Assembly: GCF_030013205.1 (NCBI RefSeq)
Contig: NZ_CP122648.1
Strand: one strand, 5' to 3'
From: Escherichia coli
Lineage (GTDB): Bacteria > Pseudomonadota > Gammaproteobacteria > Enterobacterales > Enterobacteriaceae
Length of the DNA: 64,000 nucleotides
Part shown: positions 1 to 64,000 of the stretch, in pieces
Position numbering within the stretch: the stretch's first letter is position 1
Layout: the number at the start of each line of letters is the position of its first letter
Program-made: the position numbers and the translations under genes
Notes under the pieces: model-generated
What the model saw: only the letters and a program-made list of their open reading frames with translations
What the model was told of the DNA's origin: nothing
Database searches by the model: none

Positions 1-65
1 ATTTAACCGTGTTATCTCGTTGGAGATATTCATGGCGTATTTTGGATGATAACGAGGCGCAAAAA

Positions 66-1118
66 ATGAAAAAGACAGCTATCGCGATTGCAGTGGCACT
101 GGCTGGTTTCGCTACCGTAGCGCAGGCCGCTCCGAAAGATAACACCTGGTACACTGGTGCTAAACTGGGCTGGTCCCAGTACCATGACACTGGTTTTATT
201 CCTAACAATGGTCCGACCCACGAAAACCAACTGGGTGCAGGTGCTTTTGGTGGTTACCAGGTTAACCCGTATGTTGGCTTTGAAATGGGTTACGACTGGT
301 TAGGTCGTATGCCGTACAAAGGCGACAACATCAACGGCGCATACAAAGCTCAGGGCGTTCAGCTGACCGCTAAACTGGGTTACCCAATCACTGACGATCT
401 GGACATCTACACTCGTCTGGGTGGTATGGTATGGCGTGCAGACACCAAGGCTAACGTACCTGGTGGCGCATCTTTTAAAGACCACGACACCGGCGTTTCT
501 CCGGTTTTCGCTGGCGGTGTTGAGTACGCGATCACTCCTGAAATCGCTACCCGTCTGGAATACCAGTGGACCAACAACATCGGTGACGCACACACCATCG
601 GTACTCGTCCGGACAACGGCATGCTGAGCTTGGGTGTTTCCTACCGTTTCGGTCAGGGCGAAGCAGCTCCAGTAGTTGCTCCGGCTCCAGCTCCGGCACC
701 GGAAGTACAGACCAAGCACTTCACTCTGAAGTCTGACGTTCTGTTCACCTTCAACAAAGCAACCCTGAAACCGGAAGGTCAGGCTGCTCTGGATCAGCTG
801 TACAGCCAGCTGAGCAACCTGGATCCGAAAGACGGTTCCGTAGTTGTTCTGGGTTACACTGACCGCATCGGTTCTGACGCTTACAACCAGGGTCTGTCCG
901 AGCGCCGTGCTCAGTCTGTTGTTGATTACCTGATCTCCAAAGGTATCCCGGCAGACAAGATCTCCGCACGTGGTATGGGCGAATCCAACCCGGTTACTGG
1001 CAACACCTGTGACAACGTGAAACAGCGTGCTGCACTGATCGACTGCCTGGCTCCGGATCGTCGCGTAGAGATCGAAGTTAAAGGCATCAAAGACGTTGTA
1101 ACTCAGCCGCAGGCTTAA
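66..1118 (+). CDS. ompA: Outer membrane protein A (OmpA), variant surface-loop allele
   Basis: ORF track 9..1118 trimmed to ATG at 66 (signal peptide [21 protein letters not shown]); 350 aa; full-length match to E. coli OmpA with differences confined to extracellular loops; C-terminal OmpA-like peptidoglycan-binding domain. Confidence 0.95.
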
Positions 1119-1131
1119 GTTCTCGTCTGGT

Positions 1132-1161
1132 AAAAAACCCCGCTGCTGCGGGGTTTTTTTT
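1132..1161. terminator. Rho-independent terminator between convergent ompA and matP (likely bidirectional)
   Basis: A-run, 6-bp GC stem CCCCGC/GCGGGG with 4-nt loop, then T8 run; sits between ompA stop (1118) and matP stop (1194). Confidence 0.7.
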
Positions 1162-1193
1162 CGTCTTTAGAAAATTGAACTGACTTTCGTCAG

Positions 1194-1646
1194 TTATTCC
1201 TTACCCAGCAATGCCTGCAGATCCTGCTTCAAAGAAGACATTTTATTCGCGTATTTCTCTTTGTTTTCCGCATCTTCAATCAGCTGAACAATTGTTTCAG
1301 AAAGCGTTTTACCGCGACGCTGCGCAAGACCAGCCAGACGTTGCCAGACAATAAATTCCAGATCGATCGATTTTTTGCGCGTATGCTGGTGTTCCGCATT
1401 AAAATGGCGCTTCCGTCTGGCCCGAATGGTTTGCTTCATGCGATTGACCAGTTCCGGATTCATATGCTTGTCAATCCAGCCATTTACCAGCACGGGTTCA
1501 TTTTCCAGCGAGAGCAACACATCGACGGCTTCCTGGGCGGCACTGGCTTCTATGTAACGGGTGATTAACTCCCCTTCGCGGTGCTTCTTCACCAGATACT
1601 TCCATTTCCAACCGCTTTCAAGATTTTCAAGTTGTTGATATTTCAT
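1194..1646 (-). CDS. matP: Macrodomain Ter protein MatP
   Basis: 150-aa [30 protein letters not shown]...; length and sequence match E. coli MatP (YcbG); synteny next to ompA. Confidence 0.93.
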
Positions 1647-1831
1647 AGCGATCTCAATGTTACCGTGTAACTCTTTACAGAATATCAGCTTTTTGGGTCA
1701 GTGAAGAAAAGAATCTCCATCCTGTGAGCTTTAACGCCCATGCCAGGAGTATTGTCGGTGCTTTCTACGTGTGCTGCAGTGCCGGTTACGGTATAATCGC
1801 GGCTTTGACAACAGACTAAAAAACATCAACT

Positions 1832-3592
1832 TTGACCATTACGAAACTTGCATGGCGTGACCTGGTTCCTGATACCGATAGCTATCAGGAAATATTTGCT
1901 CAGCCACATTTGATTGACGAAAACGATCCTTTATTCAGTGATACTCAACCGCGACTGCAATTTGCGCTGGAGCAGTTGCTGCATACGCGAGCATCCTCCT
2001 CTTTTATGCTGGCGAAGGCCCCGGAAGAGTCTGAGTATCTGAATCTTATTGCCGATGCCGCGCGTGCGCTACAAAGCGATGCAGGCCAACTGGTGGGCGG
2101 TCACTATGAGGTTTCCGGGCACACCATCCGCTTACGTAACGCAGTGAGTGCAGATGATAATTTTGCGACTTTAACGCAAGTTGTCGCTGCCGACTGGGTA
2201 GAAGCGGAACAACTCTTTGGCTGCCTGCGCCAGTTTAATGGCGACATTACCCTGCAGCCAGGTCTGGTGCATCAGGCAAATGGCGGTATTCTCATCATCT
2301 CTTTGCGTACACTGCTGGCGCAACCTCTGCTGTGGATGCGGCTGAAAAATATCGTTAACCGCGAGCGTTTTGACTGGGTTGCGTTTGATGAGTCGCGCCC
2401 TCTCCCCGTCACTGTGCCTTCGATGCCATTGAAGCTGAAAGTCATTCTGGTAGGCGAACGCGAATCATTGGCTGATTTCCAGGAGATGGAACCAGAGCTT
2501 TCAGAGCAGGCTATTTATAGCGAATTTGAAGATACTCTGCAGATTGTCGATGCGGAGTCAGTAAGCCAGTGGTGTCGCTGGGTGACATTGACCGCCAGAC
2601 ATAATCACTTACCTGCACCAGGAGCGGATGCCTGGCCGGTACTTATCCGCGAAGCAGCCCGCTACACCGGTGAACAAGAAACACTTCCGCTTAGCCCGCA
2701 GTGGATCCTCCGCCAGTGTAAAGAGGTCGCCTCCCTGTGCGATGGCGACACCTTCTCCGGCGAGCAGCTAAACTTAATGCTGCAGCAGCGTGAATGGCGT
2801 GAAGGTTTCCTCGCTGAACGCATGCAGGATGAGATCCTTCAGGAGCAAATCCTGATTGAAACCGAAGGCGAATGCATCGGGCAAATTAACGCCCTTTCGG
2901 TCATTGAATTTCCGGGTCATCCACGCGCTTTTGGCGAACCTTCTCGCATTAGCTGCGTTGTGCATATTGGCGATGGTGAATTCACCGACATCGAACGCAA
3001 AGCGGAGCTTGGCGGCAATATCCATGCGAAAGGGATGATGATCATGCAGGCGTTCCTGATGTCGGAACTACAGCTTGAGCAACAGATCCCCTTCTCAGCA
3101 TCGCTGACATTTGAGCAGTCATACAGTGAAGTGGATGGCGATAGTGCCTCGATGGCTGAACTCTGCGCCCTGATAAGCGCCCTCGCCGATGTGCCGGTGA
3201 ATCAGAGTATCGCTATCACAGGTTCAGTCGATCAGTTCGGTCGTGCCCAGCCGGTCGGTGGTTTAAATGAGAAAATCGAAGGCTTCTTTGCTATTTGCCA
3301 GCAACGTGAGTTAACCGGGAAACAAGGTGTCATTATCCCCACTGCTAACATTCGCCATTTAAGTCTTCACAGTGAACTGGTGAAAGCGGTAGAAGAAGGC
3401 AAATTCACCATCTGGGCAGTAGACGATGTGACTGACGCACTGCCGTTATTATTAAATCTGGTGTGGGATGGCGAAGGCCAAACGACGCTGATGCAAACCA
3501 TCCAGGAACGTATCGCGCAAGCATCGCAACAGGAAGGACGTCACCGTTTTCCATGGCCATTACGTTGGCTGAACTGGTTTATTCCGAACTGA
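1832..3592 (+). CDS. ycbZ: Lon-like protease homolog YcbZ (LonH)
   Basis: 586-aa [25 protein letters not shown]...; matches E. coli YcbZ in length and sequence; synteny matP-ycbZ-fabA. Confidence 0.93.
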
Positions 3593-3622
3593 TCGGACTT
3601 GTTCAGCGTACACGTGTTAGCT
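3587..3622 (+). promoter_or_regulatory. fabA promoter operator region: FadR site (AACTGATCGGACTTGTTC) followed by FabR palindrome (AGCGTACACGTGTTAGCT)
   Basis: Sequence read directly about 40-75 bp upstream of fabA ATG; matches the recalled fabA FadR/FabR operator arrangement; overlaps the last codons of ycbZ. Confidence 0.5.
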
Positions 3623-3660
3623 ATCCTGCGTGCTTCAATAAAATAAGGCTTACAGAGAAC

Positions 3661-4179
3661 ATGGTAGATAAACGCGAATCCTATACAAAAGAAGACCTTC
3701 TTGCCTCTGGTCGCGGTGAACTGTTTGGCGCTAAAGGTCCGCAATTGCCAGCACCGAACATGCTGATGATGGACCGTGTGGTCAAAATGACCGAAACGGG
3801 TGGTAACTTCGACAAAGGGTATGTTGAAGCAGAACTGGATATCAATCCGGATCTGTGGTTCTTCGGATGCCACTTCATTGGCGATCCGGTTATGCCGGGA
3901 TGCCTGGGCCTGGACGCAATGTGGCAGCTGGTAGGGTTCTACCTCGGCTGGCTGGGCGGCGAAGGTAAAGGCCGCGCGCTGGGCGTTGGCGAAGTGAAAT
4001 TCACCGGTCAGGTACTGCCGACAGCGAAAAAAGTGACCTACCGTATTCACTTTAAACGCATTGTTAACCGTCGTCTGATTATGGGCCTGGCGGATGGCGA
4101 AGTGCTGGTTGATGGTCGTTTGATCTATACCGCCAGCGACCTGAAAGTCGGTCTGTTCCAGGATACGTCTGCCTTCTGA
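3661..4179 (+). CDS. fabA: 3-hydroxydecanoyl-ACP dehydratase/isomerase FabA
   Basis: ORF track 3463..4179 trimmed to ATG at 3661 ([23 protein letters not shown]...); 172 aa; matches E. coli FabA. Confidence 0.95.
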
Positions 4180-4204
4180 TTAGAATCAGACAGAGTATCA
4201 AAAG

Positions 4205-4236
4205 GCGAAACCTCCGCAATGCGGAGGTTTCTTTTT
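4205..4236 (+). terminator. Rho-independent terminator downstream of fabA
   Basis: Stem CCTCCGC / GCGGAGG with AAT loop followed by TTTCTTTTT; lies between convergent fabA and rmf. Confidence 0.65.
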
Positions 4237-4248
4237 AAAGAGACAGAA

Positions 4249-4416
4249 TCAGGCCATTACTACCCTGTCCGCCATGGCTTCTCGCCAGCCTCCCAGCCAT
4301 TGTGACCTTTGATTCAGCGTCTGATAGGGACACATTTCTTTTGAGCGTCCGGTGATGCCGGCCTGATAACCACGTTGATGTGCCCGTTCCAGGCGATCTC
4401 GTTTTTGTCTCTTCAT
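4249..4416 (-). CDS. rmf: Ribosome modulation factor Rmf
   Basis: Not in the ORF track (55 aa, below cutoff; track 65-aa ORF 4235..4432 is a different frame). Manual translation of reverse strand gives MKRQKRDRLERAHQRGYQAGITGRSKEMCPYQTLNQRSQWLGGWREAMADRVVMA*, matching E. coli Rmf; synteny fabA-rmf-pqiC. Confidence 0.9.
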   Translation of the reverse strand: MKRQKRDRLERAHQRGYQAGITGRSKEMCPYQTLNQRSQWLGGWREAMADRVVMA

Positions 4417-4613
4417 GCCTCGTTTCCCTCATACTGGTTTCTGGTGGAAAAGAAAACAGTGATTACTAAATGTGCAATCACAGTTAAGCAATACCGCGAA
4501 TCATAACTGCCGTCAATGCGCAAAATTCACGCCACTGTCATATTTGTGAGCTACACGGGCATGTCGGTTGTACAAATAATGTGAAGAGGAACAACTTTTT
4601 CCGCAAGTTAGAA

Positions 4614-4652
4614 ACAAAAAAACCGCCTCAGGCAACATACCGGAGACGGTTA
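4614..4652 (-). terminator. Putative Rho-independent terminator downstream of pqiC
   Basis: On minus strand: 9-bp stem (one G-U pair) AACCGUCUC / GAGGCGGUU followed by U7 run; located just 3' of pqiC stop (4672). Confidence 0.5.
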
Positions 4653-4671
4653 TATTTACAAATCTTTATGA

Positions 4672-5235
4672 TTACGGTAGACGCTTTATCTCTTGCGCAA
4701 TAGAAGCGGCTTCCTGACTCCATACACTGGCCAACACTTTAACCATTTCATCGTAACCATCCTGAGTTTGCACCCCTTCCAGACGGAACGGACGTTTGAT
4801 CAGTTGTCCCTGGTGGTTCAACAGCCATTCACCACTGACAATGACCTTGCCATCATAGCGACCGTTAAACTCCGTTACGGTAACATTGAGCGTGTCCTGG
4901 GCGCTTCCCAGAGGCTGGGAGGCAACCACCCAGCCGGGCAGTTGCGTACTCAGGTTGGCAACCAGAGTGTTGCGCAACTGTTGATCCAACGGGCTGGCCC
5001 ACAAGTTGTTGTTGGCAATCACATACTTCACATCACTGGTTTGATAAACCACACCATTTCCGGCCAGATAGTCAGGAACAGCGACCTGCTCTACCCATAA
5101 CAGGCGATTACCCTGGCTGGCGGTACTTTGTGTACCGCTCTGCACCACAGGTAACTGGTAATAGTTTTTATTAATTTCGCCGGAGCTGCATCCGGCCAGC
5201 CACAGTGCTGCAATCGTCACTAGCCACTTTTTCAT
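4672..5235 (-). CDS. pqiC: Paraquat-inducible / intermembrane transport lipoprotein PqiC (YmbA)
   Basis: 187-aa ORF with lipoprotein signal MKKWLVTIAALWLAGCSSGE; matches E. coli PqiC; start overlaps pqiB stop by 4 bp. Confidence 0.92.
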   Translation of the reverse strand: MKKWLVTIAALWLAGCSSGEINKNYYQLPVVQSGTQSTASQGNRLLWVEQVAVPDYLAGNGVVYQTSDVKYVIANNNLWASPLDQQLRNTLVANLSTQLPGWVVASQPLGSAQDTLNVTVTEFNGRYDGKVIVSGEWLLNHQGQLIKRPFRLEGVQTQDGYDEMVKVLASVWSQEAASIAQEIKRLP

Positions 5236-6872
5236 TGTTTCGCCCTCTTCGGCTCTGGATCTTTTTTGTCCTTCGCTTCAAATACCAGCGCGTTACTCTT
5301 CTCGTTGAGCGTTTTCAGCACCGGTTGCAGTTCTCGCAACACCTGATCAAGTCGCTGCATATCCGCCACCATCTTGTTGTAGGCTGCGGAGCCAGGCTGG
5401 AAGCCCTGCATGCTGCGATTCAATTCACGCAACGTTGACTGCATATCCGTCGGTAACTGCTGCATCGACTGGCTGGCGAGGATCTTGTTCATGCTATCCA
5501 GCGTCGTTTGCAGGTTTTTCATTGTGCGCTGACTTTCAGAAAGCGTACTGGTTGCCTGTTCAATCATCGGATTCAATGGCAGTTTGTTGATCTTATCCAA
5601 CGCTTCCATCAGTCGTTGCTGGATTTGCGCCAGACCGCCGCTGACGGTCGGGATAATCTGATAACCATTAAATTCACGAATACCGGTTATTGCAGGCGTA
5701 TTTGGATAGAAATCGAGATCAACATACAGTGCGCCAGTGACCAGGTTTCCGGTTTTCAGCGATCCGCGTAAACCACGTTTCAACAATTCGCCAAGGTGCT
5801 CAACAACATCCGCATTTTCGCCAAGCTGCATTTTCAGCCGCTCTGGCTCGATACGAATCAGTACCGGAATACGGTAATCATCGTTAAATGTCTGACGCAT
5901 ATTCGGCGCAAAGAATGGCACTTTGCTTACGGTACCCAGGCGAATACCCCGGAATTCTACCGGAGCTCCCGGTTGCAGACCGCGTACCGAATCTTTAAAG
6001 AACATCAGATAATCAATGTGATCGGTGTACAACGAATCCTGAATGCTCTTCTGATCATCATACAAAACGAAAGCTGTTTTCGGTGCCACTGGCTGCCCTA
6101 AATCCAGACCTTCCGGCACATCAAAGCTGACACCGCCACTAAGCAGCGTTGTCAATGAGCCCATCTCCACACGCATTCCCGCTGACGTCAAATCAACCGC
6201 AATGCCACTATCTTTCCAGAAGCGAACATTGCTGGTCACCAGACGGTCATAAGGTGCATTGATGAACAGTTGATAGCTGATATTGCGTTTTTGCGTATCG
6301 AAGGTGCTGGTTTCAACCGAACCTACCCGATAGCCACGGAACAGCACGGGATCTCCTGGCGAGAGCTGCCCGGCTTTTTTGCTATCGAGAATCACACGAA
6401 TACCTTTCGCATCAGGCGGAGCCAACGGTGGCGAGTCCAGCAAATCGTATTTATCCATTTTGCTGCCTTTCGCGCCTGGCTGCAGTTCGATATAAACCCC
6501 AGACAGCAGCGTTCCCAGGCCGCTAATCCCTTCTCGACCAATCTGCGGTTTCACCACCCAAAAGACGGTATCTTTATGCAGCAATTTTTCCATACCGGAA
6601 TTCAGCCGCGCTTTGATTTCAACGTGCGTCAAATCATCAGCCAGTGTGGCGCTTTCAACCACGCCGACGTCAACGCTACGGCTTTTAATGGTGGTTTTAC
6701 CACCTTCTATTCCTTCCGCATTCGCGGTGATCAGGGTCACTTCCGGCCCCTGATGGCTGTAATGATAAAAAAGAACCCAAGCCCCAATGAGCGCCGTGAC
6801 GATAGGAAATATCCACACGGGAGACCAGTTCTTCACTTTCTGGATTTTGGCTTCCCCATTATTAGATTCCAT
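5232..6872 (-). CDS. pqiB: Intermembrane transport protein PqiB (MCE-domain protein)
   Basis: ORF track 5232..6932 trimmed to ATG at 6872 (MESNNGEAKIQKVKNWSPVWIFPIVT...); 546 aa; matches E. coli PqiB. Confidence 0.92.
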   Translation of the reverse strand: MESNNGEAKIQKVKNWSPVWIFPIVTALIGAWVLFYHYSHQGPEVTLITANAEGIEGGKTTIKSRSVDVGVVESATLADDLTHVEIKARLNSGMEKLLHKDTVFWVVKPQIGREGISGLGTLLSGVYIELQPGAKGSKMDKYDLLDSPPLAPPDAKGIRVILDSKKAGQLSPGDPVLFRGYRVGSVETSTFDTQKRNISYQLFINAPYDRLVTSNVRFWKDSGIAVDLTSAGMRVEMGSLTTLLSGGVSFDVPEGLDLGQPVAPKTAFVLYDDQKSIQDSLYTDHIDYLMFFKDSVRGLQPGAPVEFRGIRLGTVSKVPFFAPNMRQTFNDDYRIPVLIRIEPERLKMQLGENADVVEHLGELLKRGLRGSLKTGNLVTGALYVDLDFYPNTPAITGIREFNGYQIIPTVSGGLAQIQQRLMEALDKINKLPLNPMIEQATSTLSESQRTMKNLQTTLDSMNKILASQSMQQLPTDMQSTLRELNRSMQGFQPGSAAYNKMVADMQRLDQVLRELQPVLKTLNEKSNALVFEAKDKKDPEPKRAKQ

Positions 6873-6876
6873 ACTG

Positions 6877-8130
6877 TCAGGACTCCTCATGCTCTGATTC
6901 AGGTTGACGATCCCACGACAAACGCGGGTCAAACGTCATAGCAGAAAACATTGTCATTATGACGACTAAAGCAAACATTAATGCACCCATTGCCGGATAA
7001 ATACTCATTAAACCTCCCATACGCACCAGCGCCGAGAGCACCGCGATAACGAAAACGTCAATCATCGACCAGCGGCCTACAAACTCAACAACTTCATAAA
7101 TCAAATGCATTCTTTCACTGTCGCGCTTGCCATGCCCTTTGGCATCCCAACACAACCACGCTATGGCGATCATCTTTAACGTTGGCACCATAATACTGGC
7201 CAGAAAGATAACCGCAGCGACGGGATAAGATCCTTCGCTCCATAACAGGATGACCCCAGCGAGAATCGTCGATGGCATCTTCGAGCCTAATAAATCCGTC
7301 ACCATGATGGGCAAAATATTAGCCGGAAGATACAGCATGATGGACGTAACAAGCAGCGCGAGTGTCCATTGCAGGCTGTTTCTACGTCGAACGTACCCTT
7401 TGGTACTACAACGCGGGCACACGGGTTCGTCAGCAGGAAGGATTGCCGTACAACAGGAGCACGAACGCAGCCCCTGACGTATCCCCGTGACGCCAGGTTT
7501 TAGCGGCTGGCGCAGTTCTGGCATCGGGGCGATATCGTCCCATAACCAGCGACGATCAACGCACTGAAAGGCGCGCAGTTGCAGGACACAAAATAAACAC
7601 CAGGGGAGAAAGCTGCTGCCGACACCAATGCTGCCGTAAGCCATCAGTTTAACGAAACTGACCAGCACACCCGCGAGGAAAATCTCCGCCATTCCCCAGG
7701 TTTTGAGTTGAAAAAGCACCCGTGCCAGTTGCTCTTTTAAACGGACCGGTAATTCCGCGCGATTCACCAGTAACAGAATGGTTATCAGACAAAACGCGGG
7801 AACCAGTTGCACAAACAACAGGAAAAAGGTGCCGAGGCTGGCGTAGTCCTCAGAAAAAAGCACGCCGGGAATTTCCAGTAATGTAATTTCACTGGTAACT
7901 CCTGCAACGTTCATATTCACAAAAGGAAACAAGTTGGACAGCAACAGCATGAACAGTGCAGCCAACGCATAGGCGGTGGGACGCTGCCGAGGGGCATCCC
8001 ACGCCACGGTTAACGTTGTGCCACACCGGGGACATGCCGCTTTCTGACCATGCTCAAGGCGCGGTAACGCCACCAGCATGTCACACTGCGAGCACAGGAT
8101 GTGCTTCGCGGCATGATGATGTTCGCACAT
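6877..8130 (-). CDS. pqiA: Intermembrane transport protein PqiA
   Basis: 417-aa ORF MCEHHHAAKHILCSQCDMLVALPRLEHGQKAACPRCG... with Cys-rich N-terminus and membrane segments; matches E. coli PqiA. Confidence 0.93.
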   Translation of the reverse strand: MCEHHHAAKHILCSQCDMLVALPRLEHGQKAACPRCGTTLTVAWDAPRQRPTAYALAALFMLLLSNLFPFVNMNVAGVTSEITLLEIPGVLFSEDYASLGTFFLLFVQLVPAFCLITILLLVNRAELPVRLKEQLARVLFQLKTWGMAEIFLAGVLVSFVKLMAYGSIGVGSSFLPWCLFCVLQLRAFQCVDRRWLWDDIAPMPELRQPLKPGVTGIRQGLRSCSCCTAILPADEPVCPRCSTKGYVRRRNSLQWTLALLVTSIMLYLPANILPIMVTDLLGSKMPSTILAGVILLWSEGSYPVAAVIFLASIMVPTLKMIAIAWLCWDAKGHGKRDSERMHLIYEVVEFVGRWSMIDVFVIAVLSALVRMGGLMSIYPAMGALMFALVVIMTMFSAMTFDPRLSWDRQPESEHEES

Positions 8131-8259
8131 TGGTACTCCTTAATGATGCGCTATTTTACAGATGACTAACAAAGTGTTGGTTTTCATGCCTGATAAACCC
8201 AGTTCATCAGGCAATTTTACCGTTGTCAGCTGTCTCTGTTTAAATCGACTATTTTGCGA

Positions 8260-10167
8260 TCAGCCACCATTTTTTAACGCTTCAAGATACTCCCAGCGTT
8301 CAAAGGCTTGCTCCAGCTCCTGCTCTGCAGCAGCCATATCGGCGAGCACTTTTTGCGTCTGCTCATGCGGCTGACTGAAGAAGGAAGCATCCGCCACCTG
8401 CGTCTGTAGGGCTTCCAGCTTCGCCTCCAGATCTTCGAGCAATTGCGGTAGCTGCTCCAGTTCGCGCTGCAATTTATAGCTTAGTTTGCTACTGCTGCGT
8501 TTTACAGTTTCTGCTTTTGGCGCGGCGGCTTCTTCGATTTTTTTCACCGCAGGCTGTTTGAGCGCCACATACTGTTCTTGCTGACCACGGGCATCATGAT
8601 AACCGCCGACATAACGACCAATTTTACCGCCGCCTTCGAAGATCCAGCATTCTGTAACGGTGTTATCGACAAACTGACGATCGTGGCTCACCAGCAATAC
8701 CGTGCCCTGGTAGCTGTCGATCAGTTCTTCCAGCAGTTCCAGCGTTTCAACATCAAGATCGTTGGTCGGTTCGTCAAGAATCAATAAGTTGCTTGGTTTG
8801 AGGAACAAACGCGCCAACAACAAGCGGTTACGCTCACCGCCAGAAAGCGCACGTACCGGCGTCATCGCCCGTTTCGGATGGAACAGGAAGTCCTGCAAAT
8901 AGCCCAAAACATGGCGTGGCTTGCCGTTAACCATCACCTCTTGCTTACCTTCAGCAAGGTTATCCATCACCGTTTTATCGGGATCCAGTTCCGCACGGTG
9001 CTGATCGAAATAAGCCACTTCCAGTTTGGTGCCAACGTGAATACGCCCGCTGTCCGCCTGAAGCTGACCGAGCATCAGTTTCAGCAGCGTGGTTTTGCCG
9101 CATCCATTCGGACCAATCAGGGCAATTTTGTCGCCACGTAGAACCTGGGCAGAAAAATCTTTCACCAGTTGCTTACCGTCGACCTGGTAGCAAACGTCTT
9201 CCATTTCGAAAACGATCTTACCGGAACGGCTGGCCTCTTCCACCTGCATCTTTGCGGTACCCATCACTTCGCGACGTTCGCCACGCTCGCGACGCATTGC
9301 TTTCAGGGCGCGTACGCGGCCTTCATTACGGGTACGGCGTGCTTTGATCCCCTGGCGGATCCACACCTCTTCCTGCGCCAGTTTGCGATCGAACTCGGCA
9401 TTTTGTAGTTCTTCCACGCGCAGGGCTTCTTCTTTTTCCAGCAGGTACTGGTCGTAATTCCCAGGATAGGTCACAAGCTTGCCGCGATCGAGATCAACAA
9501 TACGCGTCGCCATATTGCGGATAAACGAACGGTCGTGGGAGATGAAAATAATCGTCCCATTGAAGGTTTTAAGGAATCCTTCCAGCCAGTCGATGGTTTC
9601 GATATCCAGGTGGTTAGTCGGTTCGTCGAGCAGCAATACGCGCGGATTGCTCACCAGCGCGCGTCCTAATGCCGCTTTACGCAACCAGCCGCCGGAAAGC
9701 GACGACAGCGCAACGTTAGGATCTAACCCCAGTTGCGCCAGCACTTCGTTAATGCGGTTTTCCAGCTGCCACAGGTTGTGGTGATCCAACTGTTCCTGAA
9801 CCTTCGCCAGTTCGTTGAGATTTTTCTCGCTCGGGTCGTTCATCACCAGGCGCGAAATATCGTGATAGCGTTTCAGGTATTCCGCTTGTTCTTCAATGCC
9901 TTCGGCAACGAAATCATAAACACTCCCCTCAACGTTACGCGGCGGATCCTGTTGCAGACGAGCTACAATCAAATCTTGCTCGTAAATAATGCGACCGTCA
10001 TCCAGCCCTTGTTCACGGTTGAGGATTTTCATTAACGTCGATTTGCCTGCGCCGTTGCGGCCCACCAGACAAACACGTTCGTTATCTTCGATATGCAGTT
10101 CTGCGTTATCGAGAAGCGGCGCGTCGCTGAACGACAGCCATGCGCCATGCATACTGATTAATGACAT
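8260..10167 (-). CDS. uup: ABC-F family ATPase Uup
   Basis: 635-aa ORF with two ABC ATPase cassettes (GRNGAGKST, GPNGCGKTT Walker A motifs) and C-terminal coiled-coil tail; matches E. coli Uup. Confidence 0.95.
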   Translation of the reverse strand: MSLISMHGAWLSFSDAPLLDNAELHIEDNERVCLVGRNGAGKSTLMKILNREQGLDDGRIIYEQDLIVARLQQDPPRNVEGSVYDFVAEGIEEQAEYLKRYHDISRLVMNDPSEKNLNELAKVQEQLDHHNLWQLENRINEVLAQLGLDPNVALSSLSGGWLRKAALGRALVSNPRVLLLDEPTNHLDIETIDWLEGFLKTFNGTIIFISHDRSFIRNMATRIVDLDRGKLVTYPGNYDQYLLEKEEALRVEELQNAEFDRKLAQEEVWIRQGIKARRTRNEGRVRALKAMRRERGERREVMGTAKMQVEEASRSGKIVFEMEDVCYQVDGKQLVKDFSAQVLRGDKIALIGPNGCGKTTLLKLMLGQLQADSGRIHVGTKLEVAYFDQHRAELDPDKTVMDNLAEGKQEVMVNGKPRHVLGYLQDFLFHPKRAMTPVRALSGGERNRLLLARLFLKPSNLLILDEPTNDLDVETLELLEELIDSYQGTVLLVSHDRQFVDNTVTECWIFEGGGKIGRYVGGYHDARGQQEQYVALKQPAVKKIEEAAAPKAETVKRSSSKLSYKLQRELEQLPQLLEDLEAKLEALQTQVADASFFSQPHEQTQKVLADMAAAEQELEQAFERWEYLEALKNGG

Positions 10168-10178
10168 TACTATTCCTT

Positions 10179-12287
10179 TCAGGCTGCGGTAATCAGCCAG
10201 CAGTTGTGGATCTGGCGGTTACGGGCGAAATCCTGGGAGAGCGTTTTTTGCGTAATTTCTTGTGCTTTCAGTCCCAGTTTTGCCAGGCCGTCGAGATCCA
10301 TACGGAAGCCACGTTTGTTGTTCGAGAACATGATCGTCCCACCTGCACGCAGCAGACGTTTCAAATCTTTCATCAGCGCCAGATGATCGCGCTGAACATC
10401 AAACGCATCTTCCATTCGTTTTGAGTTAGAGAAGGTTGGCGGATCGATAAAGATCAGATCGAACTGTTCATTTGCCTCACGCAGCCACGCCAGGCAATCG
10501 GCTTGAATCAGGCGATGCGCACGCCCGGTTAGGCCATTCAGACGCAGGTTGCGTTCTGCCCACTCCAGATAAGTACGTGACATATCCACGGTGGTGGTGC
10601 TGCGTGCACCGCCTAATCCCGCATGCACGGTGGCGCTGCCGGTATAAGAGAACAGGTTGAGGAAATCTTTGCCTTTGCTCATCTGACCGAGCATACGACG
10701 GGCGATACGGTGATCGAGGAACAGACCGGTATCGAGGTAATCCGTCAGGTTCACCCACAAGTGAGCGTTATATTCGGTGACTTCGAGAAACTCGCCCTTC
10801 TCGCCCAGTTTCTGGTACTGATTTTTGCCCTTCTGGCGTTCGCGGGTTTTCAGCACCAGTTTGTTTGGCGCAATCCCCAGTACCGAAATGGTTGCAGCGA
10901 TAATATCGAACAGACGCTGACGCGCTTTGTGCGCATCAATAGTTTTTGGCGGCGCATACTCCTGCACCACCACCCAGTCGGCATAACGGTCAACTGCAAC
11001 GTTGTATTCCGGTAGATCGGCGTCGTACAGGCGGTAGCATTCAATGCCTTCCTGACGCGCCCACTTCTCGAATTTTTTGAGGTTCTTACGCAGACGGTTG
11101 GCGTAGTCTTCTGCCACCATTGCCGGTTTGCTGTCTGGTGTGCTTTCGGCAACGTGGTAATTTTTCTGCACGCAGTCTAATGGACCGTTTTTCGCTTTGT
11201 ACTGTTTGTCTGCACGCAACTGCAGGCAACTTAACAGATCCGGCGAGGCACTAAACAAAGAGAGATTCCAGCCACCGAACTGGTTTTTCATGATTCGGCC
11301 CAGCAGGCTATGCAGCGCAATCAGCGCCGGTTCGCTGTCCAGACGTTCACCGTATGGCGGGTTGCTCAACACTGTACCGTACGGCCCTTTCGGCAGCGGA
11401 TTGGTCAGTTGCGCGACATCTTTCACCTCAAAGGTGATCAGTTCACCAATCCCCGCAAGACGGGCGTTAGTGCGCGCACGTTGAATCACCCGTGCGTCGC
11501 TGTCCGAACCGTAAAAATGAGAGCTATACTCAGCCAGGCCTTTACGGGCGCGAGTTTGCGCTTCCGCTTTCACTTCCTGCCAGATAGCTTCATCATGCTG
11601 CGCCCAGCCGCTAAAGCCCCAACGCCCACGGTGCAAGCCTGGTGCGCGATCGGTCGCCAGCATCGCCGCTTCAATCAGCAACGTACCGGAACCACACATC
11701 GGATCGAGCAGCGGCGTTCCTGGCTGCCAGCCGGATCGCATCACAATAGCGGCTGCCAGGGTTTCTTTGATCGGCGCAATACCAGCACGATCGCGATAGC
11801 CACGCAGATGTAAACCATCACCACTGAGATCAAGGGCGATACTGGCGGTTTCTTTATGCAGCCAGACGTTAACGCGGATATCCGGCGCATCGCGATCAAC
11901 ATTTGGACGCGGCAGATTTTTCCGCGTGAAAGCATCGACAATCGCGTCTTTCACTTTCATCGCACCGTACTGACTGTTGCGGATGGTGTCATTCAAACCA
12001 CTGAAGTGGACAGCGAAGGTCGCGCCAGGATTAAACATCTCTGTCCAGTTGATCGCCTGAACACCGAGATAGAGGTCTAAATCGCTGTAAACCTTACACT
12101 CGCCCAGCGGCAACATAATACGCGAGGCCAGGCGGCTCCACATCAGGCTCTGGTAAACAAGCCGTGTGTCGCCCTTGAAATGGACCCCACCCTGAACCAC
12201 CTGGCATTCAACGGCCCCCAGGTTTTCCAGTTCAGTTTTTAACAGCTCTTCCAGCCCACGGGCCGTACTGGCAAACAGAGAATTCAT
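10179..12287 (-). CDS. rlmL: 23S rRNA m2G2445/m7G2069 bifunctional methyltransferase RlmKL
   Basis: 702-aa [28 protein letters not shown]...; matches E. coli RlmKL (YcbY); synteny uup-rlmL. Confidence 0.95.
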
Positions 12288-12530
12288 ATCGTCACTTTTA
12301 CTCTAAGAGCCTACCGCAGTAGGCGTAATTGTTGCAGTCAGTCTGGACATGGACAGCGCGGAGAAACCGGAGCGTACACAAGTACGTGAGGATTTCGAGC
12401 ACTTCCCTGGGCCAAACTGACAAATAAAATAGCCTAATGGGACAGGCGCTAAGAAAATTGTTGCGCATTATAGCTAATAAGCGCGTCATGTCATAAAGTT
12501 GAGGGCTTATTTTCATTTGAGGACCGCATC

Positions 12531-13640
12531 GTGGCGACATTAACCCGGCTTTTTGTTCATCCTGTTAAATCGATGCGCGGCATTGGTCTTACACATGCCC
12601 TGGCAGATATCAGTGGCCTGGCCTTCGATCGCATCTTTATGATCACGGAACCTGACGGTACGTTTATTACCGCTCGCCAGTTTCCCCAGATGGTACGGTT
12701 TACTCCTTCACCTGTGCATGATGGCTTGCATCTCACCGCACCAGATGGCAGTAGCGCATATGTTCGTTTTGCTGATTTCGCCACACAAGACGCACCAACC
12801 GAAGTTTGGGGCACACATTTTACCGCGCGAATTGCACCAGACGCGATCAACAAATGGCTAAGTGGATTTTTCTCCCGCGAAGTGCAGTTGCGCTGGGTGG
12901 GGCCACAAATGACCCGGCGCGTGAAACGCCACAACACTGTACCTCTGTCATTTGCTGATGGCTATCCTTACCTTCTTGCTAACGAAGCCTCGTTACGTGA
13001 TCTCCAACAACGTTGTCCGGCCAGTGTAAAAATGGAGCAATTCCGCCCCAATCTGGTGGTTTCCGGCGCGTCAGCCTGGGAAGAAGATCGCTGGAAAGTG
13101 ATTCGCATTGGTGATGTGGTATTTGATGTGGTTAAACCTTGTAGCCGCTGTATTTTCACCACCGTCAGCCCAGAAAAAGGGCAAAAACATCCGGCAGGCG
13201 AGCCATTAAAAACATTGCAATCTTTCCGCACTGCCCAGGATAACGGCGATGTCGATTTTGGTCAGAATTTAATTGCCCGTAATAGCGGCGTGATTCGCGT
13301 TGGCGATGAGGTGGAAATTCTGGCAACGGCTCCGGCAAAAATTTACGGCGCAGCTGCCGCTGATGATACCGCCAACATCACGCAACAACCGGACGCAAAT
13401 GTAGATATTGACTGGCAGGGACAGGCATTTCGTGGAAATAACCAACAAGTGTTGCTGGAGCAATTAGAAAATCAGGGAATTCGTATCCCTTATTCTTGCC
13501 GCGCGGGCATTTGTGGAAGTTGCCGTGTTCAGCTTTTAGAAGGCGAAGTCACGCCGCTGAAAAAATCAGCAATGGGCGATGATGGCACCATTCTTTGCTG
13601 TAGCTGTGTACCGAAGACTGCGCTTAAGCTGACGCGTTAG
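12531..13640 (+). CDS. ycbX: MOSC-domain 2Fe-2S protein YcbX
   Basis: 369-aa [23 protein letters not shown]... with C-terminal ferredoxin-like Cys cluster ([10 protein letters not shown]); matches E. coli YcbX. Confidence 0.93.
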
Positions 13641-14179
13641 ACTGCCTGTTCGAGGCTGAAGCTGTCAACATTAACCTGCGGTTTCAGCCTGTCGTTCATG
13701 ATTTTGATGGCGTCGCCCAGCTGCATCGCGCGACCCGCAATAACAACGCAGGGTTGTGCCAGCAGGCATAGTGCGGCATTTTCGCCAGATTCAACGACCA
13801 GCAAATTGACTTGCTCGTGAGTGTCGCTCAACCAAACGCAGGCCGCATCGCCCGGCATGGGCACCCACATTTCACCATGGGAAACAAAATGCCAGCTTTT
13901 CGGCATTTGCGGTTTGAGATAACGAATTGCTACCAGCGCATTAAGCACCAGTTCGGCTTTTTGTTCTTTAGATAAATTAAAATCGCGGCATTTTTCTTCA
14001 AATGAGAAATAGAGCGCGGCGTCGTCAACGCAAAAGCCTGCGGGAGAAAAGGCATCTGGAGTCAACATTTTGCGCGCAAAACGTGAGCGAAATAGCATAC
14101 CATTGGCTAAATCGAGCATCATTCGATCGTGCTCTTCATCGTAATACCAACGCCAGTTATCATCTGGTTTAATTCGCAT
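13637..14179 (-). CDS. zapC: Cell division protein ZapC
   Basis: ORF track 13637..14215 trimmed to ATG at 14179 ([27 protein letters not shown]...); 180 aa; matches E. coli ZapC. Confidence 0.9.
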
Positions 14180-14287
14180 TTGCCTCTCCCCTACCCTATA
14201 AAACCGCAGCAACACAATCCATTGTCGCTTCGCTTAATAACCTCAACAATAAAAGTACAAAATGTCTAAATAAGCAACAGCGATGAA

Positions 14288-14320
14288 TATAAAACAACCA
14301 GGGCTTAAAATAAAGCCCTG
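14288..14320 (-). terminator. Putative terminator downstream of pyrD
   Basis: 8-bp stem CAGGGCTT / AAGCCCTG with 6-nt loop, followed on minus strand by GUUGUUUU; about 30 bp 3' of pyrD stop. Confidence 0.45.
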
Positions 14321-14352
14321 ATTATCTTATAAAGAGGAATTCGAAGAAATAA

Positions 14353-15363
14353 TTAGATATGGGTAACGATTTCTTTAATCAGCGGCGGACCTTTAAAAAT
14401 AAAACCAGAATAAATTTGCACCAGTGAGGCCCCCGCAGCAATCTTTTCACGCGCAGCGATAACCGAGTCGATGCCGCCAACACCGATGATCGGTAAGCGA
14501 CCATTTAATTCCTGTGATAAACGGCGAATAATTTCGGTGCTTTTTAACTGAAGCGGACGACCACTTAAGCCACCGGTTTGATCACAATTTTTCATTCCCT
14601 GAACCAGAGAACGATCGAGTGTGGTATTGGTTGCAATAACGCCATCAATATTATGGCGAACTAAACTATCGGCAACCTGGATCAATTCTTCTTCAGAAAG
14701 ATCCGGCGCGATCTTCACTGCGATCGGCACATATTTATGGTGCATCGCTTGCAAATCATTTTGCTTATTTTTAATCGCGGTTAAGAGATCATCCAGCGCT
14801 TCGCCATATTGCAGAGTACGTAATCCCGGTGTATTCGGCGATGAAATATTGATGGCGATATATCCCGCATAAGCATAGATTTTTTCCATACAAATCAGAT
14901 AGTCATCTTTACCCTGCTCCACCGGCGTATCTTTATTTTTGCCGATGTTAATACCCAGGACGCCATCATAATGGGCTTTTTTTACGTTCTCTACGAGGTT
15001 ATCAACGCCAAGATTATTAAAGCCCATACGGTTGATCAAACCTTCGGCATCTACCAGACGAAAGAGACGCGGCTTGTCATTACCTGGCTGTGGACGTGGC
15101 GTGACGGTACCGATCTCGATCGATCCAAATCCCATCGCGCCTAACGCGTCAATGCACTCCCCGTCTTTATCAAGACCGGCTGCCAGACCAAGCGGATTTT
15201 TAAACGTCAGGCCCATGCAGTTAACAGGTTTCGCAGGCACTTTCTGCCGCACCAGTGCTTCAAACGGCGTTCCTGTAATACGGCGTAATTGCTGAAAAGT
15301 AAACTCATGAGCGCGCTCTGGATCGAGCTGGAAAAGGGCTTTACGAACGAAGGGGTAGTACAT
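14353..15363 (-). CDS. pyrD: Dihydroorotate dehydrogenase (quinone) PyrD
   Basis: ORF track 14353..15390 trimmed to ATG at 15363 ([21 protein letters not shown]...); 336 aa; matches E. coli PyrD. Confidence 0.95.
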
Positions 15364-15448
15364 GAACTCTCCTGGATTCCCGGTGTGCAAACCGGGGGCG
15401 TATTATGTGCGAGTTCGGACCAAAAGGGAATTGACCTGTGGCAATAAA

Positions 15449-15464
15449 TAGCAAACGTTTTCTT
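15449..15464 (-). promoter_or_regulatory. PurR-box-like operator upstream of pyrD (TAGCAAACGTTTTCTT)
   Basis: 16-bp sequence matching 14/16 of the recalled PUR box (ACGCAAACGTTTTCTT) about 90 bp upstream of pyrD start; pyrD is a known PurR regulon member. Confidence 0.45.
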
Positions 15465-15599
15465 ATTGCGCTTTTTTTATGCTTTTTTTGGCTTTTCTTC
15501 CTCAGATAAATCATTTCGACTCGCGGGCCACCTCTGTCAGACTGACCGAATTGTTATCAATGTTAACAAAACAAGAACAATTGGTTATAAGGAGAGAGT

Positions 15600-16175
15600 A
15601 TGCGTGTCATCACCCTGGCGGGTAGTCCTCGCTTTCCTTCTCGCTCCAGCTCCTTGCTGGAATATGCGCGGGAAAAACTGAATGGCCTGGATGTAGAGGT
15701 TTATCACTGGAATCTGCAAAACTTTGCCCCGGAAGATCTGCTTTATGCTCGTTTCGATAGTCCGGCACTCAAGACCTTCACCGAACAACTGCAACAGGCC
15801 GATGGACTGATAGTCGCTACACCTGTGTATAAAGCCGCCTATTCCGGCGCGCTGAAAACCCTGCTCGACCTGCTGCCAGAACGCGCTTTGCAAGGCAAAG
15901 TGGTGCTACCACTGGCGACGGGCGGCACGGTGGCTCATCTGCTGGCGGTCGATTACGCCCTTAAACCAGTTTTAAGTGCGCTGAAAGCCCAGGAGATCCT
16001 GCACGGCGTGTTTGCCGATGACTCGCAAGTAATTGATTACCACCACAAACCCCAGTTCACGCCAAATCTGCAAACCCGTCTTGATACCGCGCTGGAAACT
16101 TTCTGGCAGGCATTGCATCGTCGGGATGTTCAGGTTCCTGACCTTCTGTCTCTGCGAGGTAATGCCCATGCGTAA
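15600..16175 (+). CDS. ssuE: NADPH-dependent FMN reductase SsuE
   Basis: 191-aa ORF MRVITLAGSPRFPSRSSSLLEYAREKL...; matches E. coli SsuE; first gene of ssuEADCB operon. Confidence 0.95.
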   Translation: MRVITLAGSPRFPSRSSSLLEYAREKLNGLDVEVYHWNLQNFAPEDLLYARFDSPALKTFTEQLQQADGLIVATPVYKAAYSGALKTLLDLLPERALQGKVVLPLATGGTVAHLLAVDYALKPVLSALKAQEILHGVFADDSQVIDYHHKPQFTPNLQTRLDTALETFWQALHRRDVQVPDLLSLRGNAHA

Positions 16176-17127
16176 GATCATTAAACTGGCGCTGGCGGGC
16201 TTACTTAGCGTCTCTACACTTGCTGTTGCCGCGGAGTCTTCGCCAGAGGCGTTACGCATTGGCTATCAGAAAGGCAGTATTGGTATGGTGCTGGCAAAAA
16301 GCCACCAATTACTGGAAAAACGCTATCCGCAAACAAAAATCTCCTGGGTGGAGTTCCCGGCTGGCCCACAGATGCTGGAGGCGTTAAACGTTGGCAGTAT
16401 TGATCTCGGCAGTACCGGGGATATTCCGCCAATCTTTGCCCAGGCTGCCGGGGCTGATTTGGTATACGTGGGCGTCGAGCCGCCGAAGCCCAAAGCCGAA
16501 GTGATTCTGGTGGCAGATAACAGCCCGATCAAAACCGTAGCCGATCTTAAAGGTCACAAAGTTGCCTTTCAGAAAGGTTCCAGCTCGCACAATCTTTTAC
16601 TACGCGCACTACGCCAGGCCGGGCTTAAATTCACGGATATCCAGCCCACTTACCTGACACCTGCCGATGCCCGCGCCGCGTTCCAGCAAGGTAACGTCGA
16701 CGCCTGGGCTATCTGGGATCCCTACTACTCCGCTGCATTATTACAGGGCGGCGTGCGGGTGCTAAAAGACGGCACCGATCTCAATCAGACCGGATCGTTT
16801 TATCTGGCTGCCCGTCCGTATGCAGAAAAAAACGGTGCTTTTATTCAGGGCGTACTGGCAACCTTTAGTGAGGCCGATGCGTTAACCCGCAGCCAGCGCG
16901 AGCAAAGCATCGCTTTACTGGCAAAAACGATGGGCTTACCGGCCCCGGTGATTGCCTCTTATTTAGATCATCGCCCCCCTACCACCATCAAACCGGTTAA
17001 CGCCGAAGTTGCCGCCTTACAGCAGCAAACGGCAGATCTGTTTTATGAAAATCGTCTGGTGCCTAAAAAAGTCGATATTCGCCAGCGCATCTGGCGGCCA
17101 ACTCAACTGGAAGGAAAACAATTATGA
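16168..17127 (+). CDS. ssuA: Aliphatic sulfonate ABC transporter periplasmic binding protein SsuA
   Basis: ORF track 16033..17127 trimmed to ATG at 16168 ([21 protein letters not shown] signal peptide); 319 aa; overlaps ssuE end by 8 bp. Confidence 0.93.
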
Positions 17128-18269
17128 GTCTGAATATGTTCTGGTTTTTACCGACCCATGGTGACGGGCACTATCTGGGAACGGAAGAAGGTTCACGTCC
17201 GGTTGATCACGGTTATCTGCAACAAATTGCGCAAGCGGCGGATCGTCTGGGTTATACCGGTGTGCTGATCCCAACAGGACGATCGTGTGAAGATGCGTGG
17301 CTGGTGGCGGCGTCGATGATCCCGGTGACGCAGCGGCTGAAGTTTCTTGTCGCCCTGCGTCCCAGCGTAACCTCACCTACCGTTGCCGCCCGCCAGGCCG
17401 CCACGCTTGACCGTCTCTCGAATGGTCGTGCGTTGTTTAATCTGGTCACAGGCAGCGATCCACAAGAGCTGGCAGGCGACGGCGTGTTCCTTGATCATAG
17501 CGAGCGCTACGAAGCCTCGGCGGAATTTACCCAGGTCTGGCGGCGCTTATTGCTGGGGGAAACCGTCAATTTCAACGGTAAACATATTCATGTGCGCGGA
17601 GCCAAACTGCTCTTCCCGCCGATTCAACAGCCGTATCCTCCGCTTTACTTTGGCGGATCGTCAGATGTCGCCCAGGAGCTTGCGGCAGAACAAGTTGATC
17701 TCTACCTCACCTGGGGCGAACCGCCGGAACTGGTTAAAGAGAAAATCGAACAAGTGCGGGCGAAAGCTGCCGCGCATGGACGCAAAATTCGTTTCGGTAT
17801 TCGTCTGCATGTGATTGTTCGTGAAACTAACGACGAAGCGTGGCAGGCCGCCGAGCGGTTAATCTCGCATCTTGATGATGAGACTATCGCCAAAGCACAA
17901 GCCGCATTCGCCCGGACGGATTCCGTAGGACAACAGCGAATGGCGGCGCTACATAACGGCAAGCGCGACAATCTGGAGATCAGCCCCAATTTATGGGCGG
18001 GCGTTGGCTTAGTGCGCGGCGGTGCCGGGACGGCGCTGGTAGGCGATGGTCCGACGGTCGCTGCGCGAATCAACGAATACGCCGCGCTTGGCATCGACAG
18101 CTTTGTGCTTTCGGGCTACCCGCATCTGGAAGAAGCGTATCGGGTTGGCGAGTTGCTGTTTCCGCATCTGGATGTCGCCATCCCGGAAATTCCGAAGCCA
18201 CAACCGCTGAATCCGCAAGGCGAAGCGGTGGCGAATGATTTTATCCCCCGTAAAGCCGCGCAAAGCTAA
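17124..18269 (+). CDS. ssuD: FMNH2-dependent alkanesulfonate monooxygenase SsuD
   Basis: 381-aa [22 protein letters not shown]...; matches E. coli SsuD; ATGA overlap with ssuA stop. Confidence 0.95.
17300..17307 (+). other. Chi octamer GCTGGTGG (RecBCD recombination hotspot motif)
   Basis: Exact octamer read in sequence inside ssuD; function not testable from sequence; Chi motifs are frequent in E. coli. Confidence 0.4.
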
Positions 18270-18279
18270 GGAATAAATA

Positions 18280-19071
18280 ATGGCAACGCCAGTGAAGAAG
18301 TGGTTATTGCGCGTTGCCCCCTGGTTTTTACCGGTGGGCATCGTGGCGGTGTGGCAACTGGCCTCCTCAGTTGGCTGGCTGTCGACGCGTATTTTGCCCT
18401 CTCCGGACGGGGTGGTGATGGCGTTCTGGACGCTCTCCGCCAGCGGCGAATTGTGGCAGCATCTGGCGATCAGCTCCTGGCGGGCGTTGATTGGCTTTTC
18501 AATTGGCGGATCGCTGGGCTTGATTCTGGGACTGATTAGCGGGCTGTCGCGCTGGGGAGAACGGCTGCTGGATACCTCCATTCAAATGTTGCGCAACGTG
18601 CCGCATCTGGCGCTGATCCCGCTGGTGATTTTGTGGTTTGGCATTGATGAATCCGCAAAAATCTTTCTGGTCGCACTCGGTACGCTATTCCCCATTTATA
18701 TCAACACCTGGCATGGCATCCGTAATATCGATCGCGGGTTGGTGGAAATGGCGCGTAGCTATGGATTATCCGGCATACCGCTGTTTATCCATGTGATCCT
18801 GCCTGGCGCCCTGCCCTCAATTATGGTCGGCGTGCGTTTTGCGTTGGGCCTGATGTGGCTGACGTTGATTGTTGCCGAAACCATTTCTGCCAATTCCGGC
18901 ATTGGTTATCTGGCGATGAATGCGCGGGAGTTTTTGCAAACGGACGTGGTGGTAGTCGCCATTATTCTTTACGCCCTGCTCGGCAAACTTGCTGACGTCA
19001 GCGCGCAGCTGTTAGAGCGCCTCTGGTTGCGCTGGAACCCGGCTTATCATTTGAAGGAGGCCACGGTATGA
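18280..19071 (+). CDS. ssuC: Aliphatic sulfonate ABC transporter permease SsuC
   Basis: 263-aa hydrophobic [30 protein letters not shown]...; matches E. coli SsuC. Confidence 0.95.
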
Positions 19072-19835
19072 ATACTGCTCGTCTGAACCAGGGCACACCA
19101 TTGTTGCTCAATGCAGTAAGCAAACATTACGCAGAAAATATCGTCCTGAACCAACTGGATTTACATATTCCGGCAGGTCAGTTTGTGGCGGTGGTGGGCC
19201 GCAGCGGTGGTGGCAAAAGTACCCTGCTGCGCCTGCTGGCAGGTCTGGAAACGCCAACCGCTGGCGATGTGTTAGCGGGCACCACACCGCTGGCTGAAAT
19301 TCAGGAAGACACGCGAATGATGTTTCAGGATGCGCGTCTGCTGCCGTGGAAATCGGTGATTGATAACGTTGGGTTAGGCCTTAAAGGCCAGTGGCGCGAT
19401 GCCGCGCGTCGGGCGTTGGCTGCAGTAGGACTGGAGAATCGCGCAGGGGAATGGCCTGCCGCACTTTCAGGCGGGCAGAAACAGCGAGTGGCGCTGGCAA
19501 GAGCGTTGATTCATCGACCGGGTTTATTGTTGCTTGATGAACCGCTCGGGGCGCTGGACGCCTTAACGCGACTCGAGATGCAGGATTTGATTGTGTCACT
19601 TTGGCAGGAGCACGGCTTTACCGTACTGTTGGTGACGCATGATGTGAGCGAAGCGGTAGCAATGGCGGACCGGGTGTTGTTAATTGAAGAGGGAAAAATT
19701 GGTCTGGATTTGACGGTGGATATCCTCCGTCCGCGCCGGTTAGGGTCGGTGCGATTAGCGGAGCTGGAATCGGAAGTGTTGCAAAGGGTGATGCAGCGTG
19801 GTGAATCTGAAATTCGCCTGAGAAAACAGGGGTAA
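19068..19835 (+). CDS. ssuB: Aliphatic sulfonate ABC transporter ATP-binding protein SsuB
   Basis: 255-aa ORF with Walker [10 protein letters not shown] and ABC signature LSGGQKQR; 4-bp overlap with ssuC. Confidence 0.95.
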
Positions 19836-19840
19836 ATTCC

Positions 19841-19876
19841 CCGAATGGCGGCGCTATTGCCGCCATTCGGTTATTT
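19841..19876. terminator. Terminator hairpin between convergent ssuB and pepN
   Basis: Perfect 12-bp stem CCGAATGGCGGC / GCCGCCATTCGG with 6-nt loop, followed by TTATTTAT on plus strand; occupies the entire ssuB-pepN gap. Confidence 0.7.
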
Positions 19877-19877
19877 A

Positions 19878-22490
19878 TCAAGCCAGTGCTTTGGTGATCT
19901 TCTCGTACAGATCGCCAGAGAGATTTTCCAGCCCTTTCAACTGTTCCAGCGCCGCACGCATTTTCTCCTGACGTTTGGCATCATAACGTTTCAGGCGAAT
20001 CAGCGGTTCAATCAGACGTGAAGCCACCTGCGGGTTACGGCTGTTGAGGTCGGTAAGCATTTCCACCAGGAACTGGTAACCGCTGCCATCTTCGGCATGG
20101 AACGCTGCCGGATTGCTGCCCGCAAACGCGCCAATCAACGAACGAATACGGTTCGGGTTGCTCATGGTAAATGAGCGATGCTGCAACAGACCGCGCACCG
20201 TCTCCAGCACATTCGCCGCCGGGCTGGTGGCTTGCAGGATAAACCATTTATCCATCACCAGACCATCCTGATGCCACTTGTCGTCGTACTCCTGCATCAG
20301 CGCGTCACGGCATGGCAGCTGTGCAGCAACCGCCGCAGAAAGCGCTGCCAGCGCATCGGTCATATTGTTCGCTTCGTGGAACTGCTTACTCACCAGCACA
20401 TCAGCCAGATGCGTTTCACCAAAAGCAAGGAAACGCAGGCAGGCATTACGCAGAGTGCGTTTTGCAATATCTTCATGCTCAACGCGGTACTCGCTCTGGT
20501 AATTCGCGTTGTAAATAGCCAGCAGCTCATCCGCCAGTTCAGTCGCCAGAGTACGGGTGAGTGCTTCACGCACTTCGGCAATGGCAATCGGGTCGATGAT
20601 ATCGAACAGTTCCGCCATTTCATTGACGGAAGGCAGCGTCAGAATTTCTGCCGCCAGCGCCGGATCGATTTTTTCATCCAGCAGCACCGCGCGGAAAGCG
20701 TCAGCCACATGCACCGGCAGAGACAGCGGCTGTCCTTGCTGATGACGGGCGACGTTCAGCTTGATGTAGGTTGCCAGCAGGCTTTGCGCCGCATCCCAGC
20801 GGGAGAAATCATTACGCGCATGACGCATCAGGAAGGTCAGTTGCTGATCGCTCCACTTATATTCCAGTTTCACTGGCGCAGAGAATTCGCACAACAGCGC
20901 AGGCACCGGCTGGAAGTAGACATTATCAAAGACAAAGGTCTGTTCCGCCTGGGTGACGTTCAGCACCGAATTGACCGGATGACCGCCTTTCTGCAACGGG
21001 ATCACTTTGCCTTCGTTATCATACAGTTCGATGGCAAACGGAATATGCAGCGGCTGTTTTTCTGCCTGATCCGGCGTAGCTGGCGTGCGCTGGCTGATGG
21101 TCAGGGTGTACTGCTCGGTTTCTGGATTGTAGTCGTCTTTGACGGTCACAACCGGCGTACCGGACTGGCTGTACCAACGGCGGAAATGAGAGAGATCGAC
21201 ATTCGATGCATCTTCCATCGCCTGCACAAAGTCGTCACAGGTCGCTGCACTACCATCATGACGCTCGAAATAAAGCTGCATCCCTTTCTGGAAGTTTTCT
21301 TCGCCCAGCAGGGTGTGGATCATGCGAATCACTTCCGCGCCCTTCTCGTAAACGGTCAGGGTGTAGAAGTTGTTCATCTCAATGACCATATCCGGGCGGA
21401 TCGGGTGCGCCATCGGGCTGGCGTCTTCCGCAAACTGCAATCCGCGCATGGTGCGCACGTTGTTGATACGGTTTACCGCGCGGGAACCAAGGTCAGAGCT
21501 GAATTCCTGATCGCGGAAGACGGTTAAACCTTCTTTCAGGCTGAGCTGGAACCAGTCGCGGCAGGTCACACGGTTACCGGTCCAGTTGTGGAAATATTCA
21601 TGGCCGATAACACGCTCAATATCGAGGTAATCTTTATCGGTGGCGGTGTCGGTACGGGCCAGCACATATTTGGAGTTAAAGATATTCAGACCTTTATTCT
21701 CCATTGCGCCCATATTGAAGAAATCCACCGCGACGATCATATAGATGTCGAGGTCATACTCCAGGCCGAAGCGTTCTTCATCCCATTTCATGGAGTTTTT
21801 CAGCGAGGTCATCGCCCACGGCGCGCGGTCGAGGTTGCCGCGATCGACGTACAACTCCAGCGCCACTTCGCGACCAGAACGCGTGGTGAAGGTGTCGCGC
21901 AGCACGTCGAAGTCGCCTGCAACCAGCGCAAACAGGTAGCACGGTTTCGGGAACGGGTCCTGCCACTGTACCCAGTGACGTCCGTTTTCCAGTTCGCCTT
22001 GCGCAACGCGGTTACCGTTGGAAAGCAGGAAGGGATATTTGGTTTTATCGGCAATAATTTTGGTGGTAAAACGCGCCAGTACGTCCGGGCGGTCGAGATA
22101 GTACGTAATGTGGCGGAAACCTTCAGCTTCACACTGGGTGCAAAGCGCATCGCCTGACTGATAAAGCCCTTCCAGCGCGGTATTCGTCGCCGGGCTAATT
22201 TCATTAACGATCTTAAGCGTAAAACGCTCCGGCAAATTACTGATGACCAGTGCGCCCTCTTCTTCTTTCCAGGCGGTCCACGGCTCATCATTAATATGAA
22301 CAGAAACCAGTTTAAGATCTTCGCCATCAAGACGAAGCGGAGCATCTGATGCACCATGACGGACAGCCTGGCTGACCGCGGTAACGACCGTCTTTTGCGC
22401 GTCCAGGTCAAAGGTCAAGTCAATATCAGTAATCTGGTAATCCGGCGCACGATAATCGTGACGGTATTTGGCTTGTGGCTGTTGAGTCAT
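19878..22490 (-). CDS. pepN: Aminopeptidase N
   Basis: 870-aa ORF MTQQPQAKYRHDYRAPDYQITDIDLTF... with M1 zinc-peptidase motif HEYFHNWTGN; matches E. coli PepN. Confidence 0.96.
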   Translation of the reverse strand: MTQQPQAKYRHDYRAPDYQITDIDLTFDLDAQKTVVTAVSQAVRHGASDAPLRLDGEDLKLVSVHINDEPWTAWKEEEGALVISNLPERFTLKIVNEISPATNTALEGLYQSGDALCTQCEAEGFRHITYYLDRPDVLARFTTKIIADKTKYPFLLSNGNRVAQGELENGRHWVQWQDPFPKPCYLFALVAGDFDVLRDTFTTRSGREVALELYVDRGNLDRAPWAMTSLKNSMKWDEERFGLEYDLDIYMIVAVDFFNMGAMENKGLNIFNSKYVLARTDTATDKDYLDIERVIGHEYFHNWTGNRVTCRDWFQLSLKEGLTVFRDQEFSSDLGSRAVNRINNVRTMRGLQFAEDASPMAHPIRPDMVIEMNNFYTLTVYEKGAEVIRMIHTLLGEENFQKGMQLYFERHDGSAATCDDFVQAMEDASNVDLSHFRRWYSQSGTPVVTVKDDYNPETEQYTLTISQRTPATPDQAEKQPLHIPFAIELYDNEGKVIPLQKGGHPVNSVLNVTQAEQTFVFDNVYFQPVPALLCEFSAPVKLEYKWSDQQLTFLMRHARNDFSRWDAAQSLLATYIKLNVARHQQGQPLSLPVHVADAFRAVLLDEKIDPALAAEILTLPSVNEMAELFDIIDPIAIAEVREALTRTLATELADELLAIYNANYQSEYRVEHEDIAKRTLRNACLRFLAFGETHLADVLVSKQFHEANNMTDALAALSAAVAAQLPCRDALMQEYDDKWHQDGLVMDKWFILQATSPAANVLETVRGLLQHRSFTMSNPNRIRSLIGAFAGSNPAAFHAEDGSGYQFLVEMLTDLNSRNPQVASRLIEPLIRLKRYDAKRQEKMRAALEQLKGLENLSGDLYEKITKALA

Positions 22491-22708
22491 AAATAACCTT
22501 TAGCATCTTTGATAGAGTCTGGTGTTCAGTCTATTCCTGTTGCGTAAATCGCGCTATGCAGAATCTTCATCTTTTCAGGTACAAACGCCTTTATTGCTAC
22601 ATTTTTATAACATACACCGCGTAATGCCATCGACTAGAAAGGTGGCATATGGTGTGATCGGGGTTCAATAAATTGCGAAACAAGGTATACTCCAGCAGTT
22701 CCTGAAGA

Positions 22709-22726
22709 TGTTTATTGTACTAAACG
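22709..22726 (+). promoter_or_regulatory. NadR operator (NAD box TGTTTA-N6-TAAACG) in pncB promoter
   Basis: Inverted repeat TGTTTATTGTACTAAACG about 30 bp upstream of pncB ATG, just downstream of a TATACT -10-like hexamer (22686..22691); pncB is a known NadR target. Confidence 0.5.
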
Positions 22727-22755
22727 CTCCTGTACGAGGACGCTACTGCGCACCT

Positions 22756-23958
22756 ATGACACAATTCGCTTCTCCTGTTCTGCACTCGTTGCTGGATACA
22801 GATGCTTATAAGTTGCATATGCAGCAAGCCGTGTTTCATCACTATTACGATGTGCATGTCGCGGCGGAGTTTCGTTGCCGAGGTGACGATCTGCTGGGTA
22901 TTTATGCCGATGCTATTCGTGAACAGGTTCAGGCGATGCAGTACCTGCGCCTGCAGGATGATGAATATCAGTGGCTCTCTGCCCTGCCTTTCTTTAAGGC
23001 CGACTATCTTAACTGGCTACGCGAGTTCCGCTTTAACCCGGAACAAGTCACCGTGTCCAACGATAATGGCAAGCTGGATATTCGTTTAAGCGGCCCGTGG
23101 CGTGAAGTCATCCTCTGGGAAGTTCCTTTGCTGGCGGTTATCAGTGAAATGGTACATCGCTATCGCTCACCGCAGGCCGACGTTGCGCAAGCCCTCGACA
23201 CGCTGGAAAGCAAATTAGCCGACTTCTCGGCATTAACCGCCGGTCTTGATATGTCGCGCTTCCATCTGATGGATTTTGGCACCCGCCGACGTTTTTCTCG
23301 TGAAGTACAAGAAACCATCGTGAAACGTCTCCAACAGGAATCCTGGTTCGTGGGCACCAGCAACTACGATCTGGCGCGTCGGCTTTCCCTCACGCCAATG
23401 GGAACACAAGCACACGAATGGTTCCAGGCGCATCAGCAAATCAGTCCGGATCTTGCCAACAGCCAGCGAGCTGCACTTGCTGCCTGGCTGGAAGAATATC
23501 CCGACCAACTTGGCATTGCGTTAACCGACTGTATTACCATGGATGCTTTCCTGCGTGATTTCGGTGTCGAGTTCGCCAGCCGCTATCAGGGCCTGCGTCA
23601 TGACTCCGGCGACCCGGTTGAATGGGGTGAAAAAGCCATTGCACATTATAAGAAGCTGGGAATTGATCCACAGAGTAAAACGCTGGTTTTCTCTGACAAT
23701 CTGGATTTACGCAAAGCGGTTGAGCTATACCGCCACTTCTCTTCCCGCGTGCAATTAAGTTTTGGTATTGGGACTCGCCTGACCTGCGATATCCCCCAGG
23801 TAAAACCCCTGAATATTGTCATTAAGTTGGTTGAGTGTAACGGTAAACCGGTGGCGAAACTTTCTGACAGCCCTGGCAAAACTATCTGCCACGATAAAGC
23901 GTTTGTTCGGGCGCTGCGCAAAGCGTTCGACCTTCCGCATATTAAAAAAGCCAGTTAA
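22756..23958 (+). CDS. pncB: Nicotinate phosphoribosyltransferase PncB
   Basis: ORF track 22708..23958 trimmed to ATG at 22756 ([26 protein letters not shown]...); 400 aa; matches E. coli PncB. Confidence 0.94.
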
Positions 23959-23965
23959 TATCATC

Positions 23966-23991
23966 AGGGAGCTAATCGGCTCCCTTTTTTT
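23966..23991 (+). terminator. Rho-independent terminator downstream of pncB
   Basis: Stem AGGGAGC / GCTCCCT with 5-nt loop followed by T7 run immediately after pncB stop. Confidence 0.7.
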
Positions 23992-24126
23992 ACCTTTAAT
24001 TCCGAAATCTTTCGCTGCATTTGCGAATTCTGCTTGTCTGATTGCAGATGCCAGGTAACATAGGTATCCCCCCATTTACGGGTGGACAAGTGTTTATTTT
24101 TTCCGACTATTAACAGAGAGAATATT

Positions 24127-25527
24127 ATGAGCGTTGTGCCTGTAGCCGACGTACTCCAGGGCCGCGTAGCCGTTGACAGCGAAGTCACCGTGCGCGGATG
24201 GGTACGTACCCGCCGAGATTCAAAAGCTGGCATCTCCTTCCTCGCCGTTTATGACGGTTCCTGCTTTGATCCTGTACAGGCTGTCATCAATAATTCTCTG
24301 CCCAATTACAATGAAGACGTCCTGCGTCTGACCACCGGTTGCTCAGTCATTGTGACGGGTAAAGTCGTGGCATCGCCGGGCCAGGGGCAACAATTTGAAA
24401 TTCAGGCCAGCAAGGTTGAAGTTGCTGGTTGGGTTGAAGATCCAGACACTTACCCGATGGCGGCAAAACGCCACAGCATTGAGTATCTGCGTGAAGTCGC
24501 TCACCTGCGTCCGCGCACAAACCTGATTGGTGCCGTCGCGCGCGTTCGCCATACGCTGGCGCAGGCGCTGCATCGCTTCTTTAACGAGCAGGGATTCTTC
24601 TGGGTTTCAACGCCACTGATTACTGCGTCTGATACCGAAGGGGCTGGCGAAATGTTCCGCGTTTCTACGCTGGATCTGGAAAACCTGCCGCGTAACGATC
24701 AGGGCAAAGTGGATTTCGACAAAGACTTCTTTGGTAAAGAGTCTTTCCTGACCGTATCTGGCCAGTTGAACGGCGAAACCTACGCTTGCGCATTATCCAA
24801 AATTTATACCTTCGGCCCGACTTTCCGTGCTGAAAACTCCAACACCAGCCGTCACCTGGCGGAATTCTGGATGCTGGAGCCGGAAGTGGCGTTTGCTAAC
24901 CTGAACGATATCGCGGGTCTGGCTGAAGCCATGCTGAAATATGTCTTCAAAGCGGTTCTCGAAGAACGCGCTGACGACATGAAATTCTTCGCTGAACGCG
25001 TAGATAAAGATGCCGTTTCACGTCTGGAACGCTTCATTGAAGCCGATTTTGCGCAGGTGGATTACACCGACGCAGTGACCATTCTCGAAAACTGCGGCAG
25101 GAAGTTTGAAAACCCAGTTTACTGGGGCGTTGATCTCTCTTCTGAGCATGAGCGTTATCTGGCGGAAGAACACTTTAAAGCACCGGTAGTGGTTAAAAAC
25201 TATCCGAAAGATATTAAAGCGTTCTATATGCGCCTTAACGAAGACGGTAAAACCGTTGCGGCTATGGACGTTCTGGCTCCGGGCATCGGTGAGATCATTG
25301 GTGGCTCCCAGCGTGAAGAACGTCTGGACGTGCTGGACGAGCGTATGCTGGAAATGGGCCTGAATAAAGAAGATTACTGGTGGTATCGCGATCTGCGTCG
25401 CTACGGTACTGTTCCGCATTCAGGTTTCGGTCTTGGTTTTGAACGCCTGATTGCTTACGTAACTGGTGTGCAAAACGTGCGTGATGTGATTCCGTTCCCA
25501 CGTACTCCGCGTAACGCCAGCTTCTAA
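24127..25527 (+). CDS. asnS: Asparaginyl-tRNA synthetase
   Basis: ORF track 24082..25527 trimmed to ATG at 24127 ([35 protein letters not shown]...); 466 aa; class II aaRS motifs; matches E. coli AsnS. Confidence 0.95.
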
Positions 25528-25540
25528 TTTAGCGTCTTCA

Positions 25541-25569
25541 AGAGCCAGCACCCGCTGGCTCTTTTTTTA
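25541..25569 (+). terminator. Rho-independent terminator downstream of asnS
   Basis: Perfect 9-bp stem AGAGCCAGC / GCTGGCTCT with ACCC loop followed by T7 run. Confidence 0.75.
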
Positions 25570-25914
25570 TCCTTTCTGTCAAGTTATCTGTTTGTTAAGT
25601 CAAGCAATCTATTTGCAACCCCGCCATAACGATCATCCTGTTACGGAATATTACATTGCAACATTTACGCACAAAAAATAACCCGCATTCTTATTGCGGA
25701 TTAGTTTTTTCTTAGCTGATAGCACAATTTTCATACTATTTTTTGGCATTCTGGATGTCTGAAAGAGGATTTTGTGCCAGGTCGATAAAGTTTCCATCAG
25801 AAACAAAATTTCCGTTTAGTTAATTTAAATATAAGGAAATCATATAAATAGATAAAAATTGCTGTAAATATCATCACGCCTCTATGGAAATATGACGGTG
25901 TTCACAAAGTTCCT

Positions 25915-25980
25915 TAATTTTTACTTTTAGTTACATATTTTTTCTTTTTGAAACCAAATCTTTATCTTTGTAGCACTTTC
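25915..25980 (+). promoter_or_regulatory. ompF upstream OmpR-binding region (F1-F3-like sites)
   Basis: AT-rich block TTTTACTTTTAGTTACATATTTTTTCTTTTTGAAACCAAATCTTTATCTTTGTAGCACTTTC about 150-210 bp upstream of ompF ATG, matching the recalled OmpR F1-F3 sites of the ompF promoter; exact site limits not resolved. Confidence 0.5.
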
Positions 25981-26129
25981 ACGGTAGCGAAACGTTAGTT
26001 TGAATGGAAAGATGCCTGCAGACACATAAAGACACCAAACTCTCATCAATAGTTCCGTAAATTTTTATTGACAGAACTTATTGACGGCAGTGGCAGGTGT
26101 CATAAAAAAAACCATGAGGGTAATAAATA

Positions 26130-27218
26130 ATGATGAAGCGCAATATTCTGGCAGTGATCGTCCCTGCTCTGTTAGTAGCAGGTACTGCAAACGCTGCAGA
26201 AATCTATAACAAAGATGGCAACAAAGTAGATCTGTACGGTAAAGCTGTCGGTCTGCATTATTTCTCCAAGGGTAACGGTGAAAACAGTTACGGTGGCAAT
26301 GGTGACATGACCTATGCCCGTCTTGGTTTTAAAGGGGAAACTCAAATCAATTCCGATCTGACCGGTTATGGTCAGTGGGAATATAACTTCCAGGGTAACA
26401 ACTCTGAAGGCGCTGACGCTCAAACTGGTAACAAAACGCGTCTGGCATTCGCGGGTCTTAAATACGCTGACGTTGGTTCTTTCGATTACGGCCGTAACTA
26501 CGGTGTGGTTTATGATGCACTGGGTTACACCGATATGCTGCCAGAATTTGGTGGTGATACTGCATACAGCGATGACTTCTTCGTTGGTCGTGTTGGCGGC
26601 GTTGCTACCTATCGTAACTCCAACTTCTTTGGTCTGGTTGATGGCCTGAACTTTGCTGTTCAGTACCTGGGTAAAAACGAGCGTGACACTGCACGCCGCT
26701 CTAACGGCGACGGTGTTGGTGGTTCTATCAGCTACGAATACGAAGGCTTTGGTATCGTTGGTGCCTATGGCGCCGCTGACCGTACCAACCTGCAAGAAGC
26801 TCAACCTCTTGGCAACGGTAAAAAAGCTGAACAGTGGGCTACTGGTCTGAAGTATGACGCGAACAACATCTACCTGGCAGCGAACTACGGTGAAACCCGT
26901 AACGCTACGCCGATCACTAATAAATTTACAAACATCAGCGGCTTCGCCAACAAAACGCAAGACGTTCTGTTAGTTGCGCAATACCAGTTCGATTTCGGTC
27001 TGCGTCCGTCCATCGCTTACACCAAATCTAAAGCGAAAGACGTAGAAGGTATCGGTGATGTTGATCTGGTGAACTACTTTGAAGTGGGCGCAACCTACTA
27101 CTTCAACAAAAACATGTCCACCTATGTTGACTACATCATCAACCAGATCGATTCTGACAACAAACTGGGCGTAGGTTCTGACGACACCGTTGCTGTGGGT
27201 ATCGTTTACCAGTTCTAA
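26130..27218 (+). CDS. ompF: Outer membrane porin OmpF
   Basis: 362-aa [41 protein letters not shown]... ending ...VGIVYQF; essentially identical to E. coli K-12 OmpF. Confidence 0.97.
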
Positions 27219-27243
27219 TAGCACACCTCTTTGTTAAATGCCG

Positions 27244-27273
27244 AAAAAACAGGACTTTGGTCCTGTTTTTTTT
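27244..27273 (+). terminator. Rho-independent terminator downstream of ompF
   Basis: Stem AAACAGGAC / GTCCTGTTT with 4-nt loop followed by a long T run. Confidence 0.75.
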
Positions 27274-27402
27274 ATGCCTTCCAGAGCAATCTCACGTCTT
27301 GCAAAAACAGCCTGCGTTTTCATCAGTAATAGTTGGAATTTTGTAAATCTCCCGTTACCCTGATAGCGGACTTCCCTTCTGTAACCATAATGGAACCTCG
27401 TC

Positions 27403-28593
27403 ATGTTTGAGAACATTACCGCCGCTCCTGCCGACCCGATTCTGGGCCTGGCCGATCTGTTTCGTGCCGATGAACGTCCCGGCAAAATTAACCTCGGGAT
27501 TGGTGTCTATAAAGATGAGACGGGCAAAACCCCGGTACTGACCAGCGTGAAAAAGGCTGAACAGTATCTGCTCGAAAATGAAACCACCAAAAATTACCTC
27601 GGCATTGACGGCATCCCTGAATTTGGTCGCTGCACTCAGGAACTGCTGTTTGGTAAAGGTAGCGCCCTGATCAATGACAAACGTGCTCGCACGGCACAGA
27701 CTCCGGGTGGCACTGGCGCACTACGCGTGGCTGCCGATTTCCTGGCAAAAAATACCAGCGTTAAGCGTGTGTGGGTGAGCAACCCAAGCTGGCCGAACCA
27801 TAAGAGCGTCTTTAACTCTGCAGGTCTGGAAGTTCGTGAATACGCTTATTATGATGCGGAAAATCACACCCTTGACTTCGATGCACTGATTAACAGCCTG
27901 AACGAAGCTCAGGCTGGCGACGTGGTGCTGTTCCATGGCTGCTGCCATAACCCAACCGGTATCGACCCTACGCTGGAACAATGGCAGACACTGGCACAAC
28001 TTTCCGTTGAGAAAGGCTGGTTACCGCTGTTTGACTTCGCTTACCAGGGGTTTGCCCGTGGTCTGGAAGAAGATGCTGAAGGACTGCGCGCTTTCGCGGC
28101 TATGCATAAAGAGCTGATTGTTGCCAGTTCCTACTCTAAAAACTTTGGCCTGTACAACGAGCGTGTTGGCGCTTGTACTCTGGTTGCTGCTGACAGTGAA
28201 ACCGTTGATCGCGCATTCAGCCAAATGAAAGCGGCGATTCGCGCTAACTACTCTAACCCACCAGCACACGGCGCTTCTGTTGTTGCCACCATCCTGAGCA
28301 ACGATGCGTTACGTGCGATTTGGGAACAAGAACTGACTGATATGCGCCAGCGTATTCAGCGTATGCGTCAGTTGTTCGTCAATACGCTGCAGGAAAAAGG
28401 CGCAAACCGCGACTTCAGCTTTATCATCAAACAGAACGGCATGTTCTCCTTCAGTGGTCTGACAAAAGAACAAGTGCTGCGTCTGCGCGAAGAGTTTGGC
28501 GTGTATGCTGTTGCTTCTGGTCGTGTGAACGTAGCCGGGATGACACCAGATAACATGGCTCCGCTGTGCGAAGCGATTGTGGCAGTGCTGTAA
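27403..28593 (+). CDS. aspC: Aspartate aminotransferase
   Basis: 396-aa [57 protein letters not shown]...; PLP-lysine motif [14 protein letters not shown]; matches E. coli AspC. Confidence 0.96.
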
Positions 28594-28608
28594 GCGTTAA
28601 AAACAATG

Positions 28609-28636
28609 AAGCCCGCTTGAAAAGCGGGCTTTTTTA
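28609..28636. terminator. Terminator hairpin between convergent aspC and gloC (ycbL)
   Basis: 10-bp stem AAGCCCGCTT / AAGCGGGCTT with short loop followed by T6 on plus strand; fills the aspC-ycbL gap. Confidence 0.7.
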
Positions 28637-28643
28637 TGCGCCT

Positions 28644-29291
28644 TTACCAGACGGGCATTTCGTCTTGCAGGAAGGGATTATGCAGGCGCTCATAACCAAG
28701 TGTGGATAATGGTCCGTGACCCGGAATAAATGTCACGTCATCCCCCAGTGGCAGCAACTTATCTTTGATTGAAGAAATCAGTTGATTATGATCGCCACGC
28801 GGGAAGTCACTGCGCCCTATTCCGCCTTTGAAAATAACGTCGCCAGAAATCAGCAGCCTTGCCCGATCATCAAAAAACACGACATGACCCGGCGTATGCC
28901 CAGGGCAATGTAACACCTGTAAAGCCACATTCCCTATGCTGATGGTATCGCCTTCGTTCAGCCAACGATCCGGCGTCAACGGCTGGCACTCTTCCAGACC
29001 AAACATACGACTTTGTGCAGGCAAGCCTTGCAGCCAGAACTCATCTTCTTTTTCCGGGCCAAAAACCGGCACGCCGTAATGTTGCGCCAGTTCCGCCGCT
29101 GCACCAACGTGGTCCAGATGACCATGCGTCAGCAGGATCTGCATCAGTGTCAGGCCGCTGGCGTCAACTTCCTGTTTGATTTTTTCCGCATCGCCGCCAG
29201 GATCGACCAGTGCGGCCAGACGGGTTTGTTCACACCAGATCAATGAACAGTTCTGGGAGAATGCGGTGACCGGAATAATACGATAGTTCAT
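28644..29291 (-). CDS. gloC: Metallo-beta-lactamase-fold hydroxyacylglutathione hydrolase GloC (YcbL)
   Basis: 215-aa [25 protein letters not shown]... with HxHxDH metal-binding motif (THGHLDHVG); matches E. coli YcbL. Confidence 0.92.
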
Positions 29292-29317
29292 ACTGCCCCT
29301 GTTTCGTTAAGCGATTG

Positions 29318-29866
29318 CTACCAGTGCCGTGCTGGCCCGGTATCAATATGCACAAAGTTACTACGTGGGTAATATCCTACACCACCTGCGCGCATAGATA
29401 ACGCGGCTTTGCGAATATTGCTTAACGCGATACCTTCAATATGGAAATCCATCGCCTGCCCTTTCGTGTGATAGCTTTTCTTCGCTACTCCACGGCTGCG
29501 GGCGCGTAGTTCATTGTTGGTATCAATGGAACGATAACCGGAAATGAGTTGCACCGGTTTGCGGGTACCTAATAACCCTTGCAGGCGATACAACTGATCG
29601 AACAATCCTGGGTCGATGGACTTTATTTTGTTCGCGCGGTAATCGCGGAAAAAATGGTTAAGTTTTGCCAATTCTTCCTGAATATAGCCTCTGCCATCGA
29701 AAAACTCCGCTTTGATTGACTCTCCGGTATGAAGATTATTGAGTGTCAAAATGCGCGGGCGTGGGGTAGAGAGTGTTGCAAACGCAGGGGTCGGCAGGAT
29801 GGCGGCACCGAGTGCAACGCCACCAAGCGCCAGCAGTTTGCGGCGATTAGCGTCGAATTTGTCCAT
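29318..29866 (-). CDS. mepK: Murein DD-endopeptidase-like protein MepK (YcbK), Tat-signal periplasmic protein
   Basis: ORF track 29318..29875 trimmed to ATG at 29866 (MDKFDANRRKLLALGGVALGAAILPTPAFA, twin-arginine-like signal); 182 aa; matches E. coli YcbK. Confidence 0.9.
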   Translation of the reverse strand: MDKFDANRRKLLALGGVALGAAILPTPAFATLSTPRPRILTLNNLHTGESIKAEFFDGRGYIQEELAKLNHFFRDYRANKIKSIDPGLFDQLYRLQGLLGTRKPVQLISGYRSIDTNNELRARSRGVAKKSYHTKGQAMDFHIEGIALSNIRKAALSMRAGGVGYYPRSNFVHIDTGPARHW

Positions 29867-30046
29867 GATAATCAAGTCTACAGGTCAATGTTATCGTTTA
29901 TATGCACTTCTGGCGCACAAGAGGCACCTTAACCGTCAGTAAAGCTGACGTCAAGATGACTCAACCCCAGCAGTGACGGGGGCTGCAGAGAATCGCCCCC
30001 GATCATGCTAATTATTACGACAACTGATTTCCCCGAACTGCTTCAT

Positions 30047-31894
30047 TTACCTGATTAATTGTTCCGCTTTCGATATGATTTGCGAGCTGGATCGCGCAGG
30101 CAGATCATAATTGTAAATATCTGTACGATACTGGGTACGACCATCTGCACCAACAAAGGCAGTCAGGTAGTAGAGATTCACCGGAATCGACTGCCGAATA
30201 TTGACGTAACGCGTATCGCCCTGCTTCAGCGCATCAGAAATACGTTTGTCATTCCATCCTGCATCTTGCAACAGCATATTCGCCAGATCGGAAGCTTTAT
30301 TCACTCGTACACAGCCTGAGCTCAATGCGCGTGTATCACGCTTGAACAGATTGTGGTTCGGCGTGTCATGCAAATAAATGGCCTCTGAACTCGGCATATT
30401 GAATTTATAGCGCCCCAGCGAGTTCCGTGGGCCTGGAGCCTGCTGGAAGCGAAACGGTAAATTCGAGGCCGTGATTGTAGACCAGTCAACCTGCCATGGG
30501 TCAATCGCTTCTCTGCTGTTCCAGCCGCGCATCACCGTATAGCCATGGCTTTCGAGATATCCCGGATCGTTGCGCACTTTCGGCAGAATATCTTTGCGTG
30601 CCAGAGTTGGTGGTACGTTCCACGGCGGGTTTACCACTACGTTGTTAAGTGCACTGCTCATCATCGGCGTTTTGCGATCGGGGCGACCGACAATGACTCG
30701 CGAATCCAGCACCTGATTGCCGTTCTGATAGTAGACCAGCGAATAGGCCGGAATGTTAACCATGATCCCGGTAGAAAGCTCTGTTGGCAGCAAGCGCAAT
30801 CGCTGGATGTTGAGTGCCAACACGCCAGCACGCTGGGCGGGCGTTACGTTTAACCAGTCACGCGTTGCCGGGCCAATAGCGCCATCTGCTCCCAATCCTT
30901 GCCATGCCTGAAAACGTTTAACGGCCTGCACCAGTTCATTATCGTAGGCGGCACGAACGGCAGGCGCAGGTTTACTACGAGACGTCGTTTGCTTGTCCAT
31001 CGGCTTAGTTTCTGCTGTTTCAACAGTAACAGCGGATGGGCTGACTACTGCGTCAGTTGGCGTGTCATCGCCAGGGAGAGTAATTTTTGGCCCCCCGTCC
31101 AACATGCCTGTGCGTTGCAATATTTCGCGCAACGCCGGTACGTCGTTACTCCACTGCCCTGGGCGCAACGTTGCTTTACCGGTCAGTTGAGGCCACGGTT
31201 TGGTGTCACTGAGTAAGGCCAGTAACGATTCATGCATCGCCGCATATTGCGGATGCTGCGGTGCCAGTCCTGCAACAAACGTCGGCAATTGACCTTTATC
31301 CAGCGCCAGCTGCCATTGGTTAATCACCGAAAGCGGCGGCGTTGCAAGCGCATAAGGTTTACTGCTATATAGCCAGCGAGTGCCTTTGACCGGAATATTT
31401 GCAATGAAATGGAGATAGCCCATCATCGCATCAGAGAGCACGACGTCGCGTGCCATCCCGTTAACACCAGGATCGGTCAGTAACTCTACCCATTTATTAA
31501 ACTGCGGCTGGAAACCGGCAATCGCCACCTCTGCCAGCTGTTGCTGGAAGGCTTTAACAGCATCACGGTTTTCCCACATGGGTTGCATATCGCGTGCGGC
31601 ATACAACAGTTGAAGCTGGTTAAGATAAACCGGCTTATAACCTGCGGGTAATTGAGATTCGATTTGCGTGCGGGCCTTTTCTGCCGCACCTTCAGGCAAT
31701 GGCTGGATCCCCGCCATTATTGCCGTGGCTTGCGCCTGCGGCAGTGCCTCGCCCTGTTCACTGACAGCCACCGGGCTGTCGCCAGGGATTACTTCAGGCT
31801 CATCGGCCTGCGCATTGAACAGTGGAGCGAATGTTACGGCCAGGCACAAACTGATTGCCGACAGCCGACGACCACACATCATATTAAGCAACAT
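30047..31894 (-). CDS. ldtD: L,D-transpeptidase LdtD (YcbB)
   Basis: 615-aa [33 protein letters not shown]...; YkuD-type catalytic motif (HDTPNHNLF...SSGCVRV); matches E. coli LdtD. Confidence 0.94.
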
Positions 31895-32116
31895 CCCTTG
31901 CCCCCTGTTTTTATCATACTCTGAATAGCCAGGCTGTTATTTTACGACTTGCCTGTACAACGCCAATACTCACGAAAGTATGACGAGCAAGCCTGTTACT
32001 CATCAGGCTTATCTTCAGTATATAAACGCCGATACGTTTTTACATAACCTAATGTAAAGAAGTTTAAAGAAAAGCGCGCCGTAATGTGCCACTTTTTTAG
32101 TGCAGAAACGGAGTTT

Positions 32117-32150
32117 TCGGAAAAAGAAAAGGCGGCATTGCTGCCGCCTT
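32117..32150 (-). terminator. Rho-independent terminator downstream of mukB
   Basis: Perfect 9-bp stem AAGGCGGCA / TGCCGCCTT with 4-nt loop, followed on minus strand by UUUUCUUUUU; begins 5 bp after mukB stop. Confidence 0.7.
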
Positions 32151-32154
32151 AAAC

Positions 32155-35100
32155 CTAGCTCGCCTGGGAAGGCGCTTCGTCAGTTCCTGGAAGCGTTTCA
32201 GGGAGTTGCGGCGCAAAGCCACGCAGGCCGACGACGTGTACGTGTTCGGTATTCTGGAAGACTTTACGCACCAGTTTATAGGTGGTGCCTTTCTCCGGGC
32301 TGATATTTTCCGGCGCTGCGATGATGAGCTGCATTTGCAAACGCTCACACAATTCAAACAGCGTGGCGATAGAACGAGCATCCAGTCGCGCTGCTTCATC
32401 GAGGAACAGCAGGCGGCAAGGAGAGATATCTTTACCGCGCAGGCGGCGAGATTCATCTTCCCAGCTTTGTACCACCATCACCAGAATCGACATACCGGTA
32501 CCAATCGCCTCACCGGTCGACAATGCACCAGACTCTGCGCGCAACCAGCCATCGGAACCACGGTTAACCTCAACTTCCATTTCCAGATAGTTGCGGTAAT
32601 CCAGCAGTTCTTCGCCAATGGTCTGCGGCGTGCGCTGCCCCATATCAATCTGCGGATTAAGACGCTGATACAATTTCGCCAGCGCTTCCGAGAAGGTCAG
32701 ACGGTTGCTGTTAAACAGATCCTGATGCTGCTCGTGCTGTTCAGAGAGCACATCCAGCAGCATGGCGTGCGTTTCACGTACGTTCACGTTCAGACGTACG
32801 CTGTTTACCTGACCGAACGATACGTTCTGCAAGCCCTGGTTGAGCATACGGATACGGTTTTGCTCGCGCTGAATGGTTTTGCGAATAATGTTCGCCACGC
32901 TGCGGGAACTGATCGCCAGTTTCTGTTCGCGGGAGGTTAACTCTTCGGTCAGACGGCTAAGTTCGATCTCCATCTGTTCGATAGCTTCCACCGGATCATC
33001 GGTACGAATAATATCCTGACGAATACGTTCACGCAGATGCTGATAAACCGCCACGAAGAACTGAATTTTACGTTCCGGACGTTTTGGATCTTCCGACATG
33101 CGCAGCACATCGCGCAGATGTTCGTTATCTGCCACTGCCAGACGCAGCGCACCTAACGCCTTATCCGACATGGAACGCAAATCATCAGCGGAGAGATAAG
33201 CCAGCTCACGACGGTGTAAGCGGCGCTCAACGCCGTTATCTTTCACCATGCGCATGACTGCACACCAGCCCGCTTTCGCGGTCACTACCTGCTCGCGCAT
33301 CTCAAAGTAATCCCGCTCCAGCTTGCGCAGTTTGCGGGTCAGGTTGTCCATCTCTGCTTCGCAGAAGGTAAGCGCTTTTTCCAGTTGATTGCGGCGTGAA
33401 CGGTTATTGCTCAGTTGCGCGTGCAGCTCGTCACGGCGAATACGCGCCCGCTCTTCTGCCCCGCTATCAGCTCGCACGCCGATATCCTGCAATTCACGTT
33501 GCAGATCATTGAGTAGCTCTTTTTTGGTGTCGTAAGAACTTTTCAGCGAAGCCAGCACCTGGTTGTACTGACTCAACTGCGCTGCGTGTCCGCGCAACGC
33601 TTCACGCGCGCGGGTACGCTCCGCTTCCGCCTGTTCCAGACGTTCACGCAGTTTTTCGTTGAGATCGCTGTTACCGCTAAGCATTTCTGCCGAGTCAGAG
33701 TAGCTAAAGTGCGCACGACGCTGCACCACTTCCGTCAGGGCAAACGCCTGCTGACGGGCATCGCGCTGCATCTGCTGAGAGTACGCGTAATCTTCTTTTA
33801 ACTGTTCGAACTGTTCCGGGTCACTCTGCAATACCGAAACGATCGGTTCCAGTTTCGCCAGTTGATTACCGAACTGCTGAACAAAACGCGCGGCTTCCTG
33901 GGCTTCATCCAGACGTTCGCGGATTTCATCGACGCGATCTGCCAGGCTGTCATCAGCCAACAGGTTGAGACGCGGCAGAATGCGGTTCAGCGCCGTAACG
34001 CCCACTTTCGCCTGCTCAAATTGAATACGCTGCTGCTGGTTATCATTTTCATGATTACTCAGCGCCCGCTCCAGTTCGACGCGACGGCTGTTCAGTTGAC
34101 GGATTTCTGCTTCCGGGTTAGACTCAAACGCCACCGCCAGATGACTACCGATAAAGCGGCTGAACGCCTGATGCAGACGCTGGGTTTTCTGTACATCAAA
34201 GGAGAGCGTGGCGAAGCGTTCGGAAAGCACTTCACGCTCGACATGGAGGCTTTCAATACGGCTTTCACGCGCAGCACGACCAAACAGCGGCACTTCCGGG
34301 AAACGTGAATAACGCCACTGACGATCGGCGATTTTCACCACCACCGCTTTTTCCAGCTCATCAACGCTGAACACGCTGTCATCGAATGACTGCGGATCCC
34401 CTTCGATCAGATAGAGATCTTCCGGGCAATCGGTCAAGCCTTCCAGGTGTTCGGTTACCTGTGACAGATCTGGCACCACGATGGCGTGGCGTGACGGGCC
34501 ATACAGCGCCGAGAAGTACGGCGCATCTTCCAGGCTAACGTCGTCATAAATTTCTGACAGCAGCACGCCGCCAAAACGCTCCGCCAGCGCATTCAAACGC
34601 TGGTCTTCAGAACCACCTGGCTGGCTTAAACGTTCGATCTCTTCATCGACGGCGTTTTTGCGCGCGCCTACTTCATCGCGTTCAACAATCGCCTCGCGCT
34701 CACGCTCCAGCAACTGTTGCAGATATTCGGTGACGTCCTGGCTGGAGGAGAACTCTTCGCCGCACTGTTCGCTCAACTGGTTGAGACTGTTTTGCGCAGC
34801 CAGCCAAACCGGCGCACGCTGCATCAAACTCTGAATGCGAGACTGCAGCTGTTCCTGCTCCTGACGCAGTGCCATACGCTCTTCGCGGGCGTTAGACACG
34901 CTATCGGAAAGAGAGGCAATGCGCGCTTCCAGCTCCTGATGCAGAGCTTCCAGTTCATCAATATCAAAATTCTTGCCCTGACGTTTGCAGAAATCTGCCA
35001 GCAGGCGTTCGGCTTCTTGCTGCTCGCGCAGACGCTGTTCCAGTTCGCTTAAGCGCATCCGCAACGGTTGAACCTGCTCTGCCAGGTGACGCTGATCGAC

Positions 35101-36615
35101 CCCTTCGCGCAGCAGTTCGCGAGCGACATCCCACGCCTCGTTACGCGCCAGCGGGCCGTTGATTGCCACCACCAGCTGATAAGCCTGCTCAAACTGGCTG
35201 TGCGCGGTTTGCGCCATGCTCATTTTCTGCTCAAGAGAGAGCATTTTTTCAGTCGCTTCCAGCTCTTTCGCCTGGAAGGTTTCCAGCCATTCGGCGGCGC
35301 TGTCGGCGGTTAAGTCCGGCAGATGGCACAGTTCTTTGGCACGATTAAGCGCAGCAACCGCCTGGTTATACTGGATCGCGCGCGTTTGCTGGACGTCCAG
35401 CGCCTGCTGATAGTCAGCAAGCTGGCTTTTCAGCTCGTCCACTTCCAGTTCGGCAGCTTCCGCACGAGCCTCGTTCTCTTCCTGGCGTTCGATGGCTTCT
35501 GCCACCACTTCGTTTTGCTCTTCCAGACGGATCTGCAGCTCATCGAGATCCGCTTCGTAACGTTCGATCTTCTCCTGCTGACGCAGTGCGGTTTGCACCA
35601 GGTTCAGGTGATCGCTGGCCGCCTGATAATCTGCTTCCAGATCGCCTTCGGCACCGTTGTGCTCTGCCAGCTCACGCGCCATATCGACGTGTTTGTACTG
35701 CTCAGCCGCCAGTTGCTGACGCGAAGTGTGTAGCTCGCGACGAAATTCCAGGGCTTTGTCGAGATGGACACGGCGCTCGTTGGCGTGACGCATGTAGTCC
35801 GCCGCCACGTAGTTGGTGGCTTCGCTGATCAGATGCTTAAACAGGTCACGGTCCGACTGGGTGACACGAATCGCTTCCAGCGTCATGCGGTTTTCGCGCA
35901 GCGCCGCTTCCATGTCCTGGAACGCTTTCCGCACGCCGCTGTTTTCCGGCAACAGGTAGTCGCGCAGAGAGCGCGTAATGGCGCTGGAGATCCCGCCGTA
36001 CAGCGAAGCTTCGATCAGACGATAGAATTTGCTACGGTCAGACGCTGAGCGCAGACGACGCGCGATGATGCCCAGATCGAACATCAGCGAGTGGTAATCG
36101 GTAATGGAGTTGAACTGCTTAAACTGCACGCCTTCCATCGCCTCGAGCTTGTCTTTCAGCTCGTTCAGCGGCAGTACACGCGCCTGGCGTTCGTTGAGGG
36201 TTTCGGTCACCAGCTGCGTCGGCAGCACCGACATCGGCAGGCCCTGAATGGCAAACGGTTTGATATCGACTTTACGATCGCGTCCGGCAACCTGTTGCAA
36301 ACGCACACCGACCACCACACGCTGGTGGCGCGAGTTAATGGTGTCGAGCATCGAATAACAGACACCCGCTTTCAGCTTACCGTGCAGACCTTTATCGCGC
36401 GAACCGCTGGTGGCCCCGGCTTCCGTGGTGTTACGGAAATGCAGCAGGGTCAGGTCGGGGATCAGCGCCGTAACGAACGCCGCCATGGTGGTGGATTTAC
36501 CCGCCCCGTTACCGCCGGAGAGCGTCGTAACCAGCTCATCGAGGTCAAAAGTTCGGGCAAAAAAGCCGTTCCAGTTAATCAGCGTCAGTGAGCGAAATTT
36601 ACCGCGTTCAATCAT
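32155..36615 (-). CDS. mukB: Chromosome partition protein MukB (SMC-like condensin ATPase)
   Basis: 1486-aa [50 protein letters not shown]...; long coiled-coil arms; matches E. coli MukB. Confidence 0.97.
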
Positions 36616-37319
36616 TATTCTTCCTCTCCGCTATCTGGCTGACTCTCTTCGGTTTCATCGTTGAGTTGCAGATGATTTTCAATCGGCATTGCTTCGCCAT
36701 CACGAATCAGGCGACGCTGTGCTTCACGGGGATCGTCGCCAGCACGCACATCGGCTCCGAAGCGGAACACCGATTCGGTAATGCGGAACTTGCTGCTGTC
36801 GTGGCCCATAAACCACACCATACCCAAACGACGCAGACGGTTGAGCGAAGAACGTACTTTTTCCTGCAACTTCTGGCGGTCAACGTCTGAACCGGTTGAA
36901 CGGTTGTTCACCAGTTTCAGCAGTTTCGCTTCATCGGCCAGGGTGAGCAGTTCGTCGTACAGTTCCTGCTGGGTGAAAATCCCCTCGTTCGCCAGCCGTT
37001 CCGGGCTGAGATAGAGATAACAGAGGATTTTCCCGACCATCATATCCAGTTCCGACAAGACGGAACGAGGGATCAGCGTGGTGGAACGTGGGCGTAAATA
37101 GAAGAACCCTTCCGGTGCACGAATAAGCTCAACGTTATAACGCGCGTAAAACTCTTCCAGATATTCCTGAAAATCCATCAGGAATGCATGATTATCCAGT
37201 TCGTCGAGGCCAATATGGCGGCCTGAACGTAAGGCGCTATCCAGCGCCGGAAATAACGGATTCGCCAGCGCCTGCGCCAGCTTAACCGGCATCACTTGTT
37301 CAATATTTGTCGATGACAT
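36615..37319 (-). CDS. mukE: Chromosome partition protein MukE
   Basis: ORF track 36615..37346 (243 aa); annotated E. coli MukE start [16 protein letters not shown]... corresponds to ATG at 37319 (234 aa); the stop shares one base with mukB ATG; start choice (37319 vs 37346) uncertain. Confidence 0.88.
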
Positions 37320-38622
37320 GCGCCTGTACCTTGGCTCCGTAATCATTAATCGGCTGCCATTTCGCTGGCAGTCCGGTGAAATCTGCTTGCGCTACGCCAA
37401 GACGTACCGCCTGATCAATAACAATGCGCGCAACGTCAAAGTGACGTGCACGCGGATACTGTGACAGATATTCGCGTACCACCAGACCAAGATCCAGCGG
37501 CACTTGTCTGGTTTTGTACACGGCGAGTTGTTCTTCGATGATCGCCGCCAACTGTTCGCGGATCTCGTTAAACTCTTCGTACTCCAGATCCTCAGGAAGT
37601 TCTCCTGTCACTTCTTCATCGCGCAGAGCCATCTCTTCGTCACGCATATCCAACAGACGATCGGCATTGGCATAAGTTAGCGCCCACGGCTCATCAAAAT
37701 AGGTTTGTACCGACTGACGTAACCGCTGAGCAAAGACGCGGTTTTTATCCATATCGATCGCAGTACGAATAAATTTGTGTACGTGGCGGTCGTAGCCAAT
37801 CCACAAATCGATGGATTGCTGGCCCCAGCTGATAATACGGTCAAGTTTGCTCTGCAGATCGAATACCAGACGATCGACAAAATGCAGATCGTCATGGGTC
37901 ATCGTCGCATCCTGAATGCGTAACAGGTTGGCCTGCAATTTATCGCCTGCCGCTTCCAGCGTATCCTGCAATTCACGCAGCGTGCCGGAAGTTTCTGAAA
38001 GCAACAATTCACAGCTGGAAATCGCCGCCCGCCAGTCTTTGTTCAACAACTGGGCGATATCATCCTTCACCTGCTGCTGCTGTTCATCCATCAGACGTTG
38101 CGTCAGGTCGATACTGTCGAAAATTTCTGCTACCGAATATTTCAGTGGCGCATAAACATTACGGTGCCAGTGAAATTCATCACCGCCCTCTTCGGCGGCA
38201 TCTGCTGCGCGTTTGAGCTCACCCGCCACAATCGACAATTGCATAGAAAGGCGCAGCGTAGAAAACTCGCGCTGACGAATGTAATAGTCAGTGATGCCAA
38301 TGCCGAGCGGCGTCAGACGGTAAATTGCGTTCCCTTCCGCCTGCTCGCTGGTAAAGCGGTTCAGCAGACGTTGACGCACCATGTCGTTGATCGCGTTGTT
38401 GGCGCGCACGCCGATGGTTTCGCTGGTTTGCTCAAACGCATCACTCACATGGCGGAATGCATCCACCAGCTCGCCTTCACTCATCTCACCATCCAGACGC
38501 TCGCCGTTCAGCGTGGCAACCGCCAGCAGAAAAGAGAGTCGGTCTACCGGCAGCGAGATGGAGAAGTCATTTTTTCTGGCCCAGGCAACCAGTTCGGGGA
38601 CTGTCTGGGAAAATTCACTCAT
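37300..38622 (-). CDS. mukF: Chromosome partition protein MukF (kleisin)
   Basis: 440-aa [59 protein letters not shown]...; matches E. coli MukF. Confidence 0.96.
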
Positions 38623-39404
38623 ACTTTATCCTTGCTCTGCGGTTTGCGCGCGGTGACATGAATATAACGCCCCAGGGTAATATACGGTTCCTGACGGCAA
38701 TAACGCGTTTCTAATTCAAGTAATGCTTCATAGCAGTCGCGCTGCTGGTGCTTCTCGCGCAGATAATCATGAAACACGCGAACGCCTGTCTTACCCATAA
38801 TTTGCCAACCAGCTTCTTCCAGCCACAGATAAACCTGCGCCGGGTCGCGTGGATAATCTGGCGAAAGCGTCCGTTTTTTCTTTTTCGGCATTCCCGCCTG
38901 CACGTAATCAAAATTCCCGGCGACCATGTTATGCATCAGCAAGCCGTGCGCATTGTAGAACATTAACGACAACACACCGCCTGGACGCAACACTGACCAC
39001 AGGGTCTGTAATACGCTGCGGGGATCGGCCACCCACTCGAGCACCGCATGGAACAATATCAGATCAACGGGCGTTTCCAAATGCGAAGCAACATCCTGAG
39101 CGGCGCAATGTATAAATTGCATGTTGTCGCTCACACCTTTTGCTTCTGCCGCCTGTTTTGCGCGGTCGATCATCTGCGCAGAAAGATCGCATAAAATGAC
39201 CTGATGCCCGCGCTCAGCCATTTTGATTGCGGTCTGCCCTTCTCCACCGCCAGCATCCAGCACACGCAGTTTTTGCGGGCCCATTTCCGCCAGCACGCGA
39301 TCGAGATCCTGCCACAGAATAGCCTGTCGAAGCTGCCCTTTGGTGGTGCCGTAAATGTTACGGGAAAACTTTTCCGCAATATCATCAAAATTGCGATCCT
39401 GCAT
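38619..39404 (-). CDS. cmoM: tRNA 5-carboxymethoxyuridine methyltransferase CmoM (SmtA), SAM-dependent
   Basis: ORF track 38619..39416 trimmed to ATG at 39404 ([24 protein letters not shown]...); 261 aa; SAM motif VLDAGGGEG; 4-bp overlap with mukF start (smtA-mukFEB operon). Confidence 0.92.
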
Positions 39405-39539
39405 TGCTTTCTCCACCGGTTGGCTAAGACGTTTTCTGATAAAGACGCTATTTTGTCACAGCCACGGCGAGAATGAACCCGTCTGGTGTAATATCGCTGG
39501 CGATCCCTTGCTATATGGTTAAAAAAGGAACCAGAAAGG

Positions 39540-40319
39540 ATGCTTTTTACACTGAAAAAAGTGATTGGCAATATGTTGCTGCCACTTCCGCTAATGTTGT
39601 TGATTATTGGCGCTGGCCTGGCGCTGCTGTGGTTTAGCCGTTTTCAAAAAACCGGGAAGATTTTTATTAGCATTGGGTGGCTGGCGCTCTTGTTATTGAG
39701 TTTGCAACCGGTAGCCGACCGCCTGCTGCGTCCCATCGAAAGCACCTATCCGACATGGAATAATTCGCAAAAAGTGGACTATATCGTGGTGCTCGGAGGT
39801 GGTTATACCTGGAACCCGCAGTGGGCACCAAGCTCGAATTTAATCAATAACAGTCTGCCCCGCCTGAATGAAGGTATTCGCTTATGGCGCGAAAATCCGG
39901 GATCAAAACTGATCTTCACGGGAGGCGTAGCAAAAACCAATACGGTGAGTACAGCCGAAGTAGGTGCCCGAGTTGCGCAATCGCTGGGCGTGCCGCGCGA
40001 GCAAATTATCACTCTGGATTTGCCAAAAGATACCGAAGAAGAAGCTGCGGCAGTGAAACAGGCAATTGGTGACGCCCCTTTCCTGCTGGTGACATCCGCG
40101 TCTCATTTGCCGCGGGCGATGATCTTTTTTCAGCAGGAAGGGTTAAATCCGCTGCCAGCCCCGGCGAATCAGTTGGCCATCGACTCGCCGCTTAACCCGT
40201 GGGAACGGGCAATCCCTTCTCCAGTCTGGTTGATGCATAGCGATCGTGTTGGCTATGAAACGCTTGGCCGCATCTGGCAGTGGCTAAAAAGTTCGTCAGG
40301 CGAGCCACGGCAAGAGTGA
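39540..40319 (+). CDS. elyC: Envelope biogenesis factor ElyC (YcbC), DUF218 membrane protein
   Basis: 259-aa ORF MLFTLKKVIGNMLLPLPLMLLIIGAGLALLWFSRFQ...; matches E. coli ElyC. Confidence 0.92.
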   Translation: MLFTLKKVIGNMLLPLPLMLLIIGAGLALLWFSRFQKTGKIFISIGWLALLLLSLQPVADRLLRPIESTYPTWNNSQKVDYIVVLGGGYTWNPQWAPSSNLINNSLPRLNEGIRLWRENPGSKLIFTGGVAKTNTVSTAEVGARVAQSLGVPREQIITLDLPKDTEEEAAAVKQAIGDAPFLLVTSASHLPRAMIFFQQEGLNPLPAPANQLAIDSPLNPWERAIPSPVWLMHSDRVGYETLGRIWQWLKSSSGEPRQE

Positions 40320-41189
40320 TTTTGATGCCAGATCGAAGTTGCGCCGACTAAATCGTCCGGTATTAACCAGTTGCGCAACTTCATCCCATAACACATACAA
40401 CCAACGCCGCCAGATGAACGACTCCGCCACTGGCGCGCGTTGCAGGTAACTCCAGAGCAAATCTTCCGCCAGAGAATTATCCATTAGTCGGAACAGTTCG
40501 TATTCTCGCGGTGCCCAAAGCATTAGTCCCGGCCCGACCATCGCCAGTAACTGATCGCTGCGCGAATCTTTCAGCATGCTGCGTAAACAGAAGTTACCGT
40601 GAATCAGCACACAATTGTCGTTAAAGCCTTCAAATAATGCCGGGAGACATTCGCGAGTACGAAACAGGATCCGCTTATCCTGCATCGTTAGACCGGTGTT
40701 ATTGAACTGATTGAGCGTGGTCCATAGCACTTCAACATGTTGCCGGTACCATGAGGGCCAGAAATTTTCCTGAGTATTGTCGACCGCGCCGACGCAACCG
40801 CGACTGTCCTGACGGTGCCAGGCCAGTAAGGCTTCAACGATTTGGTCTTTGAGTTGTTCCCAGCGTTCTGGTGTTCGGGCTGGTGCCTCCACCGAAACAC
40901 CACGCATCCGCTCCAGTAGCAGGACATCGGGGCCGGGGTGTTCTTCATGCGTCATCACACCATAAATAGTCGGCATACGGACAGTTCCACTTCTTGCCAG
41001 CATGGTGGTTTTCCATGCCAGTTGTCGGGCTTTTCCGGGCGTACTAAAGCTTCTTGCCATTAACGGCATTGGGTTTCCCTGGCTGTCATACAAAGCCCAC
41101 AACGCCGTATCCGCTTTTTCATTGACGCACTCAATACGACTGAGTTTTTCGCCCAGTAAATGGCTTAATTCGGCACGCAGCTGTTCCAT
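40296..41189 (-). CDS. ycbJ: Protein kinase-like / phosphotransferase-fold protein YcbJ
   Basis: 297-aa ORF MEQLRAELSHLLGEKLSRIECVNEKADTALWALYDSQGNPMPLMARSF...; matches E. coli YcbJ; 3' end overlaps elyC 3' end (convergent). Confidence 0.9.
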   Translation of the reverse strand: MEQLRAELSHLLGEKLSRIECVNEKADTALWALYDSQGNPMPLMARSFSTPGKARQLAWKTTMLARSGTVRMPTIYGVMTHEEHPGPDVLLLERMRGVSVEAPARTPERWEQLKDQIVEALLAWHRQDSRGCVGAVDNTQENFWPSWYRQHVEVLWTTLNQFNNTGLTMQDKRILFRTRECLPALFEGFNDNCVLIHGNFCLRSMLKDSRSDQLLAMVGPGLMLWAPREYELFRLMDNSLAEDLLWSYLQRAPVAESFIWRRWLYVLWDEVAQLVNTGRFSRRNFDLASKSLLPWLA

Positions 41190-41342
41190 TCAGATTACCC
41201 TCATAAAAGCTACTGCTTTCATAATGAGCGCCAATATAAAAGATGTCACCTGAATGAGATCAATTGTTGAAAAGAAAAATTGAGGAAAATCGTAACGGTA
41301 CGACACTCCTCCCAAAATTGGCTGGAGTGTCGTGAAGTGAAA

Positions 41343-42268
<926 letters not shown>

Positions 42269-42319
42269 AGTTCCTCCAGATGGATCGGGTTATGAATGCA
42301 TAAATCTTATCATAATCAT

Positions 42320-43552
42320 TTATGCGACGGGGTCTATTTCCCAGCCAGTGCGGCAATCAGTAAAGAGACCTTGCGGGCAGCGTCCTAATGTCACTCGCGT
42401 TGCCTGCTGCCAGCTCGCGAAATCAGTAATCGCCTGACGTAACCCTTTTTGCAGCATTGTCGTTGGTTTAATGCCTTCCTGTAACCACAGAGAGATAACT
42501 TCAAGGATGCCTGTCTGGCGATGCATTTTGGCATCCATTCGCCCAACTAATTGCCCACGATGTAATAACGGCAGAACAAAATAGCCATACTGGCGTTTCG
42601 GCGCTGGGGTATAGCACTCCAGCCGGTAGCTAAAATCAAAAAGCTGCTCTGCGCGTTTGCGATCCCAGACAACAGGATCAAAAGGCGAAAGTACCGCGCT
42701 GTGCGTTGCAGTGAGCTTTCCGGCCAGCGCACGCTCGAGTAGCGGCAGCAAATCAGCATGCAGCCAAAGATTGCCCAATTTTTCAACATGCACAGCAATG
42801 ATTTGCTGCTGTTCAGCCCTCGCTTCGCGCCACGCCGCCAGTGCCGGACGTTTCAGTCGATAGTAATCTGCCAACCACTGTTCGCGGAATATGCCCAGGC
42901 TACGCGCACTGTTATCCAGCATGATGATTTCTGCTTCTGTTTGCGAAACGAGATCGCGCTCATCATCCCAGTCAGGCATGACACGATGGGTTAAATCATA
43001 AACGCGCTGGAAGTTGCGCCGTTCAATCACCATCACTTTCCCGGCTGTAAATAAACCTTCCAGATGCCGTTTATGCGGCTTCCATTCCCACCAGCCGCTT
43101 GCACCTTTACGAGGATGCTCAAAATCGGCTGAACGTACCGGCCCCTTATCATGAATATGCTGAATTAACTGTGCAATTTCCGCCGCATGTTCCTGCATCC
43201 AGGCGTTTTTGTATTTCCAGCCCATTTTTTCAGGTGCCAGCATGCGGTGGCGAATAAGACGAAAGTCGCTACGCGGCATAAAGCAGGCTTCATGCGCCCA
43301 GTATTCCATTAATTCGCCACGCGCCAGAGACTCATCCAGCCACTGCGCAGGATAATTTCCCAGACGACTGAAAAGCACCAGATATGGGCTACGGGCAACA
43401 ATATTGATGATATCGATTTGCAGCAAGGACATGCGGGAGATCGTTGCCGGAATATCCTCCAACGATGCTCGACGGCGGGGTTTGTTTAACAGGCCTTGCG
43501 CGGCAAGGTGAAGATTACGCGCATCAGCAAGGGAGATGTGCGGCAGCGACAT
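42320..43552 (-). CDS. ycaQ: Winged-helix DNA glycosylase-like protein YcaQ
   Basis: 410-aa ORF MSLPHISLADARNLHLAAQGLLNKPRRRASLEDIPATISRMSLLQIDIINIVARS...; matches E. coli YcaQ. Confidence 0.92.
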   Translation of the reverse strand: MSLPHISLADARNLHLAAQGLLNKPRRRASLEDIPATISRMSLLQIDIINIVARSPYLVLFSRLGNYPAQWLDESLARGELMEYWAHEACFMPRSDFRLIRHRMLAPEKMGWKYKNAWMQEHAAEIAQLIQHIHDKGPVRSADFEHPRKGASGWWEWKPHKRHLEGLFTAGKVMVIERRNFQRVYDLTHRVMPDWDDERDLVSQTEAEIIMLDNSARSLGIFREQWLADYYRLKRPALAAWREARAEQQQIIAVHVEKLGNLWLHADLLPLLERALAGKLTATHSAVLSPFDPVVWDRKRAEQLFDFSYRLECYTPAPKRQYGYFVLPLLHRGQLVGRMDAKMHRQTGILEVISLWLQEGIKPTTMLQKGLRQAITDFASWQQATRVTLGRCPQGLFTDCRTGWEIDPVA

Positions 43553-43588
43553 TCATGACTCCATCAATCGAACGCTGCCGCGGCGTAA

Positions 43589-44575
43589 CTAGTTGCCAGA
43601 AGCCAGCGAGGTTAGTTGCGCAAGCAGTTTCGCTGGTTCATCACCTAAAAGCTGTGCGTCAACAGGCAAATACCACCAATTTCCTTCGGCAAAGGCCAAG
43701 CATTTCACCGCATCTTTTTCAGTCATTACCAGCGTTTGCCCGGCGCTTACCAACGCGCTAACATCCGCATGGTTCAAAGACTGATGATCGGCCAGCGGTA
43801 CACATTTTTCCGGTTGTACGCCGCACATCTTCAGCGTGGCAAAAAAGCGCGGCGGATGTCCAATCCCCGCCATCGCCACTACATGTTCAAGCTGAGCAAC
43901 GTCACAACGCATACCGGTACGTAAATTCACCGCCTGACCCGGCAGCAGATGCATGGGGATTTCACCGCTGCGTGGGACACCGCCGTTGACGATTACCGCA
44001 TCAACCGACTTTAAGCGCCCCGCTCGCTCACGCATTGGCCCCGCCGGCAACCACCAGCCATTGCCAAAGCGACGCACACCATCAACAACGACAATTTCCA
44101 CATCACGCGCCAGACGGTAATGCTGTAAACCGTCGTCGGTTACGATGATCTGCACATCAGGGTGTTGCGCCAGAATGGCTTTTACCGCATCAGAACGCAC
44201 GGGAGAAACCGCAACGGGCGCGCCAGTGCGTTGATAAATCAACACAGGTTCATCACCCGCCTGTGCTGTGGTGGTATCTGCCGACAATAACAGCGGATAA
44301 GATTCAGCCTTACCACCATATCCCCGCGATACTACCCCCACGCGAATACCGCGCTGTTGCAGCTGTTCCACCAGCCAGACAACGACCGGGGTTTTTCCAT
44401 TGCCGCCTGCGGTGAGATTACCAACCACGACAACCGGTACGGGGGCACGCCAGGCGCGCTTCAGTTTTAGTTTATAGCAAAGACGGATCGCGCCACTCAC
44501 CAGGCCATACAACCAGGAGAGTGGCAGCAATAGCCGCCACAAAGGGGATTCACCAGACCAGATTTTTTCGATCAT
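43589..44575 (-). CDS. lpxK: Tetraacyldisaccharide 4'-kinase (lipid A)
   Basis: 328-aa [35 protein letters not shown]... with P-loop [12 protein letters not shown]; matches E. coli LpxK. Confidence 0.96.
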
Positions 44576-46320
44576 TGGCCAAACTGCATTTTGTGAAGTT
44601 GCGCGTAAACGCCACGGTGCTCAAGCAAATCGTTATGCGTACCGCGTTCCACAATGACACCATCCTCGACGACCACGATTTCGTCTGCCTTTTCAATGGT
44701 AGACAAGCGGTGGGCAATCACCAGAGAGGTACGGTTTTTCTGCAACTCATCCAATGCCGCCTGAATCGCACGTTCAGATTCGGTATCCAGCGCCGAGGTA
44801 GCTTCGTCCAGAATCAGAATCGGGCTATCACACAACAAGGCTCGAGCGATGGCAATACGCTGACGCTGACCGCCAGAGAGCAGCACGCCGTTTTCACCAA
44901 TCACTGTATCGAGACCGTTATCCATCTTATTGATGAAGTCCATGGCGTAGGCCATACGCGCCGCTTCTTCAATTTGCTCACGGCTGTACTGTTCAGTCCG
45001 TGCGTAAGCAATGTTGTTAGCAACAGTATCGTTAAACAAATGGACATTCTGCGACACCAGAGCAACCTGGTTACGTAACGACGCCAGGGTATACTCGCGC
45101 AGATCGTGACCATCCATCAGGATTTCGCCTTCATCAATATCGTAAAAACGCGTGATCAGGCTGGCGATGGTTGATTTACCCGAACCAGAGCGTCCAACCA
45201 GAGCAACCGTCTTCCCTGCCGGAATTTTCAGGTTGATGTTACGCAATGCGGGTACGTCACGTCCCGGATAAGTAAAGGTGACATTGCGGAATTCCACGTC
45301 GCCAGTCGCACGCTCGATCACGCGCTTACCTTCGTCTTTCTCCTGCTCACTGTCCAGAATGGTAAACAGCGTCTGACAAGCCGCCATACCGCGCTGGAAC
45401 TGGGCGTTAACGTTGGTCAGCGATTTCAGTGGACGCATCAGTGCAATCATTGAAGAGAAAACAACGGTAATCGTACCGGCAGTCAGGTTATCCATAACAC
45501 TTGGGAAGCTCGCCGCATACAGAACAAACGCCAGCGCCAAAGAGGCGATCAGCTGAATGATCGGATCAGAGATGGAAGAGGCTGAAACCATTTTCATCCC
45601 CTGAAGACGCATTCGGTTACTGACTTTATCGAAGCGTTTCGTTTCCACTTCCTGACCACCGAAAATCAATACTTCTTTGTGGCCCTTCAGCATTTGTTCT
45701 GCGCTGGTGGTCACCTGCCCCATGGTGTTCTGCATGTTTTTACTGATGTTACGAAAACGCTTCGATACAACGCGAATCGCAATCGAAACAATCGGTGCCA
45801 GCACAATCAAAATGATCGACAGTTGCCAGCTGTAATAGAACATCATGATGAACAGGCCGATGATCGACGCACCTTCACGCACAACAGTAATCAGTGCGCC
45901 GGAAGAAGAAGAAGCAACCTGTTCGGAATCGTAGGTGATACGTGACAACAGCGTACCCGTTGACTGTTTGTCAAAAAATGAAACAGGCATTCCCATCATG
46001 TGACCAAACAGGCGGCGACGCATGGTCATTACCACCTTTCCTGATACCCAGGAGATACAGTAGCTGGAGACATAGCTGGTGATACCACGTAAAATCATTA
46101 GCCCGATCACCACCAGCGGCATCCACACCAGCACGGAGCGATCTGTTTTACCAAAGCCATCATCAAGAAGTGGCTTAAGGAGCGATAACATGAAGGTATC
46201 GCTGGCTGCGTTGAGGATTAACGCTACGCCCGCCACGATCAGACCCGCTTTAAAAGGCGCAATGGTTGGCCACAGTCGGCGGAATGTCTGCCACGTAGAG
46301 AGATCTTTGTCGTTATGCAT
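44572..46320 (-). CDS. msbA: Lipid A export ABC transporter (flippase) MsbA
   Basis: 582-aa [44 protein letters not shown]...; Walker [13 protein letters not shown] signature LSGGQRQR; 4-bp overlap with lpxK start. Confidence 0.97.
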
Positions 46321-46356
46321 TCAAAAAACCAGCATTTGTTGAAATAGCCGCATATT

Positions 46357-48621
46357 CTACCCGTTATCCACTGGCACGCCAAACCACTGATGATACCAAC
46401 GAGGTAAAATTTGCTCCCTGAGGCTGCTAATCCGCCAGCCTTGCGCTGAAAAATTGACCGTTATTTGCCCCTGATGAGGAGTATCAAGCCACGTATAACC
46501 CTGTTGTTGATAGCGATGTTTAACTTTGCTTGAGGGCAATCGCCATGCGTTATAGCGCGATGCCGATGCGAGTGCCACTTTTCCATTCACTCGCTGAATT
46601 AATGGTAACGATGATGAGGTATTACTGCCATGATGAGGTACCTGAAGTAATGTTGCCTGCATTTGCTGCCAGTAACGGCTTAGCATCTTTTGTTCAGCAG
46701 GGGCTTCAATATCACCGGTTAGAAGAATGCTATTCGTCCCGTCATCAACCTTAACCACACAGGAATGGTTATTTCCTTTATCGTTGCTACCTTGTAAAGG
46801 CCAGTGCGCGCTGAAACGCAATCCTTGCCATTGCCACGCTTCGCCACGCACACAGGGCTGATGATGTTCCCAGTTTAACGGACTTCTGATCCATAACATC
46901 GGCCATATATGCAATATTGAATCCAGCCCTCCCCGGTGATCCAGATGTTCATGGCTCAGAATAACGCCTTCCGGTTCAAGATTATGCCAGTGGAGCCAAG
47001 GGATAATCAGTTGTTGCCCACTATCTCCTTCAGGCCAGGCCATTCCCGTGTCATAGAGAATCGCTTTGCCGTTTCTGGCTATCACCATTGCCAGCCCTTG
47101 CCCGACATCAAGCATGTACACTTGCCACTCGTCAGGTCGAGGTTTTTGCCACAGCGGCCAGCACATCAGCAAGCCTACAGCCACACACATTGCTGGCAAC
47201 GTTCGCCAGGCGTTTAATCGCCATACCACCAGTAAGAACCATGGGGAAAATGTTAGCCATTGCCAACGTTCAGCAATGTTGATCCACCCTTCCGGCAAAC
47301 TCTTTAACCCCCAGAAAAGTAAAGCTAAAGACCGGTCGGCAAGAAACCATAATCCCTCTTCCAGGATTAACGGCCCGCTTAAATGCACAACCATAGCGGC
47401 GAGGATCAACGGAACCGTGATAAATGTCACCAAGGGAATTGCAAATAGATTTGCAATAAACGAGGTCAGACTAATGCCATGAAATATGACGATTTGCACG
47501 GGCATAAGCAGGAGGGTGATTCCCAGCTGCAGATGGATGAGGGAAACAACCGCGCGCAATACCGGCGGCAGTTGCCACTCCGGACAGGGAAACCACTGAT
47601 ACCAAAAAATCAGTGCCGCGACCGCAGCGGCAGAGAGCCATAAACTTTGCGAGAGAATGGCAACAGGATCCATCAGCAAAATTGCCGCCAGACAACATAT
47701 CCATACATCCCAGCCACTCCACTGTCGCCCACTTAACTTAAGCATTCCCCACGTAGCAAGCGCCACCACGGTACGAAATGCAGGAGGTTGCATTCCCGTC
47801 AGCCAGGCATAAAAAGCAGCACAGCAGATTCCGCCAATTAATGGCATTTGCCAGTGGATCCAGCGCCCAGGCAGAAAAATTTGTCCACTGCGAATGAGTC
47901 CGGCAGCCAGCAACGCCGCAAAAGCGATATGCAATCCCGATATCGCCATTAAATGCGCCGTTCCAGTATCGCGCATGATATTTTTGATTTCTTTGGGAAC
48001 GGATAACCGTTCCCCCATACCTAAACCAAGAATAACCGCATTCCACGGATAGGGTTGCAGCGTTGTTTGTAATGACGCCAGATACTGTGCACGCAGGCTA
48101 CAATTCGGTTCAATGACACTTGCCTGCAGAAAGCGGCCGGTCAGCGGCTGATGCTGGGCAATGGCATAACGCTGGCTATCAAAGCCGCCATCATTAAGTT
48201 GGCCATGAACTGCACGAACTTTGAGTTTCATTGACCACAGTTGTCCAGCACAAACCGCTTGCGGAAGATATTCGCCATACAGCACGAGGCCTGGCGCAGG
48301 GAATATACGTCGACCTTGTAGATGAGTAATTTGACCGTAATGAGTGGTCATACCGTCAGTAGCAGTGATCTCAACAATTGCATCCTGCGTCGCGCCAGTT
48401 AAGGTTTCTCCTGCCCACAAAATTTGCTTTGCTGCTAATATGCCCCAAACGAAAAACAGCAACGTCAGCGCGATATAACGGACAGTTTTAAAAGGGATAA
48501 ATACCAGTACGCAGGCGAAGACGGTCAGAGACGCAAGGGTTAATGTCCCAGGCAATTGGGGCAAAATCAGCAACGGAAAAATTCCGCAAATTATGCATAC
48601 GCCGACTGTCGTTATTTTCAT
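46357..48621 (-). CDS. ycaI: ComEC/Rec2-family inner membrane protein YcaI
   Basis: ORF track 46357..48699 trimmed to ATG at 48621 (MKITTVGVCIICGIFPLLILPQLPG...); 754 aa; polytopic N-terminal domain plus C-terminal metallo-beta-lactamase-like domain (HxHxDH: SHEHLDHRGG); matches E. coli YcaI. Confidence 0.9.
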   Translation of the reverse strand: MKITTVGVCIICGIFPLLILPQLPGTLTLASLTVFACVLVFIPFKTVRYIALTLLFFVWGILAAKQILWAGETLTGATQDAIVEITATDGMTTHYGQITHLQGRRIFPAPGLVLYGEYLPQAVCAGQLWSMKLKVRAVHGQLNDGGFDSQRYAIAQHQPLTGRFLQASVIEPNCSLRAQYLASLQTTLQPYPWNAVILGLGMGERLSVPKEIKNIMRDTGTAHLMAISGLHIAFAALLAAGLIRSGQIFLPGRWIHWQMPLIGGICCAAFYAWLTGMQPPAFRTVVALATWGMLKLSGRQWSGWDVWICCLAAILLMDPVAILSQSLWLSAAAVAALIFWYQWFPCPEWQLPPVLRAVVSLIHLQLGITLLLMPVQIVIFHGISLTSFIANLFAIPLVTFITVPLILAAMVVHLSGPLILEEGLWFLADRSLALLFWGLKSLPEGWINIAERWQWLTFSPWFLLVVWRLNAWRTLPAMCVAVGLLMCWPLWQKPRPDEWQVYMLDVGQGLAMVIARNGKAILYDTGMAWPEGDSGQQLIIPWLHWHNLEPEGVILSHEHLDHRGGLDSILHIWPMLWIRSPLNWEHHQPCVRGEAWQWQGLRFSAHWPLQGSNDKGNNHSCVVKVDDGTNSILLTGDIEAPAEQKMLSRYWQQMQATLLQVPHHGSNTSSSLPLIQRVNGKVALASASRYNAWRLPSSKVKHRYQQQGYTWLDTPHQGQITVNFSAQGWRISSLREQILPRWYHQWFGVPVDNG

Positions 48622-48771
48622 GCACCCCTCCCTGTTTATGGAAAGTGTGCAACTTTGTTGAGCGGTTGTCTGGTGGGAATTTTGCGTTCCCCGAGGCACG
48701 TTCAGAAGAATTTAACGAGAGGGTGAAAACTGCTCAAAACTCTGCGAGGCAGCTTCCAGTTCCAGATTAGA

Positions 48772-48801
48772 GAAATGAAAAAAGCACCCGACAGGTGCTT
48801 T
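48772..48801 (-). terminator. Rho-independent terminator downstream of ihfB
   Basis: 8-bp stem AAAGCACC / GGTGCTTT with 5-nt loop, followed on minus strand by UUUUUCAUUUC; about 27 bp after ihfB stop. Confidence 0.7.
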
Positions 48802-48827
48802 TCTCGCGTTCAAGTTTGAGTAAAAAC

Positions 48828-49112
48828 TTAACCGTAAATATTGGCGCGATCGCGCAGTTCTTTACCTGGTTTAAAGTGAGGAACGTATTTTCCTTCCAGT
48901 TCTACTTTATCGCCAGTCTTCGGATTACGTCCGGTACGTGGTGCGCGGTAGTGCAAAGAGAAACTGCCGAAACCGCGGATTTCAATACGCTCGCCCTGCG
49001 CAAGAGTCGAGGCCATATGCTCCAGCATCTCTTTTACTGCATCTTCAACCGTCTTGGCGGGAATGTGCGATTGCTGGGTGGCAAGTCTTTCTATCAATTC
49101 TGACTTGGTCAT
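48828..49112 (-). CDS. ihfB: Integration host factor beta subunit
   Basis: 94-aa [97 protein letters not shown]; matches E. coli IhfB. Confidence 0.97.
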
Positions 49113-49271
49113 GATTCCTCCGGTTCCTTAAAGGCAAATTTAGCGGCTGCTGTTGCTGCATTGATTAAGGGCGGCCGTAGCCGCCCTTAGTGCTTGATTA
49201 CAGGACGAAACCTGCAATCTGTCAAGTAAACTCAACAAACTTCGGAATAAAAATCCCGAAGAGTCAGAGAA

Positions 49272-50945
49272 TTACTCGCCTTTAGCTGCTTTGAAAGCTT
49301 CAGCCATTGCGTTGTTGGAGAAGTTTGCATCTTCCTGTTTGTTAACAGTTGCGATTGCATCTTTCTCGTCAGCTTCGTCTTTCGCACGAACAGACAGGCT
49401 GATTGCGCGGTTTTTACGATCAACGCCGGTGAATTTAGCTTCAACTTCGTCGCCAACGCTCAGAACCAGGGTAGCGTCTTCAACGCGGTCACGGGATGCT
49501 TCAGAAGCACGCAGGTAACCTTCAACGCCGTCAGCCAGTTCTACGGTTGCGCCTTTAGCGTCAACTGCAGTTACTTTACCGGTTACGATAGCGCCTTTCT
49601 TGTTCAGAGCAACCCAGTTGTTGAACGGATCTTCTGCGAGCTGTTTAACGCCCAGGGAGATACGTTCACGTTCTGCGTCAACCTGCAGAACAACTGCAGC
49701 GATTTCGTCGCCTTTTTTGTATTCACGAACTGCTTCTTCGCCTGCAACGTTCCAGGAGATGTCAGACAGGTGAACCAGGCCGTCGATGCCGCCGTCCAGG
49801 CCGATGAAGATACCGAAGTCAGTGATAGACTTGATTTTACCTTCAACACGGTCACCCTTGTTGTGGGTTTCCGCGAACTGCTGCCACGGGTTAGCTTTGC
49901 ACTGTTTCAGACCCAGGGAGATACGACGACGTTCTTCGTCGATATCCAGAACCATAACTTCCACTACATCGCCAACGTTAACAACTTTGGACGGGTGGAT
50001 GTTTTTGTTGGTCCAATCCATTTCGGAAACGTGTACCAGGCCTTCAACGCCTTCTTCGATTTCAACGAAGCAGCCGTAGTCGGTCAGGTTGGTCACGCGA
50101 CCAGTCAGTTTGGTACCTTCCGGATAACGTTTAGCGATAGCTACCCACGGATCTTCACCCAGCTGTTTCAGGCCCAGGGATACACGGGTACGTTCGCGGT
50201 CGAACTTCAGCACTTTAACAGTGATTTCATCGCCAACGTTGACGATTTCGCTCGGATGCTTAACGCGTTTCCAGGCCATGTCAGTGATGTGCAGCAGGCC
50301 GTCAACGCCGCCCAGATCAACGAATGCACCGTAGTCAGTGAGGTTCTTAACGATACCTTTAACTTCCATGCCTTCCTGCAGGTTTTCCAGCAGCTGATCG
50401 CGCTCTGCGCTGTTTTCGGATTCGATAACGGCACGACGAGAAACAACAACGTTGTTGCGCTTCTGATCCAGCTTGATTACTTTGAATTCAAGCTCTTTGC
50501 CTTCCAGGTGCAGAGTGTCACGCACCGGACGAACGTCTACCAGAGAACCTGGCAGGAACGCACGAATACCGTTCAGCTCAACAGTGAAGCCGCCCTTAAC
50601 TTTGCCGTTGATAACACCGGTAACAGTTTCAGCATCTTCGTAAGCTTTTTCCAGCGTGATCCAGGCTTCGTGACGTTTAGCTTTCTCACGGGACAGCAGA
50701 GTTTCACCGAAGCCGTCTTCTACTGCGTCCAGAGCAACGTCAACTTCGTCACCTACCTGGATTTCCAGCTCGCCCTGGGCGTTTTTGAACTGCTCAGCCG
50801 GGATGGCGGACTCAGATTTCAGACCAGCGTCAACCAGTACTACGTCTTTGTCGATAGCAACAACAACGCCACGAACGATAGAACCCGGGCGGGTTTCGAT
50901 TTCTTTTAAGGACTCTTCAAAGAGTTGAGCAAAAGATTCAGTCAT
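49272..50945 (-). CDS. rpsA: 30S ribosomal protein S1
   Basis: 557-aa [52 protein letters not shown]... with six S1 repeats; matches E. coli RpsA. Confidence 0.97.
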
Positions 50946-51055
50946 GTTTAATCTTCAGGTTTATATTTAACGTCCACCTGGCTCCATGCCGGATGGGGTT
51001 GTTTAACATACCCGCTGTCATTCCATTGCAACGGGGGTACTGCAAATTCGGTCGC

Positions 51056-51739
51056 TTATGCGAGAGCCAATTTCTGGCGCGCGTATTGTAGCGCTTTTTC
51101 AATCACTTGCTCAATGCTTAAGGTGGTGGAATCCAACACTAAAGCATCGGCTGCCGGAACCAGTGGCGCTACCGCTCGGTTACGATCGCGGTCGTCGCGT
51201 TCTTTGATCTCGGCCAAAAGGCGCTCAAAGTTAACACTAAAGCCCTTCTCCTGCAACTGTAGCATGCGGCGATGCGCACGTTCTTCCGAGGAGGCGTCAA
51301 GGAAAATTTTCACTGGCGCATCAGGGAATACCACCGTTCCCATATCGCGGCCATCGGCAATCAAGCCTGGTAATTCGCGAAACGCGCGTTGGCGACGCAA
51401 TAATGCTTCACGAACGCGTGGGAATGCCGCGACTTGTGAAGCAGCATTCGCCACTTCCTGAGTACGAATTTCGCCGCTGACATCTTCCCCTTCGAGGATC
51501 ACTTCCAGATTGCCATTGGTCGACACAAAACGTACATCCAGATGGGATGCCAGCGGCACGAGCGCATCTTCCGATGCAACATCAACATGGTGATGTAATG
51601 CCGCCAGTGCCAGTACGCGATAAATTGCACCCGAGTCCAGCAGATGCCATTGCAACGCTTCCGCCATAGCCTTACACAAGGTGCCTTTCCCTGCACCGCT
51701 TGGGCCATCAATGGTAATAACCGGGGCAATTGCCGTCAT
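51056..51739 (-). CDS. cmk: Cytidylate kinase
   Basis: 227-aa [44 protein letters not shown]...; matches E. coli Cmk. Confidence 0.96.
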
Positions 51740-51911
51740 CTTTATCTCCTTAAAACAGGCGTACCGTTAACATAACCGCGCGCATTATACGCGCCGACGC
51801 CACAAATCGTTAACGTTGTGTGCAAAAACCAGTTTTGTCTGTATTCAGATGGGGATTTATTGCGCAATTATAGCGGGCTGGCAGAAGACCAGCCCGAAAG
51901 ATGACAATGAT

Positions 51912-52676
51912 TTACTTACCAGAGGCGATACGATCACGGATGTGTTGCGCACGCTCTGTTGATGGTGGGTGAGAGTCAAACATGGACTGGGTACGACCGC
52001 CATCCAGGCTGGCCAATTTTTCAAAGCTGCCAACCAGCCCCTGGGTGCTGATGCCACGTTTCTTCAACAGTTCAAAGGAGAAATCATCTGCTTCGGACTC
52101 TTTATCGCGGGAGTATTTAGCATTGATCGCGCCTTCTGCGATATCACCTAATTGTGAGCGAGAAAGCTGGGAAGCCACACCGCTGGTAGCGGAAATCGCA
52201 TCACGTGCGGCAACGATCGCATAAGAAGCTTTCATTTCAGCCAGCGAGTGACCCAACGCGACGTGGCCCAGTTCATGACCCAGAACGCCTTCAATTTCGT
52301 TGTCGTTCATCATGTCCATCAGGCCACTGTAGACACGAACACAGCCGTTCGCCATCGCCCATGCGTTGACGTCGCTGGTCATATAAACCTTATAGTTGAC
52401 CGGCGTGCCATTAATATTGTTACCCAATGCTTTGGCGATTTTTGCCAGACGTTTACCGTACTTGCTGGATTTACTTGCGACTTGATTGCCGCTGTCCATT
52501 TCGGCACAGCCCTGATTGGCAATCGCTTTTGCATCAGCATCGCTTAACGTTGCTGCTTTATAGGCATTTAAACCTGAGCTGATAGCCATATTGGTATCAA
52601 TACCGTGGGTATTTTGACACCCTGTCAGTAATGCTGCAGAAGCCGCAATCGCCAGCAGTAATTTAGTATTCTTCAT
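51912..52676 (-). CDS. ycaL: M48-family zinc metalloprotease lipoprotein YcaL
   Basis: ORF track 51912..52700 trimmed to ATG at 52676 (MKNTKLLLAIAASAALLTGC lipobox); 254 aa; HELGH zinc motif (HELGHVALGH); matches E. coli YcaL. Confidence 0.92.
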   Translation of the reverse strand: MKNTKLLLAIAASAALLTGCQNTHGIDTNMAISSGLNAYKAATLSDADAKAIANQGCAEMDSGNQVASKSSKYGKRLAKIAKALGNNINGTPVNYKVYMTSDVNAWAMANGCVRVYSGLMDMMNDNEIEGVLGHELGHVALGHSLAEMKASYAIVAARDAISATSGVASQLSRSQLGDIAEGAINAKYSRDKESEADDFSFELLKKRGISTQGLVGSFEKLASLDGGRTQSMFDSHPPSTERAQHIRDRIASGK

Positions 52677-52774
52677 GTGAATCATCCGTTGATTAATCAT
52701 ATATAAATATTATGTATCAACAACTTACATTGACAAGCGACGCTACCATTAATCAAAATGACTCACAAGGTCCG

Positions 52775-53485
52775 AATAAATATCCTCCGGCATAGCCGGA
52801 GGTTTTTCAAATGCGCCTATAAGGCTCTCTTACCAGCCGCGCCCTAACAGGCGCACACGATCTGACATTTGCATCCAACTTCGTTACTTACGGCCCGTAA
52901 ACGGGCTGCCCGGATAGGGAATCGATAACTGCTCTCCCATTTTATCCTCTTCAAGCTGGTGCTTTATGTAATCCTGTATCTTCGCCGTGTTCTTACCCAC
53001 CGTATCGACGTAGTACCCTCTGCACCAGAACTCTCTGTTCCTGTATTTGAATTTCAAATCACCAAACTGCTCGTAAAGCATCAGACTGCTTTTCCCTTTC
53101 AGATATCCCATAAAGCCGGATACGCTCATTTTGGGCGGGATCTCCACAAGCATATGGATATGATCTGCACAGCATTCAGCTTCAAGAATCCGTACGCTTT
53201 TCCACTCACACAGCTTTCTCAAAATACTGCCTATTGCTCTACGCTTCTCTCTGTAGAACACTTGTCTTCGGTATTTTGGCGCAAAAACTATGTGATATTT
53301 ACAGTTCCATCGGGTGTGCGCTAAGCTCTTTTCGTTCCCCATTGGGACCCCCTTTTGATTTCTTGTTTGACACTTGCAGTTGCCAGACCGCAAGGTGTTT
53401 TAACAAATCAAAAGGGGTTTTAATAACTGGCTCAAAGCTGAAAGCTTTCCGGAACCCCCAGCCTAGCTGGGGGTTTTCTGTGCAC
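52775..53485 (-). mobile_element. IS200 insertion sequence (IS200/IS605 family), about 0.71 kb, tnpA only
   Basis: Contains a 152-aa Y1/HuH transposase ORF with the recalled hallmark features of IS200 (twin subterminal GC hairpins at 52784..52802 and 53455..53473, and an RBS-occluding inverted repeat in the tnpA leader). Boundaries estimated (+/- about 20 bp) from hairpin positions and the canonical ~707-bp length; not confirmed by alignment. Confidence 0.7.
52884..53342 (-). CDS. tnpA: IS200 transposase TnpA (Y1 HuH single-strand transposase)
   Basis: ORF track 52884..53393 trimmed to ATG at 53342 preceded by AAGGGGG RBS; protein MGNEKSLAHTRWNCKYHIVFAPKYRRQVFY...ADHIHMLVEIPP...YPGSPFTGRK matches the recalled IS200 TnpA (HuH motif HIH, catalytic Tyr region); 152 aa. 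Confidence 0.9.
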   Translation of the reverse strand: MGNEKSLAHTRWNCKYHIVFAPKYRRQVFYREKRRAIGSILRKLCEWKSVRILEAECCADHIHMLVEIPPKMSVSGFMGYLKGKSSLMLYEQFGDLKFKYRNREFWCRGYYVDTVGKNTAKIQDYIKHQLEEDKMGEQLSIPYPGSPFTGRK

Positions 53486-53555
53486 AAAAAAAACGCCGAC
53501 AATGTGCCGACGTTTTGATAAAGAAAGATTTGGCTATTTATTGCCCGTTGTTCAT

Positions 53556-54839
53556 TCAGGCTGCCTGGCTAATCCGCGCCAGCTGCTCGAAATAATCCGG
53601 AAATGTTTTGGCCGTACATTTGGGATCAAGAATCGTCACTGGTGTATCTGACAACGCCACCAGCGAGAAACACATCGCCATCCGGTGATCATTGTATGTC
53701 GCGATCTCGGCAAAGTTCAGTTTTTCCGGTGGAGTGATACGAATGTAATCGTGCCCCTCTTCTACTTCCGCACCAACTTTACGCAGTTCTGTTGCCATCG
53801 CAAACAGGCGATCGGTCTCTTTAACACGCCAGTTATAGATATTGCGCAGCGTGGTGGTGCCTTTTGCAAATAACGCCGCCGTGGCAATGGTCATCGCCGC
53901 ATCGGGAATATGGTTCATATCCATATCAATAGCGTTCAGTTCACCACGCGTGCAGGAAATATAATCGTCGCCCCAGCAAATAGTCGCGCCCATTTTTTCC
54001 AGCACATCAGCAAAGCGAATATCACCCTGCATACTGTTGCGTCCAATGCCGGTCACTTTTACAGTGCCGCCTCTGATTGCTGCTGCTGCCAGGAAGTAAG
54101 AAGCCGAAGATGCATCGCCTTCGACCAAATAAGTACCCGGAGACTGATAAGACTGCCCGCCTTTTACGACAAATTGTTGATAGTGCTGATTTTCAATTTC
54201 AACACCAAACGTCTTCATCAGATTGAGTGTGATGTCGATATAAGGTTTAGAAACCAGATCGCCTTTAATACGAATAACCGTATCTTCCGGCGCAAGAGGC
54301 GCAGTCATTAATAGTGCGGTGAGGAACTGGCTGGAAACGGAGCCATCAACGTCAACGTTGCCGCCAGTAAAGCTGCCCTGTAAACGCAATGGCGGATAAT
54401 TTTCTTGTTCCAGGTAAGTGATCTTCGCCCCGCCCAGGCGCAGCGCATCCACCAGATGACCAATCGGGCGCTCTTTCATACGCGGCTCACCAGTCAGCAC
54501 AATATCATTGCTACCCAGACAAAGAGCTGCCGCCAGCGGGCGCATTGCCGTTCCGGCGTTTCCGAGGAACAACTCCAGGGCACCTTCTGCGTGTAATGGA
54601 CCGCCGTTACCGATAATTTCGCAACGCGTACGATCAGCTGAAAGCGTATAGCTTACCCCTAACGCTGCTAATGCATTCAGCATATGGCGCACGTCATCGC
54701 TATCCAGCAGATTGGTTAATACTGTTTTGCCGTGTGCTAATGCCGCCAGCAATAAAGCGCGGTTAGAAACGCTCTTGGAACCGGGCAGATTAATAGTGCC
54801 ATCGACACGAGCGATGGGTTGTAACGTCAGGGATTCCAT
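53556..54839 (-). CDS. aroA: 3-phosphoshikimate 1-carboxyvinyltransferase (EPSP synthase)
   Basis: 427-aa [60 protein letters not shown]...; matches E. coli AroA. Confidence 0.97.
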
Positions 54840-54860
54840 GAACTCAACTCTCTACAACAG

Positions 54861-54890
54861 AAATAAAAACCCCACAGGCTGGCTGTGGGG
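54861..54890 (-). terminator. Intercistronic terminator/attenuator-like hairpin between serC and aroA
   Basis: 8-bp stem CCCCACAG / CUGUGGGG with 5-nt loop followed on minus strand by UUUUUAUUUCUG; lies in the 70-bp serC-aroA spacer, so probably partial termination within the serC-aroA operon. Confidence 0.55.
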
Positions 54891-54909
54891 ATTAAGCAAA
54901 ATTTCGGCA

Positions 54910-55998
54910 TTAGCCGTGACGGCGTTCGAACTCAATCATGAAGTCTGTCAGCGCTTTAACGCCTTCCAGTGGCATGGCGTTATAAATGGACGCACGCATT
55001 CCGCCGACCACACGGTGACCTTTCAGTGCATGAAGGCCAGCAGCAAAAGACTCTTCAAGGAACAATTTGTCAAGCGCACTGTCCGCCAACTGGAACGGCA
55101 CGTTCATCCGCGAACGGTTAGCTTTCGCCACGTCATTGCGGTAGAAATCGCTGTTATCAATCACCCCATACAGCAGTTCTGCTTTTTGCTGATTGATTTT
55201 ATCCATTTCAGCTACACCGCCGTTCGCTTTCAGCCATTTAAAGACCAGACCAGACAGATACCAGGCAAATGTCGGCGGCGTGTTAAACATGGAGCCGTTA
55301 TCGTTGAGGATGGAATAATCCAGAATCGACGGACACGCGATATTCGCTTTGCCCAGCAAATCTTCACGAACGATGACGATTGTCAGGCCTGCCGGGCCGA
55401 TATTTTTCTGCGCGCCAGCGTAAATCACGCCATAACGGCTGACGTCAATCGGACGGGAAAGAATGGTTGAAGAGAAGTCGGCGGCGACCACCACATCTTT
55501 GCCGAAGTCTGGCGTTTCGTCGATGGCGATACCGTCGATAGTTTCATTCGGGCAATAATGCATATAAGCAGCATTATCAGAGAGTTGCCATTCACGCATT
55601 GGTTTAACCGCGCGCAGACCATCAACAGTCACTTTGGCGTCAAAGACATTAGGCGTGCAGTATTTTTTCGCTTCTTTAATGGCACTTGCCGCCCAGTAAC
55701 CGGCATCAACATAATCTGCAGTGGTTTTATCACCGAGAATATTCAGCGGAACAGCAGCAAACTGACCGCGACCGCCGCCATGGCAGAACAATACCTTGTA
55801 GTTGGAGGGGACATTAAGAAGATCGCGAAAATCCTTCTCGGCTTCCTCTGCAACCTGAATGAACTCTTTGCCACGGTGACTCACTTCCATCACCGACGTA
55901 CCAAGACCGTTCCAGTCGCGCAGTTCCTGTTGAGCCTGTTTAAGCACCTCTGCCGGTAGCATTGCCGGACCAGAACTAAAATTGAAGATTTGAGCCAT
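54910..55998 (-). CDS. serC: Phosphoserine aminotransferase
   Basis: 362-aa [59 protein letters not shown]...; matches E. coli SerC. Confidence 0.97.
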
Positions 55999-56196
55999 TT
56001 CCCCTCACCACGTTGCGTTGCTATTAACCCGCGGTCAATCGATTGCGACCACAGGTAATACATTATTCCTGTGGCTATCGGTTTTATCATTCAGTGACAC
56101 ACATCGCAATGAGTAAAACCGTTGAGGGCAAAAATGTGGCTTGCATCACACAAAAGAATCTCTCGGATTATTAGCAAAAAGCCGATGTTTTTACTG

Positions 56197-56889
56197 TCAC
56201 GTCACCCGTTTTGCCCGACTTGCCTTCGTCCATTCTGGATTTGCACAGCGCGGACATAATTGTTTTTCCCCCGCGTTCATATGAATGATTTCACTGCAAC
56301 GAATGCAGGCATAGTCCGCCGACTCCGGCACCACTTTGTAACGCTGAGTACAATCACTGGGTAAAATAAGTAAACCCGGTTTCACCTTGTCATCTTCAAA
56401 GAAATAGACACTGATTTGCCCGTTGGTTTCGAGAATCGCCAGACGTACCTGCCCCAACTGCTCTACACCGCGCAATCGTAGCTCCATAAAGAACTCAAAT
56501 TCCGTCATGTTGGAGTTATTGAGTTTTGACCAGGCCAGCTCGCCATCTTCAATAATGACAACCGGCTTGCCTTCCAGAAGATCTTCCAGTTTTTCACTGT
56601 GCGCCATCAACCACATTACCAGGCGGTATAACAACGCCAGAGTAATAAAGACGATAAGTACCGGGACCATCGGCACATCATCATAAAACGCCACATCTCC
56701 CGCCGCTGATCCCAGCGTCAGAATGATTAACACTTCAAAAAGCGACATCTGCCGCACACCGCGTCTTCCGGTCATTTTGAGGAACAAAAAAACCAGTACA
56801 AAGGTATAAAGACTACGTAGTGCCACTTCGCCAAGGAAATCAAAAGGCACTTTATCAAATGCCATACGGTGGAGATCGAACGCCTTCAT
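56197..56889 (-). CDS. ycaP: DUF421-family inner membrane protein YcaP
   Basis: 230-aa ORF MKAFDLHRMAFDKVPFDFLGEVALRSLYTFVLVFLFLKMTGRRGVRQMSLFEV...; matches E. coli YcaP. Confidence 0.9.
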   Translation of the reverse strand: MKAFDLHRMAFDKVPFDFLGEVALRSLYTFVLVFLFLKMTGRRGVRQMSLFEVLIILTLGSAAGDVAFYDDVPMVPVLIVFITLALLYRLVMWLMAHSEKLEDLLEGKPVVIIEDGELAWSKLNNSNMTEFEFFMELRLRGVEQLGQVRLAILETNGQISVYFFEDDKVKPGLLILPSDCTQRYKVVPESADYACIRCSEIIHMNAGEKQLCPRCANPEWTKASRAKRVT

Positions 56890-57018
56890 TTTTATGCTCT
56901 TATCGTGGTTTATCCACTAAAAGCATAGTCAACAGTTCATCGGCATGGCGGCGGTGATAGCGCCTTTGAGATAAAACCCGTATTATTGCGCGCTTTCCGT
57001 ACGACTAAAGTGATTTTC

Positions 57019-58779
57019 ATGACGCAAACATTTATCCCCGGCAAAGATGCCGCACTGGAAGATTCCATCGCTCGCTTCCAGCAAAAACTTTCAGACCTCG
57101 GCTTTCAGATTGAAGAGGCCTCCTGGCTGAATCCGGTGCCTAACGTCTGGTCTGTACATATTCGCGACAAAGAGTGCGCACTGTGTTTTACCAACGGTAA
57201 AGGCGCAACCAAAAAAGCGGCGCTGGCTTCTGCACTCGGTGAATATTTCGAGCGTCTCTCAACCAACTACTTTTTTGCTGATTTCTGGCTGGGCGAAACC
57301 ATCGCCAACGGTCCGTTCGTGCATTATCCCAACGAAAAATGGTTCCCACTGAGCGAAAATGACGATGTGCCAGAAGGGCTGCTCGATGACCGTCTGCGCG
57401 CATTTTACGATCCGGAGAATGAACTGACCGGCAGTATGCTGATTGACCTGCAATCCGGTAACGAAGATCGTGGTATTTGCGGTCTGCCGTTTACGCGCCA
57501 GTCCGACAATCAGATCGTTTATATTCCGATGAATATCATTGGTAATCTGTACGTTTCTAACGGTATGTCCGCTGGCAATACCCGAAACGAAGCACGCGTT
57601 CAGGGGTTGTCCGAAGTTTTCGAACGCTACGTGAAAAACCGCATTATTGCTGAAAGCATCAGCTTGCCGGAAATCCCGGCAGACGTGCTGGCGCGTTACC
57701 CTGCGGTGGTTGAAGCCATCGAAACGCTGGAAGCAGAAGGTTTCCCGATCTTCGCATATGATGGTTCCCTTGGCGGCCAGTATCCGGTGATTTGCGTGGT
57801 TCTGTTTAATCCTGCTAACGGCACCTGCTTTGCCTCTTTCGGTGCACATCCTGATTTTGGCGTAGCACTGGAACGTACCGTGACCGAGCTGCTGCAAGGT
57901 CGTGGCCTGAAAGATTTGGATGTGTTTACTCCGCCAACCTTCGATGATGAAGAAGTTGCTGAACATACCAACCTCGAAACGCACTTTATCGATTCCAGCG
58001 GTTTAATCTCCTGGGACCTGTTCAAGCTGGATGCCGATTATCCGTTTGTGGACTGGAATTTCTCCGGCACTACGGAAGAAGAGTTTGCTACGCTGATGGC
58101 TATCTTCAGCAAAGAAGATAAAGAAGTTTATATTGCCGATTACGAGCATCTGGGCGTTTATGCTTGCCGAATTATCGTGCCTGGCATGTCCGATATTTAT
58201 CCGGCTGAAGATCTGTGGCTGGCGAATAACAGTATGGGCAGCCATTTACGTGAAACGATTCTTTCGTTACCAGGCAGCGAGTGGGAAAAAGAAGATTACC
58301 TGAACCTTATCGAGCAACTGGATGAAGAAGGTTTTGATGACTTTACTCGCGTGCGTGAGCTGTTGGGTCTGGCGACCGGGTCGGATAACGGTTGGTACAC
58401 CCTGCGTATCGGTGAATTAAAAGCCATGCTGGCGCTGGCTGGTGGCGATCTGGAACAGGCTCTGGTCTGGACCGAATGGACGATGGAGTTTAACTCATCA
58501 GTATTTAGTCCGGAACGCGCCAACTATTATCGCTGCCTGCAAACGTTGTTATTACTGGCGCAGGAAGAAGATCGCCAGCCGCTGCAATATTTGAATGCGT
58601 TTGTTCGCATGTACGGCGCAGATGCCGTGGAAGCCGCCAGTGCGGCAATGAGCGGCGAAGCGGCGTTTTATGGCTTGCAACCAGTAGATAGCGATCTGCA
58701 CGCGTTTGCTGCACATCAGTCGTTGTTGAAGGCCTACGAAAAGCTGCAGCGCGCCAAAGCAGCATTCTGGGCAAAATAA
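57019..58779 (+). CDS. ycaO: YcaO-family protein (ribosomal protein S12 methylthiolation accessory factor)
   Basis: ORF track 56986..58779 trimmed to ATG at 57019 (MTQTFIPGKDAALEDSIARFQQKLSDLGF...); 586 aa; matches E. coli YcaO. Confidence 0.93.
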   Translation: MTQTFIPGKDAALEDSIARFQQKLSDLGFQIEEASWLNPVPNVWSVHIRDKECALCFTNGKGATKKAALASALGEYFERLSTNYFFADFWLGETIANGPFVHYPNEKWFPLSENDDVPEGLLDDRLRAFYDPENELTGSMLIDLQSGNEDRGICGLPFTRQSDNQIVYIPMNIIGNLYVSNGMSAGNTRNEARVQGLSEVFERYVKNRIIAESISLPEIPADVLARYPAVVEAIETLEAEGFPIFAYDGSLGGQYPVICVVLFNPANGTCFASFGAHPDFGVALERTVTELLQGRGLKDLDVFTPPTFDDEEVAEHTNLETHFIDSSGLISWDLFKLDADYPFVDWNFSGTTEEEFATLMAIFSKEDKEVYIADYEHLGVYACRIIVPGMSDIYPAEDLWLANNSMGSHLRETILSLPGSEWEKEDYLNLIEQLDEEGFDDFTRVRELLGLATGSDNGWYTLRIGELKAMLALAGGDLEQALVWTEWTMEFNSSVFSPERANYYRCLQTLLLLAQEEDRQPLQYLNAFVRMYGADAVEAASAAMSGEAAFYGLQPVDSDLHAFAAHQSLLKAYEKLQRAKAAFWAK

Positions 58780-59110
58780 AATCAAATAGCCTACGCAATG
58801 TAGGCTTAATGATTCGTCTGAGTTATATTACGGGGCGTTTTTTTAATGCCCCGCTTTACATATATTTGCATTAATAAAATAATTGTAATTATAAAGTTAA
58901 ATATCGGTAATTTGTATTTAATAAATACGATCGATATTGTTACTTTATTCGCCTGGTGCTCCCTTTTAATTAACTGTTTTAGCGGAGGATGCGGAAAAAA
59001 TTCAACTCATTTGTTAATTTTTAAAATTTATTTTTATTTGGATAATCAAATATTTACTCCGTATTTGCATAAAAACCATGCGAGTTACGGGCCTATAAGC
59101 CAGGCGAGAT

Positions 59111-59124
59111 ATGATCTATATCAA
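59111..59124 (+). promoter_or_regulatory. FNR-box-like site (aTGAT-CTAT-ATCAA) in the focA-pflB promoter region
   Basis: Near-consensus TTGAT-N4-ATCAA (9/10) about 60-75 bp upstream of focA GTG, with TAGTAT/TATAAT -10-like hexamers downstream; consistent with the FNR-dependent focA-pfl promoters; embedded in a 400-bp AT-rich regulatory region. Confidence 0.45.
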
Positions 59125-59184
59125 TTTCTCATCTATAATGCTTTGTTAGTATCTCGTCGCCGACTTAATAAAGAGAGAGTTAGT

Positions 59185-60042
59185 GTGAAAGCTGACAACC
59201 CTTTTGATCTTTTACTTCCTGCAGCAATGGCCAAAGTGGCCGAAGAGGCAGGTGTCTATAAAGCAACGAAACATCCGCTTAAGACTTTCTATCTGGCGAT
59301 TACCGCCGGTGTTTTCATCTCAATCGCATTCGTCTTCTATATCACAGCAACCACTGGCACAGGCACAATGCCCTTCGGCATGGCAAAACTGGTTGGCGGC
59401 ATTTGCTTCTCTCTGGGGCTGATTCTTTGTGTTGTCTGCGGAGCCGATCTCTTTACTTCCACAGTGTTGATTGTTGTTGCTAAGGCGAGTGGGCGCATCA
59501 CCTGGGGTCAGTTGGCGAAAAACTGGCTAAATGTCTATTTTGGCAACCTGGTCGGCGCACTGCTGTTTGTACTTTTAATGTGGCTTTCCGGCGAGTATAT
59601 GACCGCAAATGGTCAATGGGGACTAAACGTCCTACAAACCGCCGACCACAAAGTGCATCATACTTTTATTGAGGCCGTCTGTCTTGGTATCCTGGCAAAC
59701 CTGATGGTATGTCTGGCAGTATGGATGAGTTATTCTGGCCGCAGCCTGATGGACAAAGCGTTCATTATGGTGCTGCCGGTCGCGATGTTTGTTGCCAGCG
59801 GTTTTGAGCACAGTATCGCAAACATGTTTATGATCCCGATGGGTATTGTAATCCGCGACTTCGCATCTCCGGAATTCTGGACCGCTGTCGGTTCTGCACC
59901 GGAAAATTTTTCTCACCTGACCGTGATGAACTTCATCACTGATAACCTGATTCCGGTTACGATCGGTAATATTATCGGCGGTGGTTTGTTGGTTGGGTTG
60001 ACATACTGGGTCATTTATCTGCGTGAAAACGATCACCATTAA
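59185..60042 (+). CDS. focA: Formate channel FocA
   Basis: Track ORF 58846..60042 (398 aa) is an in-frame upstream extension through the AT-rich promoter; real start taken as GTG at 59185 after a GAGAGAG RBS-like stretch, giving 285 aa (V/MKADNPFDLLLPAAMAKVAEEAGVYKATKHPLKTFYLAITAGV...) matching E. coli FocA. Confidence 0.9.
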   Translation: MKADNPFDLLLPAAMAKVAEEAGVYKATKHPLKTFYLAITAGVFISIAFVFYITATTGTGTMPFGMAKLVGGICFSLGLILCVVCGADLFTSTVLIVVAKASGRITWGQLAKNWLNVYFGNLVGALLFVLLMWLSGEYMTANGQWGLNVLQTADHKVHHTFIEAVCLGILANLMVCLAVWMSYSGRSLMDKAFIMVLPVAMFVASGFEHSIANMFMIPMGIVIRDFASPEFWTAVGSAPENFSHLTVMNFITDNLIPVTIGNIIGGGLLVGLTYWVIYLRENDHH

Positions 60043-60096
60043 TGGTTGTCGAAGTACGCAGTAAATAAAAAATCCACTTAAGAAGGTAGGTGTTAC

Positions 60097-62379
60097 ATGT
60101 CCGAGCTTAATGAAAAGTTAGCCACAGCCTGGGAAGGTTTTACCAAAGGTGACTGGCAGAATGAAGTAAACGTCCGTGACTTCATTCAGAAAAACTACAC
60201 TCCGTACGAGGGTGACGAGTCCTTCCTGGCTGGCGCTACTGAAGCGACCACCACCCTGTGGGACAAAGTAATGGAAGGCGTTAAACTGGAAAACCGCACT
60301 CACGCGCCAGTTGACTTTGACACCGCTGTTGCTTCCACCATCACCTCTCACGACGCTGGCTACATCAACAAAGCGTTGGAAAAAGTTGTTGGTCTGCAGA
60401 CTGAAGCTCCGCTGAAACGTGCTCTTATCCCGTTCGGTGGTATCAAAATGATCGAAGGTTCCTGCAAAGCGTACAACCGCGAACTGGACCCGATGATCAA
60501 AAAAATCTTCACTGAATACCGTAAAACTCACAACCAGGGCGTGTTCGACGTTTACACTCCGGACATCCTGCGTTGCCGTAAATCCGGTGTTCTGACCGGT
60601 CTGCCAGATGCTTATGGCCGTGGTCGTATCATCGGTGACTACCGTCGCGTTGCGCTGTACGGTATCGACTACCTGATGAAAGACAAACTTGCACAGTTCA
60701 CCTCTCTGCAGGCTGATCTGGAAAACGGCGTAAACCTGGAACAGACTATCCGTCTGCGCGAAGAAATCGCTGAACAGCACCGCGCTCTGGGTCAGATGAA
60801 AGAAATGGCTGCGAAATACGGCTACGACATCTCTGGTCCGGCTACCAACGCTCAGGAAGCTATCCAGTGGACTTACTTTGGCTACCTGGCTGCTGTTAAG
60901 TCTCAGAACGGTGCTGCAATGTCCTTCGGTCGTACCTCCACCTTCCTGGATGTGTACATCGAACGTGACCTGAAAGCTGGCAAGATCACCGAACAAGAAG
61001 CGCAGGAAATGGTTGACCACCTGGTCATGAAACTGCGTATGGTTCGCTTCCTGCGTACTCCGGAATACGATGAACTGTTCTCTGGCGACCCGATCTGGGC
61101 AACCGAATCTATCGGTGGTATGGGCCTCGACGGTCGTACCCTGGTTACCAAAAACAGCTTCCGTTTCCTGAACACCCTGTACACCATGGGTCCGTCTCCG
61201 GAACCGAACATGACCATTCTGTGGTCTGAAAAACTGCCGCTGAACTTCAAGAAATTCGCCGCTAAAGTGTCCATCGACACCTCTTCTCTGCAGTATGAGA
61301 ACGATGACCTGATGCGTCCGGACTTCAACAACGATGACTACGCTATCGCTTGCTGCGTAAGCCCGATGATCGTTGGTAAACAAATGCAGTTCTTCGGTGC
61401 GCGTGCAAACCTGGCGAAAACCATGCTGTACGCAATCAACGGTGGCGTTGACGAAAAACTGAAAATGCAGGTTGGTCCGAAGTCTGAGCCGATCAAAGGC
61501 GATCTCCTGAACTACGATGAAGTGATGGAGCGCATGGATCACTTCATGGACTGGCTGGCTAAACAGTACATCACTGCACTGAACATCATCCACTACATGC
61601 ACGACAAGTACAGCTACGAAGCCTCTCTGATGGCGCTGCACGACCGTGACGTTATCCGCACCATGGCGTGTGGTATCGCTGGTCTGTCCGTTGCTGCTGA
61701 CTCCCTGTCTGCAATCAAATATGCGAAAGTTAAACCGATTCGTGACGAAGACGGTCTGGCTATCGACTTCGAAATCGAAGGCGAATACCCGCAGTTTGGT
61801 AACAACGATCCGCGTGTAGATGACCTGGCTGTTGACCTGGTAGAACGTTTCATGAAGAAAATTCAGAAACTGCACACCTACCGTGACGCTATCCCGACTC
61901 AGTCTGTTCTGACCATCACTTCTAACGTTGTGTATGGTAAGAAAACTGGTAACACCCCAGACGGTCGTCGTGCTGGCGCGCCGTTCGGACCGGGTGCTAA
62001 CCCGATGCACGGTCGTGACCAGAAAGGTGCAGTAGCCTCTCTGACTTCCGTTGCTAAACTGCCGTTTGCTTACGCTAAAGATGGTATCTCCTACACCTTC
62101 TCTATCGTTCCGAACGCACTGGGTAAAGACGACGAAGTTCGTAAGACCAACCTGGCTGGTCTGATGGATGGTTACTTCCACCACGAAGCATCCATCGAAG
62201 GTGGTCAGCACCTGAACGTTAACGTGATGAACCGTGAAATGCTGCTCGACGCGATGGAAAACCCGGAAAAATATCCGCAGCTGACCATCCGTGTATCTGG
62301 CTACGCAGTACGTTTCAACTCGCTGACTAAAGAACAGCAGCAGGACGTTATTACTCGTACCTTCACTCAATCTATGTAA
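60097..62379 (+). CDS. pflB: Pyruvate formate-lyase (formate C-acetyltransferase 1)
   Basis: 760-aa [66 protein letters not shown]... with C-terminal glycyl-radical motif (RVSGYAVRF); matches E. coli PflB. Confidence 0.98.
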
Positions 62380-62419
62380 TTAGTTTTGACTGAAATCGTA
62401 CAGTAAAAAGCGTACAATA

Positions 62420-62447
62420 AAGGCTCCACGAAAGTGGGGCCTTTTTT
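62420..62447 (+). terminator. Rho-independent terminator downstream of pflB
   Basis: 8-bp stem GGCTCCAC / GTGGGGCC (one G-U pair) with GAAA loop followed by T6 run, about 40 bp after pflB stop. Confidence 0.6.
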
Positions 62448-62570
62448 AGCACGAGAGCCTTTTTTGTCAGCTATCTATACTTTAAGGTGACTGCCAAAAC
62501 AGACTCGACGTAGCCTTCGAGCTGCGCACCAACACGGCCTCAGATGGGCCACATCTGGAGAAACACCGCA

Positions 62571-63311
62571 ATGTCAGTTATTGGTCGCATTCACTCCTTT
62601 GAATCCTGTGGAACCGTAGACGGCCCGGGTATTCGCTTTATCACCTTTTTCCAGGGCTGCCTGATGCGCTGCCTGTATTGTCATAACCGCGACACCTGGG
62701 ACACGCATGGCGGTAAAGAAGTTACCGTTGAAGATTTGATGAAGGAAGTGGTGACCTATCGCCACTTTATGAACGCTTCCGGCGGCGGCGTTACCGCATC
62801 CGGCGGTGAAGCAATCCTGCAAGCTGAGTTTGTTCGTGACTGGTTCCGCGCCTGCAAAAAAGAAGGCATTCATACCTGTCTGGATACCAACGGTTTTGTT
62901 CGTCGTTACGATCCGGTGATTGATGAACTGCTGGAAGTAACCGACCTGGTAATGCTCGATCTCAAACAGATGAACGACGAGATCCACCAAAATCTGGTTG
63001 GAGTTTCCAACCACCGCACGCTGGAGTTCGCCAAATATCTGGCGAACAAAAATGTGAAGGTGTGGATCCGCTACGTTGTTGTCCCAGGCTGGTCTGACGA
63101 TGACGATTCAGCGCATCGCCTCGGTGAATTTACCCGTGATATGGGCAACGTTGAGAAAATCGAGCTTCTCCCCTACCACGAACTGGGCAAACACAAATGG
63201 GTGGCGATGGGTGAAGAATACAAACTTGATGGTGTTAAACCACCGAAGAAAGAGACCATGGAACGCGTGAAAGGCATTCTTGAGCAGTACGGTCATAAGG
63301 TAATGTTCTAA
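62571..63311 (+). CDS. pflA: Pyruvate formate-lyase activating enzyme (radical SAM)
   Basis: ORF track 62544..63311 trimmed to ATG at 62571 ([43 protein letters not shown], CxxxCxxC radical-SAM cluster motif); 246 aa; matches E. coli PflA. Confidence 0.96.
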
Positions 63312-63321
63312 TTTCCCCGTA

Positions 63322-63354
63322 AAGCGGCAACTTTTTTGAGTTGCCGCTTTTTTA
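63322..63354 (+). terminator. Rho-independent terminator downstream of pflA
   Basis: 10-bp stem AAGCGGCAAC / GTTGCCGCTT with 8-nt loop followed by T-rich tract. Confidence 0.7.
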
Positions 63355-63520
63355 TTCCGCTCTGCATAAATAATTCAGAGCTCTATTTCTAACGCCCTTA
63401 CAGCACAGCTTCCAAATGTATTACCCAAACCGCCAGTATATGTCCTGCGGCTTACGCGCATTTCTCGATTATGTAAAAACGGGTCAGATCTGCCAGAGTC
63501 AGCGTCACCGACCACAATAA

Positions 63521-64000
63521 TTATTTACCATTCGCTTTACGCGCCAGCAGCGGGAATATCAGTCCTAATCCTACCAACACAAACGGCGTTGCAACATTCA
63601 GCGCCAACTGGAAGGTCCACTCTGCAGTGAAGGCTTCCATTTTCGGGAAGATCCCCGTCAAACAGGCAAAGGCGGTAAAGGCAAAACACCAAATCCCGAC
63701 GGTCATTGCCAGAGGCTTATTACGAATAAAGACATATTCTGGTTTATATTTCTGCGCCAGGCGAACGACTGCAATAAATGCAACAAATACCCATAAATAA
63801 CGCAGCGGCATCACTACCGAGTTAAGATTCAACAGCCATTTATAGAGATTGTTCATATCACCAATGCCGAGAGTCGGTAGCATTATCAGGATCGCCACCA
63901 GCACCAGGGTCAGAAAATAGCCATTAACGGGCGTACCAGAAGCGTTGGTACGACATAAACTGGCTGGAATATATTTGCTGTCAGCATCGCCTAATAACAC
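63521..64000 (-). CDS. Amino-acid/polyamine-type permease, C-terminal part only (gene continues beyond the window edge)
   Basis: 159 in-window codons ending at stop 63521; strongly hydrophobic with several predicted TM segments (e.g. YFLTLVLVAILIMLPTLGIG, LWVFVAFIAVV, VGIWCFAFTAFACLTGIF, ATPFVLVGLGLIFPLL); by position and strand could be ycaM, but the sequence is not recognised with certainty. Confidence 0.6.
   Translation of the reverse strand: MLLGDADSKYIPASLCRTNASGTPVNGYFLTLVLVAILIMLPTLGIGDMNNLYKWLLNLNSVVMPLRYLWVFVAFIAVVRLAQKYKPEYVFIRNKPLAMTVGIWCFAFTAFACLTGIFPKMEAFTAEWTFQLALNVATPFVLVGLGLIFPLLARKANGK

Follow-up and report, generated by a model that had tools for sequence, protein, structure and literature searches.

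Among the systems closest to the locus described here, IS200 of Salmonella enterica is known in some detail at its left end (LE), where a terminator lies at nt 12-34, a weak promoter near nt 40 and a stem-loop of the tnpA 5'UTR at nt 69-138, and where an antisense RNA, art200, is also found (PMC4513863). The LE hairpin of this element is reported to be a bidirectional terminator, its tnpA promoter to be weak and translation of its tnpA to be repressed at several levels; in laboratory work IS200 is notorious for its inactivity (PMC4513863). IS1541 of Yersinia pestis and Yersinia pseudotuberculosis shares with the IS200C copy studied here the 26-nt left-end hairpin region, the right end (RE) GGAGGATATTTATT and a hairpin plus T-run before LE; it differs in its LE tip, which reads GTGCCCAG and not GTGCACAG, and in having many more copies per genome, some of them tandem. 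IS608 of Helicobacter pylori and ISDra2 of Deinococcus radiodurans have a homologous TnpA (2a6m and 2vhg, E ~4e-19; 2xm3, 2e-16) and subterminal hairpins, and they also insert 3' of a short sequence at LE, with no duplication and with the top strand as lagging-strand template (PMC5027513, PMC2806898). These two elements differ from IS200C in that they carry tnpB and use the plain targets TTAC or TTGAT, whereas IS200C is without tnpB and lies next to a TTNTT that nearly always follows a hairpin.

Group IIC introns home to intrinsic terminators, and their likeness to IS200C lies in this stem-loop-linked target. TnpA-REP (RAYT) is a relative of TnpA-IS200, and the transposase described below matches it weakly in NCBIfam (32 bits, below the cut-off of 80). 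For the REP-targeting ISPpu9, insertion in REPs is described (PMC8450116), a target choice that is likewise tied to an intergenic stem-loop. All three differ from IS200C in being other enzymes or domesticated ones.

The IS200C copy in the aroA-ycaL spacer

The window, by which we mean the whole 64-kb stretch of Escherichia coli DNA that was analysed, is the reverse complement of the ompA-to-pflA region of K-12, and the genes on its minus strand follow in the order serC, aroA, a 152-aa ORF, ycaL, cmk and rpsA. In K-12 MG1655 the aroA-ycaL spacer measures 168 bp. Alignment of K-12 with 13 occupied sites, those of the window and of 12 further loci, gives CGTCGGCACATTGTCGGCG-T8-CGGACC for the empty site and, for the occupied site in the window, GGCG-T8 followed by GTGCACAG...GGAGGATATTTATT and then CGGACC. 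The inserted block, absent from K-12 MG1655, comprises 711 bp (52775..53485), and its ends may shift by 0-2 nt because T residues flank both sides. The sequence-only reading had held that a block with these same coordinates is missing at this site in K-12, and had pointed to the K-12 alignment as the way to define its ends; the alignment confirmed the block to the base, at 711 bp and within that 0-2 nt ambiguity. There is no target-site duplication, as T8-CGGACC in K-12 becomes T8, the 711 bp and CGGACC in the window with no direct repeat, again within 0-2 nt of T ambiguity. The aroA terminator is identical in K-12, where its T8 runs straight into CGGACC, and the IS entered at the 3' end of this T8, which its left end adjoins. 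The features of the region are the following, in the direction of transcription of aroA.

53556..54839, minus strand: aroA, preceded by serC
53486..53516, minus strand: intrinsic terminator of aroA and target of the insertion, hairpin CGTCGGCACATTGTCGGCG plus T8 (terminator-like scan and fold)
52775..53485, minus strand: complete IS200C of 711 bp, LE at 53485 and RE at 52775 (comparison with the empty K-12 site)
53453..53475, minus strand: LE subterminal hairpin of 10 bp, IS nt 11-33, AACCCCCAGC-TAG-GCTGGGGGTT (DNA fold z = -4.9 to -5.4)
IS nt 38-52, counted from LE at 53485, minus strand: small hairpin (fold)
53349..53417, minus strand: tnpA 5'UTR stem-loop, IS nt 69-137, burying the Shine-Dalgarno AAGGGGG (fold)
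52884..53342, minus strand: tnpA, Y1 HUH transposase of 152 aa counted from ATG, with the HUH motif H61-I62-H63 and the catalytic Tyr Y125
52784..52802, minus strand: RE subterminal hairpin, 8 bp and GC-rich, IS nt 684-702, CCTCCGGC-TAT-GCCGGAGG, then ATATTTATT to the RE tip
52709..52736, minus strand: ycaL promoter-like site, TTGTCA-16 nt-CATAAT (10/12 in a consensus scan, identical to K-12)
51912..52676, minus strand: ycaL, followed by cmk and rpsA

That the block represents an intact IS200C, of the IS200 group of the IS200/IS605 family, with tnpA only, is near certain. An annotated IS200C copy located elsewhere in strain CFSAN018748 matches it with 100% identity over all 711 bp, and RefSeq calls the tnpA protein at the same aroA-ycaL site WP_000526135.1, "IS200C family transposase". 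The tnpA product matches Pfam PF01797 (Y1_Tnp; E=3.8e-38, 130.7 bits against a cut-off of 23) and the NCBIfam equivalog NF033573 (transpos_IS200; 147.7 bits against a cut-off of 55), and it aligns to the solved IS200-type transposases 2ec2, 2f4f, 2a6m and 2vhg with E=4e-23 to 4e-19. In these alignments D60-H61-I62-H63 is in register with the DHIH of 2ec2 and 2f4f, and Y125 with the Tyr of the C-terminal helix (helix D); a Y125F change makes the TnpA of Salmonella IS200 catalytically dead (PMC4513863). We looked for damage to tnpA in the window copy, in the form of a frameshift or of loss of HUH or Tyr, and saw none. There is no tnpB, tnpA being the single substantial ORF and the only one with a family match in the 711-bp element; this trait sets the IS200 group apart from the IS605 and IS1341 groups. 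The analysis bears out the assignment made from the letters alone, an IS200-family element of about 0.7 kb carrying tnpA and nothing else, and oriented like aroA and ycaL; all three genes are on the minus strand.

The anatomy of the element is that of Salmonella enterica IS200 in its size of about 0.7 kb, its single 152-aa Y1 HUH tnpA with Y125, its LE hairpin, its 5'UTR stem-loop that hides the Shine-Dalgarno, its match to STnc490, and its want of inverted repeats and target duplication. On direct reading, neither of the ends, GTGCACAG and ATATTTATT, is an inverted copy of the other, and no terminal inverted repeats were found. Salmonella IS200 is quoted at 707 bp and the present copy measures 711 bp, a difference that the 0-2 nt of T ambiguity explains in part. 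The LE hairpin, the presumed binding site of TnpA, is also the first helix of the Rfam STnc490 match. The tnpA ATG is at IS nt 144, shortly after the buried AAGGGGG. At the other end, the RE hairpin was found by the terminator-like scan (DNA fold z = -3.65), and a T-rich tail of 9 nt follows it and finishes in TTATT.

Rfam RF01405 (STnc490) matches 53352..53475 on the minus strand over its full length (1-124), with 146.4 bits against a gathering score of 56 and E=3.5e-31. The literature has STnc490/art200 as an RNA of 90 nt that runs antisense to the tnpA 5'UTR (PMC4513863). The match in the window lies on the tnpA-sense strand, where it spans the LE terminator hairpin, and not on the plus strand, so the Rfam model seems, judging from the match itself, either to represent the sense 5'UTR region or to have been built on the opposite strand. 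A plus-strand counterpart can be placed by homology only:

53334..53423, plus strand: putative feature, with coordinates transferred from the description in PMC4513863

Hits to RmaA (27.9 bits), MIR827 (21.9) and STnc490 on the plus strand (20.6) were far below their gathering scores and were dismissed.

Whole-window BLAST against positions 949,000-1,020,300 of K-12 (71 kb) showed that, over the aligned part, the 711-bp block is the sole window DNA longer than 75 bp without a K-12 counterpart; the final 633 bp of the window lie beyond the aligned K-12 stretch. The window is also 99.997% identical to the swine isolate K_EC180, with one 1-nt indel between them, and the RefSeq annotation of that isolate lists no other transposase in the 64 kb. 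The claim that this is the only mobile element in the window is supported.

Several further differences from K-12 were seen in the window. At 15463..15537, between pyrD and ssuE, the window is without 7,093 bp of K-12 (997,575..1,004,667), which comprise the whole elfADCG-ycbUVF fimbrial operon, and has 75 unaligned bp instead. In the gloC-aspC spacer (about 28620..28630), K-12 has some 162 extra bp with REP/BIME-like palindromes (GCCGGATGCGGC..., GCCTGATAAGCG...GCATCAGGC), and this extra DNA sits inside what is a simple terminator hairpin in the window, AAAAAAGCCCGCTTTTCAAGCGGGCTT. At 63368..64000, downstream of pflA, there is a 111-bp annotated pseudogene fragment (63410..63520) and then ycaM; ycaK and ycaN, which lie between pflA and ycaM in K-12, appear to be absent in the window lineage, the K-12 stretch compared having ended before ycaM.

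Occupancy and history of the site in E. coli

A query of 951 bp, made up of the IS and its flanks, was compared with 5,426 complete E. coli genomes, and a site was scored as occupied when one co-linear match ran across the whole query. The flanks matched in all but one of the genomes, and the aroA-ycaL site is occupied by IS200 in 52 of them, always in the same orientation; the RefSeq annotation at the occupied sites names the tnpA "IS200C family transposase". Both the identity of the element and its site are thus publicly annotated. IS200C-like DNA is present in 3,096 genomes, 2,063 of which have at least 80% of the full length. The number of IS200 places per genome ranges from 0 to about 35 overall; in the genomes with IS200C-like DNA it lies between 1 and 35 (median 1). 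Such variation, together with occupancy in 52/5,426 genomes, agrees with the proposal of the sequence-only reading that the insertion is a strain marker that varies between isolates. Genomes that match the query at 99.5-100% identity are those of pig ETEC/O139:H1 isolates, each having some 19-33 places; the window belongs to this swine ETEC/O139 lineage, with about 19-23 copies.

To follow the history of the site, the IS core (709 bp) and 2.8 kb of flanks of the 12 other occupied sites were compared separately with the window. One of the occupied loci, in strain P31_YH1_02.21 (NZ_CP085063.1), was left out of the IS and flank distance matrices, as it has a second IS200C in the serC-aroA spacer; this second copy was located at 3824..3950 of the stretch retrieved, and the two copies bracket aroA. 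Two variants of the IS occur at aroA-ycaL, separated by 28-32 differences (about 4%) and encoding different TnpA proteins, that of the variant not found in the window (loci L010, L011 and L014) being WP_000502112/WP_001550737. In their flanks these three loci are the closest to the window, with 13 differences (0.46%), and in the IS they show 28-30 differences. The reverse is seen for L008 and L012, where the IS differs from that of the window by 1 nt in 709 and the flanks by 76 differences of about 2,800 (about 2.7%). The histories of the IS and of the flanks are incongruent, and the simplest reading is that at least two independent insertions took place at the same nucleotide position.

The shared orientation at 52/52 occupied sites, and junctions that are essentially the same, would also be accounted for if the IS had entered aroA-ycaL only once, long ago, had then been passed on by vertical descent or by homologous recombination, and had since left most lineages through precise excision; the site would then be no recurrent hotspot. 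Elements of the IS200/IS605 family excise precisely and their losses leave no scar (PMC5027513), and recombination is frequent in E. coli. Co-inheritance from one event, however, predicts the opposite of what the comparison gave, a flank difference of 0.46% with an IS difference of about 4% and one of about 2.7% with 1 nt; in addition, junctions of the same kind recur at other terminators, for example in the cgtA-dacB spacer of UK pig and Russian chicken isolates. We therefore regard a single origin as improbable. Gene conversion between IS copies, or recombination of the flanks, could in principle also produce the incongruence. Within the reading of repeated insertion, the sequences suggest that there were probably more than two independent events. 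The lengths of the T-runs, which vary from 7 to 8 T to the left of the IS and from 2 to 4 T to its right, were set aside as evidence for separate insertions, slippage or assembly error being as likely a cause.

Terminators as insertion targets

Left ends were read at nine more E. coli IS200C junctions, which fall at 8 loci, and in all of them a GC hairpin and a T-run directly precede GTGCACAG. Each lies after the end of a co-oriented gene: cgtA (twice), osmE, glnS, nagE, pqqU, uhpT, an island gene and, in P31_YH1_02.21, aroA. In the cgtA-dacB spacer, the IS200C copies of a UK pig and a Russian chicken isolate both sit at the cgtA terminator. The nagE and glnS terminators are both occupied, in different strains, as seen in two stretches around glnS.

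The exact 26-nt pattern of the left-end hairpin was then searched for in species-representative genomes, which gave at least 120 stretches; the sources among the matches listed include Y. pestis (IS1541), Vibrio ruber, Brenneria, Pluralibacter and MAGs. Together with the E. coli junctions, the matches listed gave 128 unique left-end junctions, about half of them from one Y. pestis genome and several from MAGs, and in the other species the LE tip was assumed to lie 8 nt upstream of the 26-nt pattern. A strict test for terminator-like sequence (perfect stem of at least 5 bp, three or more of them GC, with a loop of 3-8 nt and a T-rich tail) was passed by 99 of the 128 unique junctions among the matches listed, against 217 of 20,000 random positions at the same loci (about 1%). 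The 29 junctions of this set that failed have, for the most part, visibly imperfect hairpins. The mean fold of the 45 nt upstream is -18.4 kcal/mol for the junctions among the matches listed and -8.2 kcal/mol (sd 4.4) for random positions. Only this difference in energy was kept from the folds, the hairpin-to-insertion distance on MFE folds being uninformative because pairing between A-tract and T-tract lengthens the stems.

The junctions also have a sequence component. In the 128 listed, T is present before LE at position -1 in 115, at -2 in 126, at -4 in 109 and at -5 in 123 (85-98%), the TT at -1/-2 being formally assignable to the element itself. Insertion is orientation-specific, with LE immediately 3' of TTNTT. 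A hairpin accompanies this motif in at least 77% of the junctions among the matches listed, compared with 9.9% of T-rich TTNTT generally and 18.5% of those outside long ORFs. Terminator-linked targeting by this type of IS200 is thus well supported. An excess of terminator-like sequences immediately upstream of ISs, strongest in IS200/IS605, has been reported in a preprint (10.1101/2025.07.22.666184); in the literature searched we found no explicit statement that IS200 or IS1541 targets terminators, although older papers on these elements may have it.

Two kinds of process may underlie the association. Selection surely contributes to it, since copies that lie past terminators are harmless and have their tnpA shielded from read-through. 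Selection alone, acting after random insertion into T-rich DNA by a TnpA blind to the hairpin, would fit the IS608 paradigm, in which a tetranucleotide is all the target needed (PMC5027513), as well as the T preference at -1, -2, -4 and -5 and the view of the preprint cited above that upstream terminators limit transposase expression and so aid persistence (10.1101/2025.07.22.666184). It accounts poorly for a junction fixed to the nucleotide, in one orientation only and with the hairpin 5' of LE, and for the excess of hairpins at the junctions over the 18.5% of TTNTT outside long ORFs. It has further difficulty with the cases in which LE comes straight after the RE hairpin of another copy, which selection for neutrality hardly explains. 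On this balance we judge selection as the sole cause to be rather unlikely.

The cases just mentioned come from Y. pestis NCTC5923, where five of the stretches contain tandem IS1541 with LE directly after RE (GGAGGATATTTATT followed by GTGCCCAG, or with one more T between them); in L079 and L081 the left-end matches are about 710 bp apart, which fits head-to-tail dimers. The position of LE directly after the RE of another copy implies that the element's own RE is itself a target. The exact 26-nt left-end region of enterobacterial IS200 was also met in MAGs assigned to Oxalobacter, Mailhella/Desulfovibrio, Bacillota, Peptococcaceae, Saccharibacteria and Elusimicrobiaceae, as a rule at the ends of contigs. 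Either this type of IS200 has spread horizontally over a very wide range, it would seem, or the contigs are mis-binned or chimeric.

Proposed route of insertion and its consequences

As in the rest of the family, IS200C most likely moves by a single-strand "peel and paste" route. By analogy with IS608 and ISDra2, the Y1 HUH TnpA would bind the subterminal hairpins of the top strand and excise this strand as a circle (PMC5027513, PMC2806898). The circle would then join the lagging-strand template where this is single-stranded, entering just 3' of a short T-rich target and leaving the target unduplicated. At the present locus this target would be the T8 after the aroA terminator hairpin, with the element pointing the same way as aroA.

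The plus strand of the window has a GC skew of -0.036, negative in 7 of 8 bins, which makes the minus strand, the top strand of the element, the G-rich one and hence the lagging-strand template. K-12 carries aroA at 0.96 Mb on its plus strand, a position in the clockwise replichore. The strand assignment in the window is that of the family bias, in which the top strand is on the lagging-strand template (PMC5027513).

A GC-rich hairpin with a T-run that ends in TTNTT resembles the element's own RE, which is a hairpin followed by ATATTTATT. On single-stranded DNA, the terminator hairpin may accordingly look to the transposase like an RE-type structure, and the A-rich stretches AGAAAA, before the LE stem, and GAAAAA, before the RE stem, may serve as IS608-like guides that pair with TTNTT and TTATT. 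Direct recognition of the hairpin by TnpA is the weakest step of this scheme. Generalised to the group, it would mean that IS200-group transposases choose their targets by structure, a terminator stem-loop plus T-tract on the single-stranded lagging-strand template mimicking RE. It would set them apart from the IS608/ISDra2 model, where a bare tetra- or pentanucleotide suffices. We advance this generalisation tentatively, and give it somewhat less than an even chance.

The ycaL promoter-like site is 38 bp downstream of the RE tip, and those 38 bp are unchanged as well. The sequence-only reading had suggested that the element could insulate ycaL or alter its transcription; we find no support for this in the sequence, the aroA terminator and the ycaL promoter-like site being intact and a hairpin being present at each end of the IS. 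Lying between an intact terminator and an intact promoter-like site, the insertion is probably neutral and mainly a marker of lineage. The element might regulate ycaL or aroA by insulating them, by tnpA transcripts that read through, or by moving control sites away from their upstream positions: DNA upstream of about -75 from the predicted ycaL start has been pushed 711 bp away, and a co-oriented tnpA transcript that escaped the RE hairpin would enter ycaL. Against such an effect, the core promoter-like site with the 38 bp before it and the aroA terminator are unchanged, RE carries its 8-bp GC-rich hairpin and then a T-rich tail, tnpA is reported to be weakly transcribed and its translation to be repressed at several levels (PMC4513863), and the diverse lineages with an occupied site show no compensatory change in the ycaL promoter region. 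A regulatory role is for these reasons improbable.

Taken as a whole, we consider it very probable that an intact IS200C moved through single-stranded DNA into the T8 of the aroA terminator, that it did so as part of a general targeting habit which has hit this position at least twice, and that the result is a probably neutral lineage marker. Beyond what the sequence-only reading had offered, this adds one thing, namely that the position at the aroA terminator is a specific and recurrently used target. The IS200C copy at aroA-ycaL is usable for typing the swine ETEC/O139 lineage, with the warning that the site has been occupied independently in other lineages and that the presence of the IS alone is no proof of common descent. 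Transposition assays have long been wanting for IS200, and the aroA terminator also provides a concrete target for them. Landing to within about a nucleotide after terminator hairpins helps to explain why IS200-type elements rarely do harm and why they persist. Should targeting prove to be guided by structure, any strong terminator could serve as a landing site, and that of aroA would be a hotspot used repeatedly.

Follow-up and report, generated by a model that had tools for sequence, protein, structure and literature searches.

Left end of an IS200C element between aroA and ycaL of Escherichia coli: a terminator hairpin, a Shine-Dalgarno-sequestering stem and a probable art200 locus as described for Salmonella IS200

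The interval upstream of tnpA in an IS200C element of Escherichia coli represents, with a probability of about 0.9, an IS200 left end with the stacked controls that were already described for IS200 of Salmonella. The element lies in a window of 64,000 nucleotides from contig NZ_CP122648.1 (assembly GCF_030013205.1), in which the original prediction had pointed out a stem that sequesters the Shine-Dalgarno (SD) sequence of tnpA and a terminator hairpin that might end an antisense RNA. In the mechanism that we propose, the hairpin at 53453-53475 would stop transcription from the host side, i.e., read-through from serC-aroA past the aroA terminator, and could also stop plus-strand transcription leaving the element. 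The tnpA mRNA would start at approximately 53446 and contain a long stem-loop in its 5'UTR that buries the SD sequence and blocks binding of the 30S subunit, while a plus-strand promoter inside the first tnpA codons would drive art200 from position 53334. By analogy to IS608, the hairpin at 53453-53475 may also be bound by TnpA on single-stranded DNA, with the AAAA at its foot acting as guide for oligo-T. Sequences, folds and covariation were obtained in the present analysis, which also found the critical segments to be identical to those of IS200F and IS1541A; terminator activity, the effects of SD-stem mutations and the ends and mechanism of art200 were taken from the literature.

The element is located between aroA and ycaL in the gene order serC-aroA / IS200C / ycaL-cmk, with all genes on the minus strand. 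Alignment with an unoccupied site showed that it splits the sequence GGTCCG-A8-CGCC, that the target T8 is kept whole on one side and that no target duplication was formed. The right boundary was set by the tail ATATTTATT, which is conserved across relatives, so that the empty-site comparison and the conserved tail together place an intact IS200C of 711 bp at 52775..53485 on the minus strand. Its left end directly adjoins the T8 run of the intrinsic terminator of aroA (53486..53516 on the minus strand; hairpin 53516..53490, T8 53493..53486), which was identified as the insertion target by a terminator scan and the empty-site comparison. The same insertion was present in 52 of 5,426 complete genomes, the window was 100% identical to E. 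coli strain K_EC180 over the query, and it contained a single copy of IS200C. The tnpA gene (52884..53342 including the stop codon, minus strand; RefSeq CDS WP_000526135.1) encodes a Y1 (HUH) transposase of 152 amino acids that matches Pfam PF01797 (Y1_Tnp) over its full length with 130.7 bits against a cutoff of 23, and RefSeq annotates an IS200C family transposase at this locus. A Y1 transposase of approximately 150 amino acids, hairpins near both ends, a length within the range of about 707-711 bp and the lack of both terminal inverted repeats and a target duplication are all found here, as in the IS200 group. Based on the transposase, both end hairpins and the empty-site comparison, this copy is an ordinary, intact member of IS200. 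Among the related loci, we also came across a circular 'plasmid' record of 713 bp from Salmonella (NZ_CP149227.1) that consists of a single IS200F element and nothing else. This record reflects either an error of assembly or a transposon circle that was captured after excision.

The start codon of tnpA is located at 53342..53340 on the minus strand. Upstream of it, the original prediction had described an inverted repeat formed by ACCCCCTTTTGATTT at 53347-53361 and AAATCAAAAGGGGT at 53405-53418, and these positions proved to be exact; an inverted-repeat search returned arms of 16 nt at 53349-53364 and 53402-53417 with 94% complementarity. The arm closer to tnpA, AAAUCAAAAGGGGGU (53347..53361, minus strand), contains the SD sequence AAGGGGGU at 53354..53347, which precedes the AUG at 53342 by 4 nt. 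When the minus-strand RNA from 53480 to 53330 was folded, as had been suggested along with the prediction, we obtained a stable structure of -60.5 kcal/mol (z = -4.7; none of 200 shuffled sequences was as stable) with three parts, namely the left-end hairpin, another hairpin of small size and a long stem-loop. In the lower 13 bp of the long stem, CCCCUUUUGAUUU (53417..53405) is paired with AAAUCAAAAGGGG (53361..53349), by which most of the SD sequence is covered. The minimum free energy and the centroid folds both paired 53349-53361 with 53405-53417 (z = -4.1 to -4.7), folds with a paired SD sequence had z-scores from -4.1 to -5.7, and the mRNA folded alone from the published start site yielded the same SD stem.

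The predicted anti-SD arm in the tnpA mRNA (53405..53417, minus strand) covers the sites of the lower-stem (LS) mutations that Ellis et al. (2015; PMC4513863) introduced at nucleotides -69 to -75 of tnpA, which correspond to 53411-53417 in the window. These mutants showed a 20-fold increase of the ribosome (30S) toeprint and a 50-fold increase of tnpA-lacZ expression. Earlier work, in the form summarized in PMC4513863, assigned the sequestration of the SD sequence to a second inverted repeat at IS200 nucleotides 69-138, which map to 53418..53349 when IS200 nucleotide N is placed at approximately 53486-N. The predicted pairing of the SD sequence and the published mutants of an identical Salmonella lower stem thus bear out the claim of SD sequestration: the stem that sequesters the SD sequence in the tnpA 5'UTR of IS200 is formed by the long inverted repeat. 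At its top, the folds contained an apical stem-loop, UGCGGUCUGGCAACUGCA (53373..53397, minus strand), which is nearly invariant in 54 relatives and corresponds to the published site of first pairing between art200 and tnpA by kissing loops, as determined by footprinting and with M1 loop mutants. Transcription of tnpA starts around IS200 nucleotide 40 (approximately 53446) according to the earlier work as summarized in PMC4513863. The small hairpin AAAGCUUUCAGCUUU (53434..53448, minus strand) reads AAAGCU-UUC-AGCUUU and overlaps this published start site; it was seen in the folds and is weakly conserved.

When representative genomes were scanned with TnpA, we obtained 80 loci with 66-94% protein identity, which ranged from Enterobacterales and Vibrio to numerous Firmicutes. 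Nearly all of these loci, when folded singly, showed the same three-part architecture with the SD sequence paired to an upstream anti-SD segment. For the analysis of covariation, the fold of the window's own sequence was projected onto a MAFFT alignment of 54 IS200-group left ends. This projection favours the window fold in the count of paired cells, which is offset by slid and shuffled controls and by the independent single-sequence folds. In total, 82.7% of the cells were paired, compared with approximately 34-44% when the 3' partners were slid by one to three columns, changes on both sides occurred in 30 of the 44 pairs, and the observed covariation score was not reached by any of 500 shuffles. 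The left-end hairpin was paired in 99.1% of the cells with compensatory changes in six of its ten pairs (for example CCCCCAGC/GCTGGGGG, CCACTCGC/GCGAGTGG and CCACGCGT/ACGCGTGG). In the SD stem (helix 4), 91.4% of the cells were paired and nine of twelve pairs were compensatory, as in ACCCCUUUUGA/UCAAAAGGGGGU versus ACUCCCUUUGC/GCAAAGGGAGGU, compared with around 40% paired cells in the slid controls. The small hairpin (helix 3) reached 68.8% paired cells, with double changes in three of six pairs. Covariation of this kind does not tell at which level the structure is selected, be it sense RNA, antisense RNA or single-stranded DNA. When RNAalifold was applied to the MAFFT alignment as such, only the apical stem and the left-end hairpin were recovered, because the upper portion of the long stem is misaligned by indels between subgroups. 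A chance origin of the inverted repeats was considered and is excluded by the z-scores of the folds, the Rfam match described below, the covariation and an expectation of zero pattern matches.

The apical stem-loop UGCGGUCUG(G/C)CAACUGCA (alignment columns 109-126) was almost invariant from E. coli to Firmicutes with approximately 70% TnpA identity, while the remaining 5'UTR diverged freely beside it. The published role in kissing-loop formation may explain this conservation, but its extent is striking. One of the apical pairs was G.U in 51 of the 54 sequences, for which the antisense RNA would carry a C.A mismatch.

The second structure named in the original prediction, the hairpin CCCCCAGC-cta-GCTGGGGG, was confirmed at 53455-53473, and flanking AA/TT pairs extend its stem to 53453-53475. 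The resulting subterminal hairpin AACCCCCAGC-cta-GCTGGGGGTT, present on both strands, has a perfect stem of 10 bp, and no chance match to this 23-nt pattern is expected in the window. It corresponds to IS200 nucleotides 12-34, which map to 53475..53453 and were described as a bidirectional Rho-independent terminator against impinging transcription in earlier work, as far as it is summarized in PMC4513863. In a 2017 paper from the same group as Ellis et al. (2015), this terminator was reported to stop approximately 85% of upstream transcripts. On the plus strand, the hairpin is followed by TTTTCT, so that a GC-rich stem of 8-10 bp precedes a U-tract as in Rho-independent terminators, and on the minus strand by just UU. 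The TTTT at 53474..53477, which reads AAAA at the 5' foot of the hairpin on the tnpA strand, could represent the U-tract for plus-strand termination, the left guide sequence of TnpA, or both. The hairpin had been regarded as part of the tnpA leader, which cannot be maintained: the start site of tnpA at about 53446 is downstream of it, and the hairpin therefore belongs to the end of the element. Both the left-end hairpin and the long stem of art200 were absent from the list of a simple terminator scan; our guess is that the flanking A-T pairs absorbed part of the T-run in the former and that the loop of the latter exceeded the limit of the scan. A weak Rfam match to RmaA (27.9 bits against a threshold of 57, E = 0.12) was rejected, as it merely combined the aroA terminator with the left-end hairpin.

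While the left-end hairpin is thus a genuine, published and bidirectional terminator with a TTTT on the plus strand, its proposed role in ending an antisense RNA was not supported. In Salmonella, art200 is an RNA of 90 nt by RNA-seq with 5' ends at IS200 nucleotides 153/154, and its sequence complements the 5'UTR of tnpA together with the initial three codons (PMC4513863). On Northern blots, STnc490/art200 was detected as an RNA of approximately 85 nt antisense to the tnpA start. Mapping of art200 in E. coli concerned the 5' ends only and was performed with a plasmid-borne Salmonella IS200. In the window, the first three tnpA codons reach to 53334, and nucleotides 78-84 of art200, which match -69 to -75 of tnpA (PMC4513863), are found at 53411-53417. 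This mapping is self-consistent and places nucleotide 1 of art200 at 53334 and nucleotide 90 at approximately 53423, which defines a putative art200 (STnc490) of 90 nt at ~53334..53423 on the plus strand with coordinates transferred from Salmonella. The corresponding plus-strand RNA was predicted to form a single extended hairpin (53349-53417) with UUUUAA behind it (-35.4 kcal/mol, z = -4.7). The mapped 3' end lies just behind GGGG-TTTT (53414-53421), and the T4 tract at 53418..53421 would form, together with the stem 53349-53417, the likely intrinsic terminator of art200. Judging from the sequence, the complement of the SD-sequestering stem with its U-tract is therefore likely to serve as the art200 terminator. 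In the 54 relatives, at least four U within the 6 nt after the antisense stem occurred in 47 and at least five U in 40, and the base composition predicts 11.5% for at least four. By inspection of the sequence, we further infer a promoter at 53298..53327 on the plus strand, with a -35 element TTTACA (53298-53303), a spacer of 18 nt, a -10 element TAAGCT (53322-53327) and a putative start at the G at 53334. These hexamers fit the published remark that the art200 promoter has a good -35 but an almost unrecognizable -10 element. The published art200 data, including expression and 3' end, probably hold for this copy in E. coli strains similar to K_EC180 as well, and art200 most likely terminates at its own stem and the T4 tract.

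It is improbable that the left-end hairpin at 53455-53473 and its T-tract instead terminate an art200-like RNA extending from approximately 53334 to 53478. Such a transcript would comprise around 145 nt, in contrast to the published sizes of 90 and ~85 nt, which indicates that this hairpin is not the terminator of art200, and we found no report of a longer form of art200 in the IS200 literature examined. Although the 10-bp stem of the hairpin is strong, has TTTTCT behind it on the plus strand and is called bidirectional in the literature, the mapped 3' end at ~53423 follows a conserved stem and U-tract 30 nt before it is reached. The conservation of AAAA on the tnpA strand, corresponding to UUUU in the antisense RNA, in 53 of the 54 relatives would suit termination at this site, but it has another likely reason in a function as TnpA guide or as foot of the hairpin. 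Since the U-tract of art200 consists of only four U, a part of the transcripts may plausibly read through as far as the left-end hairpin, for which this hairpin could serve as a back-up terminator at most. Even more doubtful, and in our view very unlikely, is the idea that the repeats matter solely as single-stranded DNA hairpins for TnpA and that all effects at the RNA level are incidental. Subterminal hairpins of 20-25 nt are the binding sites of IS200/IS605 transposases at either end, the two end hairpins of our element have a common form, and the pairs of the left-end hairpin are nearly all Watson-Crick, with two G.U among 540 cells. A role in DNA may well apply to the left-end hairpin in addition, yet termination at this hairpin was measured in the published work. 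For the long repeat the idea fails: this repeat of 70 nt is internal, lacks a counterpart at the right end and has the SD sequence itself as 3' arm, and both ribosome binding and expression increase when the anti-SD arm carries point mutations (PMC4513863). The interpretation as an IS200 left end with separate terminator, SD stem and art200 remains our preferred reading.

The end hairpins closely resemble each other. On the tnpA strand, the left end reads AGAAAA-CCCCCAGC-TAG-GCTGGGGG and the right end TGAAAAA-CCTCCGGC-TAT-GCCGGAGG, which can be summarized as GAAAA-CCNCCNGC-TAN-GCNGGNGG. The right-end subterminal hairpin CCTCCGGC-TAT-GCCGGAGG is located at 52784..52802, with GAAAAA before and ATATTTATT after it, and its form is conserved with covariation among the relatives. 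By virtue of this close likeness, and of the binding of both end hairpins by transposases of the family, the left-end hairpin is probably a transposase-binding hairpin on single-stranded DNA as well; our literature search found no direct demonstration of TnpA binding to hairpins of IS200 itself. In the IS200/IS605 family, the cleavage and target sites are selected by a guide of four nucleotides that lies at the hairpin's 5' foot. The foot of the left-end hairpin is AAAA in all but one of the 54 relatives, and all insertions follow a T-run. Inferred from the IS608 paradigm, the TTTT on the plus strand may thus at least partly represent the complement of a left guide sequence AAAA. That the T-tract is mainly such a guide complement, by which the IS200 group homes to intrinsic terminators of the host at the 3' edge of their T-run, is a tentative idea that we regard as possible but rather doubtful. 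If it were true, the left-end hairpin would terminate antisense transcripts merely as a side effect or as a safeguard against read-through from art200.

Irrespective of the mechanism, the left flanks of the related loci and of the element in the window show that IS200-group elements directly follow intrinsic terminators of the host and that tnpA points in the same direction as the terminated gene. At 41 of 43 independent loci, a strong hairpin ending in a T-run was formed by the 45 nt that precede the left end, and the mean minimum free energy (MFE) of these flanks was -20.2 kcal/mol, compared with -8.4 kcal/mol in windows located 100 nt further upstream. An MFE of at most -10 kcal/mol combined with at least five T in the last 8 nt was observed in 31 of 43 flanks versus none of 42 controls. 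The aroA terminator next to our element shows the same pattern of an element after a terminator. This placement could be due either to targeting, with oligo-T and a hairpin as the target, or to survival bias. Our searches retrieved nothing relevant on insertion of IS200 or IS1541 at terminators, and the main review on the IS200/IS605 family and the papers on IS1541 were outside the literature searched. At the other end of the element, the right-end hairpin CCTCCGGCTATGCCGGAGG followed by ATATTTATT (52775-52812) scored terminator-like on both strands and lies approximately 40 nt upstream of a predicted ycaL promoter (-35 element at 52736). The element thereby has a terminator-like hairpin at each end, and its position between the terminator of aroA and the promoter of ycaL leaves both of them undisturbed.

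The left end of Salmonella IS200 (Beuzon et al., 1999, as cited by Ellis et al.; PMC4513863) belongs to the same family and has the same layout as the left end analysed here. The comparison with Salmonella IS200 and art200, which had been suggested together with the original prediction, showed that the SD stem and the terminator hairpin correspond to published features. Over the whole element, identity to Salmonella IS200F is 92.6%, and the hairpin, the lower stem, the SD sequence AAGGGGGU, the U-tract and the spacing between them are identical in sequence. IS200C and Salmonella IS200 differ at a few positions of codon 3 and of the upper stem (53375-53400) and by the chromosomal site between aroA and ycaL, so that there is no difference in kind. 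The lower stem, the SD sequence, the hairpin and the flanking tracts are also identical in IS1541A of Yersinia pestis, and IS200C, IS200F and IS1541A do not differ in the region of the art200 promoter. The sequence features of art200/STnc490 from IS200 and IS1541 (Sittka et al., 2008; Ellis et al., 2015), namely the promoter region, the start context, the 90-nt layout and the stem with U4, are present in the window. With IS608 and ISDra2, the element shares a hairpin of approximately 23 nt close to each end, four nucleotides at the 5' foot (AAAA in this case) and insertion 3' of a short target (oligo-T in this case) without duplication. In contrast to these elements, IS200 lacks tnpB, and its left-end hairpin doubles as a transcription terminator. 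A further parallel is found in RNA-OUT and RNA-IN of IS10, where a short, stable and highly structured antisense RNA also covers the transposase start and blocks ribosome binding. Unlike in IS10, art200 acts without Hfq, its pairing is limited to approximately 40 bp of the upper stem-loops, and IS200 adds the intramolecular SD-sequestering stem.

The Rfam family RF01405 (STnc490) matched 53352..53475 on the minus strand with 146.4 bits against a gathering threshold of 56 (E = 6.9e-31), and the match covered model positions 1-124 of 124. The model represents the tnpA-sense orientation together with the left-end terminator hairpin, and STnc490/art200 itself is the antisense RNA on the plus strand at ~53334-53423. 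An annotation based on Rfam would therefore assign both the wrong strand and the wrong ends to the STnc490 sRNA. A match to 'STnc490' on the tnpA strand marks the left end and 5'UTR of an IS200 and not the antisense RNA.

Both the SD stem and the terminator hairpin are already known for IS200, and the finding matters little beyond the correct annotation of such elements. It assigns separate jobs to the two structures: the left-end hairpin protects tnpA against read-through from the host and is probably bound by the transposase, and the long stem acts as a trap for the SD sequence in the sense RNA and probably as a terminator in the antisense RNA. This copy of IS200C looks fully intact and probably expresses art200 and the structured 5'tnpA RNA, both of which are regulators in Salmonella.

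Follow-up and report, generated by a model that had tools for sequence, protein, structure and literature searches.

In the spacer between aroA and ycaL of E. coli, a small transposase gene (tnpA) is bracketed by two GC-rich hairpins, and the locus raises the question of what these hairpins are: ends of a mobile element, transcription terminators, belonging to either the element or the host, or palindromes formed by chance. They were studied within the window, i.e. the whole stretch of 64,000 nucleotides analysed, and in related loci from other genomes. The explanation that best accounts for them, and which is held with considerable confidence, is that they are the hairpins at the left end (LE) and at the right end (RE) of an IS200 copy, probably recognized by TnpA, by analogy with related elements, and also active at the RNA level. 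As LE and RE hairpins of IS200 they are already known: the ends of this element and the mechanism of its family are textbook knowledge. Coordinates of the relevant features are collected in Table 1.

Table 1. Features of the IS200 copy and of its insertion site (window coordinates; "IS nt" counts from the left end of the element)
Feature	Position	Strand	Description
IS200 element	52775..53485	minus	711 bp; LE at 53485, RE at 52775
RE tail	52775..52783	minus	ATATTTATT; ends in TTATT, a pentanucleotide resembling a right cleavage site
RE subterminal hairpin	52784..52802	minus	8-bp stem CCTCCGGC/GCCGGAGG, top-strand loop TAT; IS nt 684-702
A5 tract	52803..52807	minus	directly 5' of the RE stem; candidate right guide
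tnpA	52884..53342	minus	152-aa Y1 HuH transposase; HUH residues H61/H63, catalytic Y125
Inverted repeat I1	53349..53417	minus	SD-sequestering stem-loop, by published position; 16-nt arms, 94% complementary; IS nt 69-137
LE subterminal hairpin	53453..53475	minus	core 8-bp stem 53455..53473, top-strand loop TAG; IS nt 11-33
LE terminal 12 nt	53474..53485	minus	GTGCACAGAAAA on the top strand; A-tract 5' of the core stem, candidate left guide
aroA intrinsic terminator (host target)	53486..53516	minus	hairpin 53490..53516; T8 at 53486..53493 on the top strand

An IS200 copy between aroA and ycaL

The top strand of IS200, i.e. the active, tnpA-sense strand, corresponds to the minus strand of the window, where the neighbourhood comprises rpsA, cmk, ycaL (start codon at 52676), the 152-aa ORF, aroA (stop at 53556) and serC. 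E. coli K_EC180 has an identical region (100%), and there PGAP annotates the ORF as an IS200C family transposase. In a K-12-like strain the empty spacer reads GGTCCG-A8-CGCC, and contains neither hairpin, a point which the first-pass annotation had proposed to check; the filled spacer of the window reads GGTCCG-AA-TAAATATCC...TGTGCAC-A8-CGCC. Comparison with IS200-free E. coli spacers thus reveals an insertion of 711 bp, with an ambiguity of 2 nt (AA) in the placement of its ends. The ambiguity is settled by three features of other copies: position 52775 corresponds to the common alignment start of other E. coli IS200 copies; in 6 out of 6 copies from other E. coli loci the tip ...ATATTTATT is followed by unrelated DNA; and in distant relatives homology ends exactly 9 nt past the RE stem. 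An element of 709 bp, flanked by a target duplication of 2 bp, was considered and rejected, because the TT in question is the conserved RE tip, found also at unrelated loci. No target-site duplication is needed, as the filled and empty sites show that the 711-bp insertion can be placed without duplicated bases, and the ends, GTGCAC... and ...TTTATT, do not form terminal inverted repeats. Five of the 6 other E. coli copies are also 711 bp long, while the remaining one (L085) carries a 1-nt deletion in the LE hairpin.

Given these boundaries, both hairpins lie inside the insertion. The estimate first derived from the hairpins (52784..53473) was right in assigning them to the element, not in its extent: they are subterminal, and the element continues beyond them on both sides. 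For the window, this fixes the boundaries of IS200, and shows that neither the terminator of aroA nor the promoter region of ycaL was disrupted. The start codon of ycaL is 98 nt downstream of the end of IS200 (window 52676..52775), and a promoter-like site located between them (52736..52707, minus strand) is undisturbed; the ycaL ORF in the ORF list starts at 52700, and is longer than the one beginning at the annotated start, 52676. The aroA-ycaL site is filled in 52 of 5426 complete E. coli genomes (about 1%), by which the copy is judged to be a lineage-specific insertion. The number of IS200-matching places per E. coli genome, using window 52600..53650 as query, has a median of 2 and reaches 36.

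IS200 is the namesake of the IS200 group, within the IS200/IS605 family, and is close to Yersinia IS1541; its size is reportedly given as 707-711 bp in a review by Beuzon et al. (2004). The residues H61-I-H63 and Y125 may be read directly from the TnpA translation, which matches the Pfam family Y1_Tnp (PF01797) with an E value of 3.8e-38, over profile positions 2-121 of 121. Among PDB structures, TnpA of IS608 (E 4e-19) and of ISDra2 (E 2e-16) are matched, two homologues whose crystal structures include end hairpins. As judged from its sequence, tnpA is an intact Y1 HuH transposase gene.

The element shares with IS200 the single tnpA, the LE inverted repeat, the SD-sequestering stem-loop and a match to STnc490; from the IS200 of Salmonella enterica and E. 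coli it does not differ in anything substantive, being just another copy, located at aroA-ycaL. The Salmonella element is 707 bp long, versus 711 bp here, and its SD-sequestering stem-loop was published at nt 69-138 (PMC4513863). Rfam family RF01405 (STnc490 / art200 region) matches 53352..53475 on the minus strand, with 146.4 bits (gathering score 56, E 3e-31): the first helix of the match is the LE hairpin, and inverted repeat I1 overlaps the same match. Two other Rfam matches, RmaA and MIR827, were dismissed, as they score below gathering. According to the literature, STnc490/art200 runs antisense to the 5'UTR of tnpA. Here, the model hits the tnpA-sense strand and takes in the LE hairpin, located upstream of the start reported for tnpA (about nt 40); it appears, therefore, that the Rfam model either stands for the sense strand or has a wrong extent. 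A second inverted repeat (TGCGCCTATAAGG / CCTAACAGGCGCA, 13-nt arms, 85% complementary) is found at 52812..52855, past the tnpA stop and before the RE hairpin; relatives have, in the corresponding position, a small hairpin of the GGGC-TAT-GCCC type.

Structure and conservation of the two hairpins

On the plus strand, the RE hairpin reads CCTCCGGC-ATA-GCCGGAGG, followed by TTTTT at 52803..52807, and the LE hairpin reads CCCCCAGC-CTA-GCTGGGGG (53455..53473), followed by TTTT at 53474..53477. The LE stem lengthens to 10 bp through an additional AA/TT (AACCCCCAGC/GCTGGGGGTT, 53453..53475). The two hairpins start 671 bp apart, with tnpA lying between them; the LE core stem is 12 nt, and the RE stem 9 nt, away from the corresponding end of the element. 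The initial description of both as perfect 8-bp, GC-rich stems with 3-nt loops, accompanied by runs of five and four T's and about 670 bp apart, agrees with the sequence. Their assignment to the same strand holds for loops and flanks, which are asymmetric, but not for the stems, which, being perfect, fold on either strand, and the T-runs are located on the strand opposite to tnpA.

Five perfect 8-bp hairpins with a 3-nt loop are present in the 64-kb window, and only these two feature 7 or more G:C pairs. In 100 mononucleotide shuffles of the window, a mean of 1.1 such hairpins was found, with 0.05 GC-rich ones; two GC-rich hairpins were found in none of the shuffles. Folding as single-stranded DNA yields -11.7 kcal/mol (z -2.9) for the left end and -10.0 kcal/mol (z -3.65) for the right one: for both ends, 0 of 200 shuffles matched the value. 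The LE and RE hairpins of the window are identical at 14 of 19 positions and, as read from the sequence, both differences within the stem are compensatory.

Relatives were obtained by a scan of one genome per species; the 80 loci recovered encode TnpA at 66-94% identity, and belong to Enterobacterales, Vibrio, Clostridia, Veillonellales and other taxa. Their top strands share a constant arrangement: the left half may be written as flank / GT-n6-GAAAA-(CCnCnnnn-TAG-nnnnGnGG)-TT ... tnpA, and the right half as tnpA ... GAAAAA-(CCnCCnGC-Tnn-GCnGGnGG)-ATATTTATT /, where hairpins are in parentheses and the slash marks the boundary of the element. Hairpin positions are fixed: 11-12 nt separate the start of the element from the LE core stem, and 9 nt separate the RE stem from the other end. 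About 10 loci with an 11-nt LE lead, mis-anchored by a fixed 12-nt LE offset, were re-anchored on the G of the GT start.

Both stems are maintained through compensatory changes. Among 46 distinct sequences of the LE stem, pairing amounts to 99.1%, and 6 of the 10 pairs have been altered on both sides; among 53 distinct sequences of the RE stem, it amounts to 100%, and 4 of the 8 pairs have been altered on both sides. The percentages of pairing are inflated, and partly circular, as the hairpin finder demanded Watson-Crick stems, by which G.T intermediates are also hidden. Four copies with a G.T mismatch (L010, L011, L025, L062) and several truncated copies fall outside the hairpin set. The covariation score is 0.496 for LE, versus 0.096 in shuffled and at most 0.061 in slid alignments; for RE it is 0.456, versus 0.105 in shuffled ones. 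The positions CCnCnnGn, plus the initial T of the loop, are invariant in both LE and RE. Furthermore, LE and RE hairpins are more similar within an element (mean Hamming distance 2.17) than between elements (2.65), a result reached by 0 of 10,000 permutations, although this and the other permutation figures are not to be read as probabilities, because the relatives share a phylogeny. Position, covarying stems and the LE/RE core shared in 80 relatives, along with the presence of a Y1 HuH tnpA, support the fit to the subterminal hairpins of the IS200/IS605 family suggested at first reading.

Some of the copies are decayed (L004, L009, L011, L038, L057, L059, L062, L082): L004 and L009 have lost the 5' arm of the LE hairpin, and RE is missing in L038, L057, L059 and L082.

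Candidate guides and the role of the hairpins

The plus-strand T-runs are A-tracts on the active strand, at the position of guide sequences. The guides of IS608 are the four bases found 5' of each hairpin foot, and they pair with the cleavage sites (PMC3201880, PMC5934647); the LE A-tract of IS200 sits in the place of the IS608 guide GL, 5' of the hairpin foot (PMC3201880, PMC5934647). LE positions +9 to +12 are A in 56-57 of 57 relatives, and the RE A-tract is nearly invariant, GAAAAA being the majority form. On the side of the putative cleavage sites, practically all relatives have an RE tail of 9 nt, and TTATT is the terminus of 40 out of 65 elements. The 5' flank, immediately before the left end, conforms to TTNTT: T is found at positions -5 to -1 in 53, 53, 38, 58 and 51 of 59 loci, with position -3 being variable; in the window, the flank is T8.

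In 91% of cases (A:T 39, G:C 7, C:G 2), position -3 of the RE guide is Watson-Crick compatible with tail position 5, at which the terminal pentanucleotide begins. A further covariation links this guide position to the base located directly 3' of the stem (mutual information 0.64, a value attained in none of 300 permutations). The covariation of guide and tail is suggestive of guide pairing; it comes from few independent lineages, one of which (guide TAACAA) does not fit. The covariation of guide, tail and stem flank has the same topology as the A+42.A+17:T-4 base triplet of IS608 (PMC5934647).

Elements of this family are reported to have their active strand on the lagging-strand template (PMC5027513). 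In the window, GC skew of the plus strand is negative in 6 of 7 windows of 16 kb; the minus strand accordingly has the composition of a leading strand, which places the top strand of IS200 on the lagging-strand template, as weak evidence from a single locus.

End hairpins are needed for TnpA binding in all the family members studied (PMC3201880, PMC6006769, PMC7290912), while hairpin binding and cleavage of single-stranded DNA, on the top strand only, were shown for IS608 and ISDra2 only (PMC3201880, PMC2806898). In the literature searched, no experiment was found on binding or cleavage of the hairpins described here by IS200 TnpA. By analogy with these two elements, TnpA would bind the IS200 hairpins and the guides would pair with their targets: when the top strand becomes single-stranded, each monomer of the dimeric Y1 HuH TnpA would take one hairpin, and the A-tract 5' of each stem would serve as guide, base-pairing with a T-rich cleavage site. 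The left cleavage site would be the flanking TTNTT (here provided by the T8 run), and the right one the element's own TTATT, ending 9 nt past the stem; Tyr125 would then cut and rejoin the top strand, in a "peel and paste" reaction. For IS200 itself, a mini-element retaining nt 1-163 and 566-707 was found to transpose in the presence of TnpA, but not of Y125F (Ellis et al.; PMC4513863), a mutant used as catalytically dead control (PMC4513863); the cis-acting sites therefore reside within the hairpin-bearing segments.

The resemblance to IS608 of Helicobacter pylori and ISDra2 of Deinococcus radiodurans is not limited to the homologous Y1 HuH TnpA: in all of them the top strand carries a subterminal hairpin at either end, and insertion takes place, without target duplication, 3' of a short specific sequence abutting LE. 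A short tract complementary to the cleavage sites also lies at the hairpin foot, on its 5' side, in IS200 as a candidate guide. Details, in contrast, differ. The IS200 stems are perfect, 8-10 bp long, with 3-nt loops, whereas those of IS608 are imperfect and contain a bulged base, and recognition may therefore differ in its details. The distance between cleavage site and stem is 12 nt at LE (core stem) and 9 nt at RE, compared to 19 and 10 nt in the IS608/ISDra2 paradigm; the cleavage motif is T-rich, TTNTT / TTATT, instead of TTAC/TCAA or TTGAT; and tnpB is absent from IS200.

At the RNA level, the LE inverted repeat (nt 12-34) is known to act as a strong bidirectional rho-independent terminator, at which about 85% of incoming transcripts end (PMC4513863, PMC5435999). 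The LE hairpin found here agrees with the published nt 12-34 to within 1 nt; it is followed by T4 on the plus strand and by TTCC on the tnpA-sense strand, and was not flagged by the terminator scan, an outcome attributed, in our reading, to the 10-bp stem, which absorbs two of the T's. The RE hairpin was flagged by the same scan as terminator-like on both strands; no experiment on its terminator activity was found in the literature searched. As a terminator, the left hairpin shields tnpA from transcription originating outside, and the right one has the appearance of a terminator in both directions.

That the hairpins be only terminators or insulators, the left one blocking read-in and the right one ending the tnpA transcript, with no recognition by the transposase, is the main alternative. 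In its favour, terminator activity is experimentally established for the left hairpin (PMC4513863, PMC5435999), the right one is terminator-like in both directions, and both share with intrinsic terminators a GC-rich stem-loop lying beside a T-rich or A-rich tract. In the tnpA-sense direction, however, the left hairpin is followed by TTCC and not by a U-tract, and termination leaves unexplained the fixed distances of 9 and 11-12 nt from the ends, the shared CCnCnnGn-T core, the similarity between the hairpins of the same element and the covariation of guide and tail. It also disregards the need for such hairpins in TnpA binding, common to the family (PMC3201880, PMC6006769, PMC7290912). Termination without recognition is therefore regarded as improbable, and a dual role, as transposition end and as terminator, is the best reading of the hairpins.

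The appearance of intrinsic terminators might also suggest that the aroA-ycaL spacer had one or both hairpins of its own, as host terminators, and that the IS was inserted between them, the more so as a genuine aroA terminator is located 5 nt beyond the left end. This is refuted by the empty sites, in K-12-like, BL21-like and the remaining matching genomes, where neither hairpin is present, and the hairpins travel with IS200 at six other E. coli loci and at 80 loci of other taxa; unlike host terminators, they are mobile, sit at fixed distances from the ends and share a sequence core. The probability left to a host origin is very small. Smaller still, and practically negligible, is that of chance palindromes: about one perfect 8-bp hairpin with a 3-nt loop is indeed expected per 64 kb, but the occurrence of two GC-rich ones at a distance of 671 bp was not reproduced in any shuffle, and both hairpins are conserved, with covariation, across the family. 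End hairpins of IS200, with a role in both transposition and termination, thus remain the preferred reading.

Besides the identification of the hairpins, the comparison produced by-products which, if unpublished, are possibly useful: the A-tract guide facing TTNTT/TTATT, the covarying, triplet-like position and the almost general placement behind intrinsic terminators. They translate into testable predictions for the IS200 transposition reaction, never reconstituted so far, and into a rule for annotating the ends of elements of the IS200 group.

Insertion behind host terminators

IS200 is inserted directly 3' of the T8 of the aroA terminator, which is left intact. The terminator exists in the empty site as well, folds as DNA to -8.2 kcal/mol (z -5.5) and is flagged by the terminator scan. 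The same location, directly behind a host terminator hairpin and its T-tract, is observed in 6 out of 6 other E. coli copies, including those behind uhpT and sseA.

The association extends to the relatives. Since a strict "terminator-like" classifier, based on perfect stems, undercounts (49%), folding energy was used instead, in comparison with controls: the 45 nt located 5' of LE fold to -14 kcal/mol or below in 86% of 57 diverse flanks (loci L003-L088), versus 3-10% of controls, consisting of 3' flanks and of 45-mers, either random or with a final TTNTT. When the threshold is eased to -8 kcal/mol, a hairpin is found in 63 of 65 5' flanks. The insertion junction is located at a median of 6 nt (IQR 6-8) past the last G:C pair of the host hairpin, and the IS200 copies are co-oriented with the hairpin that precedes them.

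These data may be accounted for, tentatively, by a form of "terminator-homing" in the IS200 group, in which the A-tract guide, along with TnpA, would read the T-tract behind a GC hairpin in single-stranded DNA; although conceivable, this is somewhat less likely to be true than not. Insertions of this kind would land directly behind host intrinsic terminators, in the orientation of the terminated gene; the terminator would stay intact, and the element would be transcriptionally insulated. The association may reflect either targeting or the survival of harmless insertions. Nothing relevant to terminator targeting by IS200 or IS1541 was found in the literature searched; terminator-like palindromes next to IS1541 were reportedly described by Odaert et al. 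in 1998. True targeting would explain the wide persistence of the nearly dormant IS200, and would have a counterpart in group IIC introns, which home to terminators.

The right end of IS200, with a hairpin and, 9 nt later, the end of TTATT, is itself shaped like the target of the element. In two loci, an LE-like GT...GAA-hairpin-TT is found directly after an RE-type TTATT: in L009 it lies just 3' of RE, in L028 about 74 nt past the tnpA stop. Such RE-LE junctions are as expected for tandem insertion behind the right end of another copy, or for the trace of a circle junction, and they fit with the resemblance of RE to a target.

Follow-up and report, generated by a model that had tools for sequence, protein, structure and literature searches.

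A conserved hairpin in the serC-aroA spacer of Escherichia coli as a probable leaky intrinsic terminator

The window analysed in this study is a 64-kb stretch of Escherichia coli DNA in which serC and aroA lie one behind the other on the minus strand, separated by a short spacer that contains a hairpin followed by a U-tract. The features of the locus are listed below in window coordinates.

56062..56090, minus strand: promoter-like site ATGATA-17-AATAAT, the candidate serC promoter, found by consensus scan alone
54910..55998, minus strand: serC, the promoter-proximal gene (3-phosphoserine/phosphohydroxythreonine transaminase), an open reading frame that matches NCBIfam NF003764 (E = 7e-167) and is annotated as serC in matching E. 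coli genomes
54912..54910, minus strand: serC stop codon UAA, read from the sequence
54909..54840, minus strand: serC-aroA spacer of 70 nt, read from the sequence
54891..54909, minus strand: segment UGCCGAAAUUUUGCUUAAU, read from the sequence, the 19 nt from the serC stop codon to the hairpin and hence the distance between a terminating ribosome and the hairpin
54870..54890, minus strand: terminator hairpin, with the 5' arm CCCCACAG (54890..54883), the loop CCAGC (54882..54878) and the 3' arm CUGUGGGG (54877..54870)
54861..54869, minus strand: U-tract UUUUUAUUU, eight U in nine bases, beginning at the first base past the stem (scan and sequence)
54848..54852, minus strand: GAGAG, the likely Shine-Dalgarno sequence of aroA, recognised in the alignments
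53556..54839, minus strand: aroA, the distal gene (3-phosphoshikimate 1-carboxyvinyltransferase), an open reading frame that matches TIGR01356 (E = 3e-139) and is co-transcribed with serC (PMC11878033)

On the minus strand the spacer reads UGCCGAAAUUUUGCUUAAU-CCCCACAG-CCAGC-CUGUGGGG-UUUUUAUUUCUGUUGUAGAGAGUUGAGUUC, preceded by the UAA of serC and followed by the AUG of aroA. It is identical base for base to the spacer of MG1655 (NC_000913.3 958742-958811), where the hairpin occupies 958761..958781 and the U-tract extends up to 958790. The gene order around the locus is that of K-12 (ycaO / ycaP / serC / aroA / ycaL(loiP) / cmk), and a stretch of 351 nt around the spacer was found to have a match in 5425 of 5426 complete E. 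coli genomes, with 100% identity to swine isolates such as CFSAN018748. At the next gene of this order, loiP/ycaL (51912..52700, minus strand), the window contains an open reading frame of 262 amino acids, whereas the annotation of the 100%-identical reference strain CFSAN018748 records a frameshift in this gene; the start or frame of loiP/ycaL in this window may differ from that in K-12.

The hairpin was recovered by a terminator consensus scan of the minus strand as a stem of 8 bp, six of them G-C, closed by a loop of 5 nt and followed by the tail TTTTTATTTC. It is positioned 19 nt past the serC stop codon and 30 nt ahead of the aroA AUG. Both hallmarks of an intrinsic terminator were observed here: the transcribed strand carries a G-C-rich, short-looped stem within the usual length of about 5-14 bp, and a U-rich tract within the usual 7-9 nt begins right behind it. 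A G-C stem with a U-tract had been noticed at 54861-54890 in the sequence-only reading, which placed it on the coding strand; the hairpin and nine nucleotides of the U-tract were found to occupy exactly this interval, and the strand is likewise correct, as the minus strand is the sense strand of both serC and aroA. The isolated hairpin has a folding energy of -13.4 kcal/mol (z = -2.8 against shuffles) and the entire spacer one of -18.7 kcal/mol (z = -2.0), and the hairpin is present in both the minimum free energy (MFE) and the centroid fold computed in a context of 150 nt. The element is one-directional, since the terminator scan reports nothing on the plus strand, where no T-run comes after the palindrome. 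Judging from what is generally known of intrinsic terminators, the 3' ends of the RNA would be expected at about 54863..54861, corresponding to 958788..958790 (+) in NC_000913.3.

Within E. coli the element is nearly invariant. A core of 38 nt, made up of the hairpin, the U-tract, three upstream bases and five downstream bases, shows no difference in 5406 of the 5414 matching E. coli records and occurs at a median of one place per genome. The complete stretch of 76 nt from stop codon to start codon shows 1-3 differences in 1370 records, and the two differences of the variant sampled fall into the segment of 19 nt at 54891..54909, 5' of the hairpin.

For the comparison beyond E. coli, AroA was scanned for in one genome per species, which gave 80 loci from which the spacers were then extracted. 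The serC gene was found directly upstream of aroA in about 50 Enterobacterales loci, and this arrangement was not found in Vibrio, Pasteurellaceae or Orbaceae in the same scan. A stable hairpin with an energy between -12 and -24 kcal/mol is present in 49 of the 50 Enterobacterales spacers of at most 400 nt. The MFE of these spacers has a mean z of -2.5 relative to 200 dinucleotide shuffles, with 64% of the spacers below -2. In 20 genera of Enterobacteriaceae the hairpin follows the consensus CCCC(A/G)C(A/G)G-loop-C(U/C)G(U/C)GGGG with 6-8 U in the nine bases thereafter, and the distances are 15-26 nt from the serC stop codon to the hairpin and 29-33 nt from the hairpin to the aroA AUG. The GAGAG motif is invariant in 20 of 21 aligned spacers, where it forms part of the conserved UGAGAGUU(A/G)AGUUUC-AUG. 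A run of at least four U, often as UUUUCAU, is found directly 5' of the hairpin in 13 of the 20 Enterobacteriaceae genera and the rest of this segment is variable; possible readings of this run are an Hfq-type module, an RNase E site and common descent.

A covariance model was built from the Enterobacteriaceae spacers and then used to align 21 sequences from about 20 genera. In this alignment 98.2% of the cells of the stem are paired and compensatory changes occur at four of the eight pairs, a result reached by none of 500 shuffles; fitting an alignment to a structure model favours pairing, and both the slid controls and a plain MAFFT alignment agree with the result. When the 3' partner was slid by 1-3 columns, pairing dropped to 38-68%, which makes an artefact of the fitting improbable. 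The fifth pair is an example of a compensatory change, as A-U is replaced by G-C in five sequences. Taken on these comparative sequence data, the hairpin is a structure under selection across Enterobacterales.

The other families were observed to keep a hairpin in differing form. Erwiniaceae, Pectobacteriaceae and Yersiniaceae have a different G-C-rich hairpin, positioned 26-37 nt ahead of the aroA AUG (at 48 nt in Acerihabitans) and anywhere between 26 and 197 nt past the serC stop codon. It is followed by a good U-tract in Brenneria, Dickeya and Tatumella and by a poor one in Yersinia (2-3 U in nine bases). In Morganellaceae such as Photorhabdus, 7-21 nt separate the stop codon from the hairpin (50 nt in Moellerella) and the hairpin is remote from aroA, and the Photorhabdus hairpin is again followed by a poor U-tract (three U in nine bases).

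Several spacers were found to have unusual lengths. The spacer of Yersinia aldovae measures 255 nt compared to 107-129 nt in two other Yersinia species, and the additional sequence, some 126 nt, is located between the serC stop codon and the conserved hairpin and resembles a small inserted element, perhaps of the ERIC or IRU kind. The serC-aroA interval extends to 0.8-1.2 kb with extra coding sequence in Budvicia, a Psychromonas metagenome-assembled genome (MAG) and Edwardsiella ictaluri. An apparent hisC-like aminotransferase is located in the Psychromonas interval and an apparent IS-like insert in that of E. ictaluri. The Psychromonas arrangement recalls the ancestral gene order serC-hisHb-aroF described earlier (PMC1173090).

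Two longer helices enclosing the hairpin were considered and abandoned. The long MFE helix GCUUAAU/GUUGAGU, which would cover part of the aroA ribosome-binding region, is 59.7% paired across genera and was rejected. The helix between the upstream UUUUC and the Shine-Dalgarno sequence GAGAG is 70.2% paired. All of its pairs are weak ones (U-G or U-A) formed with an invariant 3' side, and the E. coli sequence is out of register with it, so that this helix is not supported either.

A terminator inside the serC-aroA operon has long been known. Hoiseth and Stocker in 1985 and Duncan and Coggins in 1986 are said to have noted a terminator-like structure and to have demonstrated that serC and aroA form one operon in which serC insertions are polar on aroA. 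Man, Pease and Winkler in 1997 (J Bacteriol 179:3458) reportedly classed about 80% of the serC transcripts as monocistronic, which they explained by Rho-independent termination between the two genes. In our consensus scan ATGATA-17-AATAAT was the sole sigma-70-like site on the minus strand between ycaP and the aroA start, and no such site for aroA was found on the minus strand from the serC start to aroA (56000 to 54840). The 30 nt between the hairpin and the aroA AUG are occupied by the U-tract and the conserved GAGAG.

Evidence for transcription across the spacer comes from a 2025 study in which aroA was described as co-transcribed with serC and the small RNA GcvB as pairing with the serC 5' UTR (PMC11878033). 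Pulse expression of GcvB lowered the serC mRNA to 40-48% and the aroA mRNA to 40-46%, while an aroA translational fusion was not repressed by GcvB, from which the authors concluded that the bicistronic serC-aroA mRNA is degraded (PMC11878033). As aroA is co-transcribed with serC and both mRNAs fall together under GcvB, some transcripts evidently read through the hairpin and termination would be partial; the joint fall is consistent with read-through from the serC promoter. Term-seq of MG1655 (Adams 2021) yielded a curated list of 882-1175 dominant 3' ends per condition, in which no entry was found at 9587xx-9588xx or under serC or aroA; this carries little weight because the strong terminator after aroA is also missing from that list. 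A full-text literature search on serC, aroA and terminators returned nothing on the spacer.

The least credible of the readings considered takes the hairpin for a palindrome that arose by chance, or for one copy of a dispersed repeat (REP or BIME, for instance), without any role in the operon. A loose terminator scan does yield many matches, with 13 sites in 6 kb compared to 6.3 +/- 2.8 in shuffled sequence, and a loose match by itself therefore says little, since shuffles produce such sites too. A strict motif, defined by at least eight perfect Watson-Crick pairs, at least six of them G-C, a loop of 3-8 nt and at least seven T in the next nine bases, was found at seven sites on both strands of the 64-kb window and at none in each of 20 dinucleotide shuffles, and among these seven sites the one between serC and aroA has the best U-tract (eight of nine). 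This shuffle test, the compensatory changes across genera and the single-copy count, which is not that of a REP or BIME element, together rule this reading out. It is very improbable that the hairpin is a complete terminator of a monocistronic serC unit with aroA transcribed from a separate promoter, located either in the spacer or within the 3' part of serC. The element looks strong enough for this, and the constant 26-37 nt between hairpin and aroA AUG in several families might be taken in the same sense. However, the minus strand from 56000 to 54840 offers no sigma-70-like site, the gap of 30 nt before the AUG is taken up by the U-tract and Shine-Dalgarno sequence, and serC insertions are, as mentioned above, said to be polar on aroA. 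The aroA mRNA moreover tracks the serC mRNA when GcvB targets the serC 5' UTR (PMC11878033).

A regulated attenuator, switched by an alternative structure, a ligand, a protein or a small RNA, would fit the position of the hairpin ahead of a biosynthetic gene and the U-rich stretch preceding it in 13 of 20 genera, but it is decidedly improbable in view of the structural data. The hairpin is isolated, with no competing pairing in the 150-nt MFE and centroid folds; no antiterminator was found in the fold with 150 nt of upstream context, and neither an attenuator nor a riboswitch was recognised. The two enclosing helices mentioned above are not conserved and show no informative covariation, there is no leader open reading frame as the upstream sequence is the end of serC, and an Rfam scan of 52500..57000 at E <= 1 gave no family in the spacer, the only match being STnc490 of an IS200 element. 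Among the Hfq CLASH chimeras listed, one in the serC 5' UTR and one in the aroA coding region were found and none in the spacer. The same two results, from Rfam and from the Hfq CLASH entries listed, leave an Hfq-bound small RNA derived from the serC 3' UTR and ending at the terminator without support. Somewhat less improbable, though still doubtful, is a hairpin that serves mainly as an RNA-stability element, either by blocking 3' exonucleases or by forming a boundary once an endonuclease has cut the bicistronic mRNA, with the difference between serC and aroA arising from differential decay. Spacer hairpins are kept in Yersinia and Photorhabdus despite their poor U-tracts (2-3 and three U in nine bases), the E. 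coli hairpin folds as a stable structure standing alone, and any serC mRNA released by termination would have this hairpin at the 3' end. A stability hairpin nevertheless needs no U-tract, and 6-8 U in nine bases directly past the stem are found in E. coli and 19 other Enterobacteriaceae genera. A genome-wide study of E. coli operons with differential decay (Dar and Sorek 2018 PLoS Genet) does not list this operon in its supplementary tables, a point of little weight. A role in RNA stability may apply to the Yersinia and Photorhabdus hairpins, perhaps as the main role there, and termination and RNA stability can coexist in one element.

The most probable explanation by a wide measure of confidence is that the element is a constitutive and leaky intrinsic (Rho-independent) terminator inside the serC-aroA operon. 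We infer termination at this site from its anatomy and from the literature, and the same holds for its partial character, which is not derivable from a sequence in which the element looks strong. In the proposed mechanism, RNA polymerase starting at the serC promoter would transcribe serC, and 19 nt past the stop codon the nascent RNA would fold into the G-C-rich hairpin of 8 bp, followed by UUUUUAUUU. A large share of the polymerases would release their transcript at the U-tract to give a monocistronic serC mRNA, whose 3' hairpin would also shield it against 3' exonucleases. The remaining polymerases, probably a minority, would read through, and ribosomes would then start at the conserved GAGAG/AUG located 30 nt downstream to produce AroA. 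The expected outcome is a serC message in excess of the aroA message from a single regulated promoter. Partial termination had already been proposed in the sequence-only reading and is supported here by sequence features that all lie on the transcribed strand between co-oriented genes, by the selection on structure and by the evidence for read-through. Its further suggestion that the hairpin sets the serC:aroA ratio may hold; translation and decay also contribute to this ratio. Through such an element one promoter, regulated by Lrp, CRP and GcvB, would supply two enzymes in different amounts, SerC being a high-flux enzyme (serine and vitamin B6) and AroA a lower-demand enzyme of the shikimate pathway.

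The efficiency of the terminator may in addition depend on how closely the lead ribosome trails RNA polymerase at the end of serC, a tentative refinement that is drawn by analogy and seems rather unlikely on present grounds. When the lambda tR2 terminator was placed after a stop codon in a reporter, its efficiency was near zero at a distance of a few nucleotides, 0.12-0.8 in a sequence-dependent manner at 17-18 nt and about 0.9 beyond 27-30 nt (Li et al. 2016, PMC4824070). A ribosome at or near the stop codon was shown there to suppress tR2 over a range of 8-27 nt, as the lead ribosome hinders folding of the hairpin (PMC4824070). The hairpin studied here is likewise an intrinsic terminator candidate situated shortly past a translated gene, and because its distance of 19 nt in E. 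coli and 15-26 nt in the Enterobacteriaceae falls within the range to which tR2 is sensitive, ribosome proximity may add to its leakiness. The lambda system is, on the other hand, a reporter construct with a phage terminator. The much longer distances from stop codon to hairpin in other families argue against ribosome proximity as a conserved requirement. If the refinement applied, read-through into aroA would rise under tight coupling of transcription and translation and fall on uncoupling, and the aroA:serC ratio would depend on conditions without a dedicated regulator.

The element is the already described serC-aroA intercistronic terminator of E. coli, and neither the element nor the principle is new. 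It does not differ from the terminator between serC (pdxF) and aroA known from E. coli K-12 and Salmonella, being flanked by the same genes in the same order and having a spacer of 70 nt equal to that of MG1655; the difference lies in the host strain, which belongs to a swine-associated lineage of E. coli and has an IS200C behind the aroA terminator. Further partial terminators within operons of E. coli are the rplL-rpoB attenuator and the T1 terminator of rpsU-dnaG. As in the serC-aroA spacer, a hairpin with a U-tract between cistrons lowers distal transcription in these operons without a separate regulator, although the operons and sequences are unrelated and rplL-rpoB is also processed by RNase III, for which no site is known between serC and aroA. 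A report on ABC-transporter operons of Clostridia describes the same principle, an internal stem-loop terminator that leads to an excess of the upstream product (PMC9045158). There it is the stoichiometry of subunits that is set, and the phylum and the genes differ (PMC9045158). The leader-peptide attenuators trpL, pheL and hisL place the same type of hairpin and U-tract before biosynthetic genes, but they require a leader open reading frame and a mutually exclusive antiterminator, neither of which is available in the serC-aroA spacer. The locus would thus offer a textbook-style example of a partial terminator within an operon, to which the comparative data add the selection on structure across Enterobacterales.

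The region downstream of aroA contains a second terminator and an insertion sequence with the following features.

53486..53516, minus strand: operon-end terminator after aroA, AAAACGUCGGCACAUUGUCGGCG followed by U8, found by scan (-14.0 kcal/mol, z = -6.1)
52775..53485, minus strand: IS200C of about 711 bp, delimited by the junctions 53486/53485 and 52775/52774
53393..52884, minus strand: open reading frame of the IS200C transposase gene tnpA
53475..53352, minus strand: Rfam match STnc490/art200 inside IS200C

IS200C was found to be inserted exactly past the T8 tract of the aroA terminator, where the sequence reads GTCGGCGTTTTTTTT / GTGCACAG...GGAGGATATTTATT / CGGACC with slashes marking the junctions. 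The corresponding site in MG1655 is the uninterrupted GTCGGCGTTTTTTTTCGGACC, and no target duplication is visible at the insertion after aroA. The junction between the aroA terminator and IS200C is present in 52 of 5426 complete E. coli genomes, and the strains that carry it gave 19-33 matches to the query, which includes the left end of the IS.

A second IS200C was observed in E. coli P31_YH1_02.21 (NZ_CP085063.1, locus 2501..3287), this time inside the serC-aroA spacer, right past the U-tract of the internal terminator and in the same orientation as the copy after aroA. The junctions there read CTGTGGGGTTTTTATT / GTGCACAG...ATATTTATT / TCTGTTGTAGAGAG. As two independent insertions abut T-runs of this kind, they suggest that IS200C targets T-runs 3' of terminator hairpins. 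Similar insertion preference is reported for IS1541 in Yersinia. A terminator at the left end of IS200 has been described (PMC4513863), and P31_YH1_02.21, in which aroA lies behind both the serC terminator and the IS200 left-end terminator, provides a natural test of read-through.

Follow-up and report, generated by a model that had tools for sequence, protein, structure and literature searches.

The best-described relative of the locus considered here is the focA-pflB (pfl operon) promoter-regulatory region of Escherichia coli K-12, a multi-promoter system under FNR, ArcA, IHF and NarL control that Sawers and co-workers described; further known systems share individual elements with it. Class II FNR promoters, among them those of dmsA, narG and yfiD, carry a TTGAT-N4-ATCAA-type box. 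The focA box agrees with this consensus at 9 of the 10 specified positions, is centred ~40.5-41.5 bp upstream of its probable start, where it takes the place of a -35 element, and binds FNR in vivo according to published data. It differs from that class in being overlapped by a perfect TATAAT, which could drive a second, FNR-independent start, and in its location within the leader transcribed from another promoter, which lies 321 bp upstream. Standby sites for the 30S subunit, such as that of tisB and the uRBS class of a recent 30S-seq preprint (bioRxiv 10.1101/2025.04.04.647229), combine a strong SD-like motif far upstream, 30S binding free of initiator tRNA and a downstream boost, all of which are shared by focA (published); the focA motif differs in its distance of ~200 nt to the start codon, one of the largest on record, and in being absent from transcripts of the proximal promoter. 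Genes with overlapping GUGUG or AUGUG starts (PMC9841429, where focA is included among the gtGTG-starting genes) share with focA a pair of overlapping start codons, here the GTGs at 59183 and 59185. The focA case is nevertheless distinct, since the GTG at 59183 is out of frame and a TGA comes immediately after it, and thus no overlapping product can result.

We compared these systems with a 64,000-nucleotide stretch of E. coli DNA (contig NZ_CP122648.1; hereafter the window), in which ycaO, focA, pflB and pflA follow one another on the plus strand (Table 1). An earlier, sequence-only reading of this DNA had described an AT-rich ycaO-focA spacer of about 400 bp, and its coordinates proved exact: the spacer (A126 T153 G66 C60) has 31% G+C, with sliding values of 0.30-0.32 against ~0.50 in either flank and a fall that occurs within 100 bp. 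Alignment with the K-12 focA upstream region, which that reading had proposed as a check, revealed 3 differences from MG1655 in 405 bp. The FNR 14-mer is identical in the two strains, all nine NarL heptamers are present here, and the four-repeat ArcA site differs at 58895 only; no functional change has been demonstrated for any of the three SNPs, and we treat them as sequence differences. Of 5426 complete E. coli genomes, 5425 contain a 601-bp region spanning the spacer (58700-59300), which is nearly always single-copy and in many of them 100% identical to the window. The locus is therefore the same as the K-12 focA-pflB control region. Both this region and the GTG start of focA were already known and nothing found here is new in kind, such that a classic anaerobic control region of E. 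coli carries little weight as a discovery. It does provide a worked example of DNA that doubles as a promoter array and as the leader of a translated gene with a ribosome standby site. Beyond the sequence-only reading, the analysis adds the SNP that causes a long upstream ORF, a conserved standby SD (published, in preprint form) and a layout in which a promoter appears to lie inside a terminator.

Table 1. Features of the ycaO-focA region, in window coordinates; sequence differences are given as window/K-12
Feature	Position	Strand	Basis and details
ycaO stop TAA	58777-58779	+	ORF list and PGAP annotation
ycaO-focA spacer	58780-59184		405 bp, from the base after the ycaO TAA to the base before the focA GTG
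Inverted repeat AGCCTAC-N5-GTAGGCT	58788..58806	+	local fold; 3' arm holds -35-like TAGGCT 58801-58806
Spacer SNPs	58815 C/A; 58895 A/G; 58956 G/A		in the distal promoter spacer; in an ArcA repeat; in-frame TGA lost
Distal focA promoter	58824..58837	+	-10 TATATT 58824-58829; start G 58837 (EcoCyc TSS)
Predicted ycaO intrinsic-terminator hairpin CGGGGCGUU / AAUGCCCCG	58831..58853	+	fold and 68-species covariation
Nine NarL heptamers	58869, 58885, 58902, 58920, 58929, 59003, 59054, 59118, 59135 (span 58869..59141)	.	PMC2718512 Table 3
ArcA site, four direct repeats	58873..58926	+	sequence of Park et al. 2013 supplement; same bar SNP 58895
TGG here, TGA in K-12	58954..58956	+	SNP 58956; open stretch 76 codons (K-12) to 121
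Conserved block TCCCTTTTAATTAACTGTTT (TTTTAATTAAC)	58960..58979	.	76-species alignment; ArcA-like, 3-4 mismatches
Upstream ribosome-binding site	58972..59005 (3' bound approximate)	+	upstream SD GGAGG 58984-58988; 30S standby, not a start
Conserved A/T tract, then IHF consensus AATCAAATATTTA	59001..59056 (IHF 59044-59056)	+	consensus scan
FNR binding site ATGATCTATATCAA	59111..59124	.	ChIP-seq (Myers et al. 2013) and conservation
Proximal promoter	59134..59159	+	TATAAT 59134-59139 (perfect), TAGTAT 59147-59152; putative start ~59158-59159
focA translation initiation region	59173..59187	+	weak SD GAGAGAG 59173-59179; overlapping GUGUG
focA CDS	59185..60042	+	285 aa plus stop; PGAP and K-12 annotation

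Conservation was assessed in 79 enterobacterial species fetched via the FocA protein, 76 of which entered the spacer alignment. Mean identity of the spacer to the window across these 76 species was 0.69, compared with 0.55 at the third codon positions of focA and ycaO. This excess over synonymous positions argues that the non-coding spacer is under purifying selection, and the final 80 nt ahead of the focA GTG are 93-96% identical. Taking all of the evidence below together, we hold it very probable that 58780-59184 is the E. coli ycaO-focA control region at the level of DNA and a long distal leader with a standby SD at the level of RNA, that FocA is made from GTG 59185, and that the upstream ORF is non-coding. 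As DNA, the region confers oxygen- and nitrate-responsive control on the focA-pflB operon. The sequence-only reading had treated the spacer as DNA control sequence; this stands, but it captures one of two roles, as the spacer also serves as a long 5' leader in which an upstream SD is functional (published, in preprint form).

Translation of focA, which encodes the formate channel, starts at GTG 59185-59187, where the sequence-only reading had placed it; the GUG start was reportedly first established by Suppmann and Sawers in 1994. The codon is followed by AAA GCT GAC AAC (K A D N), and it is the focA start in 79 of 79 species, within the invariant AGAGAGAGTTAGTGTGAAA. PGAP and the curated K-12 annotation both begin focA there, and a RefSeq genome identical to the window over 58700-59300 has its PGAP focA at the equivalent of 59185-60042. 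Solved FocA structures, among them PDB 3KCU (285 aa; 100% identity over residues 1-285), and positions 1-285 of the NCBIfam FocA equivalog all correspond to residues 114-398 of the longer ORF that opens upstream. The start also agrees with the flat codon periodicity ahead of it (see below) and with published toeprinting, since 30S binding and the toeprint at the focA start region depend on initiator tRNA (bioRxiv 10.1101/2025.04.04.647229). The SD of focA itself pairs with the anti-SD at just -4.5 kcal/mol, and mutation of this weak SD abolished focA-lacZ expression in the same preprint. FocA would thus be translated from what looks like a deliberately weak site, in which GAGAGAG serves as SD ahead of the overlapping GUGUG.

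The FNR-like box noted in the sequence-only reading was found to be a genuine binding site. The motif by itself does not exceed chance expectation, as the 64-kb window holds 2 sites of at most one mismatch where 2.64 would be expected, and we take the box as real on the grounds of its conservation and of published ChIP, not of its motif score. Of the 79 species, 76 retain the half-sites ATGAT-N4-ATCAA (positions -74 to -76 relative to the GTG) and vary only in the N4. Myers et al. 2013 report the identical 14-mer (as the reverse complement, 14.4 bits) beneath an FNR ChIP-seq peak and within a few bp of it, place FNR at -40.5 from the transcription start, and give a focA expression of 0.145-fold in the comparison listed; their coordinates follow an older K-12 sequence, for which we used an offset of ~+776 set by matching the ArcA site sequence. 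A scan of the spacer for a second FNR box that might serve the distal promoter returned none within 2 mismatches, and the candidates with 3 mismatches were poorly conserved or badly placed.

Downstream of the box, the TATAAT and TAGTAT hexamers are each invariant in 79 species, and a published sigma-70 ChIP peak converts to ~59180. With the box centred at 59117.5, the geometry suggests that the FNR-dependent start falls at ~59158-59159 with TAGTAT as its -10, and the proximal promoter would then be a class II FNR-activated one. The invariant TATAAT could drive a second start ~13 nt upstream. We take the proximal promoter to be Sawers' P6, and an overlapping "P6A" is said to have been described by Kaiser and Sawers in 1997.

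A second promoter lies at the far end of the spacer. The most distal focA start in EcoCyc (954814, as quoted in the 30S-seq table) converts to window position 58837, which gives a leader of 348 nt, and a published anaerobic sigma-70 ChIP peak converts to ~58843. A -35-like TAGGCT is located 17 bp upstream of the TATATT, and GTAGGC occurs 17-18 nt upstream of it in 67-68 of 76 species; this conserved TAGGCT/GTAGGC probably acts as a promoter element. The TATATT itself is conserved in 68 of 76 species, with a G+C-rich hairpin directly after it and then a T-run (TTTTTTT). This distal promoter is, we presume, Sawers' promoter 7 (P7).

The hairpin that follows the distal -10 has the makeup of an intrinsic terminator for ycaO, namely a G+C-rich stem and a U-run just 3' of the ycaO stop. 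Its inner stem covaries among 68 species (GCGC/GCGC, CAAT/ATTG, CCAA/TTGG and GGAGC/GCTCC), with stems of -12 to -20 kcal/mol, and the 81 nt of 58780-58860, which hold three hairpins including the terminator, fold at -30.1 kcal/mol (z = -5.7). E. coli itself has a degenerate U-run (CUUUACAUAUAUUU) behind the hairpin, which suggests that the terminator may be leaky in this species, and a simple terminator scan made no call. The distal start sits within the 5' arm of the hairpin, and distal transcripts should for this reason be unable to form it. One and the same hairpin would stop transcripts arriving from ycaO yet be skipped by those that begin at the distal focA promoter. Judged from the alignment, this promoter-inside-terminator layout is conserved in 68 of 76 species, and it had not been part of the sequence-only reading.

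Downstream of the distal promoter lie sites for several further regulators. The core of the ArcA site (58884-58899) has a conservation of 0.83, and the block at 58960-58979, which is very strongly conserved and resembles an ArcA site, may have a related function. Nine database-annotated NarL heptamers are given for focA in PMC2718512 (Table 3); each has a single match in the spacer on its stated strand, and AATAAAT also occurs as its reverse complement at 59026. The IHF consensus WATCAANNNNTTR has one exact match in the spacer, against 0.1 expected, and the A/T tract and IHF region show a conservation of 0.78-0.79. The ArcA and NarL sites are located downstream of the distal start, an arrangement that is unusual for activation. 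Multi-promoter control by FNR, ArcA and IHF, as the sequence-only reading had expected it, is borne out by the FNR ChIP motif, the ArcA site of Park et al., the exact IHF consensus and the two sigma-70 peaks, which are consistent with at least two promoters. The several -10-like hexamers to which that reading had also pointed are indeed present, with 17 within one mismatch of TATAAT on both strands, but they are uninformative, as simulations of the same composition yield 22.5 +/- 6.2 and the spacer is not enriched. Likewise, a simple promoter scan called 1 site in comparison with 2.2 expected.

Transcripts from the distal promoter carry the upstream ribosome-binding site. In the 30S-seq preprint (bioRxiv 10.1101/2025.04.04.647229), a 30S footprint was recorded in vivo with its 5' end at focA -213 (window 58972); it was reproduced by toeprinting without initiator tRNA, it requires the strong upstream SD, and mutation of this SD lowered focA-lacZ expression ~10-fold. 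We scored pairing with the anti-SD of 16S rRNA along the 400 nt ahead of focA in 76 species. The GGAGG of the upstream SD was the strongest site in the window's 400 nt (-9.5 kcal/mol), and across the 76 species the strongest site was found at -204 to -202 (mean -7.6 kcal/mol). Pairing of -6 kcal/mol or stronger occurred at -212 to -192 in 62 of 76 species, compared with at most 7 of 76 for any other 21-nt window. The position of the upstream SD is fixed while its flanks are free to vary; the Klebsiella/Raoultella and Kluyvera lineages do not have the motif. The supplements of Adams 2021 contain no mention of focA.

As in other standby sites, this strong SD-like motif lies in the leader with no start codon at a working distance. 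The ATG at 58989 next to it has a spacing of 0-1 nt, is ATT in another E. coli and is absent elsewhere, and a conserved uORF at the upstream SD was rejected because this ATG is not conserved. An adjacent ATG that is both poorly spaced and unconserved fits a non-initiating standby site. The GGAGG in the distal leader would accordingly hold a 30S subunit without initiation and boost initiation ~200 nt downstream. The sequence-only reading had named translation initiating upstream of 59185 as the finding that would overturn its start codon; the upstream 30S binding on record involves neither initiator tRNA nor a usable start codon, and the start at 59185 stands.

The mechanical ORF track nonetheless places focA in an ORF of 398 aa (58846..60042) that exceeds the gene by 113 codons, and we considered whether strains with G at 58956 translate it from ATG 58846 into a 398-aa FocA, or at least let in-frame ribosomes pass through the leader. 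Upstream of the gene, the focA frame runs on for 121 codons as far as a TGA at 58819, with no stop in 58822-59184, whereas the other two frames of the spacer hold 12 and 13 stops, and in dinucleotide shuffles of the spacer a stretch of at least 113 open codons arose in 0.025% of cases (at least 76 codons in 0.27%). ATG 58846 is 9 nt from the distal start and thus close to the 5' end of the distal transcript. The far-leader 70S signal in the 30S-seq table (bioRxiv 10.1101/2025.04.04.647229) is small but non-zero, at 3.0 against 28 in the ORF, and some ribosome assembly upstream of the focA start may take place. The full 113 codons are reached only because of the G at 58956, where the A of K-12 completes an in-frame TGA, and 497 of 5419 E. 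coli records (~9%) are identical to the window over the surrounding 61 nt (58936-58996), the other ~91% differing by at least one base. ATG 58846 has no SD and is not conserved, and the upstream ORF is entirely missing from proximal transcripts. In the species sample, the open stretch upstream of the focA GTG ranges from 4 to 86 codons, with close in-frame stops in several genera, among them Mangrovibacter and Kluyvera (4-5 codons) and Klebsiella (12 codons); the extension is devoid of any possible start codon in 21 species, and every species apart from E. coli carries between 1 and 14 in-frame stops (1-14) within the 360 nt ahead of focA. The three codon positions differ in conservation in focA (0.918/0.974/0.554) and in ycaO (0.85/0.96/0.55), whereas the extension is flat (0.718/0.708/0.704). 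A coding role thus failed on both codon-periodic conservation and an open frame in relatives (76-79 species), and the 113-aa peptide, composed of AT-rich, low-complexity codons, matched no NCBIfam family. Selection for an open focA frame was also considered and rejected: in-frame stops are mildly depleted, with a mean of 6.2 per 360 nt versus 10.6 and 8.0 in the other frames, but despite this depletion there is no conserved open frame, as stops occur in every other species. Given the strain SNP and these stops, the long ORF is a lineage-specific accident that is not conserved; its 113 upstream codons are non-coding, and translation of the extension in 58956-G strains is extremely unlikely. The sequence-only reading was correct that the ORF over-extends for want of in-frame stops, but this is not simply a property of the region, being improbable for its composition and dependent in this strain on one SNP. 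The ORF track over-extends genes where an AT-rich leader happens to be free of in-frame stops, and it takes no more than one strain SNP, here TGA to TGG at 58954-58956, to lengthen such an artefact by 37 codons.

The conservation of the spacer might instead stem from a small protein that has escaped annotation, or from a small or structured RNA, which we consider very unlikely. The whole leader folds somewhat better than shuffled sequences (z = -2.6), several ORFs of 21-33 aa are present, and a conserved CUCC ~20 nt upstream of the conserved GGAGG could pair with it. However, none of the spacer's small ORFs (20 aa or longer) is conserved; they sit in poorly conserved segments or overlap known sites, and the ATG by the upstream SD, as described above, is itself unconserved. 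An Rfam search of the spacer at permissive E-values gave noise, with a best score of 17 bits against thresholds of 52-60 and unrelated families at E-values of 0.27-0.56. A hairpin between the CUCC (58959-58962) and the upstream SD was rejected, because RNAalifold found no consensus pairs around the upstream SD and covariation of the CUCC:GGAG helix was no better than in shuffles (177/500). The conserved blocks coincide, moreover, with protein-binding sites and promoter elements. The drop in G+C from ~0.50 to ~0.30 within 100 bp, together with the ease with which IS elements insert here in experimental evolution, could also be taken to mark degenerate DNA or DNA of foreign origin, for instance what is left of an insertion or an island silenced by H-NS. 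The conservation data already contradict this view, whose probability is negligible: across 76 species from many genera the spacer keeps its synteny and can be aligned, and it is conserved above synonymous sites, is near-universal among the complete E. coli genomes and contains ChIP-verified FNR and ArcA sites.

The control region has documented fitness relevance, as selection in the mouse gut favours IS insertions within it. When E. coli evolves in this environment, IS1 and IS5 repeatedly insert upstream of focA, raising the anaerobic focA transcript with selection coefficients of 0.05-0.08, and four independent adaptive insertions were located at -212, -203, -201 and -174 from the focA start (PMC5094792). 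These positions correspond to window 58970-59011, a 42-bp segment that brackets the upstream SD. Their clustering may stem from a preferred target, from rewiring of the promoter or from loss of the standby leader. A more specific proposal, which we regard as unlikely, is that the benefit arises at least in part from breaking the distal leader at the 30S standby site, which would uncouple distal transcription and the ArcA and NarL sites from focA translation. If true, the leader and its upstream SD would form a tunable brake or accelerator on formate-channel dosage that is under selection in the gut. As for target preference, the two IS5 sites fit the YTAR target of IS5, with TTAA at 58970-58973 and TTAG at 58979-58982.

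The distal focA promoter overlaps the ycaO terminator, with its start point falling within the 5' arm of the terminator hairpin. A TATATT −10 element directly adjoining a covarying hairpin and T-run is conserved in 68 of the 76 species compared; in E. coli, the U-run 3' of the hairpin is degenerate. Downstream, a mouse-gut evolution study recovered four independent adaptive IS1/IS5 insertions at −212, −203, −201, and −174 relative to the focA start (PMC5094792), all of which fall within 42 bp surrounding the upstream SD, GGAGG, reported in a preprint as a 30S standby site in the long focA leader.

Leader elements differed between lineages. The Klebsiella/Raoultella group (loci L016–L020, L026, and L035) and Kluyvera (L033, L039, L040, L048, and L050) are without a strong upstream SD, and the TATATT distal −10 is also absent from the Klebsiella group. 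The terminator hairpin, FNR box, and invariant start region are nevertheless retained in the Klebsiella group. The long-leader mechanism may thus be lineage-restricted.

The published ArcA site contains a strain SNP in its strongest direct repeat: the window carries A where K-12 has G, and both bases mismatch the ArcA consensus at that position. Only one other FNR-like box with at most one mismatch was detected in the 64-kb window (TTCATCAATATCAA). The mechanical ORF calls that extended focA upstream of its GTG also lengthened its neighbours ycaO and pflA, the latter gaining MGHIWRNTA ahead of its usual N-terminal sequence.

Coordinates of features in the window
Feature	Position	Detail
Other FNR-like box	34954-34967	
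ycaO extension	56986-57018	ORF-track start TTG 56986; PGAP start 57019 (MTQTFIPG...)
Promoter–terminator layout	58824-58853	focA start point 58837
ArcA-site SNP	58895	
IS1/IS5 insertions	58970-59011	
Upstream SD	58984-58988	
pflA extension	62544-62570	ORF-track start 62544

In the E. coli genome collection, one genome has 21 separate places matching part of 58700-59300, and five matching places are plasmid-borne. In strain hubt-sl (NZ_CP104206.1), the match is limited to the first 106 bases, and the remaining region is therefore missing or displaced. An enterobacterial ycaO-focA locus, whose FocA is 91% identical to that of E. coli, is also present on a contig titled "Chryseobacterium sp. 18061" (L052; CACSKA010000002.1), an assembly that is probably mislabelled or contaminated.

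Follow-up and report, generated by a model that had tools for sequence, protein, structure and literature searches.

In Escherichia coli K-12 MG1655, two poorly characterised genes lie between the permease gene ycaM and the pyruvate formate-lyase activating gene pflA. The order in this strain is ycaM (947229-948659, plus strand), ycaN (948660-949568, minus strand), ycaK (949668-950258, plus strand) and pflA (950340-951080, minus strand), corresponding to b0899–b0902. The domain content of the K-12 proteins assigns YcaK to the NAD(P)H oxidoreductases with a predicted Flavodoxin_2 fold (138 bits against this Pfam model) and YcaN to the LysR-type regulators (Pfam HTH_1 at residues 7-63 and LysR_substrate at residues 91-290). 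The deletion of ycaN in K-12 lowered the expression of ycaC and raised that of ycaD and focA, and the formate phenotype was negative (PMC9068703). In addition, the ycaM–ycaN pair of K-12 is listed as a convergent excludon with transcriptional overlap (PMC12288877). Our literature searches returned only this YcaN study and this excludon list, and no paper specific to a ycaK–ycaN polymorphism.

The window analysed in this study is a stretch of 64,000 nucleotides from E. coli (contig NZ_CP122648.1). At its end the plus-strand genes follow the order ycaO–focA–pflB–pflA, and a spacer of 209 bp (63312..63520) separates pflA from the 3' end of a permease gene on the opposite strand. The initial annotation had described this layout, including a pflA terminator in the spacer, and both the coordinates and the predicted terminator agree with it. 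It had also placed ycaK and ycaN between pflA and ycaM in K-12, as the MG1655 map confirms, and had judged both genes to be apparently absent here. This was correct for ycaK, but a 3' stub of ycaN survives. We consider, with a probability of about 90%, that an old ycaK–ycaN deletion, carried as an inherited allele, left this spacer as its scar, and that the gene pair arrived in the stem lineage of Escherichia and was lost more than once. The features of the locus are the following (positions are those of the window):

62571..63311, plus strand: pflA, pyruvate formate-lyase 1 activating enzyme (246 aa), identified from the open reading frame list, NCBIfam NF008356 and the annotation in identical genomes
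63321..63356 (hairpin 63321..63350), plus strand: predicted intrinsic terminator of pflA, a GC-rich hairpin followed by a T run, from the terminator scan and RNA fold
63357..63407, no strand assigned: diverged remnant of the DNA between pflA and ycaK, in which a few terminal ycaK codons may be included, from MAFFT collinearity
63410..63520, plus strand: ycaN 3' remnant of 36 codons and a stop, a pseudogene stub, from 35/36 aa identity to K-12 YcaN, tblastn and PGAP
63521..64000, minus strand: 3' part of ycaM, the C-terminal 159 codons and the stop of a 476-aa APC-family permease, from 158/159 aa identity to K-12 YcaM, Pfam and annotation

The product of pflA, the stop codon of which closes at 63311, scored 524.7 bits against the NCBIfam equivalog model NF008356 (cutoff 375) over its entire length (1-246/246), which places it in the PflA family of radical SAM glycyl-radical enzyme activases. 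Ten nucleotides past this stop codon the terminator scan placed a 13-bp stem with a 4-nt loop and six U/T residues. The fold energy of this element was -20.3 kcal/mol (z = -5.49), and an equally stable fold was obtained for 0/200 shuffled sequences. The predicted hairpin has the organisation of a Rho-independent terminator, with a U-tract directly after the stable stem and 3' of the stop codon. The alignment revealed that the element is kept in K-12, E. albertii and other Escherichia.

The open reading frame on the minus strand at 63521..64000 runs off the window end, and its 159 codons were compared with the C-terminus of K-12 YcaM. The identity of 158/159 residues indicates that the permease is YcaM, the predicted orthologue of E. 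coli b0899 in the APC superfamily of amino-acid permeases, as the initial annotation had suspected. The fragment scored 24.9 bits against Pfam AA_permease (cutoff 24.6) and gave only sub-threshold NCBIfam matches, to YjeM/GadC-type models. Full-length YcaM of the swine ETEC strain K_EC180, which carries a 100% identical locus (L002), reached 102.8 bits against AA_permease_2 (cutoff 27), and genomes identical to the window annotate the gene as ycaM or as an APC family permease. In K_EC180 ycaM is intact (476 aa, 475/476 aa identical to K-12) and is followed by ycaD, ycaC and dmsC. The dmsC–ycaC–ycaD–ycaM synteny was intact in the genomes that are 100% identical over 62544..64000; the window itself ends inside ycaM. 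The swine strains ETEC6333, ETEC6334 and O139:H1 P15-25, which are 99.9–100% identical to the window over 62544..64000, have ycaM split by IS1. Thus, in the window's isolate ycaM may or may not be interrupted beyond the 159 visible codons.

The flanking genes, their order and their orientation are alike in the window and in K-12 MG1655, and the DNA of pflA with its terminator and of ycaM is 97.5–98.3% identical between the two. In the blastn comparison the window up to 63367 aligned with K-12 up to 950284, and the window from 63408 onwards aligned with K-12 from 948772. Between these blocks K-12 has 1511 bp (948773..950283), comprising ycaK in full and codons 1–~266 of ycaN, whereas the window has 40 diverged bp. 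The net indel of ~1.47 kb corresponds to the small indel relative to K-12 that the initial annotation had proposed. Moreover, the permease fragment matches YcaM, and pflA is not adjacent to ycaM in K-12.

Other differences from K-12 were observed elsewhere in the window. The K-12 elfADCG–ycbUVF fimbrial operon (997581–1004667, about 7.1 kb) is wholly absent at 15463..15531, where pyrD adjoins ssuE with 69 bp between the aligned blocks. As this pyrD–ssuE junction occurs in 1352/5426 complete E. coli genomes, the operon too is subject to a common presence/absence polymorphism. Between ycaL and aroA (52781..53485) the window has an insertion of 705 bp compared with K-12, which contains an IS200-type Y1 transposase open reading frame on the minus strand (52884..53393; Pfam Y1_Tnp, E = 5e-38). 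At ~28611..28630 the window is without about 134 bp that K-12 has in the gloC–aspC intergenic region (984330–984482).

The spacer between pflA and ycaM is composed of the pflA terminator hairpin, a diverged stretch of ~45 bp from between pflA and ycaK, and the in-frame ycaN remnant. The deletion junction lies at about 63395..63410, with an uncertainty of ~15 bp, since the sequence at this point is similar to both flanks in K-12. The 40 bp at 63368..63407 gave no blastn match to K-12, but in the MAFFT alignment they were collinear with the K-12 DNA between pflA and ycaK, including the very last bases of the ycaK 3' end, as well as with the scars of other Escherichia. The possibility that these 40 bp are a foreign filler was ruled out, as the 40-mer occurs at this locus only and is, according to MAFFT, homologous to the pflA–ycaK intergenic DNA, though diverged from it. 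When gap extension was made very cheap, a global alignment dispersed the scar of the window and that of E. albertii over ycaK and ycaN; for the loci L007 and L008, two of the divergent Escherichia records, the same alignment was clean.

The ycaN remnant adjoins the ycaM stop codon and translates in frame as FQMYYPNRQYMSCGLRAFLDYVKTGQICQSQRHRPQ*. This peptide is identical to the C-terminus of K-12 YcaN at 35/36 positions, and tblastn aligned it at 97% identity with YcaN residues 267-302; at the DNA level 112/116 nt were identical to K-12. PGAP annotates the stub in K_EC180 as a partial CDS, 'incomplete; missing N-terminus' (a partial pseudogene, 'hypothetical protein'). The stub has no start codon, HTH domain or promoter, and it gave no Pfam match. 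With only the last 36 codons retained, the window does not encode a functional LysR regulator YcaN. For YcaK, neither an open reading frame nor a tblastn match at E<=0.1 was detected in the spacer, and no Flavodoxin_2 member was found there. Judging from these comparisons, ycaK is gone from the window and ycaN is reduced to an apparently non-functional stub, so that the strain would lack both the putative oxidoreductase and the putative regulator.

No IS element or repeat is present at the junction. When the K-12 breakpoints were searched for direct repeats or microhomology, the best shared k-mers were 5 bp long and the local alignment score was below the shuffle mean. Hence, no significant repeat points to a mechanism of the deletion.

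Allele frequencies at the locus were determined across 5426 complete genomes of E. coli. The K-12 ycaK–ycaN segment was found in 3341/5426 genomes (at >=80% coverage in 3318), and the window-type pflA|ycaM junction in 1026/5426, counted as the genomes covering >=80% of 62544..64000 in one place. The exact 40-mer 63368..63407 occurred in 960 genomes, once in each, and its carriers included O157:H7 (EDL933 among them), O145, APEC, swine ETEC and human isolates. A further allele, pflA|ycaD, in which ycaM is lost too, was present in 1047/5426 genomes, e.g., ATCC 11775 and NRG 857C. As in the window, ycaK and ycaN are absent from this allele and the pflA terminator is present. However, its deletion runs through ycaM, which the window keeps, and leaves the pflA and ycaD terminators 8 bp (GTGCACAG) apart. 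The pflA|ycaM junction is thus one of three major alleles and occurs in about one fifth of the completely sequenced E. coli.

The RefSeq genomes with the same pflA|ycaM junction (O157:H7 EDL933, O145, swine ETEC and K_EC180) are identical or nearly identical to the window in sequence and show no substantive difference from it, except that some relatives add IS1 or IS5 in or near ycaM. Several swine ETEC genomes were 100% identical to the window over 1457 bp (62544..64000). The junction is inherited; it is neither peculiar to the strain nor an artefact of the assembly. Public genomes already carry its annotation, and it represents an ordinary accessory-gene polymorphism rather than a new feature.

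Rarer arrangements were also seen at this locus. Strain CUPS04 (L050:4026-5418) carries an independent IS1-associated deletion that extends from ycaK into ycaM, with the order 66-bp ycaK 3' remnant, IS1 and C-terminally truncated ycaM. This IS1-mediated loss indicates that loss at the locus recurs. In strains 06-00048 and E69 (L005:5610-10609, L023:8431-15428), a second cellulose-synthase-like, bcs-like cluster is situated between ycaM and pflA. This cluster encodes CHASE9–EAL, GAPES2–GGDEF and BcsA-like GT2+PilZ proteins together with bcsB and bcsC. The pflA DNA of 06-00048 is 90.6% identical to that of the window, and the protein is identical.

The outgroups were taken from GTDB species representatives scanned with YcaM, which returned 41 loci, with NBRC 107761 as the E. 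albertii genome examined. The order ycaD–ycaM–scar–pflA was observed in E. albertii NBRC 107761, Escherichia sp. MOD1-EC7003, Escherichia sp. E1V33 and SCPM-O-B-8794, and tblastn detected ycaN 3' remnants in all four of these divergent Escherichia records. The E. albertii scar is collinear with that of the window across the junction. However, the scars of E. albertii and the other divergent Escherichia (L006–L009) have decayed further than that of the window and show frameshifts and a 7-bp deletion. The L007/L008 scars contain about 10 bp less of ycaN, and the L006 scar, with a 52-codon ycaN remnant, retains ~33-45 bp more of ycaN than the window and has a clearly different junction. The scars of the window, E. 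albertii, L007/L008 and L006 may result either from independent deletions or from a single ancient event followed by progressive erosion.

The left part of the scar in the window contains the segment AATAATTCAG, which is shared with E. albertii and is missing from the intact alleles of K-12 and AR Bank #0349. The absence of AATAATTCAG from both intact alleles examined implies that the scar allele is no recent derivative of a modern intact allele. AR Bank #0349, which carries a more divergent intact allele (98.4% identity), was considered as a progenitor of the scar and was ruled out, its left flank being of the K-12 type.

Outside Escherichia, the order ycaD–ycaM–pflA was found in Citrobacter, Salmonella enterica subsp. 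arizonae/diarizonae, Kluyvera, Yokenella, Pluralibacter and one other Enterobacteriaceae genome. About 20 non-Escherichia loci had ycaM–pflA spacers of 49-214 bp or unrelated insertions. At tblastn E<=0.1, no trace of ycaN or ycaK was detected in the non-Escherichia spacers, and no GTDB representative outside E. coli had an intact ycaK–ycaN pair within 7 kb of ycaM. Among the unrelated material at the ycaM|pflA junction was a ~5-kb block in Citrobacter werkmanii, Citrobacter sp. and two Kluyvera (L011:8425-14207, L013:8420-13500, L033:8405-13220, L042:8410-13235). Its open reading frames, judged from a reading of the sequences, appear to resemble a PTS permease, a split transketolase and an RpiR-type regulator. 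In three Citrobacter species (L016:8477-9271, L021:8468-9259, L034:8471-9262) the junction holds a signal-peptide-like open reading frame of 263–264 aa, for which the Pfam scan of the L016 copy gave no match.

These arrangements bear on the direction of the change. Given that ycaM stands directly beside pflA, without ycaK and ycaN, in every non-Escherichia genus sampled, and that the intact pair was seen in E. coli only among the GTDB representatives, the window could be regarded as having kept the original, uninterrupted ycaM|pflA junction, with K-12 having gained ycaK–ycaN by a lineage-specific insertion. We give very little credence to this scenario. A ycaN 3' fragment is present in the window, in E. 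albertii and in three other Escherichia, and that of the window is in frame and close to K-12 in sequence, whereas no sequence homologous to the last 36 ycaN codons was found in the Citrobacter and Salmonella spacers. The fragment in the window implies that ycaN was once present there, and since no fragment of a gene can be older than the gene itself, ycaK–ycaN must have been inserted before these Escherichia lineages arose and the state of the window is secondarily derived. An original junction holds solely at the deeper, genus-level time scale: within Escherichia the state of the window is a deletion, and in the Enterobacteriaceae pflA directly beside ycaM is the older arrangement. The opposite extreme, a recent deletion specific to the strain or clone (e.g., IS-mediated or laboratory-derived) or a collapse in the assembly, has a precedent in the IS1-mediated deletion of CUPS04 and in the IS1 and IS5 copies that lie nearby in related strains. 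Yet the junction contains neither an IS element nor a repeat, it recurs identically in 1026 complete genomes that were assembled independently and span diverse serotypes and hosts, and the left part of its scar is unlike K-12 and AR Bank #0349 and closer to the scar of E. albertii. We therefore regard a recent origin as having practically no chance of being correct.

The good conservation of the ycaN stub relative to K-12 could also suggest that the spacer has taken on a novel role, for instance as a small RNA, as the source of a small protein translated from an ATG inside the stub, or as a regulatory site. A sigma-70-like match was indeed found on the minus strand at 63496..63468. This was, however, the sole such match in the spacer, within the chance expectation from shuffled sequences (0.5 ± 0.8), and the Rfam scan of 62300..64000 returned no credible family (best E = 0.33). 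The high identity of the stub to K-12 is ordinary for within-species divergence, which amounts to 97-98% identity to K-12 across the window, and in E. albertii and L007/L008 the region has accumulated frameshifts, deletions and numerous substitutions, the pattern to be expected of DNA that is free of constraint. Hence, a newly acquired function appears highly improbable.

The interpretation that we favour, an old deletion following a gain in the stem, is the most economical reading of outgroups without ycaN combined with ycaN remnants within Escherichia. According to this reading, ycaK–ycaN would have been inserted, in the stem lineage of Escherichia, into a convergent ycaM|pflA junction that was already there. 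An old deletion would then have taken ycaK and the first ~266 codons of ycaN, leaving the pflA terminator, ~45 bp of degenerate intergenic DNA and the 36-codon ycaN stub that now form the spacer. It is the direction and the number of these events that we infer; the gene identities, the breakpoints (to ~15 bp), the remnant, the allele counts and the outgroup arrangements were observed directly.

The strains carrying the scar would lose the YcaN-dependent regulation of the neighbouring genes together with the convergent ycaM/ycaN transcription overlap. Since ycaN is absent, the regulatory conclusions drawn for YcaN in K-12 (PMC9068703) are not transferable to the window strain or to O157:H7. A more far-reaching idea, which we regard as tentative and on the whole unlikely, is that the acquisition of ycaK–ycaN in the stem gave rise to a very long-lived presence/absence polymorphism, in line with a window scar that is collinear with that of E. 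albertii and unlike both intact-allele flanks examined, and that the strains lacking YcaN then differ systematically in regulation and formate handling. If this were true, ~38% of E. coli would differ from K-12 in the regulation of focA–pflB, ycaD and ycaC and in formate handling. That proportion is the share of complete E. coli genomes from which ycaK and ycaN are missing when the pflA|ycaM and pflA|ycaD alleles are summed, and it assigns both genes to the accessory genome. At the level of the family, the convergent ycaM|pflA terminator junction appears to be a site of recurrent gene gain and loss in the Enterobacteriaceae, which may be of interest for the study of genome plasticity.
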